DNA of 59,764 nt from Thermoproteota archaeon (GTDB lineage Archaea; Thermoproteota; Thermoprotei; Gearchaeales; Gearchaeaceae): positions 1 to 59,764 of the forward strand of contig JAVVGB010000002.1 of assembly GCA_032249315.1 (NCBI GenBank). Direction: 5' to 3'. Positions 1 to 59,764 of the stretch are shown here, one piece after another. A program made the translations under genes and the position numbers. The notes below the pieces were generated by a model. It was not told where the DNA came from, did not search any database, and saw nothing but the letters and a program-made list of their open reading frames with translations. Numbering within the stretch: the stretch's first letter is position 1; every line of letters begins with the position of its first letter.

Positions 1-245
1 GGTTATTTATTCAGTTATTTTACAAGCTTATTATTTTTCTTTAAAGGTGCCAAATATAAAATTTATTAATTTTTTTATTTTCGCTTTTTTAACATGGATG
101 AACGTGCTATTTATACGCTGGGCTTACCTATTTTATATCGGCCCAACTTTATAAGACCTTATTATACTTCATGAAAAAATAATTTTTGTTTTTTTGTTTA
201 CCATAAAATAAAAATCATATAAATAAAAATTAATAATACTAACAG

Positions 246-485
246 ATGTCTTCGAAAAAAATTACTTTAAAGGAATTAGAAGTAAGAATAAATAGTATTA
301 ACGAGGAAATTAAAGGTCTTAAAGAAGAAATTACTTTGGTGAAAACAACAGAAGTTAAAGAGAAGGAAGAGATAAAAAACTGGTTAAATGTATTGGAAAA
401 CAAAATTAATAAAACAGAAGAAAATATAAATGCAATATTTGATTATCTTCACCAACTTTACGAATATATTAAAAATAACCGTTAG
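246..485 (+). CDS. hypothetical small coiled-coil protein (79 aa)
   Basis: From the ORF track. K/E/N-rich heptad-like sequence with no recognisable motif. Its 3' end overlaps the convergent truD end by 17 nt. Confidence 0.3.
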   Translation: MSSKKITLKELEVRINSINEEIKGLKEEITLVKTTEVKEKEEIKNWLNVLENKINKTEENINAIFDYLHQLYEYIKNNR

Positions 486-1845
486 CTTTGCCTATATAGG
501 AGGCTGGCGTAGGACTCTTCATAAATTCACGTAAGATTATAGTAGCATAACAACCTCTAGGTAGAGAAAATCTAAGCAAAAGTGAATGAGCATTAAATAT
601 TTCGTCTGAAATTATTTGAAACTCGATGGGATGTATTAATTTAAGATCTATTCTTCTATAAGCTCCTTTTAATGCTACTGTTTTCTCATCGGTTAACTTT
701 ACCTTAAAATCATAAATTCGTACACCTTCTTCTATCAAAATTTTATTTTCAATATCTCGCATATATCCACCATTTAATTTAACCCTGTGTCCAATAACAG
801 GAAGAACAATTGCTACCTTACTTTTTTCCAGCAACCACAAAGCTCTTTCTTTACTTATATTTCTTCCTATCTCGAAAACATAATTTATTGGACTTAAGTT
901 ATCTAAAGGAGATACTAGGTCACCTTCATTTAAATTAAAACCAATGGAATTTATTCTCTCAGATAAAAATTTATTAAATAAATATGAACTATATGATTCT
1001 AAAAACAACCTTAAAATACTTGAAGGCAATTTTGCTAAGGCATTAGCATATTCATTAGGATGATGAAGCAAATATTCTAAGACTATTCTTTCGTAATATA
1101 AATTTGAAGGTAAGTATTTTAAAGTTTCTGCAGGATCGTTTGTTTCATCATAAATTTTTCTTGCTATCTTATTTTCTTCAGGCTCAAGTGGGTCGGGATT
1201 GCCTACTAAGAATCTAACAGCTTTTTCATAATCGTTTAAAACTAAAGCTTTTCCAATCTCATGAGTAAAAGGTCTAGGAATTCCAAATCTTTGATAACCG
1301 AAATAATTTGGTATTATAATGTTATTAAGCATATTGGTAACTTCCGAGGCAATATTATAAATTGTATCTTTATCTAAATTTATTTTACGAATAGTTACTG
1401 TAAAACGGTTCCCTAAATGCGTTCCTAATCTTAAGGGACCATATGAATAAGCAGAAGCAAGTATTTTAATTTTTTTAAATTTTACCTGCTCAATAAGCTC
1501 TTTTTTATAACCTTTAATTGAAACTAATTGTGTCGTAACAGCTCTTTTATCTTTGACACCCGAAACTCCTACGTAAGAATGACTAATTCTTAAATTATTT
1601 ACAAGTGAATTGATCAATTCATATATATTTAAATTTCTTTTCAAAGTAACTATGTAAAGAAAATTTCCTTTATCAGGAAAATTTAATTTAAAATTTCCAT
1701 CGATATTTAGTATTGTACCGTCTCTCAGAATTTCTTCAACAATAAAATCTTCAGGCTTATATTTAATTATGCCAAATAAAGGCTGAGTATCGGTAATATA
1801 ATAATGAATTCCCATATTTTTTTCAAAGTCTCTAGCTTCCTTCAT
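469..1845 (-). CDS. truD: tRNA pseudouridine synthase TruD/Pus7 family
   Basis: 458 aa. Contains the TruD hallmarks GVSGVKDKRAVTTQ (catalytic Asp motif) and PNYFGYQRFG. Confidence 0.88.
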   Translation of the reverse strand: MKEARDFEKNMGIHYYITDTQPLFGIIKYKPEDFIVEEILRDGTILNIDGNFKLNFPDKGNFLYIVTLKRNLNIYELINSLVNNLRISHSYVGVSGVKDKRAVTTQLVSIKGYKKELIEQVKFKKIKILASAYSYGPLRLGTHLGNRFTVTIRKINLDKDTIYNIASEVTNMLNNIIIPNYFGYQRFGIPRPFTHEIGKALVLNDYEKAVRFLVGNPDPLEPEENKIARKIYDETNDPAETLKYLPSNLYYERIVLEYLLHHPNEYANALAKLPSSILRLFLESYSSYLFNKFLSERINSIGFNLNEGDLVSPLDNLSPINYVFEIGRNISKERALWLLEKSKVAIVLPVIGHRVKLNGGYMRDIENKILIEEGVRIYDFKVKLTDEKTVALKGAYRRIDLKLIHPIEFQIISDEIFNAHSLLLRFSLPRGCYATIILREFMKSPTPASYIGKANGYF

Positions 1846-1945
1846 TTTTTATAAACGTATAATTTCTAATTAGCTATTGGTCATATTTAATTTCTTACGT
1901 TTTAGTGAATAATTTTATAAAAACAAATTCAAAAGTTTTTATTAT

Positions 1946-2806
1946 TTAAATTAAATAACTTCTGATTTGTACATCAATAATGTTTACTCCAATAAACGTT
2001 ACAAACAAAATGAATGTAACAATAATAAAGGCTGATTCGATTCTTATGTTGGCATTTTCAAAAATACAGCTAATAGTTAAAGTGTATGAATAAAATAATA
2101 TTGGTAAAAATATTAGATAATAATATATCATATTATTTAAAAATAGTTCATAAAACCATTGATGGAATATATAATAAATAAAAACAAAAATTATTATTGG
2201 TATATAAGTAAAAGTTAATGATAAAATAAAATGTAAAGAATTTTTTATTTCTCCTAAAGTATATGTTAATAAATAAGTTAAAGTTATTATAAATACAAGA
2301 TTTAAAAAGAAAATAATTAAGTTATAAAAAGCTTGAATGTTTATAAGAATTGAATAAGGCGGAAATACAAAAAATCCAAAGGGCAATAATTTGGTAATAA
2401 AGAAACCAAAACCACCAAGACTTAATATCCCTATAATTAAAAGAATAAACTTGTTAGGCTGTAATTTATTTATCATTTTAAATAAACTTAATGGAAATAA
2501 ATAAGGAAAAGATTGAACAAAATTTGTAAATTGAGATGGAGGAGTTGAAATACTTTTACTTTCATTTAAAAGAAGTAAATATAATTTTTTACCCATATCC
2601 GTTAAAGTATATCTTCCATCAGAAGTTTTTTCAACTACGTCCTTCAATTTTTTTAATGCATCATAGAAAGTTCCTGGTGAAACATTAAGTTGTGAAATTA
2701 ATTCGGTAGCTTTAGCATATTTGTTTTCTCCTAGAATTAAAATCGTTTTTCTAGCAGTACGATTATTCATAATTTTGTAATAAATAGCTAATAATTCATC
2801 ACTCAC
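1946..2806 (-). CDS. winged-helix (ArsR-like) domain fused to a polytopic membrane domain
   Basis: The N-terminal ~85 aa look like a wHTH (ATELISQLNVSPGTFYDALKKL...GRYTLT). The remaining ~200 aa are 5-6 strongly hydrophobic segments. Confidence 0.55.
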   Translation of the reverse strand: MSDELLAIYYKIMNNRTARKTILILGENKYAKATELISQLNVSPGTFYDALKKLKDVVEKTSDGRYTLTDMGKKLYLLLLNESKSISTPPSQFTNFVQSFPYLFPLSLFKMINKLQPNKFILLIIGILSLGGFGFFITKLLPFGFFVFPPYSILINIQAFYNLIIFFLNLVFIITLTYLLTYTLGEIKNSLHFILSLTFTYIPIIIFVFIYYIFHQWFYELFLNNMIYYYLIFLPILFYSYTLTISCIFENANIRIESAFIIVTFILFVTFIGVNIIDVQIRSYLI

Positions 2807-2874
2807 AATCGCTCATATTATTAAAATAATCAAAAAATAAAAATCTTTCCATGTATTAATGTTATTGAATATTT

Positions 2875-5271
2875 ATGCTCAAAGAATACAACTATAAAAG
2901 TATAGAAGAGAAATGGATAAAAATTTGGTTAGAGAAAAAAATATACAAATTTGTCGATGATAAAAATAAACCAACGTATTCTATAGATACACCTCCACCT
3001 TATCCTAGCGGTGAATTGAGTCCAGGAAATGCGTTTAATTATGTTTATTGTGATACAGTTGCAAGATATGTAAGAATGAAGGGTTATAATGTTCATTTTC
3101 CAATCGGTTTTGATTGCCATGGATTACCTACAGAAGTAAGAGTAGAAAATTTAATAAAAAAGAAGAAAAGTGAAATGGATTGGAAAGAATTCTACAATCT
3201 GTGTGTTAAATATACAAGAATTTGGGTTGAAGAAATGGAAAAATCTTTTAAAAGACTTGGCATTTCTTTTGATTGGGATCTTAAGTATCTCACAATGGAT
3301 CCAAACTACTGGAAAAGAACGCAACTTTCTTTTATAATATCTTATAAAAAAGGATATATTTATAGAGGAGAACACCCAGTATTTTGGTGCCCTAGATGTG
3401 AAACAGCAATAGCAGAAGCTGAAGTTGAAGATGATGTTGTAAAAAAGGAATTATATTACATAAATTACAAGTTAAAAGATGGAAATAATATAACTATTGC
3501 AACTACAAGACCTGAATTATTAGGTGCTTGTGTTGCTGTAGCTGTTAATCCTAATGATGAACGATATTCTAATTATCTAAATAAAATTGCGATCGTGCCA
3601 ATTTATGAAAGAGAAGTACCAATAATAACTTCAGATGAAGTTGATCCTAGCTTTGGTACAGGAGCAATGATGATATGTACTTATGGTGATAAGGGTGACG
3701 TGAGGATACAAAAGAAAAACAATTTACCTGTCATAATTATTATAGATGATAAAGGACGTTTTAATTCCTATGCAGGAAAAATTTTAGAAGGCTTAAGCAT
3801 ATTGGAAGGAAGGAAAAAGATAGTTGAAGAACTAAGAAAGCAAGGATATTTGATAAAAACAGAAATAATAGATGGGGAAATAAGAAAATGTTGGAGATGT
3901 CATAGTCTTGTTGAAATTATTCCTAAAAAACAATGGTTCTTCCGTTCATTAGCCTTATCTGAAAAGATTTTGGAAATAGCTAATAAAATTAAATGGATAC
4001 CGCCTTATCAAATAAAAAGGTTACAAAATTGGATTAATTCGTTAAGCTGGGACTGGGTTATTTCAAGACAAAGAGTATTTGCTACAGTGATACCTGCATG
4101 GTATTGTAAAAACTGTAACGAAGTTATTGTGGCTGAAGAAGATTGGGTTCCTGTTGACCCAAGATTAGAAAAACCCAAAATAGAAAAATGTCCTAAATGT
4201 GGTGGTAATGAATTTGTTGGCGAAAATGATGTTTTAGATACATGGATGGATTCAAGCATTACATGCGCAGTTCATGCAGGATGGCCCGATAACTTTGATC
4301 CTAGATTATTTCCTGCAGATCTACAACCAAATGGATACGATATAATAAGAACATGGGACTATTATCTTTTATTAAGACACTACGTACTTTTTAACGATGT
4401 TGCTTTTAAAACAGCCCTTATAAATGGAATGGTTAGAGGTACAGATGGAAGAATGATGCATAAAAGTTATGGAAATGTCATTCCTCTTGATGAACTTTTA
4501 GATAGATATGGAGTAGATGCTTTTAGATTATGGGCATTAAGTTCAGTTAAAGTGGGTTCAGATGTTAGCGTAAGATTTGAGGATTTAGATTTCAATAAAA
4601 GATTTTTGAATAAGTTATGGAATGCGGCAAGATATGTTATAACATTTACTAGAGAAGTAAAAGAAATACCTAAGATCGAGAAATTAATAGATTTATGGAT
4701 TTTAAATGAGCTACAGAATGTTATTAATAAAGTTAATATGTACATGGAGGAAATGGACTTCTTTAATGCAGTAAACGAAATAAGAACTTTTATTTGGAAT
4801 AAATTCTGTGATCAATATTTAGAAGCAGTTAAATACAGAACCGCAATGAACGATGAGGTAGCTTTTTATGTTTTAAGATATACATTAGAAAAAATCCTGT
4901 TATTATTGGCACCTTTTGCACCTTTTATTACCGAGGAAATTTATCATAATTTAAAGGAAAACGTCTTGACAATTCATTTAGAAAAATATCCTGAACATAA
5001 AGAAATTAATGAAGTAATAATAAAAAGAGGGGAAATTTTAACTAAAACAATAGCTGAATTAAGAAGAATTAAATTAAGATTAGGTATTTCTTTAGCAGAA
5101 AATTTAAGTAAAGTTACTATTTATGCTAAAAACTTTTTCGATATAATTAAAGAAAACTATGAAGATATTAAACATACTTTAAGAATAAACGAGATGGAAG
5201 TTCTTAAAGAGGGGGAAGGGAAATACAAAAGTGAGGAATTAGAAAATGTATCATATGATATAGTTGTTTAA
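2875..5271 (+). CDS. valS: valyl-tRNA synthetase
   Basis: 798 aa. Motifs: IDTPPPYPSG, WCPRCETAIAEAEVE, TTRPELLGACVAVAVNPNDERY and GRMMHKSYGNVI (KMSKS position). The HIGH position reads SPGN. Confidence 0.88.
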   Translation: MLKEYNYKSIEEKWIKIWLEKKIYKFVDDKNKPTYSIDTPPPYPSGELSPGNAFNYVYCDTVARYVRMKGYNVHFPIGFDCHGLPTEVRVENLIKKKKSEMDWKEFYNLCVKYTRIWVEEMEKSFKRLGISFDWDLKYLTMDPNYWKRTQLSFIISYKKGYIYRGEHPVFWCPRCETAIAEAEVEDDVVKKELYYINYKLKDGNNITIATTRPELLGACVAVAVNPNDERYSNYLNKIAIVPIYEREVPIITSDEVDPSFGTGAMMICTYGDKGDVRIQKKNNLPVIIIIDDKGRFNSYAGKILEGLSILEGRKKIVEELRKQGYLIKTEIIDGEIRKCWRCHSLVEIIPKKQWFFRSLALSEKILEIANKIKWIPPYQIKRLQNWINSLSWDWVISRQRVFATVIPAWYCKNCNEVIVAEEDWVPVDPRLEKPKIEKCPKCGGNEFVGENDVLDTWMDSSITCAVHAGWPDNFDPRLFPADLQPNGYDIIRTWDYYLLLRHYVLFNDVAFKTALINGMVRGTDGRMMHKSYGNVIPLDELLDRYGVDAFRLWALSSVKVGSDVSVRFEDLDFNKRFLNKLWNAARYVITFTREVKEIPKIEKLIDLWILNELQNVINKVNMYMEEMDFFNAVNEIRTFIWNKFCDQYLEAVKYRTAMNDEVAFYVLRYTLEKILLLLAPFAPFITEEIYHNLKENVLTIHLEKYPEHKEINEVIIKRGEILTKTIAELRRIKLRLGISLAENLSKVTIYAKNFFDIIKENYEDIKHTLRINEMEVLKEGEGKYKSEELENVSYDIVV

Positions 5272-6467
5272 CTTTCTAAATTAAAACGCCCTCTTTTAAT
5301 ACCAAGTTTTTCCCTATCTTTTGCTGTATATTCAAAAATATTCTTAAACAACTTGTAATGATATTCTGTGAATTCAACTTTTTTGCTCTGCATATATCTT
5401 TTAGCTACCTCTATTGAAGATTCAAATAAAAATTCATATCCTTCATTTTTTTCACCATTCCATAATGTAAAACTAGGTATACTTTTATTTAACGTAAAAT
5501 ATATATGGGAGGAAAAACCTGCACTTTTGCCTCCAAACAGTAAAGAACCGATGGAAACTTTTACATGATCACCTAGTATTACACCAAGTTTTTTCATCCC
5601 TGTTTCTTCTTTGGTATATAAATTATCATACTTGATAATTCCATAAGTATTCTTAAGATTCGAAACAACAGATAATGCTCCAATATTTATCCATTCCCCG
5701 AGATAAGAATCACCTATATATGAATTATGTCTACTATTCGTATAATCTAATATAATAGAATTAGTAACTTCTCCGCCTATTGTACAATTATTTCCAATAG
5801 AAGATCTACGAATATTTGAATTGGTGATTATTAAAGTATTTTTTCCAATATAAGAAGGCCCTTCAATTCTAGTATTTCCTTGTATATATGCACCATCTCC
5901 TATGAAAACAGGGCCTTCTCTAAGATCAAATATTACATTAGGTTCTAAATAAATGTCTCCATCGGTTATTAAAGGGTATTTTCCTATTCTATTATAATTG
6001 AACTTTAATTCATTATGTATACGACTTAATCTTAAAACATCCTTGTATAAAATTTCTTTATTATACTTAATTAGATCGTAAACTTTTTGAATTATTTTAA
6101 CTTCCGTATTAATTACATTAGCATCTAGTTTAAACTCAGAGTCAATTAAAGAATAAGAATAACCTATTATTTTATTACCAGATTTTATTACTAATTTTTT
6201 GCTTATATTCTGTAAAATTTTATTTATAAAATCTTCTTCAATTATAAAATTCGATACTAATACTAGAGCGTCTGGATCGTTCCCTTCATACTTTTTATAT
6301 TCCTTTGGAATTAATTTATTAGACACTAAGCAAAATATGTCATCTTTAGTAAAGTTAACTAACCTTTCATAATTAGAAAATGCCCCAACTTTTAATTCAA
6401 ATACATGATGAGAAAGTGATAAAGGAAAAAAATTTTCAAAGAATTCCTCTTTTAATATGTAAGGCAT
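5268..6467 (-). CDS. putative sugar nucleotidyltransferase-like protein with left-handed beta-helix (hexapeptide repeat) C-terminal half
   Basis: 399 aa. The N-terminus FENFFPLSLSHHVFELKVG resembles the alternative GlmU-like archaeal/bacterial family. The C-terminal half has repeated [LIV]G hexapeptide periodicity (IGKNTLI..SSIGNNCTIGGEV..IGDSYLGEWINIGA). Confidence 0.6.
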   Translation of the reverse strand: MPYILKEEFFENFFPLSLSHHVFELKVGAFSNYERLVNFTKDDIFCLVSNKLIPKEYKKYEGNDPDALVLVSNFIIEEDFINKILQNISKKLVIKSGNKIIGYSYSLIDSEFKLDANVINTEVKIIQKVYDLIKYNKEILYKDVLRLSRIHNELKFNYNRIGKYPLITDGDIYLEPNVIFDLREGPVFIGDGAYIQGNTRIEGPSYIGKNTLIITNSNIRRSSIGNNCTIGGEVTNSIILDYTNSRHNSYIGDSYLGEWINIGALSVVSNLKNTYGIIKYDNLYTKEETGMKKLGVILGDHVKVSIGSLLFGGKSAGFSSHIYFTLNKSIPSFTLWNGEKNEGYEFLFESSIEVAKRYMQSKKVEFTEYHYKLFKNIFEYTAKDREKLGIKRGRFNLES

Positions 6468-6502
6468 ATAAATATTTATAGTATCAACTTATAAATTTCC
6501 TT

Positions 6503-6946
6503 ATGAAAAAGCTAATTATTTCAATATTAATACTACAGCTTATTTTATTACCAAATACTCATGCTATTTCAAAAATTGTTATAGATTATATAGATTATGA
6601 GGAAGGAAAATTTAACATTATTGTACTTAAGCCTGATAATGAGAGGGAAAAAGTTCTAATTTTAGAAATTTATGTTAATTCGTCATTATACAGAAAATAT
6701 TATTTTAGCGGTAATGAAAGTTATCCTATAATTGTAGAGATCCAACTTGGAAAACTTAAAGGTTTAACTGAAATTTCTGCAAGAGCATATACTGATATTT
6801 TTGGATGGGGTCCTCTAACAAAAATTCATGCAGACAGTAAAGGAATAAAAAATCAAGAATTAAATCCTACAAGAGATGTTGCATTATTGGTAGGTTTAGT
6901 TTTCTTAGGTATTTTTATCTTCTTCTTTTTCAAAAAAGGGAAATAA
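6503..6946 (+). CDS. secreted/membrane-anchored hypothetical protein
   Basis: 147 aa. N-terminal signal-like hydrophobic stretch and a C-terminal TM segment followed by KKGK. Confidence 0.5.
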   Translation: MKKLIISILILQLILLPNTHAISKIVIDYIDYEEGKFNIIVLKPDNEREKVLILEIYVNSSLYRKYYFSGNESYPIIVEIQLGKLKGLTEISARAYTDIFGWGPLTKIHADSKGIKNQELNPTRDVALLVGLVFLGIFIFFFFKKGK

Positions 6947-6947
6947 T

Positions 6948-7346
6948 TTATAAAGAGTAAGGTGGTGTTCTTTCTTCTTTCTCTTCCCTTAATAATAATG
7001 AAGGAATTGTAGATATTTTCTCCTTATCTTTTATATAATTTAAGAAATCACTAGTATGTTTGGCATCAAATTCAATCAATTCGATCATTATTTTCCATAT
7101 TTTCTCCTGTATTTCTTTTAACATACTTTGAGGCATAATTGTAGTTATAGCTGGATTATTTAACCAATTTTCAAACCCTTTTATCGTCCTGCTTATATGC
7201 TGACATGCCGTTCTTGATGCTATTAATAAGGATAACCTATCAGCATCTTTAAAACTTTCCATACTTCTTTTAGCTAATTCTAAAATTCTTTTCTGCTCTT
7301 CAATCCATTCTTGCATGCTTCTCGTAAAAGCTGCACTGAAAGTCAT
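6948..7346 (-). CDS. hypothetical protein (132 aa, helical)
   Basis: From the ORF track. Fills the gap exactly between neighbouring genes. No motif recognised. Confidence 0.45.
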   Translation of the reverse strand: MTFSAAFTRSMQEWIEEQKRILELAKRSMESFKDADRLSLLIASRTACQHISRTIKGFENWLNNPAITTIMPQSMLKEIQEKIWKIMIELIEFDAKHTSDFLNYIKDKEKISTIPSLLLREEKEERTPPYSL

Positions 7347-7484
7347 GATAATTTATATCTTCAGTATCCTATTTAAATCTATAACTGATTTTCTCCACGC
7401 TTTAAAAGAGGAAGACTTTTGTTGAAATAATATGAATAAAGTATTCAAAAAATTTAAATCATTTATAATTAAAAATAAAGTTAT

Positions 7485-7991
7485 ATGGGAGGGAACTATA
7501 TACCTGAGGTGCCCTTTGTTCCTACACCAGAAAACGTGGTAAGAAAAATGCTTAAATTAGCAGATCTAAAGGAAAAAGAAGTTCTTGTTGATCTAGGAGC
7601 GGGAGACGGTAGAATTTTATTCATTGGTGCATTAGAATTTAATGCAGGGAAATGTATTGGTGTAGAAATACGAAATGATTTCGTTAAAAATATTGAAGAA
7701 AAAATTAAGAAATATAACTTAGAAAATAAAGTTCAAATCGTTCATGGTAATTTATTTGAGTATCCTTTAAAAGAAGCGAATGTTGTTACATTATATTTAT
7801 TAACTAGCGTAAATGAAAAATTAAGATCTAAATTAGAAAAAGAACTGAGACCAGGAAGTAGAGTAGTAAGCCACGATTTTGAAATACCCGGTTGGATTCC
7901 TACAAAAGTTGAAGAAATTTATGATTCTGGAAGAACCCATAAAATTTACCTTTATACTATTCCGCCAGTAAAAAAGCCCTATTATTTTTAA
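7485..7991 (+). CDS. class I SAM-dependent methyltransferase, crenarchaeal protein-lysine methyltransferase (aKMT)-like
   Basis: 168 aa. VPFVPTPENVVRKML, VLVDLGAGDGRI (SAM motif I) and VVSHDFEIPGW match my recollection of Sulfolobus aKMT. Confidence 0.7.
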   Translation: MGGNYIPEVPFVPTPENVVRKMLKLADLKEKEVLVDLGAGDGRILFIGALEFNAGKCIGVEIRNDFVKNIEEKIKKYNLENKVQIVHGNLFEYPLKEANVVTLYLLTSVNEKLRSKLEKELRPGSRVVSHDFEIPGWIPTKVEEIYDSGRTHKIYLYTIPPVKKPYYF

Positions 7992-8236
7992 AGTGTCTTT
8001 TCAATTACATTAATAAGTTTAATAAGATCTTCTTCACGATTTTTATTTAAATATTTTAGTACGGATCTTTCATTTTGTAATTCGAGATATTTTTTAATTA
8101 TTTGTATTTTAATTTTTACTCCTTCGCTATTCAAATAACCTTTAGAAACATAATAGTAGAAATTTGTTTTTGCTTCTTGTATCAAATTAAGAAGTTCTTG
8201 AAGCAATTTTTCACTTTGTTTTTCTTTACTATTCAC
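7988..8236 (-). CDS. hypothetical small helical protein (82 aa)
   Basis: From the ORF track only. Shares an overlapping stop (TTAA) with the convergent methyltransferase gene. Confidence 0.35.
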   Translation of the reverse strand: MNSKEKQSEKLLQELLNLIQEAKTNFYYYVSKGYLNSEGVKIKIQIIKKYLELQNERSVLKYLNKNREEDLIKLINVIEKTL

Positions 8237-8281
8237 AAAATAATATTTTTATTAAAAATTTATTTTATTATCTTATTCATA

Positions 8282-8815
8282 ATGAATGATAATATTAGTC
8301 CTTTAGCTCAATCCCTTTTAGAACTTCTTAGAGTTAAAAAAACTTTAACTATAAATGAGATATTAGAGTGGAGTAAGAGTAAAAATATTAATAAATTAGT
8401 TTTAAGCACAATTATCGGCGAATTAGACGAAAAAGGATTGATAGCTCAAAGTGGAAGATGGGCTCAATCAGAACCTTTATTCCCTCTTCCTGAAAGGATA
8501 GAAATAAAAGAAGTTGAAGAAGAGATTAAAGAAAAGAAACTTGAAGAGATAAAGGAGGAAATAAAAATAGAAAAACCCCAGTTACAATACATTGAAAAGG
8601 TTAAAGAATACATAGCAAGGTATTATAGTGTAGGTGAATTACGTCTAAGGTTGGATTTTAGCGATAAAATAAAAGAAATAGATCCAATATTAAAAAAATT
8701 AAGTGAAGAAGGATTAATAGTTTGGGATAAAGAACTAGGAACAATAACTGCAACAGATAAACTTATTGATGGTTACAAAAAGCAGAAGAAGTTCATTGAT
8801 TATTTTAAGGAATAA
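8282..8815 (+). CDS. hypothetical protein with two winged-helix-like modules joined by an E/K-rich linker
   Basis: I start the gene at the internal ATG at 8282 (MNDNISPL...). The track ORF start at 8102 runs antisense through the 7988-8236 gene and encodes low-complexity F/I sequence. Confidence 0.5.
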   Translation: MNDNISPLAQSLLELLRVKKTLTINEILEWSKSKNINKLVLSTIIGELDEKGLIAQSGRWAQSEPLFPLPERIEIKEVEEEIKEKKLEEIKEEIKIEKPQLQYIEKVKEYIARYYSVGELRLRLDFSDKIKEIDPILKKLSEEGLIVWDKELGTITATDKLIDGYKKQKKFIDYFKE

Positions 8816-8834
8816 AAAGGATTAACTTAAAAAG

Positions 8835-9161
8835 TTAAGCTGCAGTAAAGATAGGATTTCTCGAATGCTTATAAGCATATTTTATTAAACCTTCTTTTTC
8901 TAATGTTTGTAATAATCTTTTAGCTTCTCCCATAGTGATTCCATACTTACTACTAATAGACCACGCAGAAATATATGGCATAGTTTTAATTTCATTTCTT
9001 ATACTAACAAGTATACTCGTTTCCGTAGCAGTCAAAGCTATTTTTGTTTTTTGCTCTTTCTTTTCAACAGTATGCGGCTTCTTTTGCTGTTGAGCTTTTT
9101 TCATTTCTTTTTCTTGTCTTTTGGCTATTTGCGAAATACCTTTCTTTCCTTTTCCCCCCAT
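8835..9161 (-). CDS. rps25e: 30S ribosomal protein S25e
   Basis: 108 aa. Basic N-terminus MGGKGKK...KKAQQQKK, then a wHTH-like C-terminal half (YISAWSISSKYGITMGEAKRLLQTLEKEGLI), as in archaeal S25e. Confidence 0.82.
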   Translation of the reverse strand: MGGKGKKGISQIAKRQEKEMKKAQQQKKPHTVEKKEQKTKIALTATETSILVSIRNEIKTMPYISAWSISSKYGITMGEAKRLLQTLEKEGLIKYAYKHSRNPIFTAA

Positions 9162-9219
9162 AACGTTTTAAAAATATCAACAAAAGAATTTAAATTTTAT
9201 CTTTAAAAATTAAACCATA

Positions 9220-9534
9220 ATGGGTAAAATTTCATCAATAATAGAAATACTAGAAAAATACGAAAAAGAAATCGAAAAAATGAAATTATATCTCGAAGAA
9301 ACAAAATTAAAACTAGCAGAAGAAGCAGAACGTAAAGCAAAGAATTTATCAGAAAAAATTATCAATGAATTTACCGAAGAAAGCAAAATTTTATTAAAAA
9401 AGGAAGAAGAAGAGGCAAGAAAAAAAGCAGAATTAATTAAAAAAGAAGGAGAGAAAGAAATAGAAAAAATGAAACAAGTAATAGAAGGTAAAATGGAGGA
9501 AGGGATAAAGATTGTTCTTGAAATATTATTATGA
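9220..9534 (+). CDS. atpH: A-type ATP synthase peripheral-stalk subunit H-like
   Basis: 104 aa E/K-rich coiled coil. First gene of the ATPase cluster, with an ATGA overlap onto the next gene. Confidence 0.55.
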   Translation: MGKISSIIEILEKYEKEIEKMKLYLEETKLKLAEEAERKAKNLSEKIINEFTEESKILLKKEEEEARKKAELIKKEGEKEIEKMKQVIEGKMEEGIKIVLEILL

Positions 9535-10565
9535 GTAGTTTATATGCTTCAACAAGAGCCAGGGTTAAAAAAGGCTACCTTATAACTAAAGAAATACTTG
9601 AGGGATTAATTGAACAAAAAACAATAAACGATGCTTTAGATATTCTTAAATCTACAGATTATAAAAAAGAAATAGCTGAGATATCTCCAGATTTTAAGTT
9701 GATAGATATAGAACATGCATTAAGAAGAAATTTAATAAGACACTTTACAGAAATTATAATAGCATCGAACTACTCACCAATAATTTTAGCTTACTTTTAT
9801 AAATATTTATTACATAACCTAAAAGTAGTTCTTAAAGGGAAAGCATTAAAAAAGACATATTCTGAACTTTATAATTCTATAATTTTAGATGCAGAAGCTT
9901 TTTTGGGCAGGAGAGATACAATTATTAAAGTTTTAGAAGAAGCTACCCTAGAAGATGCTATATCAATTTTAAGTAAATATGAATTTGGTAAAACAATTCA
10001 AGAAGCTTATAATTTATACAGAGAAAAAAAGAATTTGAATATCTTTGATATCTATTTCGATAAATTATACATAAATAATATAGTTTCTTCTTTAAATAAA
10101 ATTAATTTACAAGATGCTAAAGCTTGCAGAGATATAGTAGGAGCAGAAATTGATTTCTATAACATTTTAGCCATTTTAAGAGCAAAATATTTGGGTTTAG
10201 ATGTTGGTTTTCAAAGAGAAATCATTGTTCCAAAAATATTCTTCATCTCAGAGGAAATATTAAATAGTCTAATTACAAGTGAAGAAATAGAAAATTGTTT
10301 TCAAATTTTAAAAAATACAAAATATTCCCAATTGATTACTGAGGAAGTTAAAACAAGAGAAGATCTGCCTAACTTAGAAAAACAATTTAAAGTTTATATA
10401 TACAAAATTTCTCTATCGAAATTTTTAACAGGTTCCAATAGTTTAGATGTTGTTATAGCTTTCATTAAACTTAAAGAAATTGAGGTGCAAAATTTAATAA
10501 CTATTATATTTGGTATAAAAAATGGTATAAAACCAAGCGAAATTTATAAATTATTAATTCTATAA
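9531..10565 (+). CDS. atpC: A-type ATP synthase subunit C
   Basis: 344 aa. Has the subunit C-like start (YASTRARVKKGYL), and the size and operon context fit. Confidence 0.75.
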   Translation: MSSLYASTRARVKKGYLITKEILEGLIEQKTINDALDILKSTDYKKEIAEISPDFKLIDIEHALRRNLIRHFTEIIIASNYSPIILAYFYKYLLHNLKVVLKGKALKKTYSELYNSIILDAEAFLGRRDTIIKVLEEATLEDAISILSKYEFGKTIQEAYNLYREKKNLNIFDIYFDKLYINNIVSSLNKINLQDAKACRDIVGAEIDFYNILAILRAKYLGLDVGFQREIIVPKIFFISEEILNSLITSEEIENCFQILKNTKYSQLITEEVKTREDLPNLEKQFKVYIYKISLSKFLTGSNSLDVVIAFIKLKEIEVQNLITIIFGIKNGIKPSEIYKLLIL

Positions 10566-10804
10566 AAGAATTATCTCATTTATAAGTTATAAAATGAGCG
10601 CCAGAAAAACCCATAGCTTTAATTCTGAATGAATAAGCAAAGCTTAAATAGTTGTAAAAATTATTCCAAAGGTTAAAGAAAAGATATAATTATGAGAGAT
10701 GATAGTTTATAGGCTAAACTAGTATATAAATAGGAACGCTTCCTTGAAAGAGCTCAATATAGCCCATAGATTAATGAGAGCTATGGGATGAGAAGTTTTG
10801 AGCT

Positions 10805-10860
10805 TCTCAAATAAGCAAATGAGGAGATAGGGGAAAACCCTACTCTAAATGCTGGTAGCT
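10805..10860. repeat. copy A of a ~57-nt hairpin-bearing element flanking atpI
   Basis: Hand alignment to 12986-13042. The 44-nt gapless core (10817-10860) has 37/44 identities and includes the exact 15-mer AAACCCTACTCTAAA. The hairpin is at 10824-10845. The atpI stop codon lies inside the element. Confidence 0.75.
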
Positions 10861-12911
10861 TCGCCCTTTAGGGCGGAGTAGCTCAGTCGAGTATAATTTC
10901 CTTCTTTTAGAAACCTTCTAAATTCTTTTCCGTCGCCATAATAAAACTTAGTAAACCATTCATATAAATGCAATCTTAATGCTTGTATGAACACTATGAA
11001 ACCTTCCATTAAAATTATACCTATATTACCAAATATAAGAGCAATTGTAACAACTATGGTAGTAATAATTGGATTACCAAGATAAATATTGGTCACAAGG
11101 TTTAGATTTAATAATAATGCGGTATGAACTATTACCAATATAGCTAATCGTACATAGCTGATCGTATTTGAAAGTAATCTCGTTATTGAATCAAATACTT
11201 CTATGGCTCCTTCACCCAAATAACTTTTAAGCTTTACTTCAGCTCCATGCTCAAATCTGTGAGCTAGATATTTAAATGAAAATATTAAAGCTAATCCAAA
11301 AAGAGATAACACGGAGAAAACTTTAGAGTATATGTGAGCAGGAATGCCTAAAATTAAGCTTGAACCGTATGCAAAATTGTTAAAATTAAAACCTACTACT
11401 ATTAGACCATACATTAAAAAAACGCTGGAAAGATAGAAAGTTAAATAAGCTATTCCACCTAATATATCCTCATAATTTTTAGCAATTATACCGTTTACAA
11501 ATCTAATAAACATACCTAATGTGATATGAATTACTCCGATTATTAAACTAAGTTGAATTACGAATAAGATCGTAGCAGGATTCATTTCCTTTGTTTTATG
11601 ATTCATCAATTCCAATATTGGTTCATATTTAATAAAAGGAATCCCAAAACCGAAAAATTCACCATAAATAAGTCCAAAAATCATACTAGAAACGCCCAAA
11701 CACATAATTAAAATTCCCCATCGCTTTAAATTACCTAAAGTTTTAACATATAAAAGAATACCAAGTAAGAACAATATGAGCCCTCCTCCAAAATCAGCAA
11801 ACATATAACCATAGAAGATTGAAAAAAAGAAGAAAATAAAAGGTGTTGGATCAATTTCATTATATCTTGCTTTCCCGTGCATATTGGTTATTAATTCAAA
11901 CGCATTAATTATAGGTTTATTTAATATTAAAGAAGGAGCGTTGTTAATTTCGTTTTTATTTAATTCATAATACTCTACATAAGCTAAATCCTTCAAATGA
12001 AGAGAAAATTGAGTTTTCATTCTCGCTGGAATGTATCCTTCAATAATTATAAAATGCTTTGTAACTTTAGAGAACTTTAAATTTAAAGCGTTTAAATACT
12101 GCAGATAAATTAACTCATATACTTCCAATAGCTCATTATACTTTTCCTTAATCGTTTTATCAATAAAGGCTGAGATTTCATCAATCTTTTTCTTTAATTC
12201 ATTTATTTCTATATTTAATTTATTCAAATATTCCTCAATATTTAATCCATAAAATTCTTTTACATTAATGACTTTTATGTCCAAACTTCCCAATATTCTA
12301 TTTAATTTTTCTTGAAACAGAGGTTTTGCAATTAGTAATGTTACATATTTATCTTCGGTTACCTTTTCACTTACAATGAATACTTCAGAAGGAAGACTCT
12401 TCTGTAATTCAATTAATGATTTCTCAGTAGTTACAACTAGAGTAATAAGAAAATTTTTAATTGTAAGAAACTTAGATATAGGTATTTTAATTTTTTGGAA
12501 ATATGTTAAATACTCTCTTAAAGACTCTTTTTCGCCTACTTCTTTAATTTTTTTCCTTTTTTCTTCAATATAAGGCATAAAAGTATTTTTAAGAAAATTA
12601 ATTTTTTGTTTTGAAAAATTTAAAAAATCTTCAATTGAAACGAAATCATAAACATTCTTTTTATACTTTTCTTTTGATAATAAATAATCTAAAACCCCAA
12701 ATTCTTTTTTAACATTTAATTCGCTTAGTAAACTATCCATTTCTGAAGAAAATTTACTTAAATTTTGTATCAAATATGAGCCATATTCTGTTTTTTCTTC
12801 TCTTAATTCATTTACATGAAAGTATTCAAAATCGATCAACTTACTAATAAGCTTATCTAAATTTGATTTTGAAGTTATAATGTAGGCTTTGTTTAATTTT
12901 TCTACCCCCAT
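10845..12911 (-). CDS. atpI: A-type ATP synthase subunit I (membrane a-subunit homologue)
   Basis: 688 aa. Soluble N-terminal half plus a polytopic C-terminal half with the conserved SYVRLAILV...H and ALRLHLYEWFTKFY motifs. It is the only ATPase gene on the minus strand. Confidence 0.9.
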   Translation of the reverse strand: MGVEKLNKAYIITSKSNLDKLISKLIDFEYFHVNELREEKTEYGSYLIQNLSKFSSEMDSLLSELNVKKEFGVLDYLLSKEKYKKNVYDFVSIEDFLNFSKQKINFLKNTFMPYIEEKRKKIKEVGEKESLREYLTYFQKIKIPISKFLTIKNFLITLVVTTEKSLIELQKSLPSEVFIVSEKVTEDKYVTLLIAKPLFQEKLNRILGSLDIKVINVKEFYGLNIEEYLNKLNIEINELKKKIDEISAFIDKTIKEKYNELLEVYELIYLQYLNALNLKFSKVTKHFIIIEGYIPARMKTQFSLHLKDLAYVEYYELNKNEINNAPSLILNKPIINAFELITNMHGKARYNEIDPTPFIFFFFSIFYGYMFADFGGGLILFLLGILLYVKTLGNLKRWGILIMCLGVSSMIFGLIYGEFFGFGIPFIKYEPILELMNHKTKEMNPATILFVIQLSLIIGVIHITLGMFIRFVNGIIAKNYEDILGGIAYLTFYLSSVFLMYGLIVVGFNFNNFAYGSSLILGIPAHIYSKVFSVLSLFGLALIFSFKYLAHRFEHGAEVKLKSYLGEGAIEVFDSITRLLSNTISYVRLAILVIVHTALLLNLNLVTNIYLGNPIITTIVVTIALIFGNIGIILMEGFIVFIQALRLHLYEWFTKFYYGDGKEFRRFLKEGNYTRLSYSALKGEATSI

Positions 12912-12985
12912 TTATTCAAAATTTTTCATTTTCTAGTATATTAATTTTCTACGTATGATTACCATTGTTTAGCTATTTGAAAGAA

Positions 12986-13042
12986 TCTCCAAACATGAAA
13001 ATGAAGAGCTAGGGGTAAACCCTACTCTAAACACCGGAAGCT
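12986..13042. repeat. copy B of the ~57-nt hairpin-bearing element flanking atpI
   Basis: Direct-orientation paralogue of 10805-10860. The hairpin is at 13006-13027. It lies 75-131 nt upstream of the atpI start and ~110 nt upstream of atpF. Confidence 0.75.
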
Positions 13043-13152
13043 CCTAAATTTAGTCGTGGATTGGCTCGCTCAACTAAGGTATATATTTCTAACTAACAAA
13101 ACAAAATTTCATGGTAAAAAAATATGTAAGAAAAATAATCAAATAATATTTA

Positions 13153-13449
13153 ATGAAAATTGTAGCGATCGGAAATGAAGTCTTTATAAGCGGTTTTGTT
13201 CTAACAGGAGTTGAAGGAATAGTTACTGAAAATCCAAATGAAGCTAAAAAAGTAATAAAAAAATTGATTGAGGAAAAACAAACAGCTATAATATTTATAC
13301 ATGACCAATTAGCTGAAAAAATACAAGAAGAAATAAACGAGCTAAAAAGAAAAATAAGTGTGCCTGTGATATACGAGGTTCCTTCTTTGGATAGCCCTAA
13401 AAAAATTGTTGATTACAGAAAAATATTAAGGCAAATACTTGGTGTTTAA
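13153..13449 (+). CDS. atpF: A-type ATP synthase subunit F
   Basis: 98 aa. Has the typical MKIVAIGNEVFISGFVLTGV start. Confidence 0.8.
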   Translation: MKIVAIGNEVFISGFVLTGVEGIVTENPNEAKKVIKKLIEEKQTAIIFIHDQLAEKIQEEINELKRKISVPVIYEVPSLDSPKKIVDYRKILRQILGV

Positions 13450-13452
13450 AAT

Positions 13453-14046
13453 ATGGAAAGCTTAAAAAATATGATTGAAGAGATAAACGAGAGATTTAAA
13501 AAAGAAGTTGAAAAAGAATATGATGAATGGTATCAGCAAGTTATAAAAATAATAAATAAAGTTTACGAGGAAACCCTAGTTAAAATAAATGAAATTAATG
13601 AAGAAACGAAAAGGAAGATAGAATATTCTAAAAATATAATAATAACTTTAGCTGAAATGGAAAATAAAAATTTGAAGCTGAACTTAATTAATAGTTATAT
13701 TGATAAAATAATAAACGAAGCATTATCAAAAATAAAGGATGAAAGAAATATACAACTTTATAAGAATGCTCTCAAGAAATACGTTGACGAAGCAATAGAA
13801 ACTATAGGAGAAGAGATTGTTATCTTTTGCAATGAAGAAGATTATGATTTTCTAATGAAATATTTGCATGAAAAAATTCCTAGAAAAACTTTCGAAATTA
13901 TAAAGAGTAATCCTAGCAAATATGGAGGAATAATAGCAACAAATAAAGAAAAAACAATAATTTTAAATAACACAATAGAAGCTAGGCTTAATAGACTAAA
14001 AGATTATATAAGAAAAGAATTAGGTAAAATTTTAATAGGTGAATAA
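13453..14046 (+). CDS. atpE: A-type ATP synthase subunit E
   Basis: 197 aa helical protein immediately upstream of atpA. Confidence 0.72.
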
Positions 14047-14047
14047 A

Positions 14048-15811
14048 ATGAGTAAGGCGGGAAAAATTAGTTGGATAAGTGGTCCAACAGTGAGGGCAGA
14101 AGGCTTAGAAGGAATTAAAATGTATGAAGTTGTTTATGTTGGTTATGATAAGCTAATAGGAGAAGCTATTGCTGTGTCTGGAGATAAGGCAATAATTCAA
14201 GTATATGAAAATACCAGCGGATTAAAACCTGGCGAACCTGTTTATAAAACTGGCGAACCATTATCGGTTACACTAGGACCAGGTATAATTGGAAGAACCT
14301 ATGATGGTGTACAAAGACCACTTGATATTATAGCTTTAAAAGTAGGTTATTTTGTTAAGAGAGGAGTAGCAATAGATCCTTTACCTACAGATAAAAAATG
14401 GTTTTTTGAACCTAAAGTAAAATTAGGTGAAGAAGTTACTGAAGGAGACATACTTGGCTTCGTCCAAGAAACAACACTAATTAAACATGCAATAATGGTT
14501 CCAATAGGAATTGAAGGAAAAATTTCTTATATAGTTAAGGAAGGCGAATATTATATTACAGATACGATAGCAGAAGTTTCCAAAAATGAAAATAAATATG
14601 TAATAAACTTATACCAAAAGTGGCCTGTTAGAAAGCCTAGACCCTATAAAGAAAGACTTGAACCTGAAGTACCTTTAATTACAGGCCAAAGAATAATTGA
14701 TACTTTGTTTCCAATAGCAAAAGGAGGAACTGGTGCAATACCTGGTGGATTTGGAACTGGAAAGACTGTAATGCTACATCAAATTGCTGCTTGGTGCGAT
14801 GCAAAAGTGGTAATATATATAGGTTGTGGTGAGAGAGGAAATGAGATGGCTGAAGTATTAGTAAAGTTTCCAGAATTAACAGATCCTTATAGCGGTAGAC
14901 CTTTAATGGAAAGAACAATATTAATAGCAAATACGAGCAATATGCCAATTTCTGCAAGAGAAGCAAGTATTTACACTGGCATTTCCATTGCTGAATATTA
15001 TAGAGATATGGGTTACGATGTTGTATTGGTAGCAGATTCAACAAGTAGGTGGGCTGAAGCTTTAAGAGAAATAAGTGGTAGACTAGAAGAAATGCCTGCA
15101 GAAGAAGGATTCCCACCTTATTTAGCATCAAGACTTGCAGAATTTTATGAAAGAGCTGGAAGAGTTGTTACATTAGGAAAGGAAAAAAGAATAGGTTCTG
15201 TAACTGTTATTGGGGCAGTTTCTCCTCCTGGAGGTGACTTCTCTGAACCTGTTACAGTTCATACTTTAAGATTTGTAAGAACTTTCTGGGGTTTGGATAG
15301 CGCTTTAGCCTATTCAAGACATTATCCTGCTATAAATTGGATCATAAGTTATTCATTATACGTAGATTCCGTAGCAAAATGGTGGGAGAAATTTGTAGGT
15401 AAAGATTGGCTAATATTAAGAAGAAAAATTCAAGAAATACTTCAAAAAGAAGATGAATTAAAAGAAATTGTTAAACTATTAGGTCCTGAAGCTCTTCCTG
15501 ATAATGAAAAATTAGTATTAGACGTTGCTAGAATGATAAGGGAAGGATTTTTACAGCAAAACGCTTTTGATCCTGTAGACAGTTATTGCAGCGTTGAAAA
15601 GCAATACAAAATGCTAAAATTATTTGTTGATTTTTATGAAAATGCAAAAATAGCTTTAGAAAAAAATATACCATTGACAAAAATAAGAACGCTGCCGGTA
15701 ATAGTAAAGTTGATGAGATGCAGATATACTGTAGCAAATGATAAAACGGATGAACTAGATAAGCTTCATCAAGAAATATTAGATAATTTTAATAAAATAT
15801 TAAGTAGTTAA
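14048..15811 (+). CDS. atpA: A-type ATP synthase catalytic subunit A
   Basis: Walker A motif GGFGTGKT, plus the LAEFYERAG and [11 protein letters not shown] motifs. I use the ATG at 14048. The track start (GTG at 14039) is an alternative. No intein. Confidence 0.95.
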
Positions 15812-15812
15812 A

Positions 15813-17201
15813 ATGTATAAAACAACTTCAATTGAATATTATTCGGTAAGAGACATAAAAGGTCCATTAATGATTATAGAAAATGTTTCCAATGTAGCTT
15901 ATGATGAATTAGTTGAAATTGAAACTCCAACAGGAGAAACAAGATTAGGTAAAGTGTTAGAAGTAGGTTTTGGTTTAGCTATCGTACAAGTTTTTGAAGG
16001 AACAACAGGATTGTCTCCAAAAGGAACAAAGGCTAAATTCTTAGGAAAAACATTTGAATTGCCTGTTACTGAAGATATGCTGGGAAGAGTTTTCGATGGT
16101 TTAGGAAGATGCATAGATGGTTTACCTCCTCCTATTCCAAGAGATTACTTAGATATAAATGGTGCTCCAATAAATCCTGAGAGAAGAGATTATCCTACAA
16201 ACTTTATTCAAACAGGAATTTCAGCAATAGACGGGATGAATACATTAATAAGAGGACAGAAACTACCAATATTTTCAGGTGCAGGTCTTCCTCATAACAT
16301 GCTAGCTGCACAAATAGCTAGACAAGCAACTGTCGTTGGTCAAGAAGAAGAATTTGCTGTAATATTCGCAGCAATAGGGGTACAGCATGATGAGGCATCA
16401 TTTTTCAAAAAAAGTTTAGAAGAAACAGGTGCAATAAAGAGAAGTGCATTATTTTTAAATTTAGCAGATGACCCTGCATTTGAAAGAATAATAACGCCAA
16501 GAATAGCTTTAACTTTAGCTGAATACTTAGCTTTTGAAAAGGACATGCATGTGTTAGTAATTCTTACAGATATGACAAATTATGGAGAAGCTTTAAGAGA
16601 AATTAGTGCAGCAAGAGAAGAGGTACCTGGAAGAAAAGGATATCCTGGTTATTTGTATACTGATTTAGCTACAATATATGAAAGAGCTGGTAGAATAAAA
16701 GGTAAAAAAGGAAGCATAACCCAAATGCCTATCCTTACAATGCCAAACGATGATATAAGCCATCCTATACCTGATTTAACAGCTTATATTACAGAAGGAC
16801 AGATTGTTTTAGGCAGAGACTTATATAGAGTTGGAATATATCCTCCAATAAATGTATTAATGAGTTTAAGTAGATTAATGAGAGATGGAATAGGTGAAGG
16901 AAAGACCAGAAGTGATCATCCTGAAGTGGCAAGTCAATTATATGCTGCATATGCAAGAGCACAAGAACTAAGAGCATTAGCTTTAATAGTAGGTGAAAGT
17001 AGCTTAACACCGACAGATTTACTTTATTTAAGATATGGTGAAGCCTTTGAAAGGAAATTCTTAGCTCAATCTTATTATGAAAACAGAGATATATGGAAAA
17101 CTTTAGATTTAGCCTGGGAAGTTTTATCAATGTTACCAGAATCAGAGTTAACAAGAATAAAAGAAAAGCATATAAAACAATATTATAAAAGGAAAGCGTA
17201 A
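15813..17201 (+). CDS. atpB: A-type ATP synthase subunit B
   Basis: 462 aa. Contains the [15 protein letters not shown] and [17 protein letters not shown] motifs. Confidence 0.95.
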
Positions 17202-17845
17202 TGTCATCATTCGAAAGAAAAATTTTACCTACAAAAATAACATTAATAAGATTAAAAAGAAGTTTAGCTTTTGCAAAAAAAGTTAAGAAAATTTTAGAAG
17301 ATAAAAGGGAAGTTATTTTACATGAACTGGATAAATTAATAGATGAGGTAACCGAAGAAAAAAAGAAAATATATGAACCGCTTTATGATGCATATTATGC
17401 ATTGTATGAAGCATACATGAGCGAAAGCAATATAAATTTAAATTCCTTAATAACAGTAACTCCATATTCTGCAGAAGTAAATATAAAAGAGGAAAACTTA
17501 ATGGGAGTAAAAATTCCTCGATTTACTGTTAAATTTGAAAAAGGAACAATTCCTTATGGTTTTATAGGCACGCCTAGTTCTTTAGACAGAGCATTAAAAA
17601 AATTTCAAGAAATAATACCGTTATTAATTAGCTGTGCAGAAAAGGAAAATGCGATCTATAAATTAGCTGAGGAACTTAAAAAAACTCAAAGACAAGTTAA
17701 TGCATTAAAGCATATAATTATACCAAATTATGAAAGAGCAATTTATAATATAGTGGCTACTTTAGAAGAAAGAGAAAGAGAAGATTTTGTAAGACTTAAA
17801 AAAATAAAAGCTGTATTGGAAAGAAGAGCAAAATATGGAAAATAA
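17201..17845 (+). CDS. atpD: A-type ATP synthase central-stalk subunit D
   Basis: 214 aa. PTKITLIRLKRSL start, helical, follows atpB. Confidence 0.85.
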   Translation: MSSFERKILPTKITLIRLKRSLAFAKKVKKILEDKREVILHELDKLIDEVTEEKKKIYEPLYDAYYALYEAYMSESNINLNSLITVTPYSAEVNIKEENLMGVKIPRFTVKFEKGTIPYGFIGTPSSLDRALKKFQEIIPLLISCAEKENAIYKLAEELKKTQRQVNALKHIIIPNYERAIYNIVATLEEREREDFVRLKKIKAVLERRAKYGK

Positions 17846-17978
17846 AATAAAAGAAAAATTTGATGAGCTTTTGAAAAAAATAGAAGAAGAAAAACAACAA
17901 TATTACCAAGAAATAGAGAAAAAAATAACTGAAATAAAAGAAAAAATATTTAAAGAATTGGAAGAAGCATTAAAATAA
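17835..17978 (+). CDS. small E/K-rich coiled-coil ORF (47 aa) between atpD and atpK, possibly the small epsilon-like ATPase subunit described for the Sulfolobus operon
   Basis: Not in the ORF track (below cutoff). My translation is MENKIKEKFDELLKKIEEEKQQYYQEIEKKITEIKEKIFKELEEALK. It overlaps atpD by 11 nt and ends 2 nt before atpK. Confidence 0.4.
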   Translation: MENKIKEKFDELLKKIEEEKQQYYQEIEKKITEIKEKIFKELEEALK

Positions 17979-17980
17979 AT

Positions 17981-18280
17981 ATGGACAAAACTACTTTCCT
18001 AACTATAATAACAATACTATTCTTTATAACAATACCTTTTGTAAGTGCACAAGGAGGCGAATTAGAAGAAGGTTTAAGATTGGTAGGAGCTGCTTTAGCC
18101 ATTGGATTAGCAGCAATTGGAGCTGGAATAGCCATTGCATACTCAGGTGCAGCTTCTATAGCAGCTGTAGCTGAAAAACCTGCAATGAGAGCTTGGAGCT
18201 TTATAATTTTAGGTCTTTCAGAAGCTTTGGCAATTTATGGTTTAATAATAGCATTCTTGTTATTGCTAAGAGTATTTTAA
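17981..18280 (+). CDS. atpK: A-type ATP synthase proteolipid subunit c
   Basis: 99 aa. Glycine/alanine-rich helical hairpin with the ion-binding Glu in GLSEALAIYGL. An extra N-terminal hydrophobic segment is present. Confidence 0.85.
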   Translation: MDKTTFLTIITILFFITIPFVSAQGGELEEGLRLVGAALAIGLAAIGAGIAIAYSGAASIAAVAEKPAMRAWSFIILGLSEALAIYGLIIAFLLLLRVF

Positions 18281-18303
18281 ATAGATATAAAAAAATAATT
18301 TTT

Positions 18304-18444
18304 TTAAACAATTGCTTTTCTAAAGTAATGACCGTTTGGACATTTAAATAAGCCTATGTTTAAAGGTTTTTTACCTTTTGGTGCAAGAGTCCAGCTTTTA
18401 ATTGGTTTATCTGCTTCTTGACCGCATTTTGGGCATGTTGGCAT
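18304..18444 (-). CDS. small zinc-ribbon protein (46 aa)
   Basis: Not in the ORF track. My translation is [46 protein letters not shown], with a CPxCG motif followed by CPNGH. Confidence 0.55.
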
Positions 18445-18495
18445 ATTATGAATATTTAACGCTATAATATAAAGTTTAGCATATAATCATTAGAT

Positions 18496-19995
18496 ATGTT
18501 AACTTTAGAGGAAATGAACATAATTGAAGAAAATGCTGAAGAATTAGGCGTATCAAGAAGGTTAATGATGGAAAATGCTGGAGCAAATATAGCTAATTAT
18601 TTGAAAAATTTAAACCTTATAAAAAAAGTCGTAATATTCGCAGGAACTGGAAACAAAGCAGGAGATGGCTTTGTTGCAGCAAGACATATAGCTTCTCTTG
18701 GAGGAAAAGTAACAATTATATTGTCACATAGAGAAGAAGATATAAAAACTGAAGAAGCAAAGGAGAACTTTAAAATTTTAAAGAAAATGGATAGAAGCAT
18801 AGAAATTCTTTCAGCAACTAACTTAAGCGATGAAGAAATTAGAGAAATAATTAAAAATGCTAATGTAATAATCGATGCGTTAATTGGAACAGGAATTAAA
18901 GGAAGATTGAGACCAGAAATATCAAGATTGGTAAAGATAATAAATGAAGCAGATTGTTTTAAATTATCGATAGATATACCTACAGGAGTTGATCCTACTA
19001 CAGGAGATTTCTCAGAATATGTCAAATGTGATGTTGTTATTACAATGCATAAAATGAAAAAAGGACTTGCAAAATTCGCTGACAAAATGAAGATTATCGA
19101 AGCTAACATAGGCATTCCGCCTGAAGCTGAAATATATGCAGGTATAGGTGATGCAAAAGTTATATTTAAAAAAAGAAATCCTTATTCAAGAAAAGGTGAA
19201 AATGGTGTTGTTTTAATAATTGGAGGTTCAAAAATTTATCATGGCGCTCCTACATTTAGTGCTTTGGCTGCATCAAGAAGTGGCGTTGATTTAGTATACT
19301 TAGCTGTACCTGAAAAGATTGCAAATCCTATAAGAGCAATTGCACCAGAATTAATAGTTATACCTTATGAAGAAGAAAGATTAACTAAAAATTCTGTTAA
19401 TTCGTTTAAAAAATTCATAGAGAAATCTGATGTTATAGCTATTGGCCCTGGATTAGGACAAGAAGTAGAAGAAGGAGTAGAAGAAGTATTTAAATTAGCA
19501 AAAGAATTAAACAAATATTTAGTTGTGGATGCAGATGCTCTTAAAACAGAAGTCGCAAAAAAGCCTAATGGTATTAAAGCAATATATACTCCTCATGCAG
19601 GAGAGTTTAAAATTTTAACAGGAAAAGATTTGCCATTCTATAATAAAATTGAAGAAAGAAGTCTTATAGTTAAGGAAGAAAGTAAAAAGTTAGGAATAGT
19701 AATTTTGTTAAAAGGTCATATAGACATAATAAGTGATGGTGAAAGAGTAAAATTGAATAAAACAGGTACTCAAGCTATGACTGTTGGAGGAACTGGAGAT
19801 GTTCTTACTGGTTTATGTGCAGCTTTGTTGGCGAAAAGTAAAAGATTATTTGAAAGCGCTGTTGCTGCAGCTTACATAAACGGTAAAGCTGGAGAAATGG
19901 CTACCGAAGAATATGGAAACCAAATTATTGCAAAGGATTTAATTAAATACATTCCAAAAATAATTAAGAACTTAGATCCGACATATTCATCTTAA
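18496..19995 (+). CDS. nnr: bifunctional NAD(P)H-hydrate repair enzyme (epimerase + ADP-dependent dehydratase)
   Basis: 499 aa. YjeF_N-like half (VVIFAGTGNKAGDG) and YjeF_C-like half (GPGLG, TPHAGEF, GGTGDVLTG). Confidence 0.88.
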   Translation: MLTLEEMNIIEENAEELGVSRRLMMENAGANIANYLKNLNLIKKVVIFAGTGNKAGDGFVAARHIASLGGKVTIILSHREEDIKTEEAKENFKILKKMDRSIEILSATNLSDEEIREIIKNANVIIDALIGTGIKGRLRPEISRLVKIINEADCFKLSIDIPTGVDPTTGDFSEYVKCDVVITMHKMKKGLAKFADKMKIIEANIGIPPEAEIYAGIGDAKVIFKKRNPYSRKGENGVVLIIGGSKIYHGAPTFSALAASRSGVDLVYLAVPEKIANPIRAIAPELIVIPYEEERLTKNSVNSFKKFIEKSDVIAIGPGLGQEVEEGVEEVFKLAKELNKYLVVDADALKTEVAKKPNGIKAIYTPHAGEFKILTGKDLPFYNKIEERSLIVKEESKKLGIVILLKGHIDIISDGERVKLNKTGTQAMTVGGTGDVLTGLCAALLAKSKRLFESAVAAAYINGKAGEMATEEYGNQIIAKDLIKYIPKIIKNLDPTYSS

Positions 19996-20125
19996 AGCTA
20001 ATTTTAGCATTGCTTAAATAAAAGAATAATTTTTAATAAAGAAAATTTTAAAAATATTTAAATATTTCGGTTTTTAAATAATCTATATAGGAAAAATTTA
20101 AAAATATAAAAGATATTAATACTTG

Positions 20126-20356
20126 ATGAGCAGAAAAGGGTATCCTTTTCGTGATGATATTGAAAAAGCAATTTTAGAAGTTATTAATTCAGAAAAATAT
20201 AAGAAAAAGAAAATATTGCCTTTTGAATTATGCAAAGACGTAAGTAAAAAATTAGAGAAACGTGGTTTTTATACAGGACATGTTAACGTAAAAAGAGTAT
20301 GGAAAATATTCGTGGACATGATTAAGAGGGAAAAGATCAAATCTGAATCTTCTTAA
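20126..20356 (+). CDS. hypothetical small basic protein (76 aa)
   Basis: From the ORF track, started at the ATG at 20126 (the track begins at TTG 20123). Its 3' end overlaps the convergent gene by 20 nt. Confidence 0.35.
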   Translation: MSRKGYPFRDDIEKAILEVINSEKYKKKKILPFELCKDVSKKLEKRGFYTGHVNVKRVWKIFVDMIKREKIKSESS

Positions 20357-21515
20357 GCTGTTCTAAAACATATTTTTTTATTTCTTGATCACTTTTTATT
20401 TCTTCTATTAATTTTCCATTTTCTATATACTTTTTTAATAAAGGAAACATTTCTCCTCCACATATTCCACATTTTTCAGGTTTTGGCGAATTGAATAAAA
20501 GTATTACATCATTAAAACAATTTTTACAACGATATACCTGCTTTCTCCCAGGCATTTTACCTCTTTTTGAATAAGGTTTTCCTTCTTTTTCAACTATATC
20601 AAAAGCTAAGTCTATTGATGGTGGAAAAGCAATGGCTGTACCTATTCCGTAGATATCCACCAAGTCCCTTGTATTTATAATTGTTTCCTCGTCAACTCCA
20701 CTACTAAGAACTATCTTAACGTGTTTTAAACCATTCATGTCTAAGATCCATCTAATTTCTTGTAATATTTTTCTTATGTCTCCTTTCCTTGAACTAGGTG
20801 TATCAATTCTAACACCGTATAATCTTTCACCTAATGTTTTGCTAGCCAACCAAACTTCTGTTCTTTCATCATATATTGTATCACATAGCATTATCCTTGG
20901 AACTTCTTTAGGTAACACTTCATCAAAGGCAAGCCATGCTTCTTTAACATCATCAAAGATCAAAGTTAGTTCATGGGGCATTGTTCCAACAGGATTTATT
21001 CCTAAAAGTTCAGCCCCTAAAACACCTGATACCGCATCACAGCCACCAATAAAAGATGCTCTATCAGCCATAGGAGCTATTGCTGGATGAATAGACCTTA
21101 TTCCAAAGAAAACTAACATCTTGTCCATAGCTAATTTTTTACATCTGGCAGCTTTGGTAGCTATACTTGTATTATGTCTTAATATTCCATCTATTACGGG
21201 TTCGTAAATTCCAAATTCTGAATAAGGCCCTGTTATACTTAATACAGGCTCATATAACCTAAAAATTGTTCCTTCATCCATAGCATAAACATCAACTTTC
21301 TTTCCTAAAAACAAATTGATTACTTCTTTTAGTCCACAAAAAACAGCCCAGTTATAATTTTTAGGAAAATTGTATGCATGAACATCCATAGTTACATTCG
21401 TTTCTAGTTTATTTTTTTCTTTAAGTATCAAATAAGTTCTAGGATAATAAACATCTGTTACTTTTCCGCTTAGTATCTCTTCATCTGTTGCTATATAAAA
21501 TTTTCTTCGATGCAT
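20337..21515 (-). CDS. nicotinate phosphoribosyltransferase (archaeal type with C-terminal zinc knuckle)
   Basis: 392 aa. Type II PRTase-like core (GTMPHELTLIF, RIDTPSSRKG) and a C-terminal CKNC...CGIC motif. Confidence 0.8.
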   Translation of the reverse strand: MHRRKFYIATDEEILSGKVTDVYYPRTYLILKEKNKLETNVTMDVHAYNFPKNYNWAVFCGLKEVINLFLGKKVDVYAMDEGTIFRLYEPVLSITGPYSEFGIYEPVIDGILRHNTSIATKAARCKKLAMDKMLVFFGIRSIHPAIAPMADRASFIGGCDAVSGVLGAELLGINPVGTMPHELTLIFDDVKEAWLAFDEVLPKEVPRIMLCDTIYDERTEVWLASKTLGERLYGVRIDTPSSRKGDIRKILQEIRWILDMNGLKHVKIVLSSGVDEETIINTRDLVDIYGIGTAIAFPPSIDLAFDIVEKEGKPYSKRGKMPGRKQVYRCKNCFNDVILLFNSPKPEKCGICGGEMFPLLKKYIENGKLIEEIKSDQEIKKYVLEQLKKIQI

Positions 21516-21566
21516 ATTTTAAAATAAATATGAAAGTATAAGAATAATAATTTTGATTTATTTTTA

Positions 21567-22769
21567 ATGGATTTTGAATTTTCACAAGAAGAGAAAATAT
21601 TCAAAGATGTAGCAAGAAGATTCTTTGAAAATGAACTAAAACCTATTTATAAAAAAATAGATCAACAAAGTCACATACCTAAAGATTTTATAAAAAAGAT
21701 GGCTGAGCAAGGTTTTTTAGGCATTTTAAATTCACAAAAGTATGGTGGGTCAGAAGCATCTTTTATAAATGCTACAATTGTTGCTGAAGAAATAGGAAGA
21801 AGCGATATAAGTTTAGCTACTGCAGTCTTTTATCTCGTTAATACTGCCTGGGGTTATATATTCGAGAAATACGCTAAGGAAGAAATAAAGGAAGAAATTA
21901 TGCCAAAATTTGTTAAAGGAGAAGCTTTTATTGGAATATGTTCAACAGAGCCTATAGGAGGCTCAGATGTGGCTTCAATTAAAACTACTGCAATTAAAAA
22001 AGAAAATCATTATGTTATAAATGGTGAAAAAATTTACATAAGTGGCGTAAGAGAAATTCTAGAAAATGATGGTGGATTGGTTACTTTAGTTAAAACAAAT
22101 CCTGAATTAAAACATAAAGGAATTTCTTTATTCTTCTTACCCATTAAAGGAATGAAAAATGTAGAAGTTAGTTATCTAGAAAATATGGGTAGAACAGGAA
22201 TTTCTACTGCGTTACTAAGATTCAAAGAAAGCGAAATAGAAGAAAAGTATCTTCTAGGTAATTTAAATGAGGGATTTTATTATGCAATGGAAGGTTTTAC
22301 ATTAGCAAGAATTTTAGTAGCAGCTTCATGCTTAGGTATGGCTGAAAGTATTCTCGAACAAGGAATAGAATTTATTAAAAACAGAATAGCCTTTGGAAAA
22401 CCTATAGCAAAATATGAAGGTATACAATTTCCTTTAACTGAATTATATACAATGATCGAGGCTTCAAAATTATTAGTTTATAAAGCAGCATGGCTTGTCG
22501 ATAAATTTATGAAAAAAGAAACAGAATGGAAAGAGGTTGTGAAATTTTCAGCGATGAGCAAAATGCTTTTACCTCAACTAGCTTTAAATACTGTTTTAGA
22601 AGTAATGAAATGGCATGGTGCATTAGGTTATACCAAAGAGCTTGGATTAGAAATAGGTTTAAGGGGTGTTCTTTCATATTATTTAGGAGCGGAAGGAACT
22701 ACAAATATAATGAAAATAATTATAGGAAGAGAGATCTTAGGAAAAGAATTTATTCCTTATAAAGACTAA
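21567..22769 (+). CDS. acd: acyl-CoA dehydrogenase
   Basis: 400 aa. Contains CSTEPIGGSDVAS. The C-terminal YLGAEGTTNIMKIIIGREIL carries the catalytic Glu in the YxGT-like position. Confidence 0.88.
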   Translation: MDFEFSQEEKIFKDVARRFFENELKPIYKKIDQQSHIPKDFIKKMAEQGFLGILNSQKYGGSEASFINATIVAEEIGRSDISLATAVFYLVNTAWGYIFEKYAKEEIKEEIMPKFVKGEAFIGICSTEPIGGSDVASIKTTAIKKENHYVINGEKIYISGVREILENDGGLVTLVKTNPELKHKGISLFFLPIKGMKNVEVSYLENMGRTGISTALLRFKESEIEEKYLLGNLNEGFYYAMEGFTLARILVAASCLGMAESILEQGIEFIKNRIAFGKPIAKYEGIQFPLTELYTMIEASKLLVYKAAWLVDKFMKKETEWKEVVKFSAMSKMLLPQLALNTVLEVMKWHGALGYTKELGLEIGLRGVLSYYLGAEGTTNIMKIIIGREILGKEFIPYKD

Positions 22770-23707
22770 ACTTTCTTTTTTGCTTCTAATTCTTTAATTA
22801 ATGCATCTAATAATTTATTAGGATTAGCTAAAACTACATAATGGCTAAAATTATTTACTTCATTTTCTGGATTTGAAGTAATAGTTATAACATTTTTCGT
22901 ATTGATTAAAGGAGCGATAAAATCTAGAATTTCGTTTACACCAAAATTAATTATTAAATCAAAAGAAGAATTAACGCATGAAAAACCGATCCATTCTTTA
23001 AACCACCCATTTTTTATTAAAGCGAATTTATTACTTGTTAATTTCCCATTCAAAATTTTTGCAAGAATCTCAAATTTTGGTAACAATTCTTTGTCTCTTA
23101 TCTCTTCTCCTATAGCTATAATAACTTTAGAGTTTTTCAGCTCATCAAATTTTGTTTCATGTTTAACGATATCACGAATCAAGACTCTAGAAATATTTAC
23201 TTTAACCATGTTTTCTTCAATCTCTTTAGCCTTTCCCTCAACAATATCATACTTTTCTTCAGGAATTAATGATATAATAGCAGGTAATTGCGCTTCATAT
23301 TCTAATATGAAAAGTCCTTCGTATGAATACTTTTTAGCTAATAGCTTATTTTCAAATATGTTAAAGTCCAAGCAGTAATTTAAAAATGGTATATCTAATT
23401 TTGAAGCTAGCCTTGCACAAACTTCAACGTCATTTTTTAAAGAAGTTGTTATTATTAAGTCAGGTTTATTTTTCTTAAAATACTCAGCTAATCCTAGTTC
23501 AAAAGCTTCATAGTCATATTTCATAAAAAGAAGATTTGTTAGAAGAACAAGCTTTTTAATATTGTGTTTTGAAATGTTTTCTATATCTTCTTTGTTATAA
23601 TAATAATTAAAAACAACGCAATGAATTTCAGCATCGTTAAATTTATTTGCTTTTGCTATAAGATACTTTAGCCTTTCCTTATAGGAGGAGAAACAAGCTA
23701 TCTTCAT
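22766..23707 (-). CDS. electron transfer flavoprotein alpha-subunit-like protein (divergent, FAD signature eroded)
   Basis: 313 aa. It is collinear with ETF-alpha, including the GW...IG segment, but the GISGAIQH-type signature reads GVNEILDF. ATGA overlap with the upstream ETF-beta-like gene. Confidence 0.6.
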   Translation of the reverse strand: MKIACFSSYKERLKYLIAKANKFNDAEIHCVVFNYYYNKEDIENISKHNIKKLVLLTNLLFMKYDYEAFELGLAEYFKKNKPDLIITTSLKNDVEVCARLASKLDIPFLNYCLDFNIFENKLLAKKYSYEGLFILEYEAQLPAIISLIPEEKYDIVEGKAKEIEENMVKVNISRVLIRDIVKHETKFDELKNSKVIIAIGEEIRDKELLPKFEILAKILNGKLTSNKFALIKNGWFKEWIGFSCVNSSFDLIINFGVNEILDFIAPLINTKNVITITSNPENEVNNFSHYVVLANPNKLLDALIKELEAKKKV

Positions 23708-24447
23708 CTTATTTTATTAATAATATTAGCCAACTTAGCTGCTATTTCTTTATAATTTTGCCCGAGAATTATTTGCGCATTTCTTTGCTCAACAACAATA
23801 CGCTTTCCTGTTAATTTAACTTTAGGTTTCAGTTCTTCAGGTTTCAAACCCAGAAATTTAGAATCCCAAATAAGCAAAGATTTCTTGCTAGAGATGGTAA
23901 ATTTATATTTTGAGAAATCTGTTATAATAGGTTCCAGAGCTACCACTACAGGCATTCTCACTTCGTTATAAATTATCTCGTTATTAGTAAACGTCTCAGA
24001 AACAACTTTGCTATCTTCAACCCAAAATCTCCGCACTCCATATAAATGGGGCAAATTTAATTTTTCAGCTACAAACAAGCTTAGTATACCATCTGTATCA
24101 TCTGGGGAATATTGGCCAAATAAAATTATATCTAAAGATTTTGGTGCTTTCTTGATGATTGCTGAGATTAATTTAGATTTAGCAATAGTATCCAAATCCT
24201 TAAACAAAGCATCATGAGCTACAATTAAATTATCTACTCCCCATTCATATACTTGTTTAAGAATTTCAATATCTTCTTTTTCTTCACATATGCTTATCAC
24301 AAAAGTTTCTCCACCAAACTTTCTAATCAATAAATATGCTACTATTATTCCCCTTAGATCATAAGGATTAATAACTTTCTCTTGTTTTAACATTCCGTCT
24401 TTAAAATTAAGTTTTTTAATAATTTTTACTAAGACAGCTATCCTCAT
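23704..24447 (-). CDS. electron transfer flavoprotein beta-subunit-like protein
   Basis: 247 aa. The N-terminus MRIAVLVK...INPYDLRG...FGGETFVISI follows the ETF-beta pattern. Confidence 0.65.
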   Translation of the reverse strand: MRIAVLVKIIKKLNFKDGMLKQEKVINPYDLRGIIVAYLLIRKFGGETFVISICEEKEDIEILKQVYEWGVDNLIVAHDALFKDLDTIAKSKLISAIIKKAPKSLDIILFGQYSPDDTDGILSLFVAEKLNLPHLYGVRRFWVEDSKVVSETFTNNEIIYNEVRMPVVVALEPIITDFSKYKFTISSKKSLLIWDSKFLGLKPEELKPKVKLTGKRIVVEQRNAQIILGQNYKEIAAKLANIINKIR

Positions 24448-24507
24448 TGCTTCAATTATTTCTAAATAAAATAATAATAATAAATAGCTTTTTTATTTCT
24501 ATGTTAG

Positions 24508-25356
24508 ATGAAGATTACAAATTTGTTTGCTCCTTTAGTAAAAAGATGGATAGGTGGTTCTTCTATAATTGACGCTATTAACTCAGCGAGGTATGCCAAT
24601 GAAAAAGGTATGGGTGTTATTTTAAATTATTTAGGTGAAGATATCAAGAATATAGATAAAGTTGAAAGAAATTTAAAAGAATACATTGCGTTATTAAAAT
24701 TTATTAAAAAATATAATTTAGATTCATCAATTTCTGTAAAATTAACTCAACTTGGATTGTATATAAATGAAAAAATATGTGAAGATAAATTAAGTATATT
24801 ATTAAAAGAAGCTAAAAAATATAACATAAAAGTATGGCTAGATATGGAAAGTTCAAGATATACTTCAAAAACTATAGAAATTTACTTGAAAAGTTTAGAT
24901 GTTTACAAAAATTTAGGAATAGCTATTCAAGCTTATTTAAAAAGAAGTCTAAGCGATGTAAATAAAATCCTAAAACATGAAGGAGAAATAAGGTTAGTTA
25001 AAGGAGCCTATAATGAGCCAGAATCAATAGCATATAAGAAAAAAAGTGAAATAAACAAAAATTTTTTAAAGCTGATGGAAATTCTTTATAAGAATTCCAA
25101 TAAATTTACTATAGCTACACATGATGAAAAACTAATATATGAAAGTATTAAATTGAGCAAAATATATGCAAAAAATCCTACTTATGCATTTTTAAGAGGT
25201 GTAAGAAATGATATAAAAAGATATTTATTGAATTACAAACTTAGAGTAGAAGAATATATTCCCTATGGTGAAGAATGGATTGGATACATTTACAGAAGAA
25301 TGAGGGAGAAAAAATCAAACGTATTATTAGTCTTAACTTCTCTCTTTACAAAATGA
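24508..25356 (+). CDS. proline dehydrogenase family protein
   Basis: 282 aa. Motifs: ILNYLGE, VKLTQLG, IRLVKGAY, ATHD, YIPYGEEW. Confidence 0.8.
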   Translation: MKITNLFAPLVKRWIGGSSIIDAINSARYANEKGMGVILNYLGEDIKNIDKVERNLKEYIALLKFIKKYNLDSSISVKLTQLGLYINEKICEDKLSILLKEAKKYNIKVWLDMESSRYTSKTIEIYLKSLDVYKNLGIAIQAYLKRSLSDVNKILKHEGEIRLVKGAYNEPESIAYKKKSEINKNFLKLMEILYKNSNKFTIATHDEKLIYESIKLSKIYAKNPTYAFLRGVRNDIKRYLLNYKLRVEEYIPYGEEWIGYIYRRMREKKSNVLLVLTSLFTK

Positions 25357-25359
25357 TTT

Positions 25360-25872
25360 TTATATTTTTAACCTACTTCTACAAGAATTACATATTTTAT
25401 AATCTTTCCTATCTGTATCTAAAATAGAATTACTGAAGAACATTACACAATAAGAATTTTTACAATGTGATAATCCTAGCATATGACCTATTTCATGTAT
25501 AGCTTCTTTTTTACATCTTAATAAAAAAAGTTCTCGATTTGTAGTTTGCAATCTAAAAGTTGAAATTATTGCTATTTTATCTATAGCTAAGCCAAAACAA
25601 AAATTTAAAGGCGAAACATAAATGTCGCCGCTTACAACCAGTAAAGTTAATACATTCTTATTTGATGGATATCTATAATTAAATAAAATCTTTAGCGCAT
25701 CATACTGTTTTCTTAAACTATTATATGCAAAATTGATGTTTAAATTATTATATTCCGTAGAAACATCAAAGCCATATACTTCCTTTATGGCTTCTGTTAT
25801 ACTATTTATTACTTCGATATCATTTATCGAGTAAACTATATTTATAGACGGTTTCATTCCCATGGCAACCAT
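25360..25872 (-). CDS. amzA: archaemetzincin (zinc metallopeptidase)
   Basis: 170 aa. HEIGHMLGLSHC followed by Cys-rich CVMF...CNSC. Confidence 0.85.
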   Translation of the reverse strand: MVAMGMKPSINIVYSINDIEVINSITEAIKEVYGFDVSTEYNNLNINFAYNSLRKQYDALKILFNYRYPSNKNVLTLLVVSGDIYVSPLNFCFGLAIDKIAIISTFRLQTTNRELFLLRCKKEAIHEIGHMLGLSHCKNSYCVMFFSNSILDTDRKDYKICNSCRSRLKI

Positions 25873-26213
25873 GTGCTAATTATATCGCTACTTACACTAT
25901 AATCTTTTATTTCTTTAACATTAATAAACTTCCAACCTTTCCTTTTAAATTTTATAGCTACTATAGCTTCTTTCATTGGATAATATGAAAAAAAGGAAAG
26001 CCAATCATATAAATTAGCAATTTGTTCTTTTGGAATTTTTATTTTTTTACCTTGAGTAAACTTTACTTCAAATACTGCAATTCTATCATTTTTAGTAGCT
26101 ATTACATCTAAAAAACTAGCAGGAATTCTTCTGCTATTCCATCCATATTTTTTAAGTAATTCTACTAGTTCTCTTTCATATTTTTTACCTTTTTCTTTAA
26201 TTTTCACAGTCAA
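25854..26213 (-). CDS. hjc: Holliday junction resolvase Hjc
   Basis: 119 aa. Catalytic pattern KGKKYERELV ... RIPAS..LDVIATK ... VFEVKF (E, D, ExK), as in archaeal Hjc. Confidence 0.8.
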   Translation of the reverse strand: MTVKIKEKGKKYERELVELLKKYGWNSRRIPASFLDVIATKNDRIAVFEVKFTQGKKIKIPKEQIANLYDWLSFFSYYPMKEAIVAIKFKRKGWKFINVKEIKDYSVSSDIISTWLPWE

Positions 26214-26254
26214 ATTTTTTTATTTACAAAATTCTTAATTAGATTTATTACATT

Positions 26255-29200
26255 ATGATAAAGGAATTACCAAAAAATTACGATCCAAACAAAATCGAAG
26301 AAGAAGTCTTCAAACTTTGGGAAACTAATGAAATTTACAAAAAAATAAAAGAAAAGAATAAAGGAAAGGAGAAGTTCTATTTTTTAGACGGCCCTCCTTA
26401 TGTTACAAATCCTATACATGTCGGTACTGCTTGGAATAAAATAATAAAGGATTCTTATTTACGATTTTACAGAATGAAAGGCTATGATGTTTGGGATATT
26501 CCAGGTTATGATATGCATGGATTGCCTATCGAAGTTCAAGTAGAACAAAAGTTAAACTTTAAAACAAAGAAGGATATAGAAAATTACGGTATAGGTAATT
26601 TTATAAATCAATGCCGTGAATATGCTTTAAAAAACCTGAAGATTCAAGAAAATCAGTTTAAAAACCTTGGTGTTTTAATGGATTGGGATCATCCATATAT
26701 GACAATAACCAATGAATATATTGAAGGTGTTTGGTTCTTCATAAAAAAAGCTTACGAAAAAGGATTGCTTTATAAAGGAGTTCAAGTAGTACATTGGTGT
26801 CCTAGATGCGAAACTGTTTTAGCAGGATATGAAGTAACAGATGTATATAGAATAAAAGAAGATCCTTCATTATATGTTAAATTTAAGCTCAAAGATGAAG
26901 ATGCTTACTTATTAGTATGGACTACCACACCATGGACCTTACCTTCAAACGTAGCAGTGTCTGTTAACCCTAATGAAACATACATTTATGCTCTTACACC
27001 GAATAATGAAAAAGTAATCTTAGCAAAGAAAAGAAAAGAAGAAGTTGAAAAAGAAACAGGTATAAAGTTAACTGTTTTAAAAGAAATTTCTGGAAAGGAA
27101 CTCGGTGGAAAAATTTACATTAACCCTCTTTCTGAATATTTAAAAATACAAAGAGAGATCGAACATAAAGTAATACTTAGTGAAGAATATGTAAGTATGT
27201 TGGAAGGTACAGGGTTGGTTCATAACGCTCCAGGACATGGAAAAGAGGATTTCGAGTTAGGTCAAAGGTATAATTTACCTATTTTATCTCCAGTAGATAA
27301 TAATGGTAGATTTACGGAAGAAGTAGAAAGATATAAAGGCTTGTATATTTTTGAGGCAAATGAAAAAATAATTGAAGATTTGGAGAAGCTTAATGCTGTA
27401 TTCTACGTAGGAAAAATATCCCACAGATATCCTCATTGCTGGAGATGCAAGACTCCTTTAATATTGAGATTATCAGAACAATGGTTCATAGATGTTCCTA
27501 AAATTAAAGAAAAATTAATAGAAGAGGCTTTAAAAACAGAATGGGTACCAAACTTTGCTTTAGAAAATAGGTTTTTACCATGGCTTAGAGGAGCCCATGA
27601 ATGGGCTATATCAAGGCAAAGATATTGGGGAATTCCACTTCCGATTTGGATATGTTCTCATTGTAAAAACATTATTGTAATTGGTTCAATACAGGAACTA
27701 ATTGCAAATTCTGTTAATTTACTTGAACCTAAGAAAATTGATTTGCATAGACCTTGGATAGATAATGTTGAAATTAAATGTAATAAATGCGGAAATATAG
27801 CAAAACGAATACCTGATGTATTAGACGTATGGGGTGATTCTGGTGCAGCATCATGGGCAAGTTTAAATTATCCTTCAAAATCTGAAAATTTCGAAAAATT
27901 ATTTCCAGCAGACCTTATAATTGAAGGTTTAGATCAAACAAGAGGATGGTTTTATACATTGTTGGTTACTTCTGTTATAGCTTTTGAAAGAGCTCCTTAT
28001 AAAAGAGTAATAATGCATGGCTGGTCTTTAGATGAAACAGGAAGGGCAATGCATAAAAGTTTAGGAAATGTGATTAATCCAGAGGAAGTCATTCCTAAAT
28101 ACGGTAGAGATGCGTTAAGAGTTTACGAATTAATGAATACTACATGGGAAGATCTAAAGTTTTCTCTTAGGGGGTTACAAGAAGTATTTAAAATGCTTAA
28201 CATAATATGGAATACTTATTATTTTGCTTCTTTATACATGAGTTTAGATAAATTTAATCCATTAGAATTTAAAGATTTCAATTACTTGGAATTAGAAGAT
28301 TTATGGTTACTAGAAAAATTAGAAGCAGTAAAGAAAAATGTTACTGAGAGTTTCGAAAAACTATCCGATTTTATAGGTTTAAAAATATTGTTAGATTTTA
28401 TTCTCAATGATATTAGCAGATGGTATATAAGGATAATAAGAAGGAGAGTCTGGATCGAAAAAGAGGATCCAAGCAAAAATGCAGCATATTATGCATTATT
28501 TAAAGCATTATTTGAAAGTCTAATTTTATTAAGCCCGTATGCACCATTTATAACTGAATATATTTATCAATTCTTTGCAAAAGATCTGTATAAAGCAGAA
28601 AGCATTCATCTTTTATCCTGGCCTTCCTATAAAGAAGCAAATATAAAAATATTGAATGAGATGGAGATAATAAGAGAAATAGTTTCTAGCTCATTTGCTT
28701 TGAGAATGAAAAAAGGAATAAAAGTTAGAAAACCAATAAAAAGAATAATTTTTGCTACAAACAATAAAGAAACAATAGATATAATACAAAGTTATTCGAA
28801 ATTATTAAAAGACCAACTGAACGTTAAAGAATTAGAAATTATGAGTGAAGAAAAGGCAAAAGATGCGTTTATGGTTTATAATATAAAATTAAATTATGCT
28901 AAAGCAGGACCAATTCTTAAAGAAAAAATAAAAGAAGTAGAAAAAGCTATTCAAAGTTCAGATCCAAAGAAAATATTAAAAGAGCTAAAAGAAAAAGGTG
29001 AGGTAGAAATTAATATAAGTTCTGGTTCTGTAAAAATAAATTCTGAAATGCTAAGTGTTACTGAAAATGTTAGAGAAGAGTTTTATTATATTGAAACTAA
29101 ATACGGAATCTTATTTACAGATTTTACTACTACAGTAGAATTGGAAAGTGAAAGTCTAGCCAGAGAAATTATAAGGAGAATACAAGTTATGAGGAAAATT

Positions 29201-29416
29201 TTGGATTTAAAAATTACAGATAAAATTTCAATTTACATTAATACTCCTTCAGAAGAAGAGAAAGAAATGCTGAAACTTCAGATAAATTACATATTAACAG
29301 AAACACAAGGTTTAAGTATAGAATTTAAGGCAAAGGAAGAAATCGAAGGAGATTTAATAAAAGAGTGGGAAATCGATGATGAAACATATTTAATAGGTAT
29401 AAAAAAGTTTATTTAA
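26255..29416 (+). CDS. ileS: isoleucyl-tRNA synthetase
   Basis: 1053 aa. Motifs: GPPYVTNPIHVGTAWNK, WCPRCETVLAGYEV, WTTTPWTLPSN, GRAMHKSLGNVI. Confidence 0.93.
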   Translation: MIKELPKNYDPNKIEEEVFKLWETNEIYKKIKEKNKGKEKFYFLDGPPYVTNPIHVGTAWNKIIKDSYLRFYRMKGYDVWDIPGYDMHGLPIEVQVEQKLNFKTKKDIENYGIGNFINQCREYALKNLKIQENQFKNLGVLMDWDHPYMTITNEYIEGVWFFIKKAYEKGLLYKGVQVVHWCPRCETVLAGYEVTDVYRIKEDPSLYVKFKLKDEDAYLLVWTTTPWTLPSNVAVSVNPNETYIYALTPNNEKVILAKKRKEEVEKETGIKLTVLKEISGKELGGKIYINPLSEYLKIQREIEHKVILSEEYVSMLEGTGLVHNAPGHGKEDFELGQRYNLPILSPVDNNGRFTEEVERYKGLYIFEANEKIIEDLEKLNAVFYVGKISHRYPHCWRCKTPLILRLSEQWFIDVPKIKEKLIEEALKTEWVPNFALENRFLPWLRGAHEWAISRQRYWGIPLPIWICSHCKNIIVIGSIQELIANSVNLLEPKKIDLHRPWIDNVEIKCNKCGNIAKRIPDVLDVWGDSGAASWASLNYPSKSENFEKLFPADLIIEGLDQTRGWFYTLLVTSVIAFERAPYKRVIMHGWSLDETGRAMHKSLGNVINPEEVIPKYGRDALRVYELMNTTWEDLKFSLRGLQEVFKMLNIIWNTYYFASLYMSLDKFNPLEFKDFNYLELEDLWLLEKLEAVKKNVTESFEKLSDFIGLKILLDFILNDISRWYIRIIRRRVWIEKEDPSKNAAYYALFKALFESLILLSPYAPFITEYIYQFFAKDLYKAESIHLLSWPSYKEANIKILNEMEIIREIVSSSFALRMKKGIKVRKPIKRIIFATNNKETIDIIQSYSKLLKDQLNVKELEIMSEEKAKDAFMVYNIKLNYAKAGPILKEKIKEVEKAIQSSDPKKILKELKEKGEVEINISSGSVKINSEMLSVTENVREEFYYIETKYGILFTDFTTTVELESESLAREIIRRIQVMRKILDLKITDKISIYINTPSEEEKEMLKLQINYILTETQGLSIEFKAKEEIEGDLIKEWEIDDETYLIGIKKFI

Positions 29417-29438
29417 ATATGCTTTCATTTAAGTAAAT

Positions 29439-30320
29439 ATGTACGGCGCTGTTATTGGAAGCGAATCTTCTCCTTCGTATACAAGCTTATGCTTCTTAAA
29501 AGAAATGAAAAGAAGAAATTATCATGCTTATTATTTAAATATAGATAAGTTTGCATGTGAAATTAGAGACGGAGGTGTTACTGTAACGTATGCTGGTAAA
29601 CCATTAAATAAAATTGATTTTTTTATTTTAAGAAGCATCGGATCTTCATTAAGTGCTGAAAAACTGGAATATAGAATAAATTTATTACATAATATAGAAA
29701 AAATGGGTAAGCTTGTAGTAAACCCTATAAATGCTTTCATGAAAGCGAGAAATAAATTTGTTTCTTTAAGTATTTTGGCTTCAAAAAAAATAAAAGTGCC
29801 TGAAACTTTAATTACAGAAAATGAGTTCTTAGCTTATGAATTTATTAAAAGAAATAAAAAGTGTGTAATTAAACCTCTTATGGGTTCACGAGGAATAGGA
29901 AGTTTTTTAGCAGAAGACCCAGACATTGGTTTTAGAATGTTATCTCAACTTAAAGAAAAAGGTTATACACTTTATTTACAAAAATATATTAACAAACCTA
30001 ATAGAGATTTAAGAATTATCGTCGTTGGAGACACTATTATTGGAGCAATAGCAAGAGAATCAAGCTATTGGAAAACAAATATCTACCAAGGAGCCAAAGA
30101 AATTAAAATAGAAGTACCTAAAGAATTAGAAAAACTATCTATAACAATAAATAAAGAACTAGGATTATATTATAGTGGCATAGATATAGCAGAAGAGAAT
30201 AACGAATATTATATATTAGAAGTTAATGCTTCTCCTTTATGGCACGGTTTTCAAAGAGCAACAGGTATCAATCCAGCTGTAAGCATAATAGATCTAATTG
30301 AAAAAATATTAAAAACTTGA
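29439..30320 (+). CDS. ATP-grasp enzyme of the RimK/LysX family
   Basis: 293 aa. Motifs: VIKPLMGSRGIG, LYLQKYI, RIIVVGD, LEVNASP. Confidence 0.75.
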   Translation: MYGAVIGSESSPSYTSLCFLKEMKRRNYHAYYLNIDKFACEIRDGGVTVTYAGKPLNKIDFFILRSIGSSLSAEKLEYRINLLHNIEKMGKLVVNPINAFMKARNKFVSLSILASKKIKVPETLITENEFLAYEFIKRNKKCVIKPLMGSRGIGSFLAEDPDIGFRMLSQLKEKGYTLYLQKYINKPNRDLRIIVVGDTIIGAIARESSYWKTNIYQGAKEIKIEVPKELEKLSITINKELGLYYSGIDIAEENNEYYILEVNASPLWHGFQRATGINPAVSIIDLIEKILKT

Positions 30321-30395
30321 TGATGAAAAAAGGAAAATTTTTTGATTTATCATCAAACTCACCTTTTTAAATAGACATTTTGAGAGTATTAACAA

Positions 30396-30716
30396 ATGGA
30401 CTATACATTATATATTACAAACGCAATAATCTGGATACTAGTATTCGTATTAGTAGGAGTTACATTACAAAAGAAAATAGGAGTATTAGGTTTCACATTT
30501 GCAATGGGAGGTAGCTTAGCAGTATTATTTTCAATATTGCAAGACGCCTATTATTTAGGCCCTACAATTTTAACTATATTCCCATTTAACGTTTATACAT
30601 CTACTTTTACGTTATTTAATCCAATATTGATATCTGTAGTACTATATGTAACAGCCTTCTTAGTTTCTTTCGTTATCGAAAGAGAAATATACAAACAAAC
30701 TGCCCCAAAGTATTAA
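30396..30716 (+). CDS. small integral membrane protein (3 TM)
   Basis: 106 aa with three hydrophobic segments. Confidence 0.45.
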   Translation: MDYTLYITNAIIWILVFVLVGVTLQKKIGVLGFTFAMGGSLAVLFSILQDAYYLGPTILTIFPFNVYTSTFTLFNPILISVVLYVTAFLVSFVIEREIYKQTAPKY

Positions 30717-30752
30717 AAATATTTTTTTATTTTTTATATTTTAACAATTTTT

Positions 30753-31994
30753 ATGGAATACAAAGTCAAAGATATTCAGATTTACGATAAAGGAGAACAG
30801 GATTTAGATTGGGCTGAAACAAGAATGTCTGTATTAAGATTAATTAAAGAAGAATTTGAAAAGGAAAAACCTTTAAAAAATTTAAAAATAGCCGCATGTT
30901 TACACGTTACAAAAGAAACAGGAGTTTTAGTTCAAGTTTTAAAAGCAGGAGGGGCTGAGGTTTATTTAGCAGGCTCCAACCCTTTATCTACTCAGGATCA
31001 TGTCGCAGCTGCTTTAGTTAAAAGAGGGATTCATGTTTTTGCATGGAGAGGAGAGACTGAAGAAGAATATTATTGGTGTTTAGAAAAAATACTTGAAATA
31101 AACCCAGACATTACAATGGACGATGGAGCTGATTTGACAGCTTTAGCTCATAAAAAAAGCATTAAAGCTACAGGCGGGACGGAGGAAACAACCACAGGAG
31201 TTATAAGATTAAAATCTATGGAAGCTAAAAACGTTTTAAAATATCCAATAATAAGTGTTAACGATGCTTATACTAAATATCTTTTTGATAATAGATATGG
31301 AACTGGTCAAAGTACGTTAGATGGAATTATTAGAGCTACTTCTGCATTGCTAGCAGGAAAAACAATAGTGATTGCTGGTTATGGTTGGGTAGGTAAAGGT
31401 TTAGCTTTAAGATCTAAAGGAATGGGGGCTAATGTAATAGTTACAGAAGTCGATCCAATAAAAGCTCTTGAAGCGGTAATGGAAGGATATAGAGTAATGA
31501 AATTAGAAGACGCTGCTAAAGAAGGAGATATATTCATAACAGCGACAGGTGATATAAATGTAATAAGAAAAGAACATATGTTAAAAATGAAAGACGGTGC
31601 AATACTTGCAAACACTGGTCATTTTAACGTTGAAATTTCCTTACCTGATTTAAAATCCATAGCTATTTCTGAAAGAAAGGTTAGAGAATATGTAACAGAA
31701 TATACTTTAATTAACGGTAAAAAACTTTATTTGCTTGCTGAAGGAAGGCTTGTAAATTTAGTTTGTGCTGAAGGCCATCCTTCAGATGTCATGGATCTTT
31801 CATTTTCTTTACAAGCTTTATCTGTAAAGTATTTAAAAGAAAAAGGAAGAGATTTGGAAGTTAAAGTTCATAAGGTTCCTTATGAAATAGATAGACAAGT
31901 AGCTTTATTGAAACTTAAAACAATGAATATAGAGATCGATAATTTAACAGAAGAACAAGCTAATTATTTAAAAAGCTGGGAATTAGGAACTTAA
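30753..31994 (+). CDS. ahcY: S-adenosyl-L-homocysteine hydrolase
   Basis: 413 aa. Motifs: [38 protein letters not shown]. Confidence 0.93.
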
Positions 31995-33878
31995 AATACT
32001 GCTTATTTTACTTTTTAAAATTTCAGCAACTAAAGATGCATCAGCTTTTCCTCTAACATTGCTCATAATTATCTTCATAGCTAAATCAAAAGCTTTATTT
32101 TTGTCCTTAATTAAGTCATTGTATCTTTCTTTTATTACATTCTCTACAATTTTTTCTATTTGACTTCGATCCAAAATTTCTAATCCTAATTTTTTAATAG
32201 CATAATCTATATCTACGCTTGGATTCTGGGTAAAAAACTTTAAAATAGGTTCGATAGCTTCTTTAGTTATTTTACCTTCTTTTAAGGCTGTAAAAATCTC
32301 AAGAAAATGTTTGTCAGTAAGATTATCAATGTTAATTCCACTTCTTTTTAGATATTTAGTTAATTGAGTAATAACAGTAGCAGCTAAAGAGGATTTTATT
32401 CCTATTTGTACAGCCTTTTCAAATATATCTTCAAATTGTGAATCAATTAATTCTTGTGCCAATTGAGGATTTAAACCATAATTCTTTTGTAAAAATACTA
32501 ATCTATCTTCAATAGTTGAAGGTAACTTTTGTTTTATTTTTTCAATAAAATCTTGAGTTATTATATAGGGCGGAATATCTGTTTCAGGATACATTCTTGC
32601 AGCTCCTGGTCGAGGTCTAGCATATCTAGTAGTTCCATCAACATGTGCAACTCTTGTTTCTTCAGGTATACCTTCAAAAGCATAATTTATTCTATCTACT
32701 AGAACTTTAATTGCTTCCTTACATTTTTCCTCTTCTCCAGCTACAATTATAAAAGCATCTTTACCTTTTTCCAATTTTGCAAAGGAATACATTAATTCGA
32801 CTTCATGTTCAGATATACCGTAAGAAGGAAGTTCATCACTATGAATTATTCCTTCCAATGATGTCCATGCTCTTACATAGTCTGCTAATTCAGAAGCAAA
32901 ACGTCTATTTGGATTTATTTCAAATTTTAAAAGACCATGCATATGCTTTAAAGGAAGCAGAAATACTTTTCCTCCTTTCTCTATTTTACTTTTAATTATT
33001 TTGCTTGAAGTATTATGCAACAATTCAGTTATATCTAAATATTCTAATTTTAATTTAGGAATTTTATTTTCGTTTAATATCTTTTTAAGTTCTAATAATT
33101 TAATTTGCCTTAAGACTTCATATTCTATTACCTTTGGTATTAAACCGAGTTCTTGTACACCTTTTATTTCAACTTTGCTACCTTGTTTTATAGATAAGTT
33201 TATATCTTGTCTAATTGTTCCTAAACCTCTTTTTACTTTTCCAGTACTTCTTAAAATTAAACCAATTTTATAAGCTACTCTTTTAGCTTGTTCAGGATCC
33301 GAAATATCTGGATTTGTTGCTATTTCTATTAAAGGTATACCTTGTCTATCTAAGCGATACACAACCTTTTCATGATCTTCATAAATTTTCCTTGAAGCAT
33401 CCTCTTCAACAGTTATAGATTGTATACCTATTTTTTCTTTTCCATCATAAATAAAACCTCCTAAAGCTAAAAGGGCTGTTCTTTGAAAACCTGTAGTATT
33501 GCTACCATCAATAACTTCTTTTCTCATAACATGTATCTCTTCTAAGATATTGCTATTTAAAAGCAAAGCACAAATTGTTGCTATTTCGATGGCCTCTTCA
33601 TTTATACTATGTGGAGGTTCTTCATCAAGTTCAACTAAGCAACTGGCTTCTTTAACTGCTTGATATACATAATATCTATTCCTTTTAAATTCCATTAAAG
33701 CAGCAGGATCAACTTCTCCTAGCTCACTTTCTGTAGGCCTAAGTTTCCTTATGACTTCATACAAAATTTCTTCTTCTAGCTTATTTTTACAAGAACAGAA
33801 TAATTTATTCTTTGTATCAAGTTGTTGATGAATCTCAAGGCCAACCTTTAACCCGAGTTCTTTATAATCTTTATTCAT
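31983..33878 (-). CDS. gatE: Glu-tRNA(Gln) amidotransferase subunit E
   Basis: 631 aa. [18 protein letters not shown] start. ATGA overlap with gatD. Confidence 0.92.
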
Positions 33879-35185
33879 ATTGTTCGTTGAGAAATTTCAC
33901 CAGCTATATTTTTCAAGAATAATTCCTTAGCAGATTCTAGATCTTTAGCATTACCTAAACTCCACATCATCTTAACCAATGCTGTCTCAGGAAACATATC
34001 TTCTGCTCCAATAACACCTGCTTTTAATAACAATCTTCCTTTTTCATAAACATGCATATTTACCCTTCCGTATAAACACTGCGAAGACATTGCTACCAAT
34101 AAACCTTTTTCTATAGCATATTTTATAGCTTCAATAATTTTGAAAGGAACATGACCTAGTCCTGTACCTTCAATTAAAATTCCTTTATAACCTCTTTCAA
34201 TTAAAAAATAAATTATTTCATCATTCATCGAAGGAAATACTTTTAAAGGAAATACTTTTTCTTCAAATTTATTATATATTTGAATAACACGATTAGGATC
34301 CCTTTCTAAAAGTCCTTCTGTATCTATATAAATAATTTCATTATCAAATATTTTTGCTACAGGATAAGCGTTTATAGATTTAAAAGCATCTCTAGCACTT
34401 GTATGCATTTTTCTAACCCTCGTCCCACGGTAAGCATGACAATAATTATCAGAAATTGTGGAATGCATTACCACATATACTCCGCTATATTTAGATTTAT
34501 ACGAAAAAAATAAAGAATGTTTTAAATTTAATGCTGCATCCGAGGAAGGCCTATCAAGACTTCTTTGAGCGCCTACTAAAACTATAGGATGAGAAAGGTT
34601 TTGTAAAGAGAAACTTAAAGCAGCTGCAGTGTATCCTAAAGTATCTGTTCCATGAGCAACTATTATACCTTGTGAGCCATTTTTAAATTCATTATATATT
34701 GTTTCAGATAACTGCTCCCAATGATGAACAGTCATATCTTCGCTAAATATTTTAAAAAGTTCAATCATGTTTATTTTAAGATCTTCACGATATTCTTCAA
34801 CTAATTTTATTAAATCTTCTACATTAAAAGAAGGCTTTACAGCCCCTGTTTTATAATCTATTTTACTTAATATTGTACCTCCTGTACCAATGAAAGATAT
34901 TTTTATTTTATTTTTTATTTCTTCTTGTTCAACTTTTACAAATGTAGCTTCACTTTTTGAATATTTATTAATTAATTTGATCTCCAAGCTAGGTTTATAC
35001 CTAATACCAACATTGTAACCATTACTAAGTTTGATTGTTATATAATTAGGATCAAAGATCTCATATCTTGGCATCAATAATCCTTCATAAGTGATATTAT
35101 TATCTTTAATAAGAATTAAATCACCAATATCTATGTTAAATTTTTCTAATGTTTCTCTAACTTTTCCACTATAACCTTCTAACAT
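33875..35185 (-). CDS. gatD: Glu-tRNA(Gln) amidotransferase subunit D (asparaginase-like)
   Basis: 436 aa. Asparaginase motifs GTGGTI and HGTDTLGYTAAALSF. Confidence 0.92.
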   Translation of the reverse strand: MLEGYSGKVRETLEKFNIDIGDLILIKDNNITYEGLLMPRYEIFDPNYITIKLSNGYNVGIRYKPSLEIKLINKYSKSEATFVKVEQEEIKNKIKISFIGTGGTILSKIDYKTGAVKPSFNVEDLIKLVEEYREDLKINMIELFKIFSEDMTVHHWEQLSETIYNEFKNGSQGIIVAHGTDTLGYTAAALSFSLQNLSHPIVLVGAQRSLDRPSSDAALNLKHSLFFSYKSKYSGVYVVMHSTISDNYCHAYRGTRVRKMHTSARDAFKSINAYPVAKIFDNEIIYIDTEGLLERDPNRVIQIYNKFEEKVFPLKVFPSMNDEIIYFLIERGYKGILIEGTGLGHVPFKIIEAIKYAIEKGLLVAMSSQCLYGRVNMHVYEKGRLLLKAGVIGAEDMFPETALVKMMWSLGNAKDLESAKELFLKNIAGEISQRTI

Positions 35186-35217
35186 TAATTTTAAAATAAA
35201 AAATAATGCCTAAAAGA

Positions 35218-35394
35218 TTATACTTTCTCTTGAACAGGTACTGCTTGAGTAGCTAATTTGGGATAAATTATGCGTTTGTAATATTTTGCTCTCAAATGTT
35301 TTCTAGGATGAGGATTTGTTTTAGGCTTAGGAGGAATCTTAGGAGTAGCCATTCTTACTTTACCAGCTTTAGTTAAACTACCATGGGATGGCAT
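35218..35394 (-). CDS. rps30e: 30S ribosomal protein S30e
   Basis: Not in the ORF track (58 aa). My translation is [71 protein letters not shown] is the S30e hallmark. Confidence 0.8.
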
Positions 35395-35421
35395 ACAATA
35401 TTATAATGTAAGTAAGAACTA

Positions 35422-35491
35422 TTTAAAAATTAAGATAATTTTCTCTGTTCTAAAAGATACAGGCTTTCATTTTAAAAATTAAGATAATTTT
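35422..35491. promoter_or_regulatory. divergent promoter region carrying two exact 21-nt direct repeats that each contain a TATA-like TTTAAAAA box
   Basis: TTTAAAAATTAAGATAATTTT occurs at 35422-35442 and again at 35471-35491. Copy 1 lies ~28 nt from the rps30e ATG. Copy 2 lies ~45 nt upstream of the nop5 GTG. Confidence 0.5.
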
Positions 35492-35518
35492 TAATTTACA
35501 AAAAATTAAAAATTATAA

Positions 35519-36676
35519 GTGTACTTAATATTTACTGCTTTAGGTTATTTAGCTATAGAAGAAACTGGTAATGTAAAAAGTTATAAAAGTCTTTCCTTTG
35601 AGGAAGCAATAGAAGAAAATTCAAAATTAGAAAAGGGAGAATTTACAGAAACTTTAAAATTGTTTGTTAATCAGGTTGATAAAAAAACTGAGTTGAAAAC
35701 CGTCGATGATAAAATATTCAATGTATTGGTAAAAAATAAATATAAAGCCAAGCTTGTTGAGGAACCAAAGATAATAATTTTTCTACAAAAAAAAGCCAAA
35801 GAATATTTGATAAAGGAAAAGAAGCTAAGCGAAGAAGAATACTATAATCTGCTCAGAAGTTTTTCTACAGAAATAACAAAAATAAGAATAAAAGAAGAAC
35901 AGCAAAGAAGAGATAAGATAATAATTCAAATTATTGAAGGAATTGACGAATTAAACAAAACAATTAATATATTAGTAGGAAGATTAGTAGAATGGTATGG
36001 TTTGTATTTTCCAGAATTATATAACATTTTAAAAGATAATGAAAGATTTGTTGACTTAATAATAAAAGAACCGAACAGATTCAATATAAACGAAGAAATT
36101 TTAACCAAATTAGGATATTCAGAAAAAGTTTCTGAAAAAATAATAGAAGCTTCAATCAAATCAGCAGGAGCAGATTTTGATGAAAAAGATTTAAATGCGA
36201 TAAGAAATTTTGCCGAAAAAATAAAACATCTTTACGAGGAAAATAGAAGGTTAGAAAAATACTTAGATGAGCTTATGAAAGAAATTGCTCCAAATCTTGA
36301 ATCAATTGCAGGAGCTACCATAGGAGCTAGACTTATTGCTAAAAGCGGTGGTTTAAAGGAATTAGCAAATTTACCTGCTAGTACAATTCAAGTTTTAGGT
36401 GCAGAAAAAGCTTTATTTAAACATTTAAAGTACGGTACAAAACCTCCAAAACATGGTATACTCTTTCAGCATCCTTTAGTTCATAGCGCTCCTAAATGGC
36501 AAAGAGGGAAAATAGCAAGGTTATTGGCAAATAAAATATCTATCGCTGCAAGAGCAGATTATTTTAGTCAAAAGGATATAAGAGATATTCTTAGAAGAGA
36601 TATAGATAAAAGAGTAGAAATGATAAAGAAACTATACGCAGAACCGCCTAAAATTAAAAAGAAAAAGAAAACATAA
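35519..36676 (+). CDS. nop5: C/D box RNP protein Nop5 (Nop56/58)
   Basis: 385 aa with a GTG start. Contains LVEWYGLYFPEL and GAEKALFKHL...PKHGILFQHP, with a KKKKK tail. Precedes fibrillarin. Confidence 0.9.
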   Translation: MYLIFTALGYLAIEETGNVKSYKSLSFEEAIEENSKLEKGEFTETLKLFVNQVDKKTELKTVDDKIFNVLVKNKYKAKLVEEPKIIIFLQKKAKEYLIKEKKLSEEEYYNLLRSFSTEITKIRIKEEQQRRDKIIIQIIEGIDELNKTINILVGRLVEWYGLYFPELYNILKDNERFVDLIIKEPNRFNINEEILTKLGYSEKVSEKIIEASIKSAGADFDEKDLNAIRNFAEKIKHLYEENRRLEKYLDELMKEIAPNLESIAGATIGARLIAKSGGLKELANLPASTIQVLGAEKALFKHLKYGTKPPKHGILFQHPLVHSAPKWQRGKIARLLANKISIAARADYFSQKDIRDILRRDIDKRVEMIKKLYAEPPKIKKKKKT

Positions 36677-36684
36677 AATAAACA

Positions 36685-37368
36685 ATGATCAAACCTCACG
36701 AAAAATTTGAAGAGGTATATTGGGCATATTTAGAAGATGGAAGTAAATCTTTAGCAACAAAAAATCTTGTTCCAGGAATAAAAGTTTATGATGAAAAGCT
36801 TATAAATTATATGAATGTTGAATATAGACTTTGGAATCCCTATAGAAGTAAACTTGCAGCAGCAATTTTAAATGGTCTCAAAGAATTACCAATAAAGCCT
36901 TCTACAAAAGTATTGTATTTAGGTTCAGCTACAGGAACTACAGTAAGTCATGTTTCAGATATTGTAGGAGAAAAGGGAATAATTTATGCTGTAGATATAG
37001 CTCCTCGAGTTATGAGAGAATTTCTTACAAAATGTGCTCAACATAGGAAAAATATAATTCCTGTATTAGCAGATGCTAGAAAACCCAAGTCTTATTATAA
37101 TATAGTTGATGAAGTTGATGTAATTTATACAGATATAGCTCAGCCTCAACAAGCTGCTGTTGTAATAGCTAATAGTGAATTTTATTTAAAAAAAGGAGGA
37201 AAGATTCTATTTATAATTAAAGCAATGAGTATAGATGTGACGCAGAAAGCGGATATTACATTCCAAATGGAAATAAATGAATTAAAAAATAGCGGATTTA
37301 ACATTATTCAAACTTTAAATTTGGAACCATACGACATAGATCATGCATTAGTTTTAGCCAGTTATTGA
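36685..37368 (+). CDS. flpA: fibrillarin (rRNA/tRNA 2'-O-methyltransferase)
   Basis: 227 aa. Motifs: YRLWNPYRSKLAAAI, VLYLGSATGTTVSHVSD, DIAQPQQA. Confidence 0.93.
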   Translation: MIKPHEKFEEVYWAYLEDGSKSLATKNLVPGIKVYDEKLINYMNVEYRLWNPYRSKLAAAILNGLKELPIKPSTKVLYLGSATGTTVSHVSDIVGEKGIIYAVDIAPRVMREFLTKCAQHRKNIIPVLADARKPKSYYNIVDEVDVIYTDIAQPQQAAVVIANSEFYLKKGGKILFIIKAMSIDVTQKADITFQMEINELKNSGFNIIQTLNLEPYDIDHALVLASY

Positions 37369-37447
37369 CCAAATTTTTAAATATTCTTAAACATAATTCA
37401 AGAAGAAGATATTTAGAAGGGTATAAACCTTGAAAGAGATATAAAGT

Positions 37448-38110
37448 TTAAAGTTCAGGTTTATAATGAGAGTTAAATTTAAATAAACCATTTTCTTCAA
37501 TGAGTTTCCTATATGTTTTCCAGCTTTTTCTTACTTCCTCAGGTATCTCACCTTTAGATACTTTTTCTTTAAGAAAATTAATTGTTCTAATGTCTGAAGT
37601 GTATCCCGAACCGAAGTTTCCATATTTTTCGTACATTTTTCTTATTTCTCTATCTCTTTCCACTTTTGCTAAAATTGAAGCTGCTGAAACTTGTACATAC
37701 TTTTTATCTGCTTTTATTTCACAAACAACATTTTTTGTATCGATAAATTTATTCAAAGTTTTTAAAAAGGAGCTTGGATCATTTTGAGGAGAATCTATAT
37801 AATAAATTTCTGCTTTAACTTTCTTTATTATTTCAGCTATATATTTAGCTTCAAGTTTAATTAATTTTAAACCAGAGAAAATGGCATTATCTATTTCTGA
37901 AGGAGAAATTTTTATTATATGATAAGTTTCAGCTAAATCTTTGATTTTTTGATAAAGTTCCTCACGTTTAATAGGAGACAAAGTTTTAGAATCTCTTACT
38001 CCTATTTCAGTTAATTTGATAAGAACTCCTTCTTTAAAGCTTACACCTGCGATTACCATAGGTCCTATAATAGGCCCACGACCAGCCTCATCAATACCGC
38101 AAACAATCAT
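37448..38110 (-). CDS. rnhB: ribonuclease HII
   Basis: 220 aa. Motifs: CGIDEAGRGPIIGPMVIAG, VRDSKTLS, ASILAKV. Confidence 0.9.
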   Translation of the reverse strand: MIVCGIDEAGRGPIIGPMVIAGVSFKEGVLIKLTEIGVRDSKTLSPIKREELYQKIKDLAETYHIIKISPSEIDNAIFSGLKLIKLEAKYIAEIIKKVKAEIYYIDSPQNDPSSFLKTLNKFIDTKNVVCEIKADKKYVQVSAASILAKVERDREIRKMYEKYGNFGSGYTSDIRTINFLKEKVSKGEIPEEVRKSWKTYRKLIEENGLFKFNSHYKPEL

Positions 38111-38135
38111 AATTTAGAAATACAATACATATTAT

Positions 38136-39236
38136 ATGAAAGTATTTGAGGAAGGAAAAGCAAAAATATACGTTTTTGAGAATGTGTTTTATAATCCTTT
38201 AGCTAAATTATCAAGAGATGTTGGAGTTGCTTTTTTAGCTGAAATAAGTAAGTTAATGAAAAGAAGATTAAAAGTTTGTGAGCCATTAGCTGCTACAGGT
38301 GTTAGAGCAATAAGATATTTTTTAGAAAGTAATGCAATAGAAAGAATAACAATTAACGATGTACTGCCTGTAGCCTACGATAATATTATAAAAAATTTAG
38401 AGCTGAATAAAATTGAAAAAAATGTACAAATTTTTTGTAAAGATGCCAATTTATTATTAAATGAGAATGCTAAGAAAGGAAGTAGATTCGATTTCATAGA
38501 TATCGATCCTTATGGTTCTCCTATGCCCTTTATACAATCAGCAACAAGAGCTTTAGCACATAAGGGTTATTTAGCAATAACAGCTACAGATACCGCTGCT
38601 TTATGCGGTGTAGCAATAAAAGCATGTATTAGAAAATACATGGCTATTCCTTTGAGAAATGAATTTATGAATGAAGTAGGATTAAGAATATTGATCGGAG
38701 CTGCTATAAAAAATGCTGCAATAAATGAAGTAGCTTTAGAACCTGTCTTGGCTCATTCAACAATGCATTACATGCGGATTTATTTAAGATACTATGTTAG
38801 CTCTAGGAAAACCGATGAAATTTTAGAGAAAATGGGTTACTTATTATATTGTTTTAATTGTTTATGGAGAGAATCTTATGCCAGCTTAAAACCAAATTTT
38901 GAAAGAAATTGTCCTTTATGTGGTAATAGAATAGAAATGGCTGGTCCTTTATGGTTAGGAAATTTTGTAGATAAAGAAATTGCAAGAGGAATGATAAATT
39001 TTGGAATAAAAGAAGTAAGCGAATTATGTTCAATATTAATAGAAGAGGACGATTTGCCACCATTTTACTATAATCTAGATGCTATAAGTAGCAAGCTTAA
39101 AGCGTCAAGCCCGAAAGTATCAATAGTTATTGAAAGATTGAAAAGTTTAGGATTTAAAGTAAGCAGAACACACTTTTCGCCTAAAGGTATAAGGACAAAC
39201 GCTACAATTAAAGAAATAAAGGAAATAATAAAATAA
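38136..39236 (+). CDS. trm1: tRNA (guanine26-N2)-dimethyltransferase Trm1
   Basis: 366 aa. Motifs: EPLAATGVRAIRY, IDIDPYGSP, and the Cys cluster CFNC...CPLCG. Confidence 0.9.
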   Translation: MKVFEEGKAKIYVFENVFYNPLAKLSRDVGVAFLAEISKLMKRRLKVCEPLAATGVRAIRYFLESNAIERITINDVLPVAYDNIIKNLELNKIEKNVQIFCKDANLLLNENAKKGSRFDFIDIDPYGSPMPFIQSATRALAHKGYLAITATDTAALCGVAIKACIRKYMAIPLRNEFMNEVGLRILIGAAIKNAAINEVALEPVLAHSTMHYMRIYLRYYVSSRKTDEILEKMGYLLYCFNCLWRESYASLKPNFERNCPLCGNRIEMAGPLWLGNFVDKEIARGMINFGIKEVSELCSILIEEDDLPPFYYNLDAISSKLKASSPKVSIVIERLKSLGFKVSRTHFSPKGIRTNATIKEIKEIIK

Positions 39237-39272
39237 ATTTAATAAATCATTTTAAACAAATTTTTTATTGGA

Positions 39273-39344
39273 GCCGGGTTGGCAGAGTGGCTATGCGGCG
39301 GCCTGCAGAGCCGCATCACGGGGGTTCGAATCCCTCACCCGGCT
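39273..39344 (+). tRNA. tRNA-Cys (GCA), intron-less
   Basis: Hand fold. Acceptor GCCGGGT/ACCCGGC. Anticodon stem GCGGC/GCCGC with loop CTGCAGA. T arm GGGGG-TTCGAAT-CCCTC. Length 72 nt, no encoded CCA. Confidence 0.9.
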
Positions 39345-39416
39345 TTTATATTCAAAACATTTGCATAAACGTTCAAGAAATCAAATTTTATATTATAAGT
39401 AAAAAATTATTAATTT

Positions 39417-39836
39417 ATGCAAAGGAATAAGACTATTTTAGCTACGAGTTTAATAGTAATATTAGTTGCAATATCTGTAATAGCAATATATAATGTAGGC
39501 AATCAGATTATTAAAGCTCAAACACCACAACTAAATGAAAAAGATATTACAATTAGTTTATCAAAGAGAATAGAAAAATATCGCGAAAATATTACCACAC
39601 AAAACGATGGACAATGGAGCGTGACAATTAAAAGTTTAAATGGAAAAATTAAAGCAATAGCAATCCATATAGTAAATCTTGATAATTGGAGAAGCCATTC
39701 TACAAAATGGGTTAAATTAGATCCAAGCGTAGGAGATTCATTTACAGTTAATTTGCCAGCTGGTAAATATAGATTAATAATCCGCGTTGCAGGTCAAGTA
39801 GGCTCTACAATTACTGTAACATTAGTTTACCCATAA
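39417..39836 (+). CDS. N-terminally anchored/secreted small beta-rich hypothetical protein
   Basis: 139 aa. One N-terminal hydrophobic helix, then alternating beta-strand-like sequence. Confidence 0.5.
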   Translation: MQRNKTILATSLIVILVAISVIAIYNVGNQIIKAQTPQLNEKDITISLSKRIEKYRENITTQNDGQWSVTIKSLNGKIKAIAIHIVNLDNWRSHSTKWVKLDPSVGDSFTVNLPAGKYRLIIRVAGQVGSTITVTLVYP

Positions 39837-39907
39837 ATTACAAGCCTATTATCTAAGAAAGCCAGCACCAAATACATCAATTTATTTTTTTCTTATTTTT
39901 ATTTTTT

Positions 39908-40549
39908 ATGAATAAATTTTTGATAGAACTAGAAGATTTTTACCAAAGAGAAAGTAAAAATTTAGATGATAAACAGAAAAAATTGTTTAAAGATCTTGTT
40001 GAAAGGGTAATAGATTTGTATCTTAGGCAACTTTTAAAGTCAAATCATACTATGATGGAAATAGTACTAGCATTAAATTTAATAAAAGAGAATAAAGAAG
40101 TTGAAATTGAAAAAGAAGTAAATAATCTAGTTGTTGATCTATTTGTCCATTATAAAAATAAGAAAGAAGTAATTGAAGTAGAAACAGGATTTGTCCCACC
40201 TGAATATTCTACAGATCCCGTAACATACAGATATGCAAGAGAAATAAGTAAAATAGCAAGATATTCAAAGTATGCCGATATTTTTTCTTTAGCAATTCCT
40301 CCTTTTCATTTATTACAAATTCCTGAAGTTTTCGCATTTCAATCCAATGAACGAAGTGAGGAAAATTTGAAAGATATAAAAGAGATTTTGGATAAATATT
40401 ATAAAGCTCCGCCAATAACATTAGAGGAACTAAAAAACGCTAAAATTAATTATATTTATATAATTTACGTTGATAAAGTTTCAGTTAAAAAATTGGAATT
40501 TAAAGAATATTTGAATTTTATTAAAGAATTAAGAGAGAAACTTTTTTAG
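39908..40549 (+). CDS. hypothetical protein, possible PD-(D/E)xK-like nuclease fold
   Basis: 213 aa. The only hint is VVDLFVHYKNKKEVIEVETG (a D ... ExE/ExK-like spacing). No confident family assignment. Confidence 0.45.
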   Translation: MNKFLIELEDFYQRESKNLDDKQKKLFKDLVERVIDLYLRQLLKSNHTMMEIVLALNLIKENKEVEIEKEVNNLVVDLFVHYKNKKEVIEVETGFVPPEYSTDPVTYRYAREISKIARYSKYADIFSLAIPPFHLLQIPEVFAFQSNERSEENLKDIKEILDKYYKAPPITLEELKNAKINYIYIIYVDKVSVKKLEFKEYLNFIKELREKLF

Positions 40550-40553
40550 TAGA

Positions 40554-40707
40554 GTGCATTTAAGCCCATAACCAAATTTGTCTTACACTTACGCATTAAA
40601 TATGGATAACACCTTCCATAGGCGGGGGCGACCTATGGAAACCCCCGGTGTTATCCATATTTAATGCGTAAATGCAAGGCAAACTTAGTTATAGGTTTGC
40701 CCTGCAC
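40554..40707. repeat. 154-nt rod-like imperfect palindrome with GC-rich core
   Basis: Hand fold. Perfect 25-bp stem (40589-40613 / 40647-40671). Inner 9-bp hairpin (40614-40622 / 40632-40640). Outer imperfect extension down to 40554/40707. Confidence 0.85.
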
Positions 40708-40920
40708 CCGTAATTTTAACTTCTTTTTGTTTAATATAAATTTATCTTTTTTAAAAAATTAGGGAAAAAACCTTTATTTGAAAGGTTAACTTTATGGTTA
40801 ATTAAATCTTGGTTTATTCACCTCCATAAAATTTCTAGGATTACCCGAACTTAAAGAAAAACTAAGATTTTACTTATAACTTAATTAGAAGCTAAAAAAT
40901 TTTTGTAAAATATAAAAAAT

Positions 40921-41367
40921 TCAAGCCATTTTAAAATAATTAAGATAATATTCAATCAATTTAAATTTTAATTCTGCTTCTTTGTTTTTTTCCACAATTT
41001 CATTCAATGTTAAGTAATAATTTCTCCAAGGCTCCAAAAATTCATCCCATGGTAGCACATTATATTTCTTAGTTTCTAAAAATAACTTAAAATCTTCATA
41101 ACTTACCCTTTTCTCAGGAAGCATTTCTTCATAACTTAAATCAAAATGCTGGGATAAAAATAAAAATTCTTTTGTTTTTAATTTCTTTTCTATTAACTTT
41201 CTATAAAATTTTATTAAAGCATTTTTATTTTTTATAAATTTTTCTATATTTTTAAGTTCTTTTAATTCTTCTTCTATAATTTCATTTTTTATATTTAATG
41301 ATTTATATTTATTTTCTAATTCTTTTATTTTTTTATTTATTTTTAGATAAATTTCTTCATTAATCAT
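40921..41367 (-). CDS. hypothetical coiled-coil protein (148 aa)
   Basis: From the ORF track. ATGA overlap with the upstream bcp gene suggests co-transcription. Confidence 0.45.
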   Translation of the reverse strand: MINEEIYLKINKKIKELENKYKSLNIKNEIIEEELKELKNIEKFIKNKNALIKFYRKLIEKKLKTKEFLFLSQHFDLSYEEMLPEKRVSYEDFKLFLETKKYNVLPWDEFLEPWRNYYLTLNEIVEKNKEAELKFKLIEYYLNYFKMA

Positions 41368-41837
41368 TTATTTGTTTCTAAATTCTTTAGGAATTCATAA
41401 ACTTCCTTACCATGTTCAGCAGCATTAACTTTTCTAAATATTTTAACAATTTTTCCTTCATTATTGATTATAAAGGTAACACGTGAGGCAAACTTTTTAC
41501 CAAACATACTTTTAAGAACACCATATTTTTCAGAAATCTTACCATCTTCGTCATAAATCAAATCGAAAGGTAAATTATATTTTTTAGCAAACTTTCTATG
41601 TGATTCTATATCATCGAGACTTACGCCTACAACTTCAGCGTTTAATTCTTTAATGTTATAGAAATGATCTCTAAAGCTACAGGCTTCTTTTGTGCAACCC
41701 ATTGTATCATCCTTAGGATAAAAATACAATACTAAGTATTTTTTATCCTTTGTTAGTTCGTTTAGATTAACTTTTCCTCTTAACAATGATAATGCTTCAA
41801 AATCTGGAGCTATTTGACCCTCTTCTAATTTACTCAT
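41364..41837 (-). CDS. bcp: peroxiredoxin, Bcp/PrxQ type
   Basis: APDFEA..., YFYPKDDTMGCTKEACSFRD (peroxidatic Cys). I place the start at the ATG at 41837 (MSKLEEG). The track start at 41861 adds 8 hydrophobic residues. Confidence 0.88.
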   Translation of the reverse strand: MSKLEEGQIAPDFEALSLLRGKVNLNELTKDKKYLVLYFYPKDDTMGCTKEACSFRDHFYNIKELNAEVVGVSLDDIESHRKFAKKYNLPFDLIYDEDGKISEKYGVLKSMFGKKFASRVTFIINNEGKIVKIFRKVNAAEHGKEVYEFLKNLETNK

Positions 41838-41892
41838 ATTAAAAATAATAAAAAGTAACACTTAAATAAATGATGAAAAGTATTATTTTAGA

Positions 41893-43137
41893 ATGCTAAA
41901 AATTCAAGAAGTTTTTGATGTTAAAAAAATTAAAGAAGATTTTCCTATTTTTCAAAGAAAAATAAACAATAAGGATTTGGTTTATTTGGATAGCACTGCT
42001 ACATCCCAAAAGCCAATACAAGTGATAAAGGCTATAGAAAATTTTTATAAAAATTATTGTGCAAATGTTCATCGTGGAGTATATACATTAGCTGAAGAAG
42101 CTACTTTAGCTTACGAAGAAAGTAGAAAAGAAGTAGCAAGATTTATAAATGCTAAAAGTTATGAAGAAATTCTTTTTGTAAGAAATGCTACAGAAGCAAT
42201 AAATCTTGTTGCTTACGCATGGGGGAGAAAAAATGTAGGAAAAGGAGATAGAATATTAATAACTCAAATGGAGCATCATAGCAATATAGTTCCTTGGCAA
42301 ATTCTTTCAAAAGAAAAAGAAGCGAAATTAGAATATATAGGAATAACTGATGAAGGATTATTAGATTCAAACGATTTTTATAAAATAGATAAACCTTTAA
42401 AGATCTTTGCCTTTACACATGTTTCAAATACTTTAGGAACAATAAATCCCGTTAAAGAATTAACAAAAATGGCTCATGAAGCTGGAGCACTAGCTTTAAT
42501 AGATGGAGCTCAGTCTGTACCTCATATGCCAGTAAATGTAAGGGAAATTAATTGCGATTTTTTAGCCTTTTCTGGACATAAAATGCTAGGTCCAATGGGA
42601 ATAGGAGTTTTATATGCTAAAAAAGAAATTCTTGAAGAAATGGAACCATTTTTAACAGGAGGAGAAATGATAAGAGAAGTAGATTTCTATTATTCAACAT
42701 GGAACGATTTACCTTGGAAATATGAAGCTGGTACTCCGAATGTTGAAGGAGGAATAGCTTTAGGAGAAGCTATAAGATATCTAACAAAAATTGGTATGGA
42801 TAAAATAAGAGAACATGAAAAAATTTTAGTTGAATATGCTTTGGATAAATTACAAGAAATTAAAGGATTAACAATTTATGGTCCAAAAAGTAGCGAGATT
42901 AGAGGAGGAGTTATTTCATTTAATATCAAAGATGTCCATGCCCATGATGTTGCAACAATTCTAGATCAAGAAGGAATACAAATAAGAGCAGGACATCATT
43001 GTGCTAAATTAGTAATGAAAAGATTTGATGTACCAGCAATGGCAAGAGCAAGTTTTTACATTTATAACTGTTATGAAGATATAGACAGATTATATGAAGG
43101 TTTAATGCTAGTTAAAAAAATTTTTAAAATAGACTAA
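41893..43137 (+). CDS. sufS: cysteine desulfurase, SufS-like
   Basis: 414 aa. Motifs: [26 protein letters not shown] (PLP Lys), RAGHHCAK (catalytic Cys). Confidence 0.9.
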
Positions 43138-44066
43138 ATTAAAAATTCCTCTAAAATTTTTTCTATATGTGTTAAAGGTCTTCCATAAGCATCGCATATT
43201 TTTTGCTTTGCAGGAGGATTTAATCTATAAGCAGGAATTCTTGATTCTATTCTTTCTTCATAAGTGGTATATCTTAAATCTCTATAAAATATACCTATAG
43301 GTATTCTATTACCCCATTCACTAGCTTTTTTAATTAGTAATGATACTTTTCTTAAATATTCTTCTTCGCTTGTTTCATTTGTTATTACACATTCATAACC
43401 TTCCTGTTCTAATTTATATAATCTAGTAGAATACCATTCTTTTGTATTTATATCGTTATATACAGGACATGGTTGTAAAACATGAACCAAAGCTAAGCCT
43501 TTATGATTTATAGCTTCTTTAATTAAATTTTTTAAATGAGGCACGTCATATGCATAACCTCTTGCTATGAATGTATATCCTGAAGCAAAAGCTAAAAGTA
43601 TTGGATTTACTGCTTGATTAATATTTGGTTTTGGTAGAGATTTTGTCTTTAGACCCAATTTCAAAGTTGGCGAAGCCTGACCTTTAGTTAATCCATAAAC
43701 TCCATTATCATATAATATTACAGTTATATCAACATTCCTCCTTCCTGTATTAACAAAATGACCTGCACCTATTCCTAAACCATCACCGTCGCCAAGCACA
43801 ACTAGAACAGTAAGATCTGGATTAGCTAATTTAGCACCTACTGCATAAGGTAAAGCTCTACCATGTAAAGTATGTATTCCATATGCATTAATATAATGAG
43901 GAGTTTTTGCACTGCAACCTATTCCTGAAAATATAGCTACATTGCTTGGATCAAGTTTTAGCTCATATAATGCTTGTTGTATAGAACTTAGTATACCATA
44001 GTCTCCGCATCCTGGACACCAGTTTGCGTGTACCTCAGTTCTGTAATCTGTTAGTTTAAGCTCCAC
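43134..44066 (-). CDS. 2-oxoacid:ferredoxin oxidoreductase beta subunit (TPP-binding)
   Basis: 310 aa. Motifs: [24 protein letters not shown]. Confidence 0.9.
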
Positions 44067-46026
44067 CTCTCAACACCACTCTATAATTCGATTTACCTTC
44101 TAATATTGATCTAACAGCTATATAAATTTCATCTAAAGATATTTGTCTTCCATTATATTTAACTATCAAATTGTTTGGTTTTAATCCTGTTTTTTCTCTT
44201 ATTAATCCTGCAAGTTGTCCTGAATAATTATTCTCTACACATATCCATTTTTTACCGTTTAAAACTTTTTCTACATAGCTTGAAGGAAATGGTTGCATTA
44301 ATCTTATTTGTAAAAATTCTATTTTATAACCTTCCTTTGATAACTCTTCAATTAAATCTAATATTACACCTTTGGTTGAACCCCAGCTTACAATTGTTAA
44401 GTCTGGATTTTCTGAGGCGTAGAAATGATTAACCTTTTCTTCCAATGGAATTTCTTTATCTGCTATTTCAAGTTTTTTCATCCTTTTTTCCATCATCTTA
44501 TCTCTTATTACTGGATCCTCTGTTATATGTCCAAGCTCATCATGCTCATCTCCTGTAATCCAAAATGTAGCATTTTTTGTGCCTAGAAAAACTCTTGGAG
44601 AAATTCCTGTAGAATTAAAAACAAAACGTTTGTATTTTTCGCCAGCAGCTTTTAATTTTTCCAAATCTTTTTCTTCAAATATTATTCCTCTATCTATTCT
44701 TATTGATTTAGTATCAAAGGGTTCAATGGTTTCAGTAGAATTGGCCAAAAATCTATCTACTAAATGAATTACAGGTAATTGATATCTTTCAGCATAATTA
44801 AAGCACCTTATTGCATCATAGAAACATTCTGTTATATCTCCTGAAGCTAATACAATTCTAGGAAATTCTCCATGGGATGCATGAAGTACAAATCTTAAAT
44901 CCCCTTGTTCAGTTCTTGTTGGCAAACCAGTAGAAGGAGCTCCTCTTTGATAATGCGTAATTACAACAGGAATTTCGTTCATTCCTGCGAAACCCAAACC
45001 TTCAACCATTAAAGAGAAACCAGGACCAGAAGTTGATGTTGAAGCTCTTGCTCCAGCCAAAGAAGCTCCTGAAGCCATCGTTATCGCTGCTATCTCATCT
45101 TCAGTTTCTACAACAACAATTGAACCTGCTCCTTTTAAGATTTCTCTTTCTGATTTTAATGGATCATCTGCAACAACATCAAAAATTTCATGCTCTTCCA
45201 AAAAAGAGCTTTCATCAGTAGCAGGAGTTATAGGATAATATGTTTGAAATCTGCAACCAGCTAAAAGTTTTCCTAAAGCTATTGCTTGGTTACCGTTTAT
45301 TATAAGCCTTTTGTTATTATTATTAATTAAATTTAATCTTATACCAAATTCATTAGAATATCCTAAAGAATTAACAAAATCATACGTTTCTTCAGCTACA
45401 ATGGAATTTAATTCTACAATTGTTTTTCTTCCTTTAAAAACTCTATTTATCGCTTTTTTTAATAGATCCAAGTCAAATTTTAAAATAGCAAGAGAAGCTG
45501 AAACAGCTATTACGTTATTCATTCTAGTTAATTCCGAAAGCTTTTCTCCTGTCCTTATTGAAACTTTATTTAAAATTCCGTTATAATTTATTGGAAAGCT
45601 TTTGATACCATAAGATTGAGCTTCTTTTAAAACATCAGATATGGAAACAAGAGTGTTATTAAATCTTTTATAAATATCTTCTCTTACTCTTTTATCTAAA
45701 GTAGGAATATCTTTGGTTTTAACGTTTATATGAGCAGAATCATAAATTATAGCTGAGCCCTCTAATCCTTCTAAACTATGTCTAAAGATTGTTTCTGCAT
45801 CATATGAAGCTAATATATTATATCTTTCAATATGGGAATGTACAGGTTTAGAATCGAATCTTACATAATAATAACTATGTTCTCCCATAATGTTCGAATG
45901 ATATTCTCTCTTACCAAAAACATAATAACCAGCACTAACAATAGCGGTCAGAAATATGCTTGCACCCCTTTCTATTCCAGTTCCTTGGGCTCCTCCTATA
46001 AGCCAGCTTATGCCTCTAATATTCAT
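44056..46026 (-). CDS. 2-oxoacid:ferredoxin oxidoreductase alpha subunit (fused gamma-alpha type)
   Basis: 656 aa. GGAQGTGIE near the N-terminus and [11 protein letters not shown] in the middle. The two-subunit architecture matches Sulfolobus/Aeropyrum OFOR. Confidence 0.9.
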
Positions 46027-46094
46027 CTTGAAATACTTTCTAGTAAGTAATTAATAAATTTTTATTTTAAGATTTTTAGATTGTAAAAAATTGC

Positions 46095-46586
46095 TTATTT
46101 TATTCCTTCATTTTGATATCTTCCTTTATATAACTTTTCAGATTTGGATTCTGTTCTTAAAAAAATAATTTGAGCTACCCGTGCTCCTTTTTCAATTGCT
46201 ACCCTTTTATGAACAACCAATAATACCCTCGATTTTCCTTTATATCCACTATCCCATAAAGCAGTTCTAATATCGCATCCCATTCTTAGAAGAGATGACC
46301 TTGGAAAGCATATTCCTATAGCGTCATAAGGCACCTCTATTATTTCAAAAAATTCAAGGATATAAACACCTTCTTGTAAGAAAAAAACATATTTATCGTC
46401 AATTTTTTCAGGAATTATCTCTTTATATGAAGGAAGTTTTACTTCATCTATAAAAAGAGTACCAAAAGAAATAATTTCATAGATTTTATCTACTCTTAGA
46501 TCTATTCCGTTAACTTGTATTTGATTTTCTTCTATTCCTATAGCAGAAGTTATGTATTTTTTTAATTCTTCAACAGAAATAACCAT
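46095..46586 (-). CDS. dUTPase/dCTP deaminase superfamily protein
   Basis: 163 aa. Motifs: GIDLRV, FPRSSLLRMG, WDSGYKGKS. Confidence 0.78.
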   Translation of the reverse strand: MVISVEELKKYITSAIGIEENQIQVNGIDLRVDKIYEIISFGTLFIDEVKLPSYKEIIPEKIDDKYVFFLQEGVYILEFFEIIEVPYDAIGICFPRSSLLRMGCDIRTALWDSGYKGKSRVLLVVHKRVAIEKGARVAQIIFLRTESKSEKLYKGRYQNEGIK

Positions 46587-46619
46587 AATTCATTAACTTT
46601 TATTTTTTTTAATAAAAAT

Positions 46620-46859
46620 TTAACTAAATCTGCTCATTAAACGAATAATTCCTTTATCAGTTATGTAAACATTATCATTATGATATTCAATGTATCCATC
46701 ATCCTTTAATTTTTTAAGTTCAAATTCTAATAAAGATAAGTCAATGTTTAAATGATTAGCGATTTCAAATTTATTTTTTGAAAAATTTAAAGAATAAGCT
46801 CTTGAAGAATTTAAGTAAAGCAAAATTTTTTCTTCAATTTTAAGTTCTTCTCTTCTCAT
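46620..46859 (-). CDS. small winged-helix DNA-binding-like protein
   Basis: 79 aa with a wHTH-like pattern (EIANHLNIDLSLLEFELKKLKDDGYI). Confidence 0.45.
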   Translation of the reverse strand: MRREELKIEEKILLYLNSSRAYSLNFSKNKFEIANHLNIDLSLLEFELKKLKDDGYIEYHNDNVYITDKGIIRLMSRFS

Positions 46860-46862
46860 GAT

Positions 46863-48020
46863 TTAATTTTCTAATACTGATTTATAAACTTCTAAGGTTC
46901 TTTTTGCAGCTTCTTTCCAGCTAAATTTTAAGACTTTATTCCTTGCATTATTTACCAAATATTTAGCATACTCTTCATTATTAATTACTGAAAGAATTGC
47001 AGAAGCAATTTCATGAACATTAAAAGGATTAACATGCAATCCATCAACATTATGTTCAACTATTTCTTTAAACCCTCCAATATTTGAAACTATAACAGGA
47101 ATTCCGTTGGCCATACCTTCTAATGCAACTAACCCAAAAGGTTCATATATGGATGGAGCTACCAGTACATCTGCAGATTTTATTATTTGCTTTAAAGTAA
47201 AATCATCAACGTAACCAGTAAGTTTAATGGCCCAATTTAAATTTAGATCATTTATTCTTTGTTTAATTTCATTAATTTGCCAGCCATCGCCCACTATTAC
47301 AAACCTTACATTACTATTATTTTTTAAAACATAAGGAGAAGCTTCTACTAAGTATTTAACACCTTTTTGTTCTGTTATCCTTCCAACGAATAAAACTATT
47401 TTACAATGTTCAGGTATTCCTAATTTTCTTTTTATTTCATTTTTATCTACTTGTATATTATAACCATTCACGTTTATACCATTGAATATTATTTCAATTT
47501 TATTTTCAGGAACTTTGAAATGATTAATTATTTCTTGCTTCATGAAATTTGTTGTTGTAATTATCTTTTTTGCTTCATACGTAGACCACCATTCTATGCT
47601 AGAAATTACCGAAGATACAGGATTAGATATTGAACCAACCCTTCCTATTTCTAAGCTATGTAAAGTTAATATTAAGGGTTTTTTTAAAAAATATTTTAAT
47701 GAAATTCCTGCAGGAGCTACTAGCCAATCATGAATATGAATAATATCAAAGGATGTATTCAACATTGCTACTTTTTTCTCAAAAAAATGGTTAAAAGCGT
47801 AAACCCAAGTTAAAAAATCATAAGAAGGAAACTCTACTTTTACTCGATAGACATAAACATTATTATGAGTTTCTTCAAAAGGAGTGTTGGGAAATTCTAA
47901 AGTTACAATATATACTTCGTTACCTAAATTTGCTAACTCTTGTGCTAGATAATAAACATGTCTAGATATGCCACCTACAATTCTAGGTGGATATTCCCAT
48001 GTTAAATGAAGAATTTTCAT
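46863..48020 (-). CDS. GT4-family glycosyltransferase
   Basis: 385 aa. GGISRHVYYLAQEL at the N-terminus and the EPFGLVALEGMANGIPVI motif. Confidence 0.85.
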   Translation of the reverse strand: MKILHLTWEYPPRIVGGISRHVYYLAQELANLGNEVYIVTLEFPNTPFEETHNNVYVYRVKVEFPSYDFLTWVYAFNHFFEKKVAMLNTSFDIIHIHDWLVAPAGISLKYFLKKPLILTLHSLEIGRVGSISNPVSSVISSIEWWSTYEAKKIITTTNFMKQEIINHFKVPENKIEIIFNGINVNGYNIQVDKNEIKRKLGIPEHCKIVLFVGRITEQKGVKYLVEASPYVLKNNSNVRFVIVGDGWQINEIKQRINDLNLNWAIKLTGYVDDFTLKQIIKSADVLVAPSIYEPFGLVALEGMANGIPVIVSNIGGFKEIVEHNVDGLHVNPFNVHEIASAILSVINNEEYAKYLVNNARNKVLKFSWKEAAKRTLEVYKSVLEN

Positions 48021-49043
48021 TTATTTTCTAAGTTTTGTTTTTCTTAGATCTATTGTATCAAAAACTTCATTGCCAGTACCTATTAATGTTACAGGAATGC
48101 CCAGTTCAGATTCTATGTTTTCTATAAAATCTTTGGCTTCTTTAGATAATTTTTCATACTCTACTACTTTATGCGAGGAAGGATATAATACATCTATTTT
48201 CGTAATCGCTACTTGAGTTGCACTATTTAACATTACACTTCTTTTAGCTAACTTTATATTAAAGGGTGCTACTCTTCTAGGTCTTCCAGTTACTGTACCA
48301 TATTCAACTAAATTTAATTTTTTTGCTTCTTCAAAAGAAAGTTCATTTTCCAAAGGTCCTCCTCCTACTCTTGTAAAATAAGATTTAAAAACAATAATTA
48401 CTTCATCTACTCTTTTTGGGCCTATACCTACGTCAGCACATAATGAAGAAGCAGAGGTATCTTTGGAAGTGGTATATGGATAAGTTCCATGGTATAATGA
48501 CAATAATGTTCCCTGAGTTCCTTCTATAATTACGTTTTGTTTTTTATCCAAAGCTTCATTTAATCTCAGAGAAACATCATCACAAAATTCTTTTAAAATA
48601 TCTATTTCTTTACATGTTTTTGCAATTCTCCTTACCCTATCTTCTAAAGCTGGACCACAGCCTGAACCTGTAGTACCAACAACTTTAGATAAATGTGGAT
48701 CAGATTTATCTCTAATTTTATGACTTTCCTCTATTACTGAACAATTGTAATCTATCCAAATCCTGTTTTTTAAATTTAGTTCATTGACTTCTTTCAAAAA
48801 AACCTCAGGATCTACAAGAACGCCTGCACCAATAAATAATTTGGTATTTTCATTGATAAAGGCAGAAGGTACCTGTCTTAATCTATAAATTTTACCATTA
48901 TAAACTACAGTATGGCCCGCATTTGTTCCAACACCAGCTCTTGCAGCTACATCTACATTATCTTTTAAAGCAAGATAAGATACTATTTTTCCTTTTCCCT
49001 CATCTCCAAATGCACCTCCAACTACTACTGTTAACATTACCAA
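48021..49043 (-). CDS. purA: adenylosuccinate synthetase (short archaeal form)
   Basis: 340 aa. Motifs: GGAFGDEGKGK, NAGHTV, GTTGSGCGP, TGRPRR. Confidence 0.92.
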   Translation of the reverse strand: MVMLTVVVGGAFGDEGKGKIVSYLALKDNVDVAARAGVGTNAGHTVVYNGKIYRLRQVPSAFINENTKLFIGAGVLVDPEVFLKEVNELNLKNRIWIDYNCSVIEESHKIRDKSDPHLSKVVGTTGSGCGPALEDRVRRIAKTCKEIDILKEFCDDVSLRLNEALDKKQNVIIEGTQGTLLSLYHGTYPYTTSKDTSASSLCADVGIGPKRVDEVIIVFKSYFTRVGGGPLENELSFEEAKKLNLVEYGTVTGRPRRVAPFNIKLAKRSVMLNSATQVAITKIDVLYPSSHKVVEYEKLSKEAKDFIENIESELGIPVTLIGTGNEVFDTIDLRKTKLRK

Positions 49044-49077
49044 AATTTCAATTGTATAAACAAATATTAATCTATTG

Positions 49078-50229
49078 TTAATATTCTAAAAATTTCTTGA
49101 ATATAAATAAAGATAAAGCAATTGATATGAGCACTAATATTCCAATTAAAGCATAAGTAGTTGTACTTGCATCTTTAATTATTAATTTTCTTTCATAGTC
49201 ATAAGAACCAACATTTGCTCCTAATGCAATACTTGAAAAGTTCTGCTCACTATAGTAAGAAATTGCGGTATATTCAATAAAATATAGAGGGAAAAAGAAT
49301 GTTTCTTTTTCCCCTGTTTTAACTTGGATTTTATCAATAGAGATGAAAAGATTCTTTGAGCCGTAAATTACATATGCCCAACTAGGCGAATCAGTTGTAA
49401 GATTAAACTGAGAGCCTCTAATTTTTATGCTATTTATCGTAGAATTTGAGAAAACAGTAAATGTTACACCAGTAGTAGTTTTAAATTCTAATTTGTTAAG
49501 ATTCATCTTTCTTTTTAAATTAAAACCTTCTTCTTTAACTAATTCAAATTTATATTTCATTTCATAAGAAAAACTATTACCAATGGGAAATGGCGGACTA
49601 ATATTAGTTGTAGACGAAGAAAAACTTATTTCAAAATTTCCTTTTATATAAGTTTCAGAATATAAAGGAATATTATAATAAAAAGAATTGATCATTTTAG
49701 AAGAAAAAGATGAAAAAGATTTTGTATAATTTTTACCTATAGAAGCTGTGATATTAAAATGTCCTTCCATATTATATTCAATTGCTTGATAACCTCTGTA
49801 ATCTTCATGAACCCTGTATGTGAAATTCTTAATATTATATTCGTATTTAATGGTTTGATTAAAAGAAGTTAAATTACTTTGCAAGAAAGATAATTGTTGA
49901 TTTATATATTTAGATAACGGAAAACAAACAATGGTATAGTTTTTTGAATCGATTGGTTGAGTTTGAGATGAGAAAAGCAATTTAAGAGTCACTTCTCCCT
50001 TTATATAAGAGGTAACATTATAACAGGTTTGATTATATTTAAAAAATTCTAGCGTATTGTTTCCTTTAAAATTTATAGTTAGAGGAATATTTAATTGTTG
50101 AATATTAACATTAGCTTCAAAGGTATAAACTAAAACTAATTTGGTATTTTCTTCCGAATAAAGGTTAGGTAAATTTAATACTAGTAGTAAAAATATTCCT
50201 AAAAAAAACAGTAATAGTGATAGTTTCAT
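49078..50229 (-). CDS. surface-exposed glycoprotein candidate (signal peptide, 13 N-x-S/T sequons, C-terminal TM anchor)
   Basis: 383 aa. N-terminal hydrophobic leader, a C-terminal TM (YALIGILVLISIALSLFIF) followed by KKF, and 13 sequons counted by hand. Confidence 0.55.
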   Translation of the reverse strand: MKLSLLLFFLGIFLLLVLNLPNLYSEENTKLVLVYTFEANVNIQQLNIPLTINFKGNNTLEFFKYNQTCYNVTSYIKGEVTLKLLFSSQTQPIDSKNYTIVCFPLSKYINQQLSFLQSNLTSFNQTIKYEYNIKNFTYRVHEDYRGYQAIEYNMEGHFNITASIGKNYTKSFSSFSSKMINSFYYNIPLYSETYIKGNFEISFSSSTTNISPPFPIGNSFSYEMKYKFELVKEEGFNLKRKMNLNKLEFKTTTGVTFTVFSNSTINSIKIRGSQFNLTTDSPSWAYVIYGSKNLFISIDKIQVKTGEKETFFFPLYFIEYTAISYYSEQNFSSIALGANVGSYDYERKLIIKDASTTTYALIGILVLISIALSLFIFKKFLEY

Positions 50230-50289
50230 ATTTTACTATTACTTTTTAAGATAATATTTATTTTGCTTTTATAATTATGGATATTGTTA

Positions 50290-51906
50290 ATGAAAAAGTA
50301 CATTTTTGTAACAGGAGGGGTTTTATCTTCGGTAGGTAAAGGTGTCATTGCTGCCTCGATAGGAAAAATATTGCAAGCTAGAGGTTATAATGTTGATATA
50401 ATAAAAATTGATCCTTATCTAAACGTTGATAGCGGAACAATGAATCCTTATGTTCATGGTGAAGTATTTGTTACTGAGGATGGTTCAGAAACCGATCTCG
50501 ATATTGGACATTATGAACGATTCTTAAATAAAGATTTAACTAAGGATCATAACATTACAACAGGTCAAGTTTATTTAGAAGTCATAACTAAAGAAAGGAG
50601 GGGAGATTTTCTTGGAGAGTGTGTTCAAATAATTCCGCATGTCACGGAAGAAATAAAAAGAAGAATTAGAAAAGTGGCATATTCTAGCAATACAGATATT
50701 ATTGTAGTTGAAATAGGAGGGACTGTAGGAGATATAGAAAGTTTACCTTTTTTAGAAGCTGGAAGACAAATGAAGCTGGAAGAACCTCTAAATAACGTAA
50801 TATTTGTGCATGTGGCGCTCGTACCAACCTTATCTGTCACTGGAGAACAAAAAACAAAACCATTACAACATAGTGTGAATGAACTAAGAAGAATTGGTAT
50901 TCAGCCAGAAATAATAGTAGCTAGAAGCATAAAACCTATTAGTCCAGAAATTAGAAAAAAAATAGCGCTGTTTGGTAATGTTAGAGAAGAATTTGTGTTT
51001 AATTCCTACGATGTTGAAAACATTTACAAAATGCCTTTGATTTTAGAAGAACAAGGAATAGGGGAATTGTTGGTTAGATTACTAAATTTACAAAGAAATG
51101 AACCAAAATGGAATGAGTGGAAACAATTAATGGATAATGCAGATAATCCTAAATATACTGTTAGCGTAGCAATGATAGGTAAATACTTGAAATTAAAGGA
51201 TTCTTATGTAAGTATAAATGAAGCATTAAGAATCGCTGGTTTTTGGCTAAGAACAAAAGTAAACCAAGTTTGGATAGATGCTGAAGAGCTCGAAAAAAAG
51301 GAAAGTACAAAATTAATTGACGAAATTTTATCTTGTGATGGAGCGATTCTTTTACCAGGTTTTGGAAAAAGAGGAGCTGAAGGAAAAATTTTAGCAGCGC
51401 ATATAATAAGAGAAAATAAAATGCCTATGTTAGGAATTTGCTTTGGATTTCAGTTGGCAATAGTAGAATTTGCGAGAAATGTATGTAAGCTTGAAGGAGC
51501 TAATAGCACAGAAGTAGATCCATATACGAAATATTCTGTTATAGATTTGCTTCCTGAACAAAAAAATATAGAGGCAAAAGGTGGAACGATGAGATTAGGA
51601 GCTTACGAAATAAGAATCGTTAAAGGAACTTTAGCTTATGAAATATATAAACAAGAAGTAATTAAAGAAAGACATAGACATAGATATGAAATTAATCCTA
51701 AATTTTATGATATATTACAAGAAAAAGGATTAATATTTTCAGGATTTAGCTTAGATAACTTAGTTGAAATTGCTGAAATAAAAGATCATTTTTACTTTCT
51801 AACTCAAGCACATCCTGAATTTAAAGCAAGGGTATTAAATCCTTCTCCTCCTTACTATGCTTTTATAAATTATTTAATAGAAAATAGAATAAATAGAAGA
51901 AAATGA
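50290..51906 (+). CDS. pyrG: CTP synthase
   Basis: MKKYIFVTGGVLSSVGKG start (ATG at 50290; the track begins at TTG 50284). Glutaminase half has GICFGFQ and HRHRYE. Confidence 0.95.
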   Translation: MKKYIFVTGGVLSSVGKGVIAASIGKILQARGYNVDIIKIDPYLNVDSGTMNPYVHGEVFVTEDGSETDLDIGHYERFLNKDLTKDHNITTGQVYLEVITKERRGDFLGECVQIIPHVTEEIKRRIRKVAYSSNTDIIVVEIGGTVGDIESLPFLEAGRQMKLEEPLNNVIFVHVALVPTLSVTGEQKTKPLQHSVNELRRIGIQPEIIVARSIKPISPEIRKKIALFGNVREEFVFNSYDVENIYKMPLILEEQGIGELLVRLLNLQRNEPKWNEWKQLMDNADNPKYTVSVAMIGKYLKLKDSYVSINEALRIAGFWLRTKVNQVWIDAEELEKKESTKLIDEILSCDGAILLPGFGKRGAEGKILAAHIIRENKMPMLGICFGFQLAIVEFARNVCKLEGANSTEVDPYTKYSVIDLLPEQKNIEAKGGTMRLGAYEIRIVKGTLAYEIYKQEVIKERHRHRYEINPKFYDILQEKGLIFSGFSLDNLVEIAEIKDHFYFLTQAHPEFKARVLNPSPPYYAFINYLIENRINRRK

Positions 51907-53165
51907 TAGATATTAATCTCATAAGAAAAAATCCTAAGGTAGTAGAAGAAGCTTTAAAGAAACGAAACTTAGATTTTCCTTTAAATAATCTTATTGAATA
52001 TGATAAACTTTACAGGCAAAAGTTAAGGGAGTTAGAAAAAAATAGGCATGTGAAAAATGAATTAACATTGAAAATTCCTAAATTAAATGAAGAAGAAAAA
52101 GAAAAAATAATGCAAGAAATAAAAAAGGTTGATGAAGTGATCAGTTTACTTGAAAAAGAAGTAAAAGAATTAAAAGAAAAAAGAGATGATTTATTATACA
52201 GAATTCCTAATATACCGCATGAAAGTGTACCTTATGGTAAAGGAGAAGAAGATAACATTACAGTAAGAGAATGGGGAGAAAAGAGAACCTTTAAATTCAA
52301 ACCTTTACCTCATTATGTTTTAGGAGAAAAATTTAACATAATAGATTTTGAAAGAGGAGTAAAATTAGCCGGTTCAGGATTTTATGCTTTAAAAAACAAA
52401 GGGGCTGCTTTAGAAAGAGCATTAATTAACTTTATGATAAATACTCATGTAAAAAAAGGTTACAAAGAGATATTTCCTCCTTTTTTAATAACGACTGAAG
52501 GAGCATTTGGAACGGGACATTTGCCTAAGTTTGCAGATGATATGTATAAAACAGAAAAAGATGGTTTATGGCTTTTACCTACAGCAGAACTTGCCTTAGT
52601 CAATTTTCATGCAAATGAAACATTAAATTATAAAGACTTACCTATATACTACGTTGCTTATTCAGCATGCTTTAGAAGAGAAGCTGGAAGACATGTGGAT
52701 TTAAAAGGTGTCTTAAGAGTGCATCAATTTAATAAAGTTGAGCTTGTTAAAATCACAGCCCCTGAGACTAGCTTCGAGGAATTGGAAAAGCTTGTAAATG
52801 ATGCGGAAGAGATTTTAAGATTATTAAATATTCCTTATAGAGTGAGATTACTATGCACTGGAGATCTTGGTTTTGCTTCAGCAAAAACATATGACATTGA
52901 AGCATGGTTCCCTTCCCAAAATAAATATATAGAAGTCTCTTCATGTAGTAATTGTACAGATTTCCAAGCAAGAAGAATAAATTTAAAATTTGTAGGAGGT
53001 GGAAGAAAAACTCCTGAATATGTTCATACATTAAATGGATCAGGATTAGCTATTGGAAGAACATTTGCAGCTTTAATAGAAAATTATCAAGAAGAAGATA
53101 GAATTATAATTCCTGATGTTCTTAGACCTTACTTAAATTTCTCTGAGATAACTTTAGAAGACTAA
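51903..53165 (+). CDS. serS: seryl-tRNA synthetase
   Basis: 420 aa. N-terminal coiled coil, then class II motifs (FRREAG, GSGLAIGRT). ATGA overlap with pyrG. Confidence 0.93.
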   Translation: MIDINLIRKNPKVVEEALKKRNLDFPLNNLIEYDKLYRQKLRELEKNRHVKNELTLKIPKLNEEEKEKIMQEIKKVDEVISLLEKEVKELKEKRDDLLYRIPNIPHESVPYGKGEEDNITVREWGEKRTFKFKPLPHYVLGEKFNIIDFERGVKLAGSGFYALKNKGAALERALINFMINTHVKKGYKEIFPPFLITTEGAFGTGHLPKFADDMYKTEKDGLWLLPTAELALVNFHANETLNYKDLPIYYVAYSACFRREAGRHVDLKGVLRVHQFNKVELVKITAPETSFEELEKLVNDAEEILRLLNIPYRVRLLCTGDLGFASAKTYDIEAWFPSQNKYIEVSSCSNCTDFQARRINLKFVGGGRKTPEYVHTLNGSGLAIGRTFAALIENYQEEDRIIIPDVLRPYLNFSEITLED

Positions 53166-53851
53166 TTTTTAAGGATTATTCCTAGATAGTTTTCTTTTAA
53201 AAATTTCCCTTTAAAAGATGTTAATAATAAGATTTTTACATTAAAATTTCTAAAAAGTTTCTTAACTTCATTTAAAGTAAATAGATGATAATATCTTTTA
53301 GCTTTTTTACCCCATCCAATATAAACATCACCAAATTCTAAAATTTCTCCTTTAAATTTTAAAGGATATTGTATTATACATAAAAAAAGTCTTTTTAAAT
53401 TCATTATATTCCAAGCCGTCAATAAAATTATCCCATTCCTTTTAGTAATATTTAAACAATTCTCTAAGAATTTTTTTCTGTAATGAAATAAGGGAATGTG
53501 ATGAATTGTAGCTATTGATATTACAGCGTCAAAATAATTGTTCCTGAAAGGCATATATAATGCATCGCTTACTACAGGCAGAAATATTTTTCCCATTTCT
53601 TTGATTTTCGTATGAGCTATTTTTATTAAATTGAATGAAAAATCTAAACCTACTACCAAGTTATCATCAACCAAAAGAAAAGAGTGTCTACCATTACCGC
53701 AACCCACATCGCATATAATAGAGTTCTTTTTAAAAAGATTATAATAGTAAACGACCTCTTTCCATGGTTTAATACGTGTAGCACTAAATTCCTTTGAAAA
53801 GTCTTCATAAAATTTTTTAACTAATTTTTTTATTTTTAGTTTTTTATCCAA
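53162..53851 (-). CDS. class I SAM methyltransferase, Trm9/ALKBH8-like
   Basis: 229 aa. Contains FSATRIKPWKEV and CDVGCGNGRH (motif I). Confidence 0.65.
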   Translation of the reverse strand: MDKKLKIKKLVKKFYEDFSKEFSATRIKPWKEVVYYYNLFKKNSIICDVGCGNGRHSFLLVDDNLVVGLDFSFNLIKIAHTKIKEMGKIFLPVVSDALYMPFRNNYFDAVISIATIHHIPLFHYRKKFLENCLNITKRNGIILLTAWNIMNLKRLFLCIIQYPLKFKGEILEFGDVYIGWGKKAKRYYHLFTLNEVKKLFRNFNVKILLLTSFKGKFLKENYLGIILKN

Positions 53852-53863
53852 AATTATAAAAAC

Positions 53864-54085
53864 TTAGAATAAAGATTGTTTTTGTACTACAGGTTGTATA
53901 GCATAGATGAGTTTAATATACATTATATTTGAACATTTTGGACATTTTTCATCAGTTAATTTATTAACGTAATCTCCCTCTTTATGATCTCTTTCAACTT
54001 TTTCTTTGCATTTCTCACATTCAAGCAAAGTTTTTGTTTTAACTTTTAAACTTTCTTCTATAATTTCTATTATTTCCCTACTCAT
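53864..54085 (-). CDS. small zinc-ribbon protein (73 aa)
   Basis: CEKC...CPKC pairs. ATGA overlap with the upstream gene. Confidence 0.5.
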   Translation of the reverse strand: MSREIIEIIEESLKVKTKTLLECEKCKEKVERDHKEGDYVNKLTDEKCPKCSNIMYIKLIYAIQPVVQKQSLF

Positions 54086-55506
54086 GATGCTTCACCTATT
54101 CCTAGGGTGTTTCCTATTCCTACTATTAATGCTGTGCCTCCTTCAGGAACGGTCTCAACAACTAATTTTTTAACTTTTTCAACTACAACATCTGCTTTTT
54201 CAGCTAATACCTTTAACATAGGAGAAATTGCTTCTGTAAAACTTTGCTTAATAATTATAGCTAATAATGGTATTCTATATTTCATTGCACTTTCTTCAAT
54301 TTTAAACTTTTCAGGACCAGGATCTCCTATAGCTGCACCCACACCTTGAGCAATAGAACCAGTTTCTTCTCCTTCATACTTTAAAGCAGCATCTATTGTA
54401 ACAATTAAATCTATTTTTCCTTGAAATTCTTCTATTACTTGCCTAACTGCTGCACCTGGTTTTCCTACTCTTGAAGCAGGTCCTTTAGTTTTCATTAATA
54501 ATAATTTTCTATTTTGATACATAGCTTCACCTAAAATCATATCATTACCTATATCTCTTATTTGCATTACACCTAAGTCTTTATACATTCTTGCAATAAC
54601 TAAAGGACCAATTCCATCTCCTATTGGAATTTGCATTGTAGTTGCTGGAATGGCTCTTAAAAAGCTTCTTGCAAGGTCTAAAATTATAGGCATAAGAAAT
54701 TCAAGCTGAACAGCAAGATAATAATTTTTGTATTTTTCAGCTAATAAATACCAGTGCTTTGCTTGCTTATTTAATAAGTGAATGACAAGTGCAACTGCAG
54801 CTGTATCAGATAGCGAATCCAATTCATCTTTATTTACTTTTGGTGCATATGTTTTAATTAAAGTTTGAAATCTATATTTTGTTACATCGAGGATATATTC
54901 TAATCTATTAAGAATGCCGCTTGGATCTCTTTCTACAGGGTCTATTTCAAAATATTCAACAATTTCTTTTACATTATCCTTCAACTCTTCAACATTACCA
55001 CCATACTTTTTTAATTGTTCGGCTAATATTTTTTTAGCTCTGTTATCTAAGGCATCTAAAATTCTTAATTTCCCTTGAATTCTAGATAATATGGACCTTC
55101 TAGCAATAGATAGTTGAAAACCTGGCAATAAAAAAGCCATCATTCCAAACAAAATAAAGAAGATCCAAAACAAATAAAATAAAAATGCAAAGGGGTCTGA
55201 GGAATTTGAATTGGTTGGATTAAGTGGTGAGGAAAATGTACGAGGGAAATAAGGATATAAGATAAATAAAATAATTATTAGAGCGATTATGAGTATTACA
55301 ATTATTACTGATGTAGAAATTTGAGATTGAGCTTTTTTCTTGTATTTCATTTTTTTAAATTTCTTAATTAAAAACATATTTCCCAAAGATAAAAATTCGT
55401 AAAAAATCAAATAAAATCTTCTCAATATTGCAAAGATAAGCATAGCTAAATATTCATCAAAGATGTTTAAAACTTTTTTCTCACTCATTAATATTAAATT
55501 AATCAC
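54082..55506 (-). CDS. membrane-anchored protein resembling the archaeal DUF1512 family
   Basis: 474 aa in the track. Two N-terminal TM segments, then a large soluble domain. The true start may be an internal ATG at 55377 or 55350. Confidence 0.55.
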   Translation of the reverse strand: MINLILMSEKKVLNIFDEYLAMLIFAILRRFYLIFYEFLSLGNMFLIKKFKKMKYKKKAQSQISTSVIIVILIIALIIILFILYPYFPRTFSSPLNPTNSNSSDPFAFLFYLFWIFFILFGMMAFLLPGFQLSIARRSILSRIQGKLRILDALDNRAKKILAEQLKKYGGNVEELKDNVKEIVEYFEIDPVERDPSGILNRLEYILDVTKYRFQTLIKTYAPKVNKDELDSLSDTAAVALVIHLLNKQAKHWYLLAEKYKNYYLAVQLEFLMPIILDLARSFLRAIPATTMQIPIGDGIGPLVIARMYKDLGVMQIRDIGNDMILGEAMYQNRKLLLMKTKGPASRVGKPGAAVRQVIEEFQGKIDLIVTIDAALKYEGEETGSIAQGVGAAIGDPGPEKFKIEESAMKYRIPLLAIIIKQSFTEAISPMLKVLAEKADVVVEKVKKLVVETVPEGGTALIVGIGNTLGIGEAS

Positions 55507-55620
55507 TAAAACTTTTAAATGCTTACTATGAAAAACTTTTTATAATCCTCCGACTCAATCCATGCACTAAAAGGCGAGTTTTTAAATTATAAGATAAAAC
55601 TTCTCGTTTAATAAGCTTCA

Positions 55621-55749
55621 ATAGCCAGCCGGCATGGCTACCTTCGCACGGCCTTTCGGACCGTACTAAAAGTAGCCACGGTGAGCGGTTTAACTTCCGG
55701 GTTCGGAATGAGACCGGGTATTTCCCGCTCCCTATGGCCGGCTGGCTAT
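55621..55749 (-). rRNA. rrf: 5S ribosomal RNA
   Basis: The reverse complement reads ...CCGGCCAUAGGGAGCGGGAAAUACCCGGUCUCAUUCCGAACCCGGAAGUUAAACCGCUCAC..., matching the universal 5S loop B/helix III core. The terminal helix ATAGCCAGCCGGC/GCCGGCTGGCTAT closes the molecule. Ends are good to within a few nt. Confidence 0.9.
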
Positions 55750-55893
55750 TGTTAATTTTTGTTTTGTAATATATTAATTTTTCTTTAATTTCAAACAAGA
55801 TTTGTTCAGTCTCTCCTTAGTGTTTTGTTTCATTTTAAAGTATGAAGGAAATAAAGAAAATTTTAAAATAACTCCTTATTATAATATGTGTAA

Positions 55894-55988
55894 GGGGCCG
55901 TAGTTCAGCTTGGTTAGAATGCTTAAAGCATGACCAAAATGTGCGGCTTGGGACCGCATGGTCCCAGGTTCAAATCCTGGCGGCCCCA
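55894..55988 (+). tRNA. tRNA-Pro (UGG) with a ~20-nt intron at a non-canonical position (around nt 26/27)
   Basis: Hand fold. Acceptor GGGGCCG/CGGCCCC. D arm 55903-55920. Anticodon arm TGCGG-CTTGGGA-CCGCA (55942-55958). T arm CCAGG-TTCAAAT-CCTGG. An extra 20 nt (55922-55941, with register ambiguous because AATG is duplicated) separates position 26 from the anticodon stem. Confidence 0.78.
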
Positions 55989-56026
55989 TTTTAATAATTT
56001 AATTTAAATTTCCTATTATCTAACTT

Positions 56027-57088
56027 GTGAAGACTAAGATAATTAAAGTCGATCCTTTTAATCCTGAAGATCATCTTATAAAAGAAGCAGCAGAATACAT
56101 AAAAAAAGGAGAAGTGGTAGCTTTTCCAACAGAAACAGTTTATGGTTTAGGTGCTGATGCAACTAATTCATTAGCAGTTAAAAAAATTTTTTTAGCAAAA
56201 GGTAGACCTCTAGATAATCCTATAATTGTACATATATCAAAACATGAAGATATTGAAAATGTTGCATATGATATTCCTGAAATAATTTATAAATTAGCTA
56301 AAAAATTTTGGCCAGGTCCTTTGACAGTTATATTAAAAAGAAGAAAAATAATCGTTGATGAGGTTTCTGCAGGATTACCTACAGTAGCAGTAAGATTGCC
56401 TTCCCATCCTGTAGCTTTAAAATTAATTGATTTATCGGAAAAACCTATAGCTGCTCCTAGTGCTAATAAAGCAGGCAGACCTAGTCCTACTTGTGCTGAG
56501 CATGTTTTAAATGATTTAGAAGGATCGATACCTTTAATTATCGATGGAGGTAAAACATTATTTGGTGTAGAATCTACAGTAATAGATTTTACAAAAAAAC
56601 CACCTTTATTACTTAGACCAGGTGCTCTGCCAATAGAAGAAGTTTTAAAGGAAGTTGGTGAAATTATGGTAAATGAGATTGCAAAAGGATTAAAAAAGTT
56701 TACAGAGAAAGATATTGTAGTTTCTCCGGGATTAAAATACAGGCATTACGCTCCTCAAAAACCATTAATATTAGTTGAAGGAGAGGAAAATAAAAAAATA
56801 CAAAAAATTAACGAATTGTTAGAATTAGAAAAAAGAAAAGGTAAAAGAGTTGGACTGTTAATTACTGAAGAAAACTTTGAATTATTTAAGGGAAAATGCG
56901 AAGTCATAATAAAACTTGGAAGTAAGAATAATTATTTCCAAATAGCTTATAATTTATTCGATAACTTAAGATTGGTAGATAAAAGTAACGCTGATATCTT
57001 TATTGTGGAAGGAATTATCGATAAAGGGCTAGGTTTAACTATAATGAATAGACTACGAAAAGCTTCAAGTGAAAGAATTGAATTATAA
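56027..57088 (+). CDS. sua5: L-threonylcarbamoyladenylate synthase Sua5 (YrdC domain + Sua5 C-terminal domain)
   Basis: 353 aa with a GTG start. Motifs: VAFPTETVYGLGADA, KGRPLDNPIIVH, SANKAGRPSPT. Confidence 0.9.
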   Translation: MKTKIIKVDPFNPEDHLIKEAAEYIKKGEVVAFPTETVYGLGADATNSLAVKKIFLAKGRPLDNPIIVHISKHEDIENVAYDIPEIIYKLAKKFWPGPLTVILKRRKIIVDEVSAGLPTVAVRLPSHPVALKLIDLSEKPIAAPSANKAGRPSPTCAEHVLNDLEGSIPLIIDGGKTLFGVESTVIDFTKKPPLLLRPGALPIEEVLKEVGEIMVNEIAKGLKKFTEKDIVVSPGLKYRHYAPQKPLILVEGEENKKIQKINELLELEKRKGKRVGLLITEENFELFKGKCEVIIKLGSKNNYFQIAYNLFDNLRLVDKSNADIFIVEGIIDKGLGLTIMNRLRKASSERIEL

Positions 57089-57279
57089 ATTGCTCAAATA
57101 GTTTTGAACATAAAATCATAATTGTTACATAAAGCTAAAAGATTTGAATGAGTTGTTACTATAGGTACTTAAAATTTTGATCTAAATATAAAACTAAAAA
57201 GCATAAACAGCGAAAATCTACCACATCTGATTTTTTAAGAGAGAAAAATATAACCAAATTTTTCTATATATTGATATCC

Positions 57280-59154
57280 ATGAAAATCAAATTCATAAGT
57301 GGTTGTAGTATAGGGAAGCCAAATTTAATATTACTTAGTGTAAATAATGAAGGTGCAGTATTTGATTGTGGTTACCAATATGAAATGCCAGATTTTACTA
57401 AAATTGATAAAGAAGTTAAACATATCTTCATAACTCATGCACATGCAGATCACGTAGGAAGTATAACTATTCTTAAAAGAATGTTTCCTGATGCAAATGT
57501 TTACATGAGCGAACCAACAAAGGAATTAAGTAAAATTACGATAAGTAATTTGGAAATTAAACAGAAATATAAAATTCCTAAAAAAGAGATCGATGAAATC
57601 ATTGAAACAGTGAATTTTGTAAAAGAAGGAGAAATAATAAAAATAAGCGATAACATAAAAGTTCTACCTATACAAGCTGGACACATATTAGGAGCATTAT
57701 CTTATTTAATAAGAATTGATTCAGAATTAATTCTTTATACAGGAGATATTAGTTTAATGAATTTACCTTTAGCAGGACAATTTTTCTTACCACAAATAGG
57801 AACTGATTTGATAATTTCAGAAAGTAACTTCAGTTTAGGAGAAGAAACGTTCTTTAAAAATATGGAAAAAATTATTCAATTAATCTCAAACACTATCAAG
57901 CTGAAAGGAAAGGTTATAATGCCAATTCCGGCTATAGGAAGAGCTCAAGAGATCGCAACTTATTTAGCAAGTAAAATTTTATCTAACGAATTACCACGTG
58001 TTAATATTTTCATTGATGGAAGTGTAAGGGATGCTTTTAAAATATACGATAGGTACTATCCAATGCTTAAAGGATACTTAAAAGACGTATATTTAAATGT
58101 TAAATCTGCAGGATTAATAAAGGAAGTAAGCGATGCTATAAGAAAGGATATAATAAAATCAGAACAACCCTACGTTGTTTTAACAACACCAGCTAACTTA
58201 AGACATGGACCAAGTTTAATTTATGTTCAAGAATATATTTTGGATGAAAGAAGTACAGTTATATTTACAGGTAAAGTTGAAGAAAAGTCGATAGCTAAAA
58301 AACTTTTAATGGCTAGAAGAGGAGAATTAATAGATTTTGAAGGGGTAGCTTTAGGTAAAAGATGCAACGTACATCTGGTAGAAATAAACGAACATGGTAA
58401 TGTTTCAGATTATCTTCAACTTATTAAAAAATCATCAGTAAAAGGAATAATTCTTACCCATGGAAACGATCTGACAAAGGAATTCCTAAGTAATATTTTT
58501 GCTAAAGATTTCCAAAATATTTATCTATCTATACCAAAAGAACTAGATGAAATAGATTTAGTAATTACTTTAAAAGTGTGCAAGAAAATGCAAGTAATGG
58601 AAGAAGAAGTTTTAGATTTTTTAATAGAAAGAATGAATAAAGAATTTAAAGGATTATTAGATAAAAGAAAATCAATTAATGAAGAAGAAATTATAAAATG
58701 GCTAGAAAACCAAGAAGTTTTATATGAAATTAAAAACCATGAAAAAGTTAAATCAGTATTCTTTATTGCCTTTAGATATGCAGTAAAATATTCTTATAAA
58801 GATAATGCAGTAGATTTTACATATCCAGCCTTTATTTTAGAAAACTTAGGAAATATCTTGGAAAAAATTCATGGTAAAAATACTGTAAGAATGTTATTTA
58901 ACCAGTTAAACGAAACCTTACCAAAATTCTTTAAAAACTTGATATTAAAAGGTGGGACGATGAAAGCCCAGTTAAATATAGAAATTTCTTCTTTACCTAA
59001 ATTAAAAGAAACATTAAAAAGTTTCGAAGAAAACTTTTCGAGATTTAATATTAAAGCTCCTTCGATAGAAGAAATAAAGAAATTATGTGAAGAGGAAGTA
59101 AAAGTTAATCCTAATTTAAAAAGCATTTATGAAAGAGTATTTAAAGAAATTTAA
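57280..59154 (+). CDS. metallo-beta-lactamase / beta-CASP family nuclease with an unassigned ~195-aa C-terminal extension
   Basis: MBL motifs THAHADH, AGHILGA and TGDIS. beta-CASP motifs A (ISESN), B (NEHGN) and C (LTHGN). ATG at 57280 (the track starts at TTG 57271). Confidence 0.8.
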   Translation: MKIKFISGCSIGKPNLILLSVNNEGAVFDCGYQYEMPDFTKIDKEVKHIFITHAHADHVGSITILKRMFPDANVYMSEPTKELSKITISNLEIKQKYKIPKKEIDEIIETVNFVKEGEIIKISDNIKVLPIQAGHILGALSYLIRIDSELILYTGDISLMNLPLAGQFFLPQIGTDLIISESNFSLGEETFFKNMEKIIQLISNTIKLKGKVIMPIPAIGRAQEIATYLASKILSNELPRVNIFIDGSVRDAFKIYDRYYPMLKGYLKDVYLNVKSAGLIKEVSDAIRKDIIKSEQPYVVLTTPANLRHGPSLIYVQEYILDERSTVIFTGKVEEKSIAKKLLMARRGELIDFEGVALGKRCNVHLVEINEHGNVSDYLQLIKKSSVKGIILTHGNDLTKEFLSNIFAKDFQNIYLSIPKELDEIDLVITLKVCKKMQVMEEEVLDFLIERMNKEFKGLLDKRKSINEEEIIKWLENQEVLYEIKNHEKVKSVFFIAFRYAVKYSYKDNAVDFTYPAFILENLGNILEKIHGKNTVRMLFNQLNETLPKFFKNLILKGGTMKAQLNIEISSLPKLKETLKSFEENFSRFNIKAPSIEEIKKLCEEEVKVNPNLKSIYERVFKEI

Positions 59155-59183
59155 TTTTTATTTTTTACTATTATATTTTATAA

Positions 59184-59287
59184 GCCGGGGTCATCTAGCC
59201 TGGCTAGGATGCCGGACTCATAATGCTATGCCAAGGGTCAGGCATGCGTGAAATCCGGTGTCGTGGGTTCAAATCCCACCCCCGGCA
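59184..59287 (+). tRNA. tRNA with CAU anticodon (elongator Met or Ile2) carrying a ~30-nt intron at the canonical 37/38 site
   Basis: Hand fold. Acceptor GCCGGGG/CCCCGGC. Anticodon stem CCGGA/TCCGG. Loop CTCATA-[intron 59223-59252]-A. T arm GTGGG-TTCAAAT-CCCAC. A G1:C72 pair argues against an initiator. Confidence 0.88.
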
Positions 59288-59344
59288 TTTTAAAATTATC
59301 AACTTATATAAAAACCCATCATTTATGCTAAGAAAAAGGCAAAA

Positions 59345-59764
59345 TTAAATGTATACTGTTGTTATTGCTTTTTGAACTATAGAAGGCTCTGAAATTAACT
59401 TTAATCCTTCAAATATACTTGGTTTTTTACCTTCAATAAAAGCTTCAATTAAAGTCAAAGGTTTTAATGTTTTAATTGTTTTTATTATTTCCTTTTCATT
59501 TAATTTCATCCAGAAATTTACTATTTTTTTACCAACCATTAACCTTTCACCATACTTTTCCCAAAATATTTTCTCATAGTCATTTTTAAAGCAATTTTTT
59601 CCTGCAAAAAGAGCGAAACGGATTCCTTCACCACTTGAAGGCATAACCATACCAGCAGAATCTCCTGCAACAACAACCTTACCTAATCTTAATTGTTTTA
59701 AAGGACCATTTGCAGGAAAAGCTGCTCCTTCAATTTTACCTAAGGGTTCAACATCAAATTTCTT
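59345..59764 (-). CDS. geranylgeranyl reductase family flavoprotein, C-terminal part (5' end outside the window)
   Basis: The frame stays open to the window edge. My translation is ...VVVAGDSAGMVMPSSGEGIRFALFAG, the GD.AG..P..GEGI motif of this family. Confidence 0.78.
   Translation of the reverse strand, partial: KKFDVEPLGKIEGAAFPANGPLKQLRLGKVVVAGDSAGMVMPSSGEGIRFALFAGKNCFKNDYEKIFWEKYGERLMVGKKIVNFWMKLNEKEIIKTIKTLKPLTLIEAFIEGKKPSIFEGLKLISEPSIVQKAITTVYI

Follow-up and report, generated by a model that had tools for sequence, protein, structure and literature searches.

Insertion sequences of the IS200/IS605 family are mobilised by a Y1 (HUH) transposase, TnpA, which acts in cis or in trans, and their insertion is strand-specific and coupled to replication. 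Protein-less PATE-like elements and standalone omega-RNAs have already been described (PMC10055086, PMC10691335), and such elements have been proposed to be transcribed and used in trans (PMC4615843, PMC10055086, PMC10691335). The RNA family HgcC has been tied to tnpB 3′ ends and to PATEs (PMC4615843). The 59,764-nucleotide (nt) stretch of Thermoproteota archaeon DNA analyzed here, hereafter the window, holds two repeats that bracket an inverted ATPase gene. Both are very probably the right ends of IS200/IS605-family, tnpB-only (IS1341-type) insertion sequences, leftovers of a common small archaeal transposon.

The gene in question, atpI, lies on the minus strand between the plus-strand groups atpH-atpC and atpF-E-A-B-D, and its stop codon is the CTA at 10845-10847 as read on the minus strand. 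An earlier note on this DNA had described a direct repeat of ~57 nt on either side of the gene (copy A and copy B below), and its coordinates and numbers all check out, including the 37 of 44 identities counted in a 44-nt core. A repeat search over the whole window recovered a single repeat family, 10808-10871 versus 12990-13053 (64 nt, 77% identity, direct orientation), and no third copy was found in the window. Positions 10835 and 13017 are the only sites of the exact 15-mer AAACCCTACTCTAAA, and a 22-nt core, with up to 3 mismatches allowed, has exactly two matches, a search in which 0 of 100 shuffles gave any match. GC content peaks locally at both copies (0.55 and 0.48 vs. ~0.29 overall). 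The repeat thus exists as described, but the homologous unit, as delimited against the wider family, is bigger than ~57 nt: 10757-10886 for copy A and 12980/12988-13069 for copy B. The adjoining tail, set aside earlier as “only about 50%” similar, is genuine homology with one indel. The features of the locus, with comparison loci denoted by L numbers, are as follows.

10576-10590, minus strand: relic of the ancestral atpI end, the codons ITYK and a TGA stop, separated from the gene by an insertion (comparison with L004).
10587-10590, plus strand: TTAT target motif, the expected TAM of the cognate TnpB, adjoining the left end (junction comparison).
10591-10886, plus strand: internally deleted, non-autonomous IS200/IS605-family element (PATE/MITE-like), left end fused to right end, no tnpB (precise insertion vs. 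L004 and L001, no target-site duplication; end profiles).
10610-10629, plus strand: decayed left-end subterminal hairpin, cccatagc-ttta-attctgaa, with ~4 of 8 pairs left as counted by reading.
10723-10791, plus strand: tnpB promoter-like TATA (tatataaata) and relic ORF (alignment to L093/L086).
10759-10886, plus strand: right end, an omega-RNA-like scaffold of five helices that includes copy A (covariance model, 134 bits, seed member).
10824-10845, plus strand: helix 4, the hairpin of the earlier note (5 of 9 pairs with compensatory changes across the family).
10845-12911, minus strand: atpI, A-type ATPase subunit I (Pfam V_ATPase_I).
10859-10878, plus strand: right-end subterminal hairpin CTTCGCCC-TTTA-GGGCGGAG (CGCCC-TTTA-GGGCG; family comparison).
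10887-10906, plus strand: 3′ flank of the right end (TCGAGTATAATTTCCTTCTT), the putative guide-supplying position, antisense to the atpI 3′ end (family members diverge after ...GCTCA(C/G)).
12980-13069, plus strand: copy B, the 5′-truncated, degenerate right end of a second element (covariance model, 50.2 bits, E = 6e-11, outside the seed).

The identity of the repeats emerges from their relatives. A metagenome scan with 19 specified bases returned 18 loci that have in common a ~130-nt block ending in ...GCTCAC, after which the flanks are unrelated. In L083, L093, L096, L098, and L108, this block is the 3′ end of an ORF of 396-419 aa whose C-terminus reads ...CHRCGH..CPNCG..YNRDLNACINIAHRLMRSMGWGSCEPPKPANEE[IL]GVNPTLNAGSFAL. 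The full-length ORF scores 121.9 bits against the NCBIfam model guided_TnpB (NF040570, cutoff 100) and 66.7 bits against Pfam PF07282, matches solved TnpB/Cas12f structures in the PDB, and has homologues that carry the names IS605 OrfB or RNA-guided endonuclease TnpB. The motifs VDIGE, MEDIT, and RDLNA, together with CxxC..CxxC, are recognizable in it by reading; the RuvC-like D-E-D site plus zinc ribbon of a TnpB is found in the full-length relatives only, the gene having been lost from the window copies. Neither tnpB nor tnpA was detected in the 60-kb window, where tblastn with 120 family TnpBs returned tail relics only and ten candidate ORFs proved unrelated. Among 120 homologues, none was a cognate TnpB matching the copy A subtype (tail ...GENPTLN). 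In the full-length loci, the left end is followed by tnpB with no intervening tnpA, as in IS1341-type elements; no Y1 transposase was seen at any locus, and viral contigs gave no match.

The history of copy A can be read from two relatives, L004 (AtpI 92% identical) and L001 (AtpI 79% identical), in which a few tens of nt separate the convergent atpC and atpI. Relative to these loci, the window has exactly 296 extra nt, at tcatttataagTTAT|...|tcgagtataattt. The empty site in L004 reads TTAT|TCGAG, without target duplication, and its reverse complement runs uninterrupted as tcatttataagttat|tcgagtataatttcc, the two halves of which lie 296 nt apart in the window. The last 13 codons and the stop of the window atpI (10845-10886) come from the element, giving ...YTR|LSYSALKGEATSI versus ...YTR|ITYK, and the identical 688-aa AtpI occurs on 13 contigs from several samples. 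TTAT stands immediately 5′ of the left end, AAAATG(A/G)G, at four independent junctions (the window, L093, L086/L108, and L105); one junction has TTCT instead and is possibly an assembly chimera. A profile of the left end that draws on L086 and L093 alone matches 10592-10763 (E = 3e-28), and the right-end profile matches 10757-10885 (E = 3e-33). The left-end hairpin that has decayed in the window is intact in L093 (cccagagc-ttta-gctctggg in the alignment with the window), the left end of which bears CCCAGAGC-TTTA-GCTCTGGG. Farther inside, past the tatataaata at 10723-10732, a putative retained promoter, the alignment to L093 and L086 continues through ccTTGAAAGAG(A/C)TCAA and then skips to the RuvC-III region of tnpB. 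The resulting relic ORF has 15 codons, from TTG at 10744 to TGA at 10791, in which tnpB codons 1-4 are joined to the C-terminal ...NIAHRLMRAMG. Contigs of the same organism break within the element, one of them linking the left end to a different locus; the element is probably repetitive in the source organism. A classic MITE, with terminal inverted repeats and target duplication, was considered and rejected, as the two ends share only the 5-nt complementarity TGAGC/GCTCA and no duplication is present.

Copy B is a poorer remnant. It was found by nhmmer (E = 5e-17, envelope 12967-13072), lacks helices 1-2, is damaged in helices 3 and 5, and retains helix 4 intact; its fold is no better than that of shuffled sequences (z = −0.46), and profile search located no left end nearby. 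L001, the sole relative spanning that spacer, is too diverged for the left boundary of copy B to be fixed from it. An orthologous, decayed copy B in L001 itself was also considered and set aside: the pairwise alignment was suggestive and nhmmer found nothing. The two copies are 72% identical to each other, while copy A is 91% identical to the L087 type and copy B 84% identical to the L083 type. Since each copy is nearer another metagenomic sublineage than it is to its neighbor, they are, to judge from these identities, two independent insertions from different sublineages and not a duplication.

The right end has a well-conserved RNA architecture. In an alignment that was fitted to the model (RNAalifold independently gave the same structure), 97.5% of cells over the five helices can pair, versus 33-50% with the partners slid, and compensatory, both-side changes occur in 16 of the 36 pairs among 18 family members, a count reached by 0 of 500 shuffles. 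The copy A scaffold folds with z = −4.6 relative to shuffles. The innermost pair of helix 4 switches between G-C and C-G (11 vs. 7 of 18 distinct rows), in a region that also codes for the E-[IL]-G-V-N-P-T-L of the TnpB tail in full-length elements. The right-end hairpin has a compensatory variant, CTCCCGAC-TTTA-GTCGTGGAG, in L083/L084/L093/L105, and the same CGCCC-TTTA-GGGCG hairpin recurs at the left ends of class-ii mini elements. Because the dominant, conserved G-U pairs are possible on the plus strand only, the structure is assigned to that strand, the sense strand of tnpB. Like the scaffold of a TnpB omega-RNA, it extends over the 3′ end of tnpB and reaches exactly to the right-end boundary, which would leave the guide to be drawn from the flank; by the known TnpB mechanism (PMC10055086), 10887-10906 would fill that role. 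Among the alternatives offered earlier, two small structured RNAs came nearest, inasmuch as the repeat does lie in a conserved, covarying scaffold, but the copies themselves are TnpB-element right ends.

Rfam points in the same direction. A whole-window search at the gathering threshold gave no hit, and the only sub-threshold matches are to TnpB-associated RNAs: HgcC (RF00062) for copy A, full-length over 10787-10900 (23.4 bits vs. a gathering threshold of 50; E = 0.002 in a 401-nt search), and sot0042 (RF02656) for L096 (21.4 bits vs. 88). HgcC, sot0042, and the present family are all GC-rich RNAs of AT-rich archaea located at tnpB 3′ ends, with the terminal hairpin CGCCCUUxAGGGCG in common and matches covering the full model length; the scores are nonetheless far under the gathering thresholds, and by the Rfam criterion the family is related but distinct. 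Two other RNA classes were tried and rejected. The segment GGGCGGAGTAGCTCAG looks tRNA-like, but neither ARAGORN nor Rfam shows a tRNA or split-tRNA fragment; AUGAGGA and AUGAAGA resemble a C box, but a conserved D box is missing and the only snoRNA match is at chance level (E = 4.5), which disfavors a C/D-box or H/ACA sRNA.

One might instead regard the copies as paralogous, HgcC-like host small-RNA genes that serve the cell and are only secondarily similar to transposon ends. The GC peaks, which are typical of structured RNAs in AT-rich thermophiles, would suit such genes, as would the full-length if sub-threshold HgcC match, the strong fold of copy A, the family covariation, and the stable retention of the insertion that is implied by its AtpI tail on 13 contigs from several samples. 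However, a transposon left end, the relic of a tnpB start, and a TTAT junction accompany copy A, which the closest relatives lack; copy B has lost helices 1-2 and any foldability beyond that of shuffled sequence; and in full-length members the RNA overlaps tnpB. Host genes of this kind are therefore quite improbable.

Still less credence can be given to the proposal that the repeats are a duplicated terminator or insulator module shielding inverted atpI from the plus-strand ATPase transcription units. Admittedly, the copies sit at both borders of the only minus-strand gene, and each, read on the minus strand, presents a hairpin followed by short T runs. The minus-strand reading nevertheless founders on the conserved G-U pairs, which exist on the plus strand only, and copy B does not follow any minus-strand gene but lies on the upstream side of atpI, beyond the conserved promoter of that gene. 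Relatives that share the gene order manage with spacers of 6-61 nt and no such module. Nor is this a duplication, given TnpB-element right ends that are only 72% alike and derive from different sublineages. Such a module is highly improbable.

The inverted gene itself predates the insertions. The order atpC→ ←atpI atpF→ also occurs in L001-L005 and L048 and at many Nitrososphaerota and Bathyarchaeota loci, and inverted atpI is kept in Thermoproteota, Nitrososphaerota, and Bathyarchaeota relatives with spacers of 6-61 nt, the exception being the 207 nt between atpF and atpI in L001. Because relatives share the inverted gene with such short spacers, the inversion is old and was not caused by the repeats. 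The long spacers, which had been singled out as outliers, are not inherent to the arrangement either: the atpC-atpI spacer of the window is 10 nt once the 296-nt insertion is subtracted. A cassette-like relocation or inversion of atpI that left att-like recombination footprints would account for direct repeats around a single gene oriented unlike the rest of its operon, and the earlier note had listed it. That idea has next to no probability, since the gene order is widely shared, the copy A site is empty in L004 and L001, the right-end profile has no significant match in the relatives’ atp loci, copy A is part of a complete mini transposon that has two ends of its own, and the copies are each nearer other elements than one another. 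Inverted atpI without the element, named beforehand as evidence against the note’s proposal, is thus found, and relocation falls with it; further copies and covariation were found as well, and by these the element itself is real. The argument that direct orientation speaks against an invertible switch is accepted. A vanishingly small chance attaches to the 296 nt being an archaeal bulge-helix-bulge intron whose splicing from the atpI mRNA would restore ...YTR-ITYK*, for although the frame is interrupted precisely, the ancestral last four codons and stop still lie downstream, and the ends UGAGC...GCUCA could pair, the canonical motif is a 4-bp helix between two 3-nt bulges, hand reading finds none at the junctions (ACUC 5′ of the first has no GAGU partner before the second), and homologues of both ends flank tnpB as the left and right ends of transposons.

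Returning to the preferred reading, two right ends of TnpB-encoding elements, the ~130 nt of a full-length right end serve three roles at once, encoding the last ~40 residues of the RNA-guided nuclease TnpB, holding the subterminal hairpin of the transposon end, and folding into a putative omega-RNA scaffold whose guide would be transcribed from the DNA just past the end. Copy A belongs to an element that retained its left end, the tnpB promoter, and the first four tnpB codons, followed by the tnpB 3′ end and the right end. It inserted 3′ of TTAT without target duplication, four codons ahead of the atpI stop, and so gave AtpI 13 new C-terminal residues and the gene another stop codon. Copy B is an older, 5′-truncated right end of another sublineage in the divergent atpF/atpI spacer, and is presumably inert. 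The same orientation of both copies would fit strand-specific, replication-coupled insertion.

Copy A may still give rise to a standalone omega-RNA, with the retained promoter driving transcription. Since the guide of such an RNA would correspond to the empty site (TTAT + TCGAGTATAATTTCC...), it could serve in trans for a TnpB encoded elsewhere; transcription of the copy A RNA, its binding by TnpB, and flank-guided cleavage at the TAM are predictions. It may also simply be dead, with its decayed left-end hairpin and one mismatch in helix 3. Conceivably, though improbably, copy A has been domesticated: a standalone omega-RNA made from the tnpB promoter, whose guide is antisense to the 3′ end of atpI, might be employed by a TnpB or a nuclease-dead TnpB-like protein encoded elsewhere. 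Its use could be the policing of the atp locus, so that the insertion is kept, or else the adjustment of atpI expression and hence of ATPase stator stoichiometry. If true, the latter would be an archaeal analogue of TnpB-derived RNA-guided transcription factors.

An apparent puzzle of operon architecture thereby receives an ordinary explanation: in this lineage, the unusual C-terminus of AtpI and the long spacers are transposon scars. An essential membrane subunit had its last 4 residues swapped for 13 transposon-encoded ones and tolerated the change. The large clade of compact (~400 aa) TnpBs from thermophilic TACK archaea now has delimited ends, a probable TTAT TAM, and a covariation-supported five-helix scaffold, data that may be useful in genome-editing surveys. 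The results also add support for regarding HgcC, an orphan Rfam family, and its relatives as guide RNAs of TnpB.

The closest described systems are the IS1341-type members of IS200/IS605, which carry tnpB only (e.g., ISDra2 and ISGst elements). In common with them, the present family inserts on the 3′ side of a short conserved motif (a tetra- or pentanucleotide in IS200/IS605) and duplicates no target bases, bears subterminal hairpins in place of terminal inverted repeats at both ends (the left one decayed in the window), has a structured RNA overlapping the tnpB 3′ end, and includes full-length relatives that exceed the guided_TnpB cutoff. It differs in that the window preserves remnants, a tnpB cut to 15 codons in copy A and a truncated right end in copy B; TTAT as TAM, omega-RNA processing, and nuclease activity are predicted for the archaeal clade. 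The second comparison is with the PATEs and standalone omega-RNAs of haloarchaea and Geobacillus stearothermophilus. Copy B, having no left end, does not qualify as a PATE, whereas copy A is short (296 nt), retains both ends, fused and including the omega-RNA scaffold, and encodes no protein beyond its relic ORF. Unlike known PATEs, copy A can be seen to have arisen through an internal deletion in which the tnpB promoter and start codon were spared, and its position is not intergenic but in the terminal coding part of an essential ATPase gene; with its left-end hairpin decayed, it may have lost its mobility. The window element is PATE-like and possibly a standalone omega-RNA, a kind of element already known.

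Within the A-type ATPase gene set, atpI is the sole minus-strand gene, as the earlier note described for this region, and it is flanked by the single outstanding direct pair that a repeat search of the window returned. The pair (10808-10871 versus 12990-13053) spans 64 nt at 77% identity, with GC peaks at both copies (0.55 and 0.48) in a sequence of 29% GC overall. A 22-nt core, with up to 3 mismatches allowed, occurs twice in the window and in none of 100 shuffles. Rechecking bore out the 37/44 core identity and the exact 15-mer at 10835 and 13017, which contains the atpI stop codon; this 15-mer corresponds to codons ..V-N-P-T-L-N of a TnpB tail. The locus is a palindrome-associated transposable element (PATE)-like, internally deleted IS1341-type element, accompanied by a solo right-end relic. 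The features concerned, and others of the window, are:

10591-10886: insert holding copy A of the repeat
10824-10845, plus strand: copy A hairpin
10845-12911, minus strand: atpI
12980-13069, plus strand: copy B, solo right end
55558-55587, minus strand, just downstream of the 5S rRNA gene: cTTATaatttaaaaactcgccttttagtgcatgg, weakly like a class-ii mini-element left end (nhmmer E=0.03); may be a third relic, left end only
55894-55988 and 59184-59287, plus strand: tRNAs of 95 and 104 nt, called by Rfam and missing from the ARAGORN output; presumably intron-containing

The nature of copy A emerges from empty sites at loci coding AtpI relatives. In L004 (AtpI 92% identical) and L001 (79%), atpI is likewise convergent with atpC, and the gap is a few tens of bases. 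L004 is continuous across the site, tcatttataagttat running directly into tcgagtataatttcc, while in the window the same halves are split, the left at 10576-10590 and the right from 10887. Halves uninterrupted in L004 and apart in the window show that 10591-10886 is a precise 296-nt insertion, with target bases not duplicated. The last four codons of ancestral atpI (ITYK) and its stop persist as a relic, and the AtpI tail has been rewritten: the present protein ends ...YTR-LSYSALKGEATSI*, encoded by the insert, and 13 contigs, drawn from several samples, carry this 688-aa form.

A metagenome scan with GGGGNAAACCCTACTCTAAA recovered 18 loci, and in every one a common block of some 130 nt ends in ...GCTCAC and gives way to unrelated sequence; this 3′ boundary is the one set by the empty site in the window. 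An ORF of 396-419 aa, ending ...YNRDLNACINIAHRLMRSMGWGSCEPPKPANEE[IL]GVNPTLNAGSFAL, has this block as its 3′ end in L083, L093, L096, L098 and L108. Its product passes the NCBIfam guided_TnpB cutoff (121.9 bits, cutoff 100) and Pfam PF07282, matches solved TnpB/Cas12f structures, and has more than 500 homologues in thermophilic TACK archaea, named IS605 OrfB or RNA-guided endonuclease TnpB. At the other end of the insert, its left 170 nt show homology to the L086 and L093 left ends (E=3e-28, with a profile built without the window sequence). Insertion is at TTAT, a motif that stands immediately before the left end here, as it does in L093, L086/L108 and L105. The insert retains a promoter-like tatataaata and tnpB codons 1-4 (TTG AAA GAG CTC), joined to ...NIAHRLMRAMG*, a junction that marks it as an internal deletion derivative. 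Protein-less derivatives with another left end occur in L081, L084, L087, L090, L091 and L092, whose left-end hairpin, CTCGCCCTTTAGGGCGGGG, is the same as the right-end hairpin.

The right end folds into a conserved structure. RNAalifold gave five helices from ten close copies, and in the window a covariance model built from these found copies A and B alone, the latter at 50.2 bits (E=6e-11) from outside the seed. When the alignment was widened with right ends of TnpBs only 62-67% identical, paired cells stood at 97.5%, against 33-50% for slid partners, and 16 of 36 pairs changed on both sides, a count reached by 0/500 shuffles; this alignment was fitted to the model, and RNAalifold recovered the same structure independently. 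The compensatory changes and further copies that the earlier note had proposed seeking thus both exist, in these pairs and the 18 metagenomic loci. Its hairpin is helix 4, with covariation in 5/9 pairs, and the innermost G-C to C-G change tracks the N/K difference in GV[NK]P. Several pairs are mostly G-U, and the structure therefore lies on the tnpB sense strand, the plus strand of the window; this argues against a minus-strand terminator. As readings of the locus, a terminator or insulator module, host sRNA genes and a BHB intron are each contradicted by specific results. The tail MGWGSCEPPxPAxExxGVKPxLNAGS, common to more than 100 archaeal TnpBs (C-termini of P0001-P0120; alignment A2 columns 34-130), is encoded by the stretch forming helices 2-5, and may be conserved mainly owing to the RNA structure, under dual constraint.

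Copy B is more degenerate: helices 1-2 are missing, some pairs in helices 3 and 5 are non-standard, and the fold shows no gain over shuffles; no left end was found nearby. A duplicated module had been suggested, but the right ends of A and B are only 72% identical, versus 91% for A and the L087 type and 84% for B and the L083 type. Each copy being nearer to another type than to its counterpart, the two are independent insertions of two sublineages and do not stem from a duplication. IS200/IS605 insertion is strand-biased and replication-coupled, which the shared orientation would fit. Two further loci (L085 1390-1451, L089 186-248) carry 5′-truncated right ends starting at helix 4, close to where copy B's recognisable homology starts, which may be a recurrent truncation point; in L089 an ORF lying upstream continues in frame into the truncated copy.

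Nor are the repeats a footprint of atpI relocation. With the window's ATPase subunits as tblastn queries, relatives' loci show atpB-A-E-F upstream and atpC downstream of atpI, both on the opposite strand, an arrangement common to L001-L005, L048 and numerous loci of Nitrososphaerota and Bathyarchaeota, where the spacers measure 6-61 nt. The inversion is ancient and independent of the repeats. In L001, a YNPFFA single-cell genome, atpF and atpI lie 207 nt apart (86-292), a longer spacer than the roughly 60 nt of L002, L003 and L048, and homology to the element is not detectable there.

Transcribed from the retained promoter, copy A could serve as a standalone omega-RNA for a TnpB encoded elsewhere, by analogy with the known TnpB system (PMC10055086, PMC10691335); its guide, TCGAGTATAATTTCC..., with the TTAT target motif would specify the empty site. 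Several observations speak against such activity: the hairpin of the left end has decayed, one pair of helix 3 is mismatched, tnpB was not found in the window, and the A-type tail occurs in 0/120 TnpB homologues. Three contigs of this organism hint at further copies of the element: L103 and L104 break off within element A, and L102 (5326-5892; 99.6% identical to window 15911-10587) has its left end joined to a different flank, ..ggatatttttct|AAAATGAGCGCC, either a second genomic copy or a chimeric assembly. This junction adjoins an ORF resembling, by eye, a CBS-domain protein. Locus L110 (1-1721), from the same sample as one contig of this organism, holds two adjacent divergent PF07282 (TnpB-like) genes and is probably from another organism because its GC is 47%.

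These results are of value for correct annotation, and because they delimit well the target motif and scaffold of a clade of compact TnpBs from thermophilic archaea. When the copy A region was scanned against Rfam at high sensitivity, the one hit of note, full-length but sub-threshold at 10787-10900 (plus strand; 23.4 bits, gathering score 50), was to HgcC, a family linked to RNAs at IS1341-type tnpB 3′ ends and to PATEs (Gomes-Filho et al., PMC4615843). By score the right-end RNA falls outside both Rfam HgcC and sot0042, yet it is evidently of the same class as these RNAs.

Follow-up and report, generated by a model that had tools for sequence, protein, structure and literature searches.

Very few structured ncRNAs are, to our knowledge, on record for Thermoproteota beyond tRNA, rRNA, SRP RNA, RNase P RNA and the guide RNAs, and we know of no such structured ncRNA from the uncultured YNPFFA-type lineages of hot springs. 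Thermostable structural RNAs typically stand out by their high GC content when the thermophile's genome is AT-rich. The Hgc RNAs, GC-rich ncRNAs of AT-rich hyperthermophiles (Methanocaldococcus, Pyrococcus), were reportedly described by Klein, Misulovin and Eddy in 2002. An ncRNA can also be encoded next to its own protein partner, as is the bacterial Y RNA, which lies beside rsr. In the canonical 37/38 tRNA intron of archaea, the two strands of the BHB motif each read 5'-helix, 4-bp strand, bulge, helix-3' and are cut after the second nucleotide of the bulge. The crenarchaeal rRNA introns that lack an ORF are rod-like hairpins with a basal BHB. The archaeal splicing endonuclease recognizes two 3-nt bulges set 4 bp apart, and the crenarchaeal (alpha-beta)2 enzymes tolerate relaxed motifs (PMC4033280). 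Excision followed by circularization is established as a pathway of tRNA introns, of rRNA precursors and, in a single case, of a 5' UTR (PMC7714728). The pieces excised from BHB substrates become circular (PMC7714728, PMC3326292), and circular ncRNAs are common in Sulfolobus (PMC3326292).

The hairpin described here lies in a stretch of Thermoproteota DNA of 59,764 nt (the window, 59.8 kb) that is AT-rich (28.7% GC overall) and carries tRNAs with introns. Our preferred reading, to which we give a probability of about 0.6 on the strength of sequence comparison, is that the hairpin represents a new family of rod-shaped, thermostable ncRNAs, encoded by one gene copy that is read from the - strand, and that it has a BHB-like base. 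With the BHB substrates (tRNA and rRNA introns, the processing stems of 16S and 23S rRNA and the 5'-UTR intron of HVO_1309) it shares a base in which two short bulges lie on opposite strands 4 bp apart, with the strand polarity and flanking helices of the published definition (PMC4033280). Unlike those substrates the hairpin is without meaningful exons, has a putative promoter of its own and lies outside any tRNA, rRNA or mRNA. Moreover, its bulge and helix sequences are conserved (GGGCUUAAA), whereas BHB recognition needs no particular sequence. The BHB-bounded introns and processing stems of archaea are its closest mechanistic relatives, from which it is set apart as a free-standing, exonless element.

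Like the Hgc RNAs (Rfam HgcC, RF00062), the hairpin is an intergenic, structured GC island in the AT-rich genome of a thermophile, but it has no similarity of sequence or structure to the Hgc families and its architecture is a single rod of 65 bp. It also recalls the Y RNA and rsr in that a long stem made from the 5' and 3' ends lies beside one conserved protein gene, a pairing that survives rearrangements. There is no homology between the two systems, however; the neighbor here has a PD-(D/E)xK fold, and the protein is widespread without an adjacent RNA. If circularized, the product of the hairpin would resemble viroid-like RNAs, being a closed and nearly fully paired rod of ~137 nt with periodic wobbles and mismatches. 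In contrast to viroids, the hairpin is chromosomal, single-copy, vertically inherited and much smaller, its circularity is a prediction, and no ribozyme or replication signals were detected in it (no Rfam match). MITEs and REP elements have in common with it the form of a long imperfect intergenic palindrome, but it is single-copy, syntenic and co-varying and lacks a target-site duplication.

A preliminary description made from the window sequence had placed the start of the hairpin at 40554, 4 nt past the stop codon of the ORF at 39908-40549, and had called the surrounding 371-nt gap the largest of the window. Both statements are borne out: the stop codon is the TAG at 40547-49, and the gap (40550-40920) is the longest stretch without an ORF, with ORFs counted from 60 aa upward. 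The parts listed there are likewise in the sequence. The outer stem GTGCA/TGCAC is present and can be extended on the - strand by two pairs (40552-53 with 40708-09), the 25-nt core TTACGCATTAAATATGGATAACACC (40589-40613) is the exact reverse complement of 40647-40671 and thus forms a perfect stem, and the apical 9-bp hairpin with its loop CGGGGGCGA, the ACCCCC bulge and the T5 tract at 40724-28 were each verified. The earlier tally of five mismatches and four G-U pairs was close to the fold of the + strand, which has three G.U pairs and five 1x1 A.C mismatches.

The + strand folds with an MFE of -78.1 kcal/mol, compared with -34.5 +/- 3.7 kcal/mol for shuffled sequences (z = -11.7, with none of 200 shuffles as good). 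The - strand has an MFE of -89.1 kcal/mol, with five G.U pairs and one mismatch. The remaining spacer showed no structure (fold z = +0.7). The local GC content had been described as far above that of the surrounding DNA, and it is: 42.9% in the hairpin versus 27.8% in the flanks, a value reached by only 0.5% of all 154-nt segments, the 5S and tRNA genes among them. Every orthologue of the hairpin is 15-32 GC points above its own flanks. Another GC island of the window, at 18 kb, proved to be no RNA but a small gene for an ATPase proteolipid.

Seven species-level genomes from a clade of hot-spring and vent Thermoproteota (YNPFFA-type) carry the hairpin 3' of the homologous gene; among them the protein is 49-85% identical and the stem sequences differ. 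All five relatives found first, and a sixth (L144, the same as L222), have a hairpin of 143-160 nt after the gene. The sequences form group 1 (window, L005 and L006), group 2 (L007 and L008) and group 3 (L009 and L144), and the independent sequences number only about seven. Between subgroups the stems have almost fully diverged with their pairing intact, and conservation is seen at the ends (+ strand, GCATTTAAGCCC ... AGGTTTGCCCTGC). As the rod could not be aligned across subgroups with MAFFT, subgroup alignments and a CM-guided alignment were used. The coordinates of the features are collected in Table 1.

Table 1 Features of the hairpin locus, with positions counted from the first letter of the window
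Feature	Position	Strand	Remarks
Whole hairpin, candidate RNA gene	40552..40709	-	154-nt core 40554-40707 plus two closing pairs; ~65-bp rod
Outer helix, 5' strand GGGUGCA	40703..40709	-	Partner 40552-40558
Central 4-bp helix of the BHB-like module, 5' strand GGGC	40699..40702	-	Partner GCUU 40562-40565
Bulge of the 5' arm, AAA (ACG in group 3)	40696..40698	-	Predicted 5' cut after nt 2, extrapolated by the canonical BHB rule (3-4-3 definition, PMC4033280)
Bulge of the 3' arm, AAA	40559..40561	-	Invariant in 7/7 orthologues; predicted 3' cut after nt 2
Central 4-bp helix, 3' strand GCUU	40562..40565	-	Within the best-conserved motif, GGGCUUAAA
Long rod, 3' arm	40566..40613	-	Partner 40647-40695; fast-changing sequence, pairing kept
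Long rod, 5' arm	40647..40695	-	Partner 40566-40613
Apical GC-rich domain, GGGGGU-UUCCAUAGG-UCGCCCCCG-CCUAUGGAA	40614..40646	-	Two interleaved complementarities; conserved in group 1
Putative archaeal promoter	40733..40747	-	TATA box TTTATATT 40733-40740; purine-rich BRE-like AGATAAA 40741-40747
Predicted 137-nt endonuclease product	40560..40696	-	Computed from the model; candidate circular rod, junction ...GGGCUUAA^ACCUAUAAC...
Neighbor gene, 213 aa, convergent	39908..40549	+	Unannotated; PD-(D/E)xK nuclease-like fold
Block with TTATGG/CCATAA inverted repeats	40790..40840	.	In the spacer upstream of the RNA; kept only among the three closest genomes

Pairing has been maintained through extensive sequence change. 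In the four closest sequences (group 1, where the alignment is unambiguous) all 68 pairs are canonical in each sequence and 19 are compensatory. None of 500 column shuffles matched this level of pairing, and sliding the partner by 1-3 columns lowered it to 27-45%. Within the rod of group 1, 17 of the 48 pairs are compensatory and no pair is broken on the - strand. Groups 1 and 2 taken together show canonical pairing in 98.9% of 475 cells and compensatory change at 44 of 67 pairs, a generous figure, the alignment having been fitted to the model. Comparison with relatives had been proposed as the way to tell an RNA from a protein-binding site or a recent insertion. The outcome fits an RNA, in that the arms co-vary in relatives and the element is not absent there. 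Of the two identities first suggested, the stable RNA is supported by the GC enrichment and co-varying arms and the DNA cruciform is disfavored. We regard the hairpin as very probably a conserved structured element under selection for pairing, and the covariation support is as strong as that of many curated Rfam families. Outside the clade the homologous gene is not followed by such a hairpin in 80 Thermoproteota loci (Thermofilaceae, Bathyarchaeia and Nitrososphaeria), where the covariance model R1 also found nothing, although R1 is too group-specific to detect even group 3.

The preliminary description folded the + strand, but the wobble asymmetry, the position of the promoter and the geometry of the base module all favor the - strand. 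In 8 of 10 sequences the - strand has an advantage of 5-16 kcal/mol in MFE. One-sided substitutions read on the - strand give G.U and A.C in a ratio of 49:2 (groups 1 and 2, five orthologues including the window), and those of group 1 give 11 wobbles on one side and 0-1 on the other. For the same four sequences RNAalifold returned -103.2 kcal/mol and no broken pairs on the - strand versus -91.4 kcal/mol and seven pairs broken by A.C on the + strand, and the covariance model of group 1 finds group 2 on the - strand only. Matches of at least 7/8 to TTTAWATA that end at -23 to -30 are present in six of the seven orthologues on the - strand and in none of the seven on the + strand; the background is 0.03-0.11 per site, and the promoter is termed putative as a motif match alone. 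A purine-rich BRE-like tract (AGAAAG and similar) precedes the TATA matches, and in the window the box TTTATATT ends 26 nt upstream of the hairpin. On the 3' side of the - strand, L009 has T6 right after the hairpin; the other orthologues have T/C-rich tracts at +11 to +25, most being without a clear oligo-T. The + strand has T4 and T5 tracts 7-21 nt past the hairpin.

Group 3 gives a divided answer. Its apical C(UUCG)G loop exists on the - strand only, but the wobble asymmetry of these GC-rich sequences (L009 and L144/L222) is reversed, with 5-6 G.U on the + strand versus 3-4 A.C on the - strand, and the + strand has the better MFE by 13-16 kcal/mol. Both sequences have their A/C mismatches at equivalent positions, so these could be weak points kept by selection, or the + strand could be relevant there. 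For the window, the sequence evidence indicates that the hairpin RNA is probably read from the - strand, and we think it quite likely that it is an independently transcribed ncRNA of that strand.

The base of the hairpin is its most constant part. Read on the - strand, the 5' arm of all orthologues passes from the outer helix through a 4-nt strand (GGGC, AAGA, GAGC or CAGU) and a bulge (AAA or ACG) to CC, and the 3' arm passes from GG through a 4-nt strand (GCUU or GCUG) and an invariant AAA to the outer helix. The inner CC/GG is invariant. The outer helix co-varies and is 5-10 bp long in every orthologue (GUGCA, GUACA, GACGCA, GGGCGCA and CCGGGCGCGG), flanking helices of at least 2 bp being required of a BHB. 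In the central helix 27 of 28 pairs form on the - strand of the seven orthologues versus 19 of 28 on the + strand, with compensatory changes (GGGC/GCUU, AAGA/GCUU, GAGC/GCUU and CAGU/GCUG) and one A x G mismatch in L007. The 4-bp spacing between the bulges and the BHB polarity, a rule that derives from the geometry of the canonical 37/38 intron, are found on the - strand, whereas the + strand has the mirror order. The bulge of the 3' arm is exactly 3 nt long in all seven orthologues. That of the 5' arm is 3 nt long only with an extruded U or C and is otherwise 4 nt long; a strict 3-4-3 motif needs a single U (C in group 3) extruded 2-3 pairs into the inner helix, and the motif is otherwise 3-4-4. 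Both BHB conformers are just 2-3 kcal/mol above the MFE.

Going by these features, the base resembles a site at which the archaeal RNA-splicing enzyme cuts. BHB-dependent excision and circularization of the rod, proposed by analogy with known substrates, is a tentative idea that we consider somewhat unlikely. Counting against it are the conserved sequence GGGCUUAAA, which BHB motifs do not normally need and which could instead be a specific protein-binding loop, and the trivial 'exons', a case for which we know of no precedent. The host has introns in at least two tRNAs, one of them at a non-canonical position; the tRNA-Met intron of the window offers no clean canonical BHB for comparison. Introns of conventional kinds were considered and rejected: the ORF stops before the hairpin and no - strand ORF abuts it, which speaks against an mRNA intron, and there is no tRNA-like flank as a split tRNA or tRNA intron would have.

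At the apex, the GGGGG of the loop is complementary to the CCCCC of the one-sided bulge, and a pseudoknot or two mutually exclusive conformers had been suggested. The interleaved complementarity is present, but an H-type pseudoknot finds no support in covariation, the segments being invariant in group 1 and absent from group 3. It would also need 1-nt linkers across helices of 5-9 bp, which is sterically doubtful from general pseudoknot geometry. Group 2 has other interleaved pairs of 7 bp (CCCUGCG/CGCAGGG and GGGAGGC/GCCUCCC), and the second stem is invariant within each group. The apex of group 3 is a simple hairpin capped by C(UUCG)G, with no interleaved segments. The nested alternative apical hairpins are nearly iso-energetic (-12.3 versus -12.6 kcal/mol in L007). 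In groups 1 and 2, two exclusive apical hairpins are more plausible than a pseudoknot.

Taken to its full extent, the proposed model would run as follows. The RNA would be transcribed from its own BRE/TATA promoter (40733-40747), starting a few nucleotides from the base of the hairpin, and its 5' and 3' ends would form the outer helix. The tRNA-splicing endonuclease would then cut after the second nucleotide of each bulge and thereby release a rod of 137 nt (40560-40696), which an RtcB-type ligase would close to a circle shielded from exonucleases at high temperature. The predicted back-splice junction is ...AUGGGCUUAA^ACCUAUAACUAAG... and the predicted exon junction is ...GUGCAGGGCAA^AUGCACUC.... 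The rod, fast-evolving yet always paired, would act as a stalk, and the functional sites would be the conserved base and the GC-rich apex, the latter switching between two hairpins. Such an 'intron without exons' gene, having its own promoter and giving by BHB excision a circular, viroid-like rod of 137 nt that forms an RNP with, or controls, a TACK-wide PD-(D/E)xK protein, is a speculative extension by analogy, and we think the complete scheme unlikely. If the BHB-like base is functional, a free-standing RNA gene would join the known substrates of the endonuclease (tRNA, rRNA, one mRNA and one 5' UTR), and the hairpin would be a natural, purpose-built circular RNA of a thermophile. Were the whole model true, the circular ncRNAs of archaea would gain a new class and the splicing endonuclease a new type of substrate.

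The genes on either side of the hairpin are convergent, and in all three groups the 213-aa gene and the RNA are arranged tail to tail. The 213-aa gene is the sole constant neighbor; the outer neighbors on both sides differ among groups, being tRNA-Cys/Trm1 and a 148-aa ORF plus a peroxiredoxin in group 1, an aldehyde dehydrogenase in group 2, and unrelated genes together with Gfo/Idh/MocA oxidoreductases in group 3. Relatives of the 213-aa protein occur in hot-spring and vent Thermoproteota, including candidate division YNPFFA, and it has no match in Pfam, NCBIfam, PADLOC, PHROG or the PDB sequences. Its AlphaFold2 model is confident (pLDDT 94.7) and gave weak fold matches to PD-(D/E)xK nucleases (SfsA, XisH, Bax1 and restriction enzymes), and the invariant residues of the family are compatible with a PD-(D/E)xK active site. 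At least 579 genomes from across Thermoproteota, ammonia-oxidizing Nitrososphaeria included, encode a member of the family, and the homologues outside the clade have no adjacent hairpin (80 Thermoproteota loci). A functional partnership is therefore not required for the protein, and as only genomes of this clade have the hairpin after the gene, the coupling may reflect function or no more than common ancestry. Judging from the conserved arrangement, the RNA probably acts with or regulates the adjacent nuclease-fold protein, and the constant linkage to the hairpin is a first handle on the function of this widespread protein.

Several other explanations of the hairpin were weighed. An RNA of the + strand could be a 3' structure of the mRNA of the 213-aa gene (a stabilizer or terminator) or a terminator or insulator that works in both directions, both strands perhaps being transcribed. 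It would suit the position of the hairpin, which begins 4 nt past the stop codon in five of the seven genomes and stays with the gene when the other neighbors change, as well as the T4 and T5 tracts downstream and the rods of L009 and L144, which have their G.U pairs and the better fold (by 13-16 kcal/mol) on that strand. However, the hairpin of L222 is ~65 nt from the stop codon, the window and four orthologues carry 4-5 A.C on the + strand where the - strand has G.U (the 49:2 ratio), and the base module pairs worse on the + strand in L009 and L144 also. A + strand RNA needs no positioned promoter, and the conserved TATA/BRE matches on the other strand would be left unexplained. Archaeal termination needs only oligo-T and no structure, and a conserved, co-varying rod of 150 nt with a specific base and apex far exceeds that need, which agrees with the preliminary description of the hairpin as far more elaborate than an archaeal terminator. 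We therefore consider a + strand RNA improbable, though it is the main competitor of our reading. If the hairpin were only a 3' structure of an mRNA, it would still be an unusually large conserved 3' element for archaea. A DNA palindrome, that is, a cruciform or protein-binding site with arms kept complementary by intramolecular gene conversion, seems to us a rather remote prospect. The perfect 25-bp inverted repeat could be homogenized by template switching, the opposite wobble biases of the lineages could reflect strand-biased deamination, and the neighboring nuclease-fold protein is a potential DNA binder. Gene conversion would nevertheless erase asymmetries that have been kept across deep divergence, namely the AAA bulge, the two conserved G.U pairs of the 4-bp helix, the 6-nt one-sided apical bulge and the UUCG loop of group 3. 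The one-directional substitutions of group 1, the GC enrichment typical of thermostable RNAs and the promoter-like motif at a fixed distance also speak against it.

The long shape, reminiscent of terminal inverted repeats, and the intergenic position would fit a mobile element of the MITE or REP-like kind, or else a neutral palindrome inserted recently, and a count of copies had been proposed as the deciding assay. The count was negative. The hairpin is single-copy in the window, where no further copy of the 25-nt core was found with up to three mismatches allowed, and dispersed copies were likewise absent from ~50 related loci and from scans of genomes, metagenomes and viral contigs, which gave only the orthologous locus or chance matches. 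The exact core had no match in 185,579 representative genomes. In genomes, a loose two-anchor pattern gave chance matches, and not one of the matches listed forms a rod. In metagenomes, all that came up besides chance matches was near-identical copies of the known orthologues or variants of them; JGI samples that carry the contig include 3300045867, 3300025345 and 3300003604, with SRR31784484 as a further dataset. The viral contig scan returned only chance matches that fold weakly, and a scan with the group 3 pattern gave only the two known members. The flanks (TAGA...CCGT) contain no direct repeat that could be a target-site duplication, and they vary among orthologues while the element keeps its place. 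With one syntenic site in seven diverged genomes and compensatory evolution there, a mobile element or recent insertion is extremely improbable. We assign an equally slight chance to an element of a replication origin or terminus, with ORB-like dyads in the longest spacer and a local switch in GC skew. The hairpin does sit in the longest non-coding gap, the cumulative GC skew peaks at it, and its apical stem TTCCATAGG/CCTATGGAA is, we presume, loosely like ORB dyads. The skew change, however, coincides with a switch in gene orientation, as the genes here are convergent, and there is neither an Orc1/Cdc6 gene among the flanking genes examined nor a repeated ORB set. Moreover, it is the pairing of the stem and not its sequence that is conserved, the opposite of what holds for a protein-binding origin box.

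An Rfam search had also been advised. With Rfam 15 at gathering thresholds, only 5S rRNA and three tRNAs were found in the whole window, and permissive scans (E up to 10) of the hairpin and of its L009 and L008 orthologues gave generic hairpin noise far below threshold. Inspection by eye found no K-turn, H/ACA, C/D, SRP or RNase P motifs. With no Rfam match, the hairpin is best explained, as far as its sequence goes, as a new RNA family. The block with TTATGG/CCATAA inverted repeats may be a putative regulator site, and a weak HgcC-like match was seen elsewhere in the window, at 10787-10900.

The strand preference of pairing in the rod of the proposed minus-strand RNA differs among its orthologues. 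In the GC-rich orthologues from loci L009 and L222, changes on one side of a pair appear as A.C mismatches when the rod is read on the minus strand and as G.U pairs when it is read on the plus strand, and part of these A.C mismatches fall at equivalent positions in the two loci. The wobble bias of these two hairpins is reversed relative to that of the five AT-rich orthologues. Nonetheless, the conserved BHB-like base module, the putative promoter and the UUCG apical loop of L009 and L222 favour the minus strand.

Upstream of the RNA, about 60-110 nt away as counted on the minus strand, the spacer carries a conserved block that contains TTATGG ... CCATAA inverted repeats and is common to the window and the loci of its closest relatives, L005 and L006. 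This block may be the site of a regulator. Folding of the remaining upstream spacer gave no significant structure.

The gene convergent with the hairpin encodes a 213-aa protein of an unannotated family found in at least 579 Thermoproteota genomes, Bathyarchaeia and Nitrososphaeria among them. The AF2 model is confident and predicts a PD-(D/E)xK-like fold. The invariant residues of the protein are H47, E68, D77, E90, E92, T93, G94, F95, R111, K115, R118 and Y119.

Coordinates of the features discussed (hairpins of L009 and L222 in the numbering of their own loci)
Feature	Position	Strand	Remark
Hairpin, L009	3612-3760		GC-rich orthologue
Hairpin, L222	975-1121		GC-rich orthologue
GC-rich island, second, intergenic	10787-10900	+	gap 10566-10844
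Small protein gene, GC-rich	17982-18280	+	within 650-nt gap separating long ORFs
213-aa protein gene	39908-40549	+	
Conserved block, inverted repeats	40790-40840		spacer
5S rRNA gene, stand-alone	55624-55745	-	adjoins tRNA
Intron-containing tRNA	55894-55988	+	Rfam
Intron-containing tRNA	59184-59287	+	Rfam

Both intron-containing tRNAs were detected by Rfam and missed by ARAGORN. One has a 27-nt insert at a non-canonical position in the D-arm region. The second, a tRNA-Met (CAU), is interrupted by an intron of roughly 30 nt, the junction of which did not give a clean canonical BHB when folded. The window has no 16S or 23S genes alongside its 5S rRNA gene.

Two further GC-rich stretches were considered. 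The stretch within the 650-nt gap is a small protein gene rather than an RNA, and its product resembles the c/K proteolipid subunit of ATP synthase. In Rfam the intergenic island matched HgcC (RF00062) weakly, at 23.4 bits (E = 0.0024), which is below that family's gathering score of 50; the island may be a further ncRNA gene.
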